Source: a virus (Duplodnaviria; Heunggongvirae; Uroviricota; Caudoviricetes). Taken from it: DNA of 4,394 nucleotides. Location: positions 1 to 4,394 of IMG/VR virus record IMGVR_UViG_2778261085_000005. The stretch is one strand, 5' to 3'. The notes under the pieces are model-generated. The model was not told the origin of the DNA. It did no database searches and worked only from the letters and a program-made list of their open reading frames with translations. The position numbers were made by a program, and so were the translations under genes. This document shows positions 1 to 4,394 of the stretch, piece by piece (positions within the stretch are counted from its first letter, which is position 1; every line of letters begins with the position of its first letter).

Positions 1-49
1 CCTGTTAGGGCGCGGCTGGTAAGAGAGCCTTATAGGCGCATTTGAAAAA

Positions 50-80
50 CCTCCGGCTATGCCGGAGGATATTTATTTTT
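50..80. terminator. Hairpin plus T-tract: intrinsic-terminator-like structure, possibly bidirectional, or a structured cos-region element
   Basis: Perfect inverted repeat CCTCCGGC (50-57) / GCCGGAGG (61-68) with a 3-nt loop TAT (58-60), 8 Watson-Crick pairs of which 6 are G:C. Followed on + by ATATTTATTTTT (69-80) and preceded by TTTGAAAAA (41-49), which gives a U-tract on the - strand as well. Confidence 0.4.
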
Positions 81-86
81 ATGGTG

Positions 87-98
87 TTGATTTTGATT
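87..98. repeat. Perfect tandem hexamer (TTGATT)x2 followed by a T-run; possible protein-binding or DNA-bending site
   Basis: Read directly: TTGATT at 87-92 and again at 93-98, then GTTTTTTGTT (99-108). The minus strand reads AATCAAAATCAA, which contains the AATCAA core of an IHF-like site but not the full WATCAANNNNTTR consensus. Confidence 0.5.
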
Positions 99-173
99 GT
101 TTTTTGTTCATCGCTAACACCGTTTGCCTAAAGTTGTTCGCGAGATGCATGTTTAAAACATTCTGGAGCGGGT

Positions 174-668
174 ATGGATCGAGAGTTAAAAAATCTGACG
201 CTGAATATCAGTCAACTGGCGGCACTGTCAGGTGTACATCGCCAGACTGCTGCGGCAAGGCTGCAAAATCTACCCGTTGCAGGGGGGCATGAAAGCAACC
301 TCAAGCTTTATCGGGTGGTTGATATTGTGTCGGCATTTCTGGCATTGCCACCGCCGGTTGCAGAAGGCGAAATGGACGCGCATGAGCGCAAAGCCTGGTA
401 TCAGTCTGAACGTGAGCGTCTTAAGTTCGAACAGGAAACGGCACAACTCATTCCGGCCAGTGATGTCAGACGGGAGTTTGCCATCTGGGCAAAAGCGGTC
501 GTGCAGGTGCTGGAGACATTACCGGATATTCTGGAACGTGACTGCGGTCTGCAGCCTGCCGCTGTGAGCCGTGTTCAGTCCATTATTGATGATCTGCGCG
601 ATCAGATAGCCCTGCGGGTGACTGAAGCAGGTGCGGATGATGAGGAGGAATTACAGCAGGAGGAGTAA
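174..668 (+). CDS. Phage terminase small subunit, lambda Nu1 family (164 aa)
   Basis: ORF with GGAG (165-168) 5 nt upstream of ATG 174. The N-terminus has a helix-turn-helix-like segment (LTLNISQLAALSGVHRQTAAARLQ) that lines up with the lambda Nu1 N-terminus (KKQLADIFGASIRTIQNWQEQG...GGGKGNEVLYDSAAVIKWY versus ...AGGHESNLKLYRVVDIVSAF). The C-terminal tail is acidic (ADDEEELQQEE). The stop TAA (666-668) overlaps the next start. Position immediately upstream of the large terminase gene fits. Confidence 0.85.
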   Translation: MDRELKNLTLNISQLAALSGVHRQTAAARLQNLPVAGGHESNLKLYRVVDIVSAFLALPPPVAEGEMDAHERKAWYQSERERLKFEQETAQLIPASDVRREFAIWAKAVVQVLETLPDILERDCGLQPAAVSRVQSIIDDLRDQIALRVTEAGADDEEELQQEE

Positions 669-2770
669 TGCTGAATCAGGAAACCGCAAAGGCAGCACGA
701 ACCGATTCAGGTTATATCCTTCGCGCACCGAGACGAATGCGGGTTGCTGATGCCGTTGCTCAGTATATGCGGGTGCCCATGGGGGCAGGGAACTCAGTCC
801 CGTGGGATCCGCTGGTGGCACCGTATGTTATTGAGCCGATGAACTGCCTGGCCTCGCGTGAATACGACGCAGTGATATTTGTTGGCCCGGCACGAACCGG
901 CAAGACTATCGGCCTGATTGACGGCTGGGTGATTTACAACGTGATTTGCGATCCTGCGGATATGCTGATCATTCAGATGACGGAGGAAAAAGCCCGCGAA
1001 CACTCCAAAAAACGACTTGCCAGAACGTTTCGCGTCAGCCCGGAAGTGGTCAGTCGCCTGAGTCCGAACAAAAATGACAACAACGTTTATGACAGAACAT
1101 TCCTTGCTGGCAACTACCTGAAAATCGGCTGGCCGTCAGTCAATATCATGTCCTCATCAGATTATAAATGCGTGGCGCTGACGGATTATGACCGTTTTCC
1201 GGAAGATATTGATGGCGAGGGGGATGCCTTCTCTCTTGCCTCAAAACGTACCACCACATTTATGTCCAGTGGTATGACGCTGGTGGAGAGTTCCCCCGGC
1301 AGGGATGTGAAGGATGTGAAATGGCGACGGACTTCACCGCATGAGGCTCCACCAACCACGGGGATCCTGTCGCTCTATAACCGTGGCGATCGCCGTCGCT
1401 GGTACTGGCCCTGTCCACACTGTGGTGAGTATTTTCAGCCCTGCGGCGATGTGGTTGCTGGTTTCCGTGATATTGCCGATCCCGTGCTGGCAAGTGAGGC
1501 GGCTTATATTCAGTGTCCTTCCTGTTCAGGACGGATTATGCCTGAACAAAAACGTGAGCTGAACGGACGTGGGGTCTGGTTGCGGGATGGTGAATCCATC
1601 AATGCGGATGGTAGTCGTTATGGTGATCCCCGACGCTCACGTATTGCGTCATTCTGGATGGAGGGTCCGGCAGCTGCTTACCAGACACTCTCGCAACTCG
1701 TTTACAAACTGCTTACTGCAGAACAGGAATACGAGACAACCGGAAGTGAAGAAACACTCAAGACGGTTATCAATACCGACTGGGGATTACCTTATCTTCC
1801 CCGCGCCAGCATGGAGCAACGAAAAAGCGAACTGCTTGAACAGCGGGCAGAGCCCGTTCCTCACCGCAGTGTACCGGATGGCGTTAATTTCCTTGCGGCG
1901 ACAGTGGATGTGCAGGCAGGGCGTCATCGCCGTTTTGTGGTTCAGGTAACAGGCTATGGTGGTCGCGGAGAACGCTGGATTATCGACCGTTACAACATCA
2001 CGCAGTCACTGCGCTGTGACAGCAACGGAGAAAGCCTGCGTATTGATCCTGCCGGTTATCCTGAAGACTGGGATGTTCTGCTGACGGATGTTTTTCATAA
2101 AAGCTGGCCGCTGGCTTCTGACCCTTCTCAGCGCATGCGGGTAATGGCAATGGCGGTGGACTCCGGCGGTGAGGACGGGGTCACTGATAATGCCTATAAA
2201 TTCTGGCGTCGTTGCCGTCGTGATGGCCTTGGTAAACGTATTTACCTGTTTAAGGGCGACAGCATCCGGCGCGCAAAACTGATCAGCCGTACATTCCCTG
2301 ATAACACCGGACGAACGGGCCGCCGGGCGCAGGCCGCAGGTGATGTGCCGCTCTGGCTTCTTCAGACGGATGCCCTGAAAGACCGGGTGAATAACGCGTT
2401 ATGGCGTGACTCGCCAGGTCCCGGCTATGTGCATTTCCCTGACTGGCTGGGGAGCTGGTTTTATGACGAACTGACGTATGAAGAACGGAGTAGCGACGGG
2501 AAATGGAGTAAACCTGGGCGTGGTGCCAACGAAGCTTTTGACCTGATGGTGTATGCCGAGGCGCTGGTTATTCTGCATGGGTACGAGAAAATTCAGTGGC
2601 CGGATGCACCGGAATGGGCATGCCGGGAAACCTGGCTGGAATACGTCAGTGACAACACTGAGCAGGCTGTTATGCCGGAACCAGCCCCCCTGCCTGCCAG
2701 AAAAAAGAAAAGAAAAAAAGTGACGCCCGATGAGGATAATCCCTGGGTGACTTCCGGAGGATGGTTATGA
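668..2770 (+). CDS. Phage terminase large subunit, lambda gpA family (700 aa)
   Basis: ATG 668 overlaps the upstream stop (TAATG), with GGAGG just upstream. Canonical P-loop GPARTGKT (884-907). Cys cluster WPCPHCGEYFQPC...QCPSCSG (1412-1525) corresponds to the lambda gpA CPHCGEEQYLKFG...CEHNAC region. The segment NFLAATVDVQAGRHRRFVVQVTGYGGRGERWIIDR (about 1880-1990) resembles lambda gpA AYLTAGIDSQLDRYEMRVWGWGPGEESWLIDR. Long uninterrupted ORF. Confidence 0.95.
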   Translation: MLNQETAKAARTDSGYILRAPRRMRVADAVAQYMRVPMGAGNSVPWDPLVAPYVIEPMNCLASREYDAVIFVGPARTGKTIGLIDGWVIYNVICDPADMLIIQMTEEKAREHSKKRLARTFRVSPEVVSRLSPNKNDNNVYDRTFLAGNYLKIGWPSVNIMSSSDYKCVALTDYDRFPEDIDGEGDAFSLASKRTTTFMSSGMTLVESSPGRDVKDVKWRRTSPHEAPPTTGILSLYNRGDRRRWYWPCPHCGEYFQPCGDVVAGFRDIADPVLASEAAYIQCPSCSGRIMPEQKRELNGRGVWLRDGESINADGSRYGDPRRSRIASFWMEGPAAAYQTLSQLVYKLLTAEQEYETTGSEETLKTVINTDWGLPYLPRASMEQRKSELLEQRAEPVPHRSVPDGVNFLAATVDVQAGRHRRFVVQVTGYGGRGERWIIDRYNITQSLRCDSNGESLRIDPAGYPEDWDVLLTDVFHKSWPLASDPSQRMRVMAMAVDSGGEDGVTDNAYKFWRRCRRDGLGKRIYLFKGDSIRRAKLISRTFPDNTGRTGRRAQAAGDVPLWLLQTDALKDRVNNALWRDSPGPGYVHFPDWLGSWFYDELTYEERSSDGKWSKPGRGANEAFDLMVYAEALVILHGYEKIQWPDAPEWACRETWLEYVSDNTEQAVMPEPAPLPARKKKRKKVTPDEDNPWVTSGGWL
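811..818 (+). other. Chi octamer 5'-GCTGGTGG-3' (RecBCD recombination hotspot of E. coli and relatives) inside the large terminase gene
   Basis: Exact match to GCTGGTGG on the + strand at 811-818. Function as Chi depends on the host being enterobacterial with RecBCD. Confidence 0.5.
1279..1286 (+). other. Second Chi octamer 5'-GCTGGTGG-3', same orientation
   Basis: Exact match to GCTGGTGG on the + strand at 1279-1286. I found no copy of the reverse complement CCACCAGC in the window by eye. Confidence 0.5.
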
Positions 2771-2979
2771 ACCAGAGTGATATTGAAGCCATGATCCAGC
2801 GTTATATTGATGCGGAAATGGCGGTACTTGACGGAAAATCCGTCACCTTTAACGGTCAGCAGATGACCATGGAAAATCTGTCTGAGATCCGGCAGGGGAG
2901 GCAGGAATGGGAACGTCGCCTTGCCACTATCACTGCGCGGCGACGGGGGATCCCGGGGTATAAACTGGCGAGGTTCTGA
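2767..2979 (+). CDS. Head-tail joining / head completion protein, lambda gpW family (70 aa from ATG 2767; 72 aa if ATG 2761)
   Basis: Small ORF between terminase and portal, as in lambda. KSVTFNGQQMTMENLSEIRQ...TARRRGIPGY resembles lambda gpW [21 protein letters not shown]...TQRRRGPAGF. I prefer ATG 2767 because GGAGG (2756-2760) lies 6 nt upstream and it forms an ATGA overlap with the terminase stop (2768-2770). The ORF track starts at the in-frame ATG 2761, which has no usable spacing to the Shine-Dalgarno sequence. Confidence 0.8.
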   Translation: MNQSDIEAMIQRYIDAEMAVLDGKSVTFNGQQMTMENLSEIRQGRQEWERRLATITARRRGIPGYKLARF

Positions 2980-4394
2980 TGGCAATTCTTGATGATGTGA
3001 TTGGTGTTTTTTCTCCTGGCTGGAAGGCTGCTAGATTACGCTCGAGGGCATTAATTCGTGCCTATGAGGCTGTAAAACCCACCCGCACACATAAAGCCCG
3101 ACGGGAAAACCGTTCTGCCGACCAGCTCAGTAAGTACGGGGCGGTTTCCCTGCGGGAGCAGGCCCGCTTTCTGGATATCAATCATGACCTGGTTATCGGC
3201 GTTTTTGACAAACTTGAGGAGCGGGTGATAGGTGCAAAAGGGATTATTGTCGAACCCCAGCCATTCCTGAAAAACGGCGGTGTGGCTACAGAGCTGGCAA
3301 TGATTATTCGTCGTTTGTGGGCAGAATGGTCTGTCAGCCCGGATGTTACCGGACAACATACCCGCCCCATACTTGAGCGCCTGCTGTTACGTACCTGGTT
3401 ACGTGATGGTGAAGTGTTTGCCCAGATGGTCAGTGGAACGGGAAGCGGACTGGTGAGGCCTGCCGGTGTACCTTTCTGGCTCGAGGCAATGGAGCCGGAT
3501 TTTGTACCCATGCTCAGTGATGAATCTGCGGGGCTGAATCAGGGAGTTTTTCTGGATGACTGGGGGAGGCCGAAAAAATACCTGGTTTATAAAAATTATC
3601 CGGTCACTGGTCGGCAGGTCGATACCAAAGAGATTGCCGCTGAAAATATGGTGCATCTGAAATTTACCCGCCGTCTTCATCAGACGCGTGGAACATCTAT
3701 GTTGTCAGGTGTGCTGATGCGGATCAGTGCGCTTAAGGAATACGAAGATGCCGAACTGACAGCGGCGCGCGTTGCTGCAGCACTGGGACTGTATATCCGC
3801 AAAGGAGACGGGCAGGATTATGATGAACCCGTGACAAATAAGGATAACGACCGGGAACTGCATATCACCCCAGGTATTATTTATGATGATCTGCGTAAAG
3901 GGGAAGATATTGGCATGATCAAATCCGATCGGCCTAATCCTAATCTTGAAACTTTTCGCAATGGTCAGTTACGTGCAGTGGCGGCGGGAAGCCGCCTGAG
4001 TTTTTCCAGTGCAGCACGTCATTATAACGGTACCTACAGCGCACAGCGGCAGGAGCTGGTCGAATCCACTGATGGTTATCTGATCCTGCAGGATTGCTTT
4101 ATTGGTGCAGTAACACGCCCTGTATACCGGACGTGGCTTAACATGGTTATTGCGGCAGGGCTACTGAAAATTCCGCCGGATGTCGATATGAAAACGTTAT
4201 ATAACGCAACATATTCTGGTCCGGTAATGCCGTGGATCGATCCTGTCAAGGAAGCTGAAGCCTGGAAAATCCAGATCCGAGGTGGGGCGGCGACAGAATC
4301 AGACTGGGTACGCGCCAGTGGTCGTAATCCGGATGATGTCAAACGTCGGCGCAAGGCCGAAATTGATGAAAACCGCAAGCTGGATCTGGTATTT
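2979..4394 (+). CDS. Phage portal protein, lambda gpB family (3' partial; 472 codons in window, no stop before window end)
   Basis: ATG 2979 overlaps the W stop (TGATG), with GAGG (2970-2973) 5 nt upstream. Frame 0 is open from 2979 to the last base of the window, translated by hand; it is absent from the ORF track only because no stop is reached. The segment LRAVAAGSRLSFSSAARHYNGTYSAQRQEL resembles lambda gpB LRYIAAGLGVSYEQLSRNYAQMSYSTARAS. Gene order after W matches lambda. Confidence 0.9.
   Translation, partial: MAILDDVIGVFSPGWKAARLRSRALIRAYEAVKPTRTHKARRENRSADQLSKYGAVSLREQARFLDINHDLVIGVFDKLEERVIGAKGIIVEPQPFLKNGGVATELAMIIRRLWAEWSVSPDVTGQHTRPILERLLLRTWLRDGEVFAQMVSGTGSGLVRPAGVPFWLEAMEPDFVPMLSDESAGLNQGVFLDDWGRPKKYLVYKNYPVTGRQVDTKEIAAENMVHLKFTRRLHQTRGTSMLSGVLMRISALKEYEDAELTAARVAAALGLYIRKGDGQDYDEPVTNKDNDRELHITPGIIYDDLRKGEDIGMIKSDRPNPNLETFRNGQLRAVAAGSRLSFSSAARHYNGTYSAQRQELVESTDGYLILQDCFIGAVTRPVYRTWLNMVIAAGLLKIPPDVDMKTLYNATYSGPVMPWIDPVKEAEAWKIQIRGGAATESDWVRASGRNPDDVKRRRKAEIDENRKLDLVF

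Follow-up and report, generated by a model that had tools for sequence, protein, structure and literature searches.

The stretch of DNA analysed here (4,394 nucleotides, referred to as the window) begins with a 173-nt leader, downstream of which lie genes for the small and large terminase subunits, a head-tail adaptor and a portal protein. This gene order, taken from the listing of open reading frames and from Pfam matches, is that of the standard start of a lambdoid head-gene region. The features referred to below are as follows.

1-77, + strand (same orientation as terS): right end of IS200, its last 77 nt, identified by identity to DNA downstream of the IS200 tnpA gene
8-20, + strand: GC-rich run GGGCGCGGCTGGT, internal IS200 sequence within the invariant right end
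50-68, + strand: perfect hairpin CCTCCGGC-TAT-GCCGGAGG, 8-bp stem and 3-nt loop, 9 nt from the IS200 end
72-77, + strand: TTTATT, the six terminal nucleotides of IS200; the T-rich target in intact cos has the same bases just before the insertion point
78-173, + strand: terS-proximal 96 bp of a lambda-type cos (distal cosB and terS leader), cos coordinates 91-186
84-90, - strand: predicted TerS site R2, inverted, TCAACAC (TCGACAC in relatives), TCRWCAY motif
108-114, + strand: predicted TerS site R1, TCATCGC (TCATCAC in most relatives), TCRWCAY motif
164-168, + strand: Shine-Dalgarno sequence GGAGC of terS, found by sequence inspection, ending 5 nt before the ATG at 174
174-668, + strand: terS, small terminase of the DUF1441 family (Pfam DUF1441, E 2.7e-41)
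668-2770, + strand: terL, gpA-type large terminase (Pfam GpA_ATPase and GpA_nuclease)
2767-2979: head-tail adaptor, 70 aa (phrog_118)
2979 onward: lambda-family portal gene (open reading frame listing, profile matches)

An earlier note on this DNA had called the first gene Nu1-like, and protein comparisons agree, the terminase genes forming a lambda-type module. TerL carries both the GpA ATPase and the GpA nuclease domain and is 25% identical to lambda gpA (E 3e-19). TerS matches the 'terminase small subunit' family phrog_141 at 7e-74 and the lambda Nu1 family phrog_57 at 8e-10, and lambda Nu1 matches phrog_57 at 1e-76 and phrog_141 at 5.6e-8, the reciprocal cross-matches being full-length. 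These PHROG cross-matches support the view that TerS is a remote homologue of Nu1. An hhalign comparison of TerS with Nu1 was collinear, including the helix-turn-helix (HTH) segment, at a probability of only 15%; BLASTP of TerS against Nu1 and sequence searches of the PDB with TerS returned no match, and a single-sequence AlphaFold model of TerS (pLDDT 66; 44-67 at the N-terminus) was too poor for a judgement of fold. The leader thus lies directly upstream of a Nu1-type terS and a gpA-type terL, a position that is a feature of lambda-type cos sites.

The earlier note had read the whole of 1-173 as a candidate cos region, and all the leader features that it listed are present, namely the GC-rich run at 8-20, the hairpin at 50-68, the tandem TTGATT at 87-98 and the T-tracts at 72-80 and 100-105. 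The leader is, however, of two origins. In megablast comparisons with phage genomes it splits at ~72-78, and from position 72 to the end of the window at 4394 the sequence is 88-97% identical to phages mEp460, phi458, 569R4 and Ayreon, with 95-97% identity to phi458, mEp460_4F5 and 569R4 over 72-173. Positions 78-173 are homologous to the terS-proximal cos of mEp460/phi458-type phages, and this part of the proposal stands, whereas 1-77 is IS200 DNA.

The evidence for the latter comes from several sources. Window 1-78 is 100% identical to positions 39325-39402 of phage Lambda_ev058, which lie between ren and ninB, a context unrelated to packaging, and directly 3′ of a gene for a 152-aa "mobile element protein"; this protein is a Y1_Tnp transposase (Pfam PF01797, E 3.8e-38), and the same gene is labelled "Transposase, IS200 family" in the annotation of PhiR63_2. 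Alignment of Lambda_ev058 with lambda reveals a clean insertion of ~711 bp into CCTTTTTATT/TGGGGG (the slash marking the insertion point), and in Salmonella houtenae an independent IS200 copy has ...GGAGGATATTTATT in common and diverges thereafter. Window 1-77 occurs at 9,477 places in 2,621 of the 5,426 complete E. coli genomes, on chromosomes and plasmids and in up to 35 copies per genome. In IMG/VR the right-end pattern was found in 92 stretches with 52 different right flanks, all of which diverge directly after ...ATATTTATT; since the following base may be A, C, G or T, the element ends at window position 77. Most of the copies for which both ends were found are full length, measuring 701-703 nt between the hairpin motif of the left end and the right terminus and ~710 bp in total, close to the published length of 707 bp (PMC4513863).

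The window therefore has IS200 sequence where the earlier note saw a GC block resembling a lambda cohesive end and a hairpin belonging to cos. The hairpin at 50-68 is that of the IS200 right end and closely resembles the left-end hairpin, CCCCCAGC-TAG-GCTGGGGG. It receives a terminator-like call on both strands, and folding of window 1-90 gives z = -3.55. By analogy with IS608 and the IS200/IS605 family, the hairpin is probably the subterminal structure recognised by TnpA, and it is likely to serve also as the terminator-like end of tnpA. The piece conforms to known IS200, an element of Salmonella and E. coli with a Y1 HuH transposase: its right end is identical to that of Y1_Tnp-encoding copies, it is a dispersed multi-copy repeat with a fixed terminus and an insertion site 3′ of a hairpin and T-run, and the element has subterminal hairpins at both ends, with neither terminal inverted repeats nor target-site duplication (PMC4513863; empty-site comparisons). 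It differs in that the window holds only the last 77 nt, tnpA lying outside.

The junction could be placed to the base by comparison with an E. coli MMC-J-0020 prophage, which is the closest relative found, has an intact cos and is identical to the window over 78-700 except at base 88 (T in the window, C in the relative). The empty site in this prophage reads ...ACAGTGGTTTTATT/TTTATGGTG and, across the insertion point, ...TATTACAGTGGTTTTATT/TTTATGGTGTCGA..., from which it follows that a window coordinate equals the cos coordinate minus 13 and that the element lies between cos 90 and 91, that is between window positions 77 and 78. As TTTATT is both the IS terminus and the last bases of the target, the first aligned base in BLAST comparisons with relatives varies between 66 and 72. 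No copy of the IS/cos junction was found in complete E. coli genomes, GTDB representative genomes, JGI metagenomes or IMG/VR. Each of the two components is of a known kind, and this insertion is a one-off.

Relatives with an uninterrupted leader show what would be expected upstream. Loci with an identical TerS carry ACGGGTCCT-(22 nt)-CACG/GGGCGGGAGCGT/CGCGGAAAAAGG in 10 out of 10 cases, the nick context being CACG/GGGCGGGAGCGT/CGCGG (slashes marking the predicted nicks) and the cosQ heptamer GGGTCCT standing 22 nt before the nick. In all 10 the first G of GGGCGGGAGCGT is exactly 186 nt before the terS ATG, compared with 190 nt in lambda. When the 60-nt cosQ-cosN stretch was aligned with that of lambda, 39 of 61 positions matched (z = 5.8; none of 2,000 shuffles scored as high), and the alignment covers the GGGTCCT heptamer and the conserved CG at both nick positions. 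The 21-nt cosN core taken by itself matches lambda at 16 of 21 positions, a score that can also arise by chance somewhere in 4.4 kb of sequence; the case for this putative cosN rests on cosQ, spacing, position and conservation taken together.

Start points of related records agree with this assignment. In both the cdtI and the Tritos record, base 1 is the initial G of the 12-mer; the Tritos record, which is linear, closes with ...CTGCCACG (...CCACG). Bases 1 to 12 of phage LLS, whose TerS is 58% identical, are GGGCGGCGCGCT and are annotated as a 5′ cohesive site (PMC12315714). Cr-LKS3, which is only distantly related and also has a DUF1441 TerS, reportedly carries 5′ cohesive ends whose flanks resemble those of lambda (PMC9303873), and Gifsy-1 has been grouped by Feiss and colleagues with the lambda-like cos phages, whose 12-nt ends vary at positions 7-12 (PMC4669245, PMC4856287, PMC9026076). 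Homology and the starts of such records were used to assign cosN, since the mEp460 and Ayreon records follow a convention and open at terS. In the case of Ayreon, cos was left unlocated and only "expected within about 1 kb upstream" (PMC5764929). The 12-mer GGGCGGGAGCGT is thus a predicted physical genome end for the lineage.

Other record starts were considered. The mEp460, Ayreon and mEp460_ev081 records begin at window position 149, and a physical end between 148 and 149 was rejected; the first feature of mEp460 is a CDS at 1..519. Bases 1-60 of the mEp460 record (JQ182728) correspond to window 149-208, and there the usual terS ATG reads ACG and the A-run that follows is one base shorter, either a real variant or a sequencing error. 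As a result terS was annotated from an upstream ATG at record base 1 with an altered N-terminus, MFKTFWSGYGSRVK..., which explains the record start. The linear record of mEp460_4F5 (LR595868, bases 1-30) opens with 5 nt ahead of the predicted nick (CCACG/GGGCGGGAGCG), and two bases (TC) are missing just after the 12-mer; this start looks like an assembly break or artefact at a physical cos end. In Gifsy-2 (positions 303-330 of the locus examined) the cosN equivalent is CACG/GGTGGCTTCGGG/CTCGCGG, far more diverged from lambda than the published Gifsy-1 sequence, and its R2 and R1 form a perfect 12-nt inverted pair, TTCGACACTGAA.

Transferred to window coordinates, the cosN equivalent falls at -12, before base 1, and it has been displaced further by the IS200 inserted between 77 and 78. 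A genome end within the first ~25 nt, one of two options given in the earlier note, is contradicted by this; the other option, a cosN just upstream of the window, fits the relatives, in which cosN lies 186 nt before terS. The idea of an intact cos at 1-173, in which cosN would occupy roughly 8-20, the hairpin and T-tracts would belong to cosB or bend the DNA, and the genome would end in the first 25 nt, has the correct position upstream of a Nu1-like terS and a gpA-like terL in its favour, as well as GGGCG at 8-12, which equals the first five bases of the lambda end. Window 8-19, however, matches the lambda cohesive end GGGCGGCGACCT at 6 of 12 bases, which is the chance level, with the conserved flanks absent, and the best match to the 21-nt lambda cosN core in 1-173 is 11 of 21, below the mean best of shuffled windows (13.7). 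The cosQ heptamer GGGTCCT was found nowhere in the whole window on either strand. Furthermore, 1-77 is a dispersed repeat that also stands beside the IS200 transposase gene in contexts unrelated to packaging, and relatives with the same terminase carry different DNA at this place, together with a far better cosQ-cosN 186 nt before terS. An intact cos at 1-173 is accordingly so improbable that it can be set aside for practical purposes. A further candidate is TACGGGGCGGTTTCCCTGCGG at 3135-3155, inside the portal gene, which agrees with the core of lambda cosN in 16 of 21 positions; this equals the shuffle maximum and there is no cosQ nearby, and the match was attributed to chance. It scores as well as the true family cosN on the 21-nt measure and would be a decoy for pattern-based cos finders.

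Much the most probable reading is that window 1-173 consists of the right end of an IS200 (1-77) joined to positions 91-186 of a lambda-type cos from a common lineage of E. coli lambdoid prophages (mEp460, phi458, Ayreon), the cos having been split by the IS200. The intact cos of the relatives is like that of lambda in its cosQ heptamer, in its nick context CACG/GGGCGG.../CGCGG, in an A/T-rich I2, in its distance to terS (186 against 190 nt), in having direct-inverted-direct repeats with an IHF consensus after the first, and in the accompanying gpA-type TerL and Nu1-related TerS; the Feiss laboratory has extended the lambda-like cos to Gifsy-1, N15, 21 and phi80. It differs from lambda at bases 7, 8, 9 and 11 of the cohesive end, in an R motif that is TCRWCAY and not CGTTTCC, and in a TerS that belongs to Pfam DUF1441 and not Phage_Nu1; the window differs in addition by holding the R2-R1 half only, the site being split by the IS. 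The cos regions of cdtI/Tritos and LLS/mEp213 have an identical or nearly identical cosQ-cosN-I2 and a related terL, with records that start at the first G of the 12-mer, whereas the cosB and TerS of cdtI and LLS have diverged (TerS identity of 42% and 58%, respectively).

The earlier note proposed aligning the leader with known cos regions; the portion from 78 to 173 does align with lambda-type cos relatives, and 1-77 matches IS200 instead. The aligned portion contains two of three predicted TerS sites. When cos regions from phages with a DUF1441 TerS were aligned (this lineage, PhiR40_1, 1720a-02, VT1-Sakai, Stx2_14040, Fels-1, LLS and Gifsy-2), TCRWCAY motifs were located across the eight phages at cos ~44-51 (+), 96-99 (-) and 119-123 (+), the second and the third of these positions each being occupied in seven of the eight. 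The segment from cos 30 to 140 takes in the three motifs and TATCAATCTATTA, the sequence at cos position ~40 is TTCGTCATCACCACCACTG, and a conserved TGTTTTTTGTTC directly precedes the R1-like motif. An IHF-like WATCAANNNNTTR at cos 61-64 is exact in this lineage, 1720a-02 and cdtI and is present in relaxed form in three others. The order of the R-like motifs in these phages is that of lambda, R3-I1-R2(inverted)-R1, and the motif endings shift together at all three sites, being CAC in this lineage, CAT in Sakai and Fels-1, and TCGACACTGAA (CACTGAA) in Gifsy-2. In intact relatives the R3-like site, the IHF palindrome, I2, cosN and cosQ belong to the part of cos on the other side of the IS. In a shuffle test the probability of three or more TCRWCAY matches was 0.0008, a post hoc value, as the motif had been derived by inspection of the same sequences that were later scanned. 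Taken together, the conserved positions and order make the TCRWCAY motifs candidate TerS sites. Phage cdtI, which has cosQ-cosN-I2 and terL in common with this lineage, has a diverged cosB and a TerS only 42% identical, and such a mosaic is the modular pattern that would be expected if cosB co-evolves with TerS.

Both predicted sites in the window depart from the sequence seen in most relatives. R1 is off-motif at position 6, a variant also found in MMC-J-0020 and one other locus (L015). In R2, base 88 is C in 10 of 10 related loci, in sequenced phages and in the closest relative (TCGATTTTGATT), and T only in the window, a C-to-T change that falls in the predicted core and turns TCGACAC into TCAACAC. 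The tandem TTGATT (TTGATTTTGATT), which the earlier note had listed, is perfect only because of this change; it appears to be the predicted R2 core plus spacer, brought into register by the accident of one substitution.

In the proposed intact site the cosQ heptamer GGGTCCT would be followed after 22 nt by the nick context CACG/GGGCGGGAGCGT/CGCGG, an A/T-rich I2, an R3-like site (~44-53), a palindrome with 12-bp arms and an IHF consensus (~58-87), a T-run, the inverted R2-like site (~97), the R1-like site (~121), the ribosome binding site and the ATG at +187. If the site works as in lambda, the R sites would be occupied by TerS and the DNA bent by IHF, and the bound TerS and bent DNA would position the gpA-type TerL to nick cosN, generating 12-nt 5′ cohesive ends. 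An IS200 inserted between cos 90 and 91 would separate cosQ-cosN-I2-R3-I1 from R2-R1-terS. If the element is of full length (~710 bp), cosN would lie ~0.72 kb upstream of window base 1, and under simple insertion of a complete IS200 the left junction would read ...ATTACAGTGGTTTTATT/GTGCACAGAAAACCCCCAGC (or GTCTATGG...). The rest of the IS and cosN may still be present upstream in the source genome.

Two other interpretations accept the IS200 end and differ in what surrounds it. One supposes that 78-173 is no more than the 5′ leader of terS and a remnant spacer, the phage having a simple cosB of the N15 kind for which a site close to cosN suffices, so that the window would be devoid of any terminase site. 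N15 reportedly uses one critical R3-type site (PMC4669245, PMC9026076), the R1-like site varies among close relatives of the window, and an unbiased search for 9-mer repeat families recovered the R sites of lambda, Gifsy-2 and Fels-1 and did not single out the R motif in this lineage. On the other hand, the inverted pair RTGWYGA ... TTCRWCAY and TGTTTTTTGTTC hold their position across phages whose TerS proteins share no more than 40-65% identity, R3, R2 and R1 change their motif in step, and the cosB arrangement R3-I1-R2-R1 has been described for Gifsy-1 by Feiss and colleagues (PMC4669245, PMC4856287, PMC9026076). A simple cosB is unlikely on this evidence, although it is the strongest of the competing interpretations.

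The other would make the IS200 piece a right end left on its own, or the border of a rearranged or deleted segment, with the cosN half absent from the source genome. The window does hold 77 nt of the element only, as this would predict; yet the junction is exactly at the normal right terminus and next to a canonical hairpin-plus-T target, as for a simple insertion, and copies with both ends found are mostly full length. The window starts exactly 77 nt inside IS200, and 77 is a commonly used largest k-mer of assemblers, so that the contig was probably broken at the repeat, and a break of this kind would explain the missing upstream half of cos. Loss of the cosN half is improbable, though less so than an intact cos, and a simple insertion that split a lambda-type cos is preferred to both.

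Transposition of IS200 proceeds through single-stranded DNA, and the element enters immediately 3′ of a terminator-like hairpin with a T-run behind it. In viral contigs, the left flanks of IS200 have a perfect hairpin and T tail at the insertion point in 19 of 22 independent cases, compared with 0.4% of random positions, the rule applied requiring a perfect stem of 6 bp or more and, after it, a T-rich tail reaching up to the insertion point; the hairpins of the other three are apparently imperfect, as judged by eye. Among these left flanks (IMG/VR loci L036-L126), one locus (L102) has an IS200 directly behind the right end of another, from which it follows that the element's own right end looks like a target. 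A published survey likewise reports sequences resembling terminators directly in front of IS200/IS605 elements (PMC13548323). The cos segment ACCACTGTAATA-GATTGA-TATTACAGTGGT followed by TTTATT obeys the hairpin and T rule, as does the lambda ren-ninB site. The cos palindrome with its TTTTATT would thus look like a terminator-type target and, as the preference of IS200 is already known, may simply be a good mimic. That IS200 split the cos by mistaking the IHF palindrome and T-run for its usual terminator-like target is a tentative suggestion, with the balance against it.

With regard to consequences, the insertion would put ~0.7 kb between cosN-R3-I1 and R2-R1 and would place two terminator-like hairpins, the left-end terminator and the right-end hairpin of IS200, in the late transcript, before terS. 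Since in lambda most of the work falls to R3 and IHF, and polymerase modified by Q passes through terminators, the prophage may be impaired rather than dead. Should the cos be split as proposed and the prophage nevertheless package its DNA, R2 and R1 would be dispensable at a distance in this lineage, as in the simple cosB of N15; should it fail to package, an IS attracted by a structural feature of cos would have inactivated a prophage in nature.

The insertion happened once, in a single strain, and little of general importance follows from it. The main value of the analysis lies in a correction, in that the cos-like GC block and hairpin are a transposon end, and a leader taken as intact would mislead the definition of genome ends, the design of cos plasmids and the prediction of prophage inducibility. 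The comparison with relatives reaches further, as the terS leader of this lineage is present in at least 1,360 of 5,426 complete E. coli genomes. It yields a predicted position for cosN, 186 nt upstream of terS, in a very common E. coli prophage lineage for which the mEp460 and Ayreon reference records, opened at terS, leave cos unlocated, and for the DUF1441 small terminases it proposes an arrangement of TerS sites that can be tested.

Some minor features of the window may be recorded. A 77-aa open reading frame at 59-292 crosses the IS/phage junction and overlaps terS out of frame, and was judged spurious. Rfam searches gave sub-threshold matches only, STnc490 scoring 21 bits against a gathering score of 56 and AfaR falling short likewise, and both were disregarded. 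Window 145-163, 10-30 nt before the terS ATG, consists of ATGCAT followed by TGTTTAAAACA and forms a small palindromic block that is kept in PhiR40_1, the leader of which is 80% identical, and is absent from the 1720a-02 and Sakai-type leaders. At the far end of terL, just before the overlap with the adaptor gene, a purine-rich AGAAAAAAGAAAAGAAAAAAAG at 2697-2722 encodes RKKKRKK near the TerL C-terminus.

Follow-up and report, generated by a model that had tools for sequence, protein, structure and literature searches.

Two Chi octamers in the large terminase gene of a lambda-like prophage: a probable case of selection for top-strand Chi

The way in which Chi sites work, namely by attenuation of RecBCD, nicking and loading of RecA, is established for Chi in general, and the Chi sites of the E. 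coli chromosome lie mostly within coding DNA, in a Leu-Val frame. The closest described phage systems are the Chi-rich lambda-like phages. Passages of two studies (Bobay 2013, PMC3784561; Zheng et al. 2025, PMC12315714) describe that Chi is over-represented in lambda-like phages without recombinases or RecBCD inhibitors, and that such phages use Chi together with RecBCD for recombination-dependent growth. A bias of Chi toward the active orientation, and a RecBCD-enhanced growth of phage LLS, are reported in the second study, which also states that every enteric species tested uses the GCTGGTGG Chi and, citing Kobayashi 1982, that the top-strand orientation is readable from the right cos end (PMC12315714). 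Wild-type lambda is described there as being without Chi, as the initial annotation of our sequence had it. When Chi is introduced by laboratory mutation into lambda red gam, a single octamer, active in one orientation relative to cos only, improves growth via RecBCD-RecA recombination that yields packageable concatemers (passages of PMC3784561 and PMC12315714). The E. coli chromosome carries about 1008 sites of the same sequence, one per 4.6 kb, which are polar with respect to replication and biased to the leading strand, and lambdoid prophages point in the direction in which the chromosome is replicated (PMC3603311).

The window, i.e. the whole stretch of 4,394 nt that was analyzed here, is the entire record NNXD01000101.1 of GCA_002486915.1 and contains packaging genes only. 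An intergenic leader (1..173, + strand) with a hairpin and a T-run at about 48-80, where cos would be expected by analogy with lambda, lies 5' of terS, which encodes a DUF1441 protein (174..668, + strand; Pfam DUF1441, 3e-41) that is annotated as small terminase subunit in mEp460 and phi458. The terL open reading frame (668..2770, + strand) encodes a lambda gpA-type large terminase of 700 amino acids (Pfam GpA_ATPase PF05876, 9e-72; GpA_nuclease PF20454, 1e-84), and it is followed by a W-like gene and a portal gene (PF05136, 6e-79), with overlapping start and stop codons of successive genes. This arrangement, in which a portal of the lambda family comes after a large terminase with GpA ATPase and nuclease domains, is that of a lambda-type (gpA) cos packaging module. 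The nearest phages infect E. coli and are 88% identical at the nucleotide level, and TerL relatives with 95-98% amino acid identity are found in Escherichia; among complete E. coli genomes no full-length match to the window exceeded 93.2%, no record other than the 4394-bp contig itself had an identical TerL protein, and a PDB sequence search with TerL gave no matches. At the left end, the first 78 bases of the window match another lambdoid record with 100% identity, and homology to the mEp460 group extends from about position 72 onward. The linear record of mEp460_4F5 starts 188 nt 5' of terS, which corresponds to about window position 5, and the mEp460 record begins at the terS start codon.

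The window contains two exact copies of GCTGGTGG, at 811-818 and 1279-1286, both on the + strand and none on the - strand, so that the two co-oriented octamers of the initial annotation are confirmed. Both are part of terL and share the frame xxG-CTG-GTG-Gxx. The first (site A) covers terL codons 48-51 (CCG CTG GTG GCA, P48-L-V-A51), and the second (site B) covers codons 204-207 (ACG CTG GTG GAG, T204-L-V-E207), which encode a near-invariant motif; from its spacing after the Walker A motif GPARTGKT, our guess is that TLVE would precede the coupling (C) motif. With the terminase at the left, the octamers are on the top strand and in the orientation that is readable by RecBCD moving from right to left, and the earlier orientation argument was right in its logic. 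Judged from the gene order and the gpA-type TerL, it is plausible that the octamers lie near the left genome end and that cos and the packaging direction correspond to those of lambda. The window sites resemble those of the Chi-rich lambda-like phages with respect to the octamer, the way in which it points when the terminase genes are taken as reference, and the kind of phage (gpA-type cos terminase, probably an enteric host). They differ in their position, as the arrays described in the published passages occupy the right end, from ori to cos, and the window sites would be at the extreme left, within terL. With Chi+ lambda red gam they have in common an octamer in a lambda-type genome, but the latter sites are laboratory mutations in a naturally Chi-less phage, while the terL sites are natural, reside in an essential gene, and are common to many wild relatives.

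How unusual are two such octamers in a sequence of this length? The count had initially been regarded, together with the lack of copies on the other strand, as more than chance predicts, and this holds nominally for the count but not for the strand. In 20,000 replicates in which synonymous codons were shuffled gene by gene for the four genes, 0.30 Chi were expected on the + strand and 0.000 on the - strand, and two or more on the + strand were reached with P = 0.03. Dinucleotide-preserving shuffles gave a mean of 0.23 Chi for both strands summed, with at least two in 4 of 200 shuffles. With a P of about 0.02-0.03 the count is mildly unusual, in a nominal sense that makes no correction for the motif having been picked post hoc. 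Synonymous recoding of the window proteins cannot place a Chi on the - strand, and the strand asymmetry is therefore uninformative, which is a caution for scans in general, since a Chi strand bias in coding DNA can be entirely forced by the proteins. The four window proteins permit Chi at just four places, two of which are realized. The near-Chi GCTGGTCG in the portal gene (4055..4062, + strand; codons 359-362, GAG CTG GTC GAA, E-L-V-E) is one synonymous change short of Chi, and an A-G-G stretch in the DUF1441/terS gene (279-286, + strand), with the letters GCAGGGGG, would allow a Chi at the protein level. On the level of the window, the octamers could be viewed as neutral and as arising merely because Leu-Val dipeptides are encoded with the codons that enteric bacteria use most, as CTG makes up 67 of 117 Leu codons and GTG 37 of 97 Val codons, and the common frame as well as a P of just 0.03 agree with such a coding coincidence. 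We nevertheless regard this explanation as rather unlikely, and the first argument against it comes from the phage family.

In 32 non-redundant Enterobacterales loci, top-strand Chi in + strand genes were about 4-6 times more frequent than codon-aware expectations across the family (88 observed vs 20.4 expected upstream, 24 vs 4.0 in terS/terL, 50 vs 10.2 downstream), while bottom-strand Chi in + strand genes of these loci showed no enrichment within or downstream of terL. The exact octamer occurred 208 times on the + strand and 32 times on the - strand, and each of its 24 one-mismatch neighbors was found 6-75 times on the + strand, meaning that the top-strand octamer exceeds every neighbor 3- to 35-fold, which speaks against coding coincidence. 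A maximal-order (M6) Markov expectation for the 640 kb of pooled loci (208 vs 165) was set aside, because Chi also raises the counts of its component 7-mers, so that the model absorbs most of the signal, a power limit that is also raised in a passage of Bobay et al. (PMC3784561); codon-aware expectations and one-mismatch neighbors were used instead. Chi in minus-strand open reading frames of the structural region (10 vs 1.7) were considered as a test of whether orientation is independent of the coding strand, which is unreliable as the greedy caller may take shadow frames that lie opposite real genes. In mEp460, three top-strand Chi lie within annotated minus-strand early genes, which is a better orientation test with few cases. 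The codon-aware numbers indicate that this phage lineage fills its Chi opportunity sites far above the prediction from codon usage, which points to selection for top-strand Chi. The window octamers belong to the published pattern of Chi enrichment in lambda-like phages, to which they add two ordinary examples. We consider it probable that they are genuine enterobacterial Chi sites, located on the packaging-module top strand of an mEp460/cdtI-type lambda-like prophage whose lineage has been selected for top-strand Chi.

The whole-genome survey covered four relatives, in three of which the orientation bias that the initial annotation had proposed to test for was found: mEp460 (16 top-strand and 4 bottom-strand Chi), 4F5 (14 and 3) and PhiR40_1 (18 and 4), all without a Red/Gam homologue, thus have 14-18 top-strand vs 3-4 bottom-strand sites. 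Their Chi are of the Chi-rich type, with at least eight top-strand sites, few bottom-strand sites and a concentration at the right end, where the main array occupies the right 10-12 kb and the right third contains most sites. This is not the case for phi458, which carries exo/bet/gam and has two top-strand Chi and one bottom-strand Chi, the terL pair being its sole top-strand Chi. The relatives that bear the terL sites hence include both Rec types, and the presence of the octamers in the terminase genes of mEp460, phi458, 4F5 and PhiR40_1 speaks against the early suggestion of a host-derived sequence. Chi in lambda-like phages marks the recombination strategy, i.e. the use of host RecBCD or of an own Rec module. 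A phage with Red/Gam should have no use for Chi, and that phi458 nevertheless retains the pair would agree with coding coincidence. In phi458 the pair is probably an idle passenger of module shuffling. The same persistence would also be expected if selection acted on the host chromosome, where top-strand Chi of the prophage would equally be leading-strand Chi and could aid RecBCD repair of collapsed replication forks without any involvement of the phage life cycle. This possibility appears quite improbable to us. The top-strand density of the 32 loci, which is 0.32/kb overall and reaches 0.43/kb in the region upstream of terS, is higher than that of the host, for which one Chi per 4.6 kb is stated with both strands counted (in a passage of PMC12315714), and host-level selection would not predict that the number of Chi depends on the Rec module or a RecBCD inhibitor, as passages of PMC3784561 and PMC12315714 report and as our four genomes agree with. 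In addition, the gain from one more Chi among about 1000 would be minute for the host. In this phage family, the density is tied to the phage's own recombination genes, and RecBCD would enter at a cos end, in contrast to the collapsed fork of the chromosome.

The second argument against coding coincidence comes from site B. In 29 of 58 Enterobacterales TerL genes, this position is an exact Chi, whereas 2.7 would be expected from their own codon usage. Among the 117 conserved tri-codon windows of terL, site B ranks first in silent-site conservation (Poisson P 3e-12, runner-up 3e-7), with codon z-scores of 6.4 for T204 ACG, 5.1 for L205 CTG and 3.3 for V206 GTG. The 5' G of the octamer demands ACG, which is not a preferred Thr codon, and adjacent Thr codons favor ACC. 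The fourfold-site identity of Chi-bearing sequences is 0.34, compared with 0.26 at saturation, and the Chi state is scattered over the TerL tree with at least nine changes. In 12 of 64 close relatives, site B has been lost through silent change, which is a point for coding coincidence, and the cdtI-like clade has ACT CTG GTG; the IMG/VR scan gave mainly close relatives and informs on within-clade loss, not as an independent deep replicate. A further site is found in the portal, where 26 of 78 relatives carry the exact octamer at the invariant ELVE position that is homologous to 4055..4062 of the window. The initial annotation had asked whether the octamers are conserved in relatives beyond the need of the protein, and this is so for site B and not for site A. 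Judged from codon choice, the site B Chi is held at silent positions across many enteric bacteria, a detail that is new beside the published pattern, as the searched passages of PMC3784561 and PMC12315714 contained nothing on individual Chi sites or on silent-site conservation. A terminase Chi would thus be kept at silent positions across genera in which silent sites are near saturation, with the portal holding a second such site, and, if confirmed, this would allow the selection that acts on one Chi site to be measured in a clean natural setting.

Silent-site conservation by itself does not identify the reader of a motif, and the nucleotides of site B could in principle serve a role apart from RecBCD, for instance by folding into an RNA structure, by providing an internal start, or by binding a protein at the level of the terL mRNA or DNA. 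Other strongly constrained silent sites do exist in terL, namely R76 CGA and G697 GGA, the latter being part of the ribosome-binding site that serves the following gene. Such a role is nonetheless very improbable, as the constraint begins and ends with the octamer, the silent sites of G202, E207, S208, S209, P210 and G211 being free, as the unrelated invariant x-L-V-E of the portal bears the same octamer, as the entire family is enriched in exactly this 8-mer on the top strand, and as no Shine-Dalgarno or start context is evident at site B.

How could selection for top-strand Chi operate in the phage? The two octamers arise where Leu-Val of TerL is followed by a codon that begins with G, read as xxG-CTG-GTG-Gxx. 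By analogy with lambda, the terminase would cut cos and remain on the left end, and RecBCD would enter at the free right end, or at any break to the right, unwinding and degrading the DNA leftward. On reaching 5'-GCTGGTGG-3' from its 3' side, its nuclease would be attenuated, a nick introduced, and RecA loaded onto the strand that ends at Chi, and the remaining left-end fragment could then invade another phage copy, thereby generating packageable concatemers. It is by this analogy that we infer an action of RecBCD at the terL sites, its end of entry, and any fitness effect in the phage of the window. As the left-most Chi of the genome, the terL sites would be the last chance in a series whose main array, in relatives without Rec functions, lies far to the right. 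For a RecBCD that enters from the right they are poorly placed, and in the Chi-rich relatives they would rarely be reached by unchanged RecBCD. For the same reason, the protection of linear phage DNA that had been proposed initially fits poorly, as only about 0.8 and 1.3 kb would separate the sites from the left end and a right-entering RecBCD would first cross about 40 kb. That T-L-V-E of terL and E-L-V-E of the portal are positionally conserved and selected as “last-chance” Chi in an Enterobacterales phage packaging strategy is in our view doubtful and unlikely. If it were true, the sites, set on invariant peptide motifs just inside the left end to which the terminase is bound, would secure the survival of a left-end piece that is at least about 1 kb long and has a tail loaded with RecA, whatever became of the remaining cos-cut genome under RecBCD; this piece could invade a circular copy and rebuild a packageable concatemer, and the sites would have a specific function beyond being two members of a statistical excess. 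The presence of site B shows no positive link to how many Chi the right arm has, the association being weakly negative (median 3 vs 5, P = 0.04), which speaks against selection at the terL sites but would reflect compensation if they were last-chance Chi.

Site A is a different case. Its Chi is restricted to the clade with at least 95% amino acid identity in TerL, and elsewhere the position has other amino acids (PDLA, PNLA, ATLT and others), while at two loci PLVA is kept with non-Chi codons. Being limited to one recent clade, site A could be no more than a Leu-Val that happens to be written in common codons, and in this respect coding coincidence agrees with the data. In many close relatives, a further Chi is found about 386 nt 5' of the terL start, inside terS.

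The octamer GCTGGTGG (Chi) is present twice on the + strand of the window, at 811-818 (site A) and at 1279-1286 (site B), and zero times on the - strand, just as the initial annotation had it. Both copies lie in terL and in the same frame, site A as CCG CTG GTG GCA (P48-L-V-A) and site B as ACG CTG GTG GAG (T204-L-V-E). Dinucleotide shuffles gave a mean of 0.23 copies on both strands together and reached two in 4 of 200 cases, and shuffling of synonymous codons within each gene gave an expectation of 0.30 on the + strand, with P = 0.03 for at least two copies. For the - strand, the synonymous shuffle expects exactly 0 copies, as the proteins of the window exclude Chi there, and the strand asymmetry that had been taken for more than chance therefore carries no signal. 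The four proteins permit Chi at four places only: the realised sites A and B, position 279 in terS (A-G-G), and 4055-4062 in the portal gene, where codons 359-362 (GAG CTG GTC GAA, E-L-V-E) form GCTGGTCG, one silent change short of Chi. These window-level statistics fit the view that both octamers are a pure codon coincidence, and the same view fits site A, but it does not fit site B and the family data described in the following.

We compared 80 loci with TerL homologues (one genome per species) and 80 IMG/VR loci, which had been retrieved by peptide patterns that overlap neither site, so that retrieval did not bias the codon choice there. At site A, Chi is restricted to sequences of at least 95% amino acid identity, the remaining relatives have different residues at this position, and two loci with PLVA use other codons; judged from this distribution, site A is young and lineage-specific. 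At site B, T-L-V-E is a nearly invariant motif, and the exact octamer occurs in 29 of 58 Enterobacterales genes versus 2.7 expected from the codon usage of the individual genes (16/32 versus 1.4 after de-replication at 90% amino acid identity). Site B ranks first for over-conservation (Poisson 3e-12; runner-up 3e-7) of the 117 terL windows that consist of three conserved codons. T204 is encoded by ACG in 24 of 33 genes (expected fraction 0.25), while neighboring Thr codons prefer ACC; L205 is CTG in 27/32 and V206 is GTG in 21/33. The flanking silent positions (G202, E207, S208, S209, P210, G211) are evenly mixed, and the silent-site constraint thus maps to the octamer. Fourfold-site identity among Chi-bearing sequences is 34%, versus 26% at saturation, and on the TerL tree, sequences with and without Chi are intermixed and require at least nine changes of state, so that common descent alone is not a sufficient explanation. 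The constraint is nevertheless incomplete: among 64 close relatives, 12 have a silent change that destroys the octamer, and the codons in the cdtI-like clade are ACT CTG GTG.

At the portal motif E-L-V-E, which is invariant, 26 of 78 loci from many enteric genera have the exact octamer, which makes it a second positionally recurrent Chi of the packaging module. That this motif behaves like site B argues for the octamer itself being conserved, and not a local terL-specific element. A reading of the site B nucleotides by a factor other than RecBCD is unlikely, because the constraint stops at the octamer edges and the same octamer recurs at this unrelated L-V-E site. A further top-strand Chi recurs in terL at offset +1310, in the same frame, in nine loci of several genera (L007, L011, L017, L031, L032, L037, L040, L043, L049); the window has no Chi at the equivalent position (~1978).

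Across 640 kb from 32 non-redundant Enterobacterales loci, the exact octamer was counted 208 times on the top strand, i.e. the + strand with the terminase genes placed at the left, against 32 on the bottom strand; the 24 one-mismatch neighbors occur 6-75 times each on the top strand. A codon-aware expectation for top-strand Chi within + strand genes gave 88 observed versus 20.4 expected upstream of terS (observed/expected 4.3), 24 versus 4.0 in terS/terL (6.1) and 50 versus 10.2 downstream (4.9), and the window ratio of 2 versus 0.30 is the same. In + strand genes of this set, bottom-strand Chi shows no enrichment either within terL or downstream of it. Site B and the family-wide ratios indicate selection, which the initial annotation was right to suspect, whereas the origin from host-derived sequence that it proposed is wrong. 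Two types can be told apart among the complete genomes that carry this terL. mEp460, 4F5 and PhiR40_1 have 16, 14 and 18 top-strand and 4, 3 and 4 bottom-strand Chi, respectively, mostly in the right third, and no Red/Gam homologue, and mEp460 and 4F5 are Chi-free from the terL pair to ~21-23 kb. phi458 has lambda-like exo, bet and gam, one bottom-strand and two top-strand Chi, and the latter are the terL sites. In this Red/Gam background, the pair is most simply regarded as passengers that were acquired together with the head module. Loci with site B have, if anything, fewer Chi in the right arm (median 3 versus 5, P = 0.04, no phylogenetic correction), which gives no support to simple co-selection with the array and weakly hints at compensation.

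RecBCD that moves leftward from a duplex end recognizes top-strand GCTGGTGG, cuts back its degradation and loads RecA, and in lambda-type phages without Gam, the Chi/RecBCD recombination yields the concatemers required for packaging. The orientation of the two copies agrees with an approach from the presumed right end, and the orientation argument of the initial annotation is right. The terL pair would be the left-most Chi, with the presumed left end ~0.8 and ~1.3 kb away, a position that poorly matches the suggested protection of linear DNA. In Chi-rich relatives, only a RecBCD that had passed over a dozen earlier sites, or had started from a break within the structural region, would reach the pair, and the terminase-bound left-end fragment would then be preserved for strand invasion. 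Alternatively, selection could act in the host on leading-strand Chi, which is compatible with the orientation, as 98% of lambdoid prophages share the orientation of replication (PMC3603311), but this leaves unexplained why phage Chi density exceeds that of the host and depends on phage Rec genes. Top-strand Chi also lie within or beside early-left genes with a minus-strand annotation (mEp460, 23104, 26021 and 28699; 4F5, 21537 and 24453), and these few cases suggest that the orientation follows the genome (cos) and not the coding strand in these two relatives without Rec genes.

Features of this kind have been described before. Bobay, Touchon and Rocha (2013) describe Chi as over-represented in lambda-like phages without recombinases or RecBCD inhibitors, concentrated between ori and packaging site, and as avoided by Gam/Abc2 phages (PMC3784561). 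The more detailed account by Zheng, Casjens, Davidson, Amundsen and Smith (2025) reports at least eight active-orientation Chi, clustered near the right end, in 62 of 68 Rec-less enteric lambdoids, better growth of phage LLS with RecBCD, a left end occluded by terminase with RecBCD entry at the right, Chi use by all enteric species tested, and shuffling of Chi-bearing and Chi-free modules among phages (PMC12315714). mEp460, 4F5 and PhiR40_1 resemble these Chi-rich lambdoids. The passages searched in both papers contain nothing on individual terL or portal Chi sites or their silent-site conservation (PMC3784561, PMC12315714). Conservation of a Chi octamer at silent positions in invariant motifs of terminase and portal, seen across Enterobacterales, adds a testable detail of modest novelty.

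Site B Chi is absent from every Pasteurellaceae relative in the TerL locus set. Two Aggregatibacter-like loci (L067, L071) have ACG ATG GTG GAA (T-M-V-E) at codons 204-207, i.e. GATGGTGG, which would fit the Haemophilus Chi consensus, GNTGGTGG; other Pasteurellaceae loci have ACA CTT GTA at 204-206.

The window is the complete contig NNXD01000101.1 (4394 bp, assembly GCA_002486915.1), with four co-directional + strand genes and start/stop overlaps between successive ones: terS (174-668), a DUF1441 protein annotated in relatives as small terminase subunit, the lambda gpA-type terL (668-2770; GpA_ATPase 9e-72, GpA_nuclease 1e-84), a W-like protein of 70 aa (2767-2979), and, from 2979 to the window end, the N-terminal 472 residues of a lambda-family portal. 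As the nearest phages are the E. coli lambda-like mEp460 group (phi458, mEp460, Ayreon, 4F5; 88-89% nucleotide identity; cdtI is more distant, 79%), and with best matches of only 93% in complete E. coli genomes and 97% in an IMG/VR contig (window 72-2640), the host is, by these similarities, most probably an enteric bacterium resembling Escherichia.

The strongest silent-site conservation in terL is found at R76 and G697. R76 (893-895, in the Walker A GPARTGKT) keeps the rare codon CGA in 76% of 33 non-redundant Enterobacterales genes (expected 12%, z ~12). G697 (2756-2758) is GGA in 84% of relatives (expected 13%) and sits in GGAGGA (region 2755-2770), just 5' of the next ATG (2767), and this stretch within the 3' end of terL most likely serves the W-like gene as its ribosome-binding site; terL stop and W-like start overlap as ATGA. 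The nearby purine run AGAAAAAAGAAAAGAAAAAAAG (2699-2720; R-K-K-K-R-K-K) is rich in homopolymers and a possible slippage or sequencing-error hazard. At the other end, window 1-78 is 100% identical to another lambdoid record (Lambda_ev058) and mEp460-group homology starts at ~72, which indicates a mosaic joint just upstream of terS, at a hairpin, CCTCCGGC TAT GCCGGAGG, followed by a T-rich run (~50-80). The linear 4F5 record has its end/start point at the equivalent of window position ~5, and the contig may therefore start close to cos.
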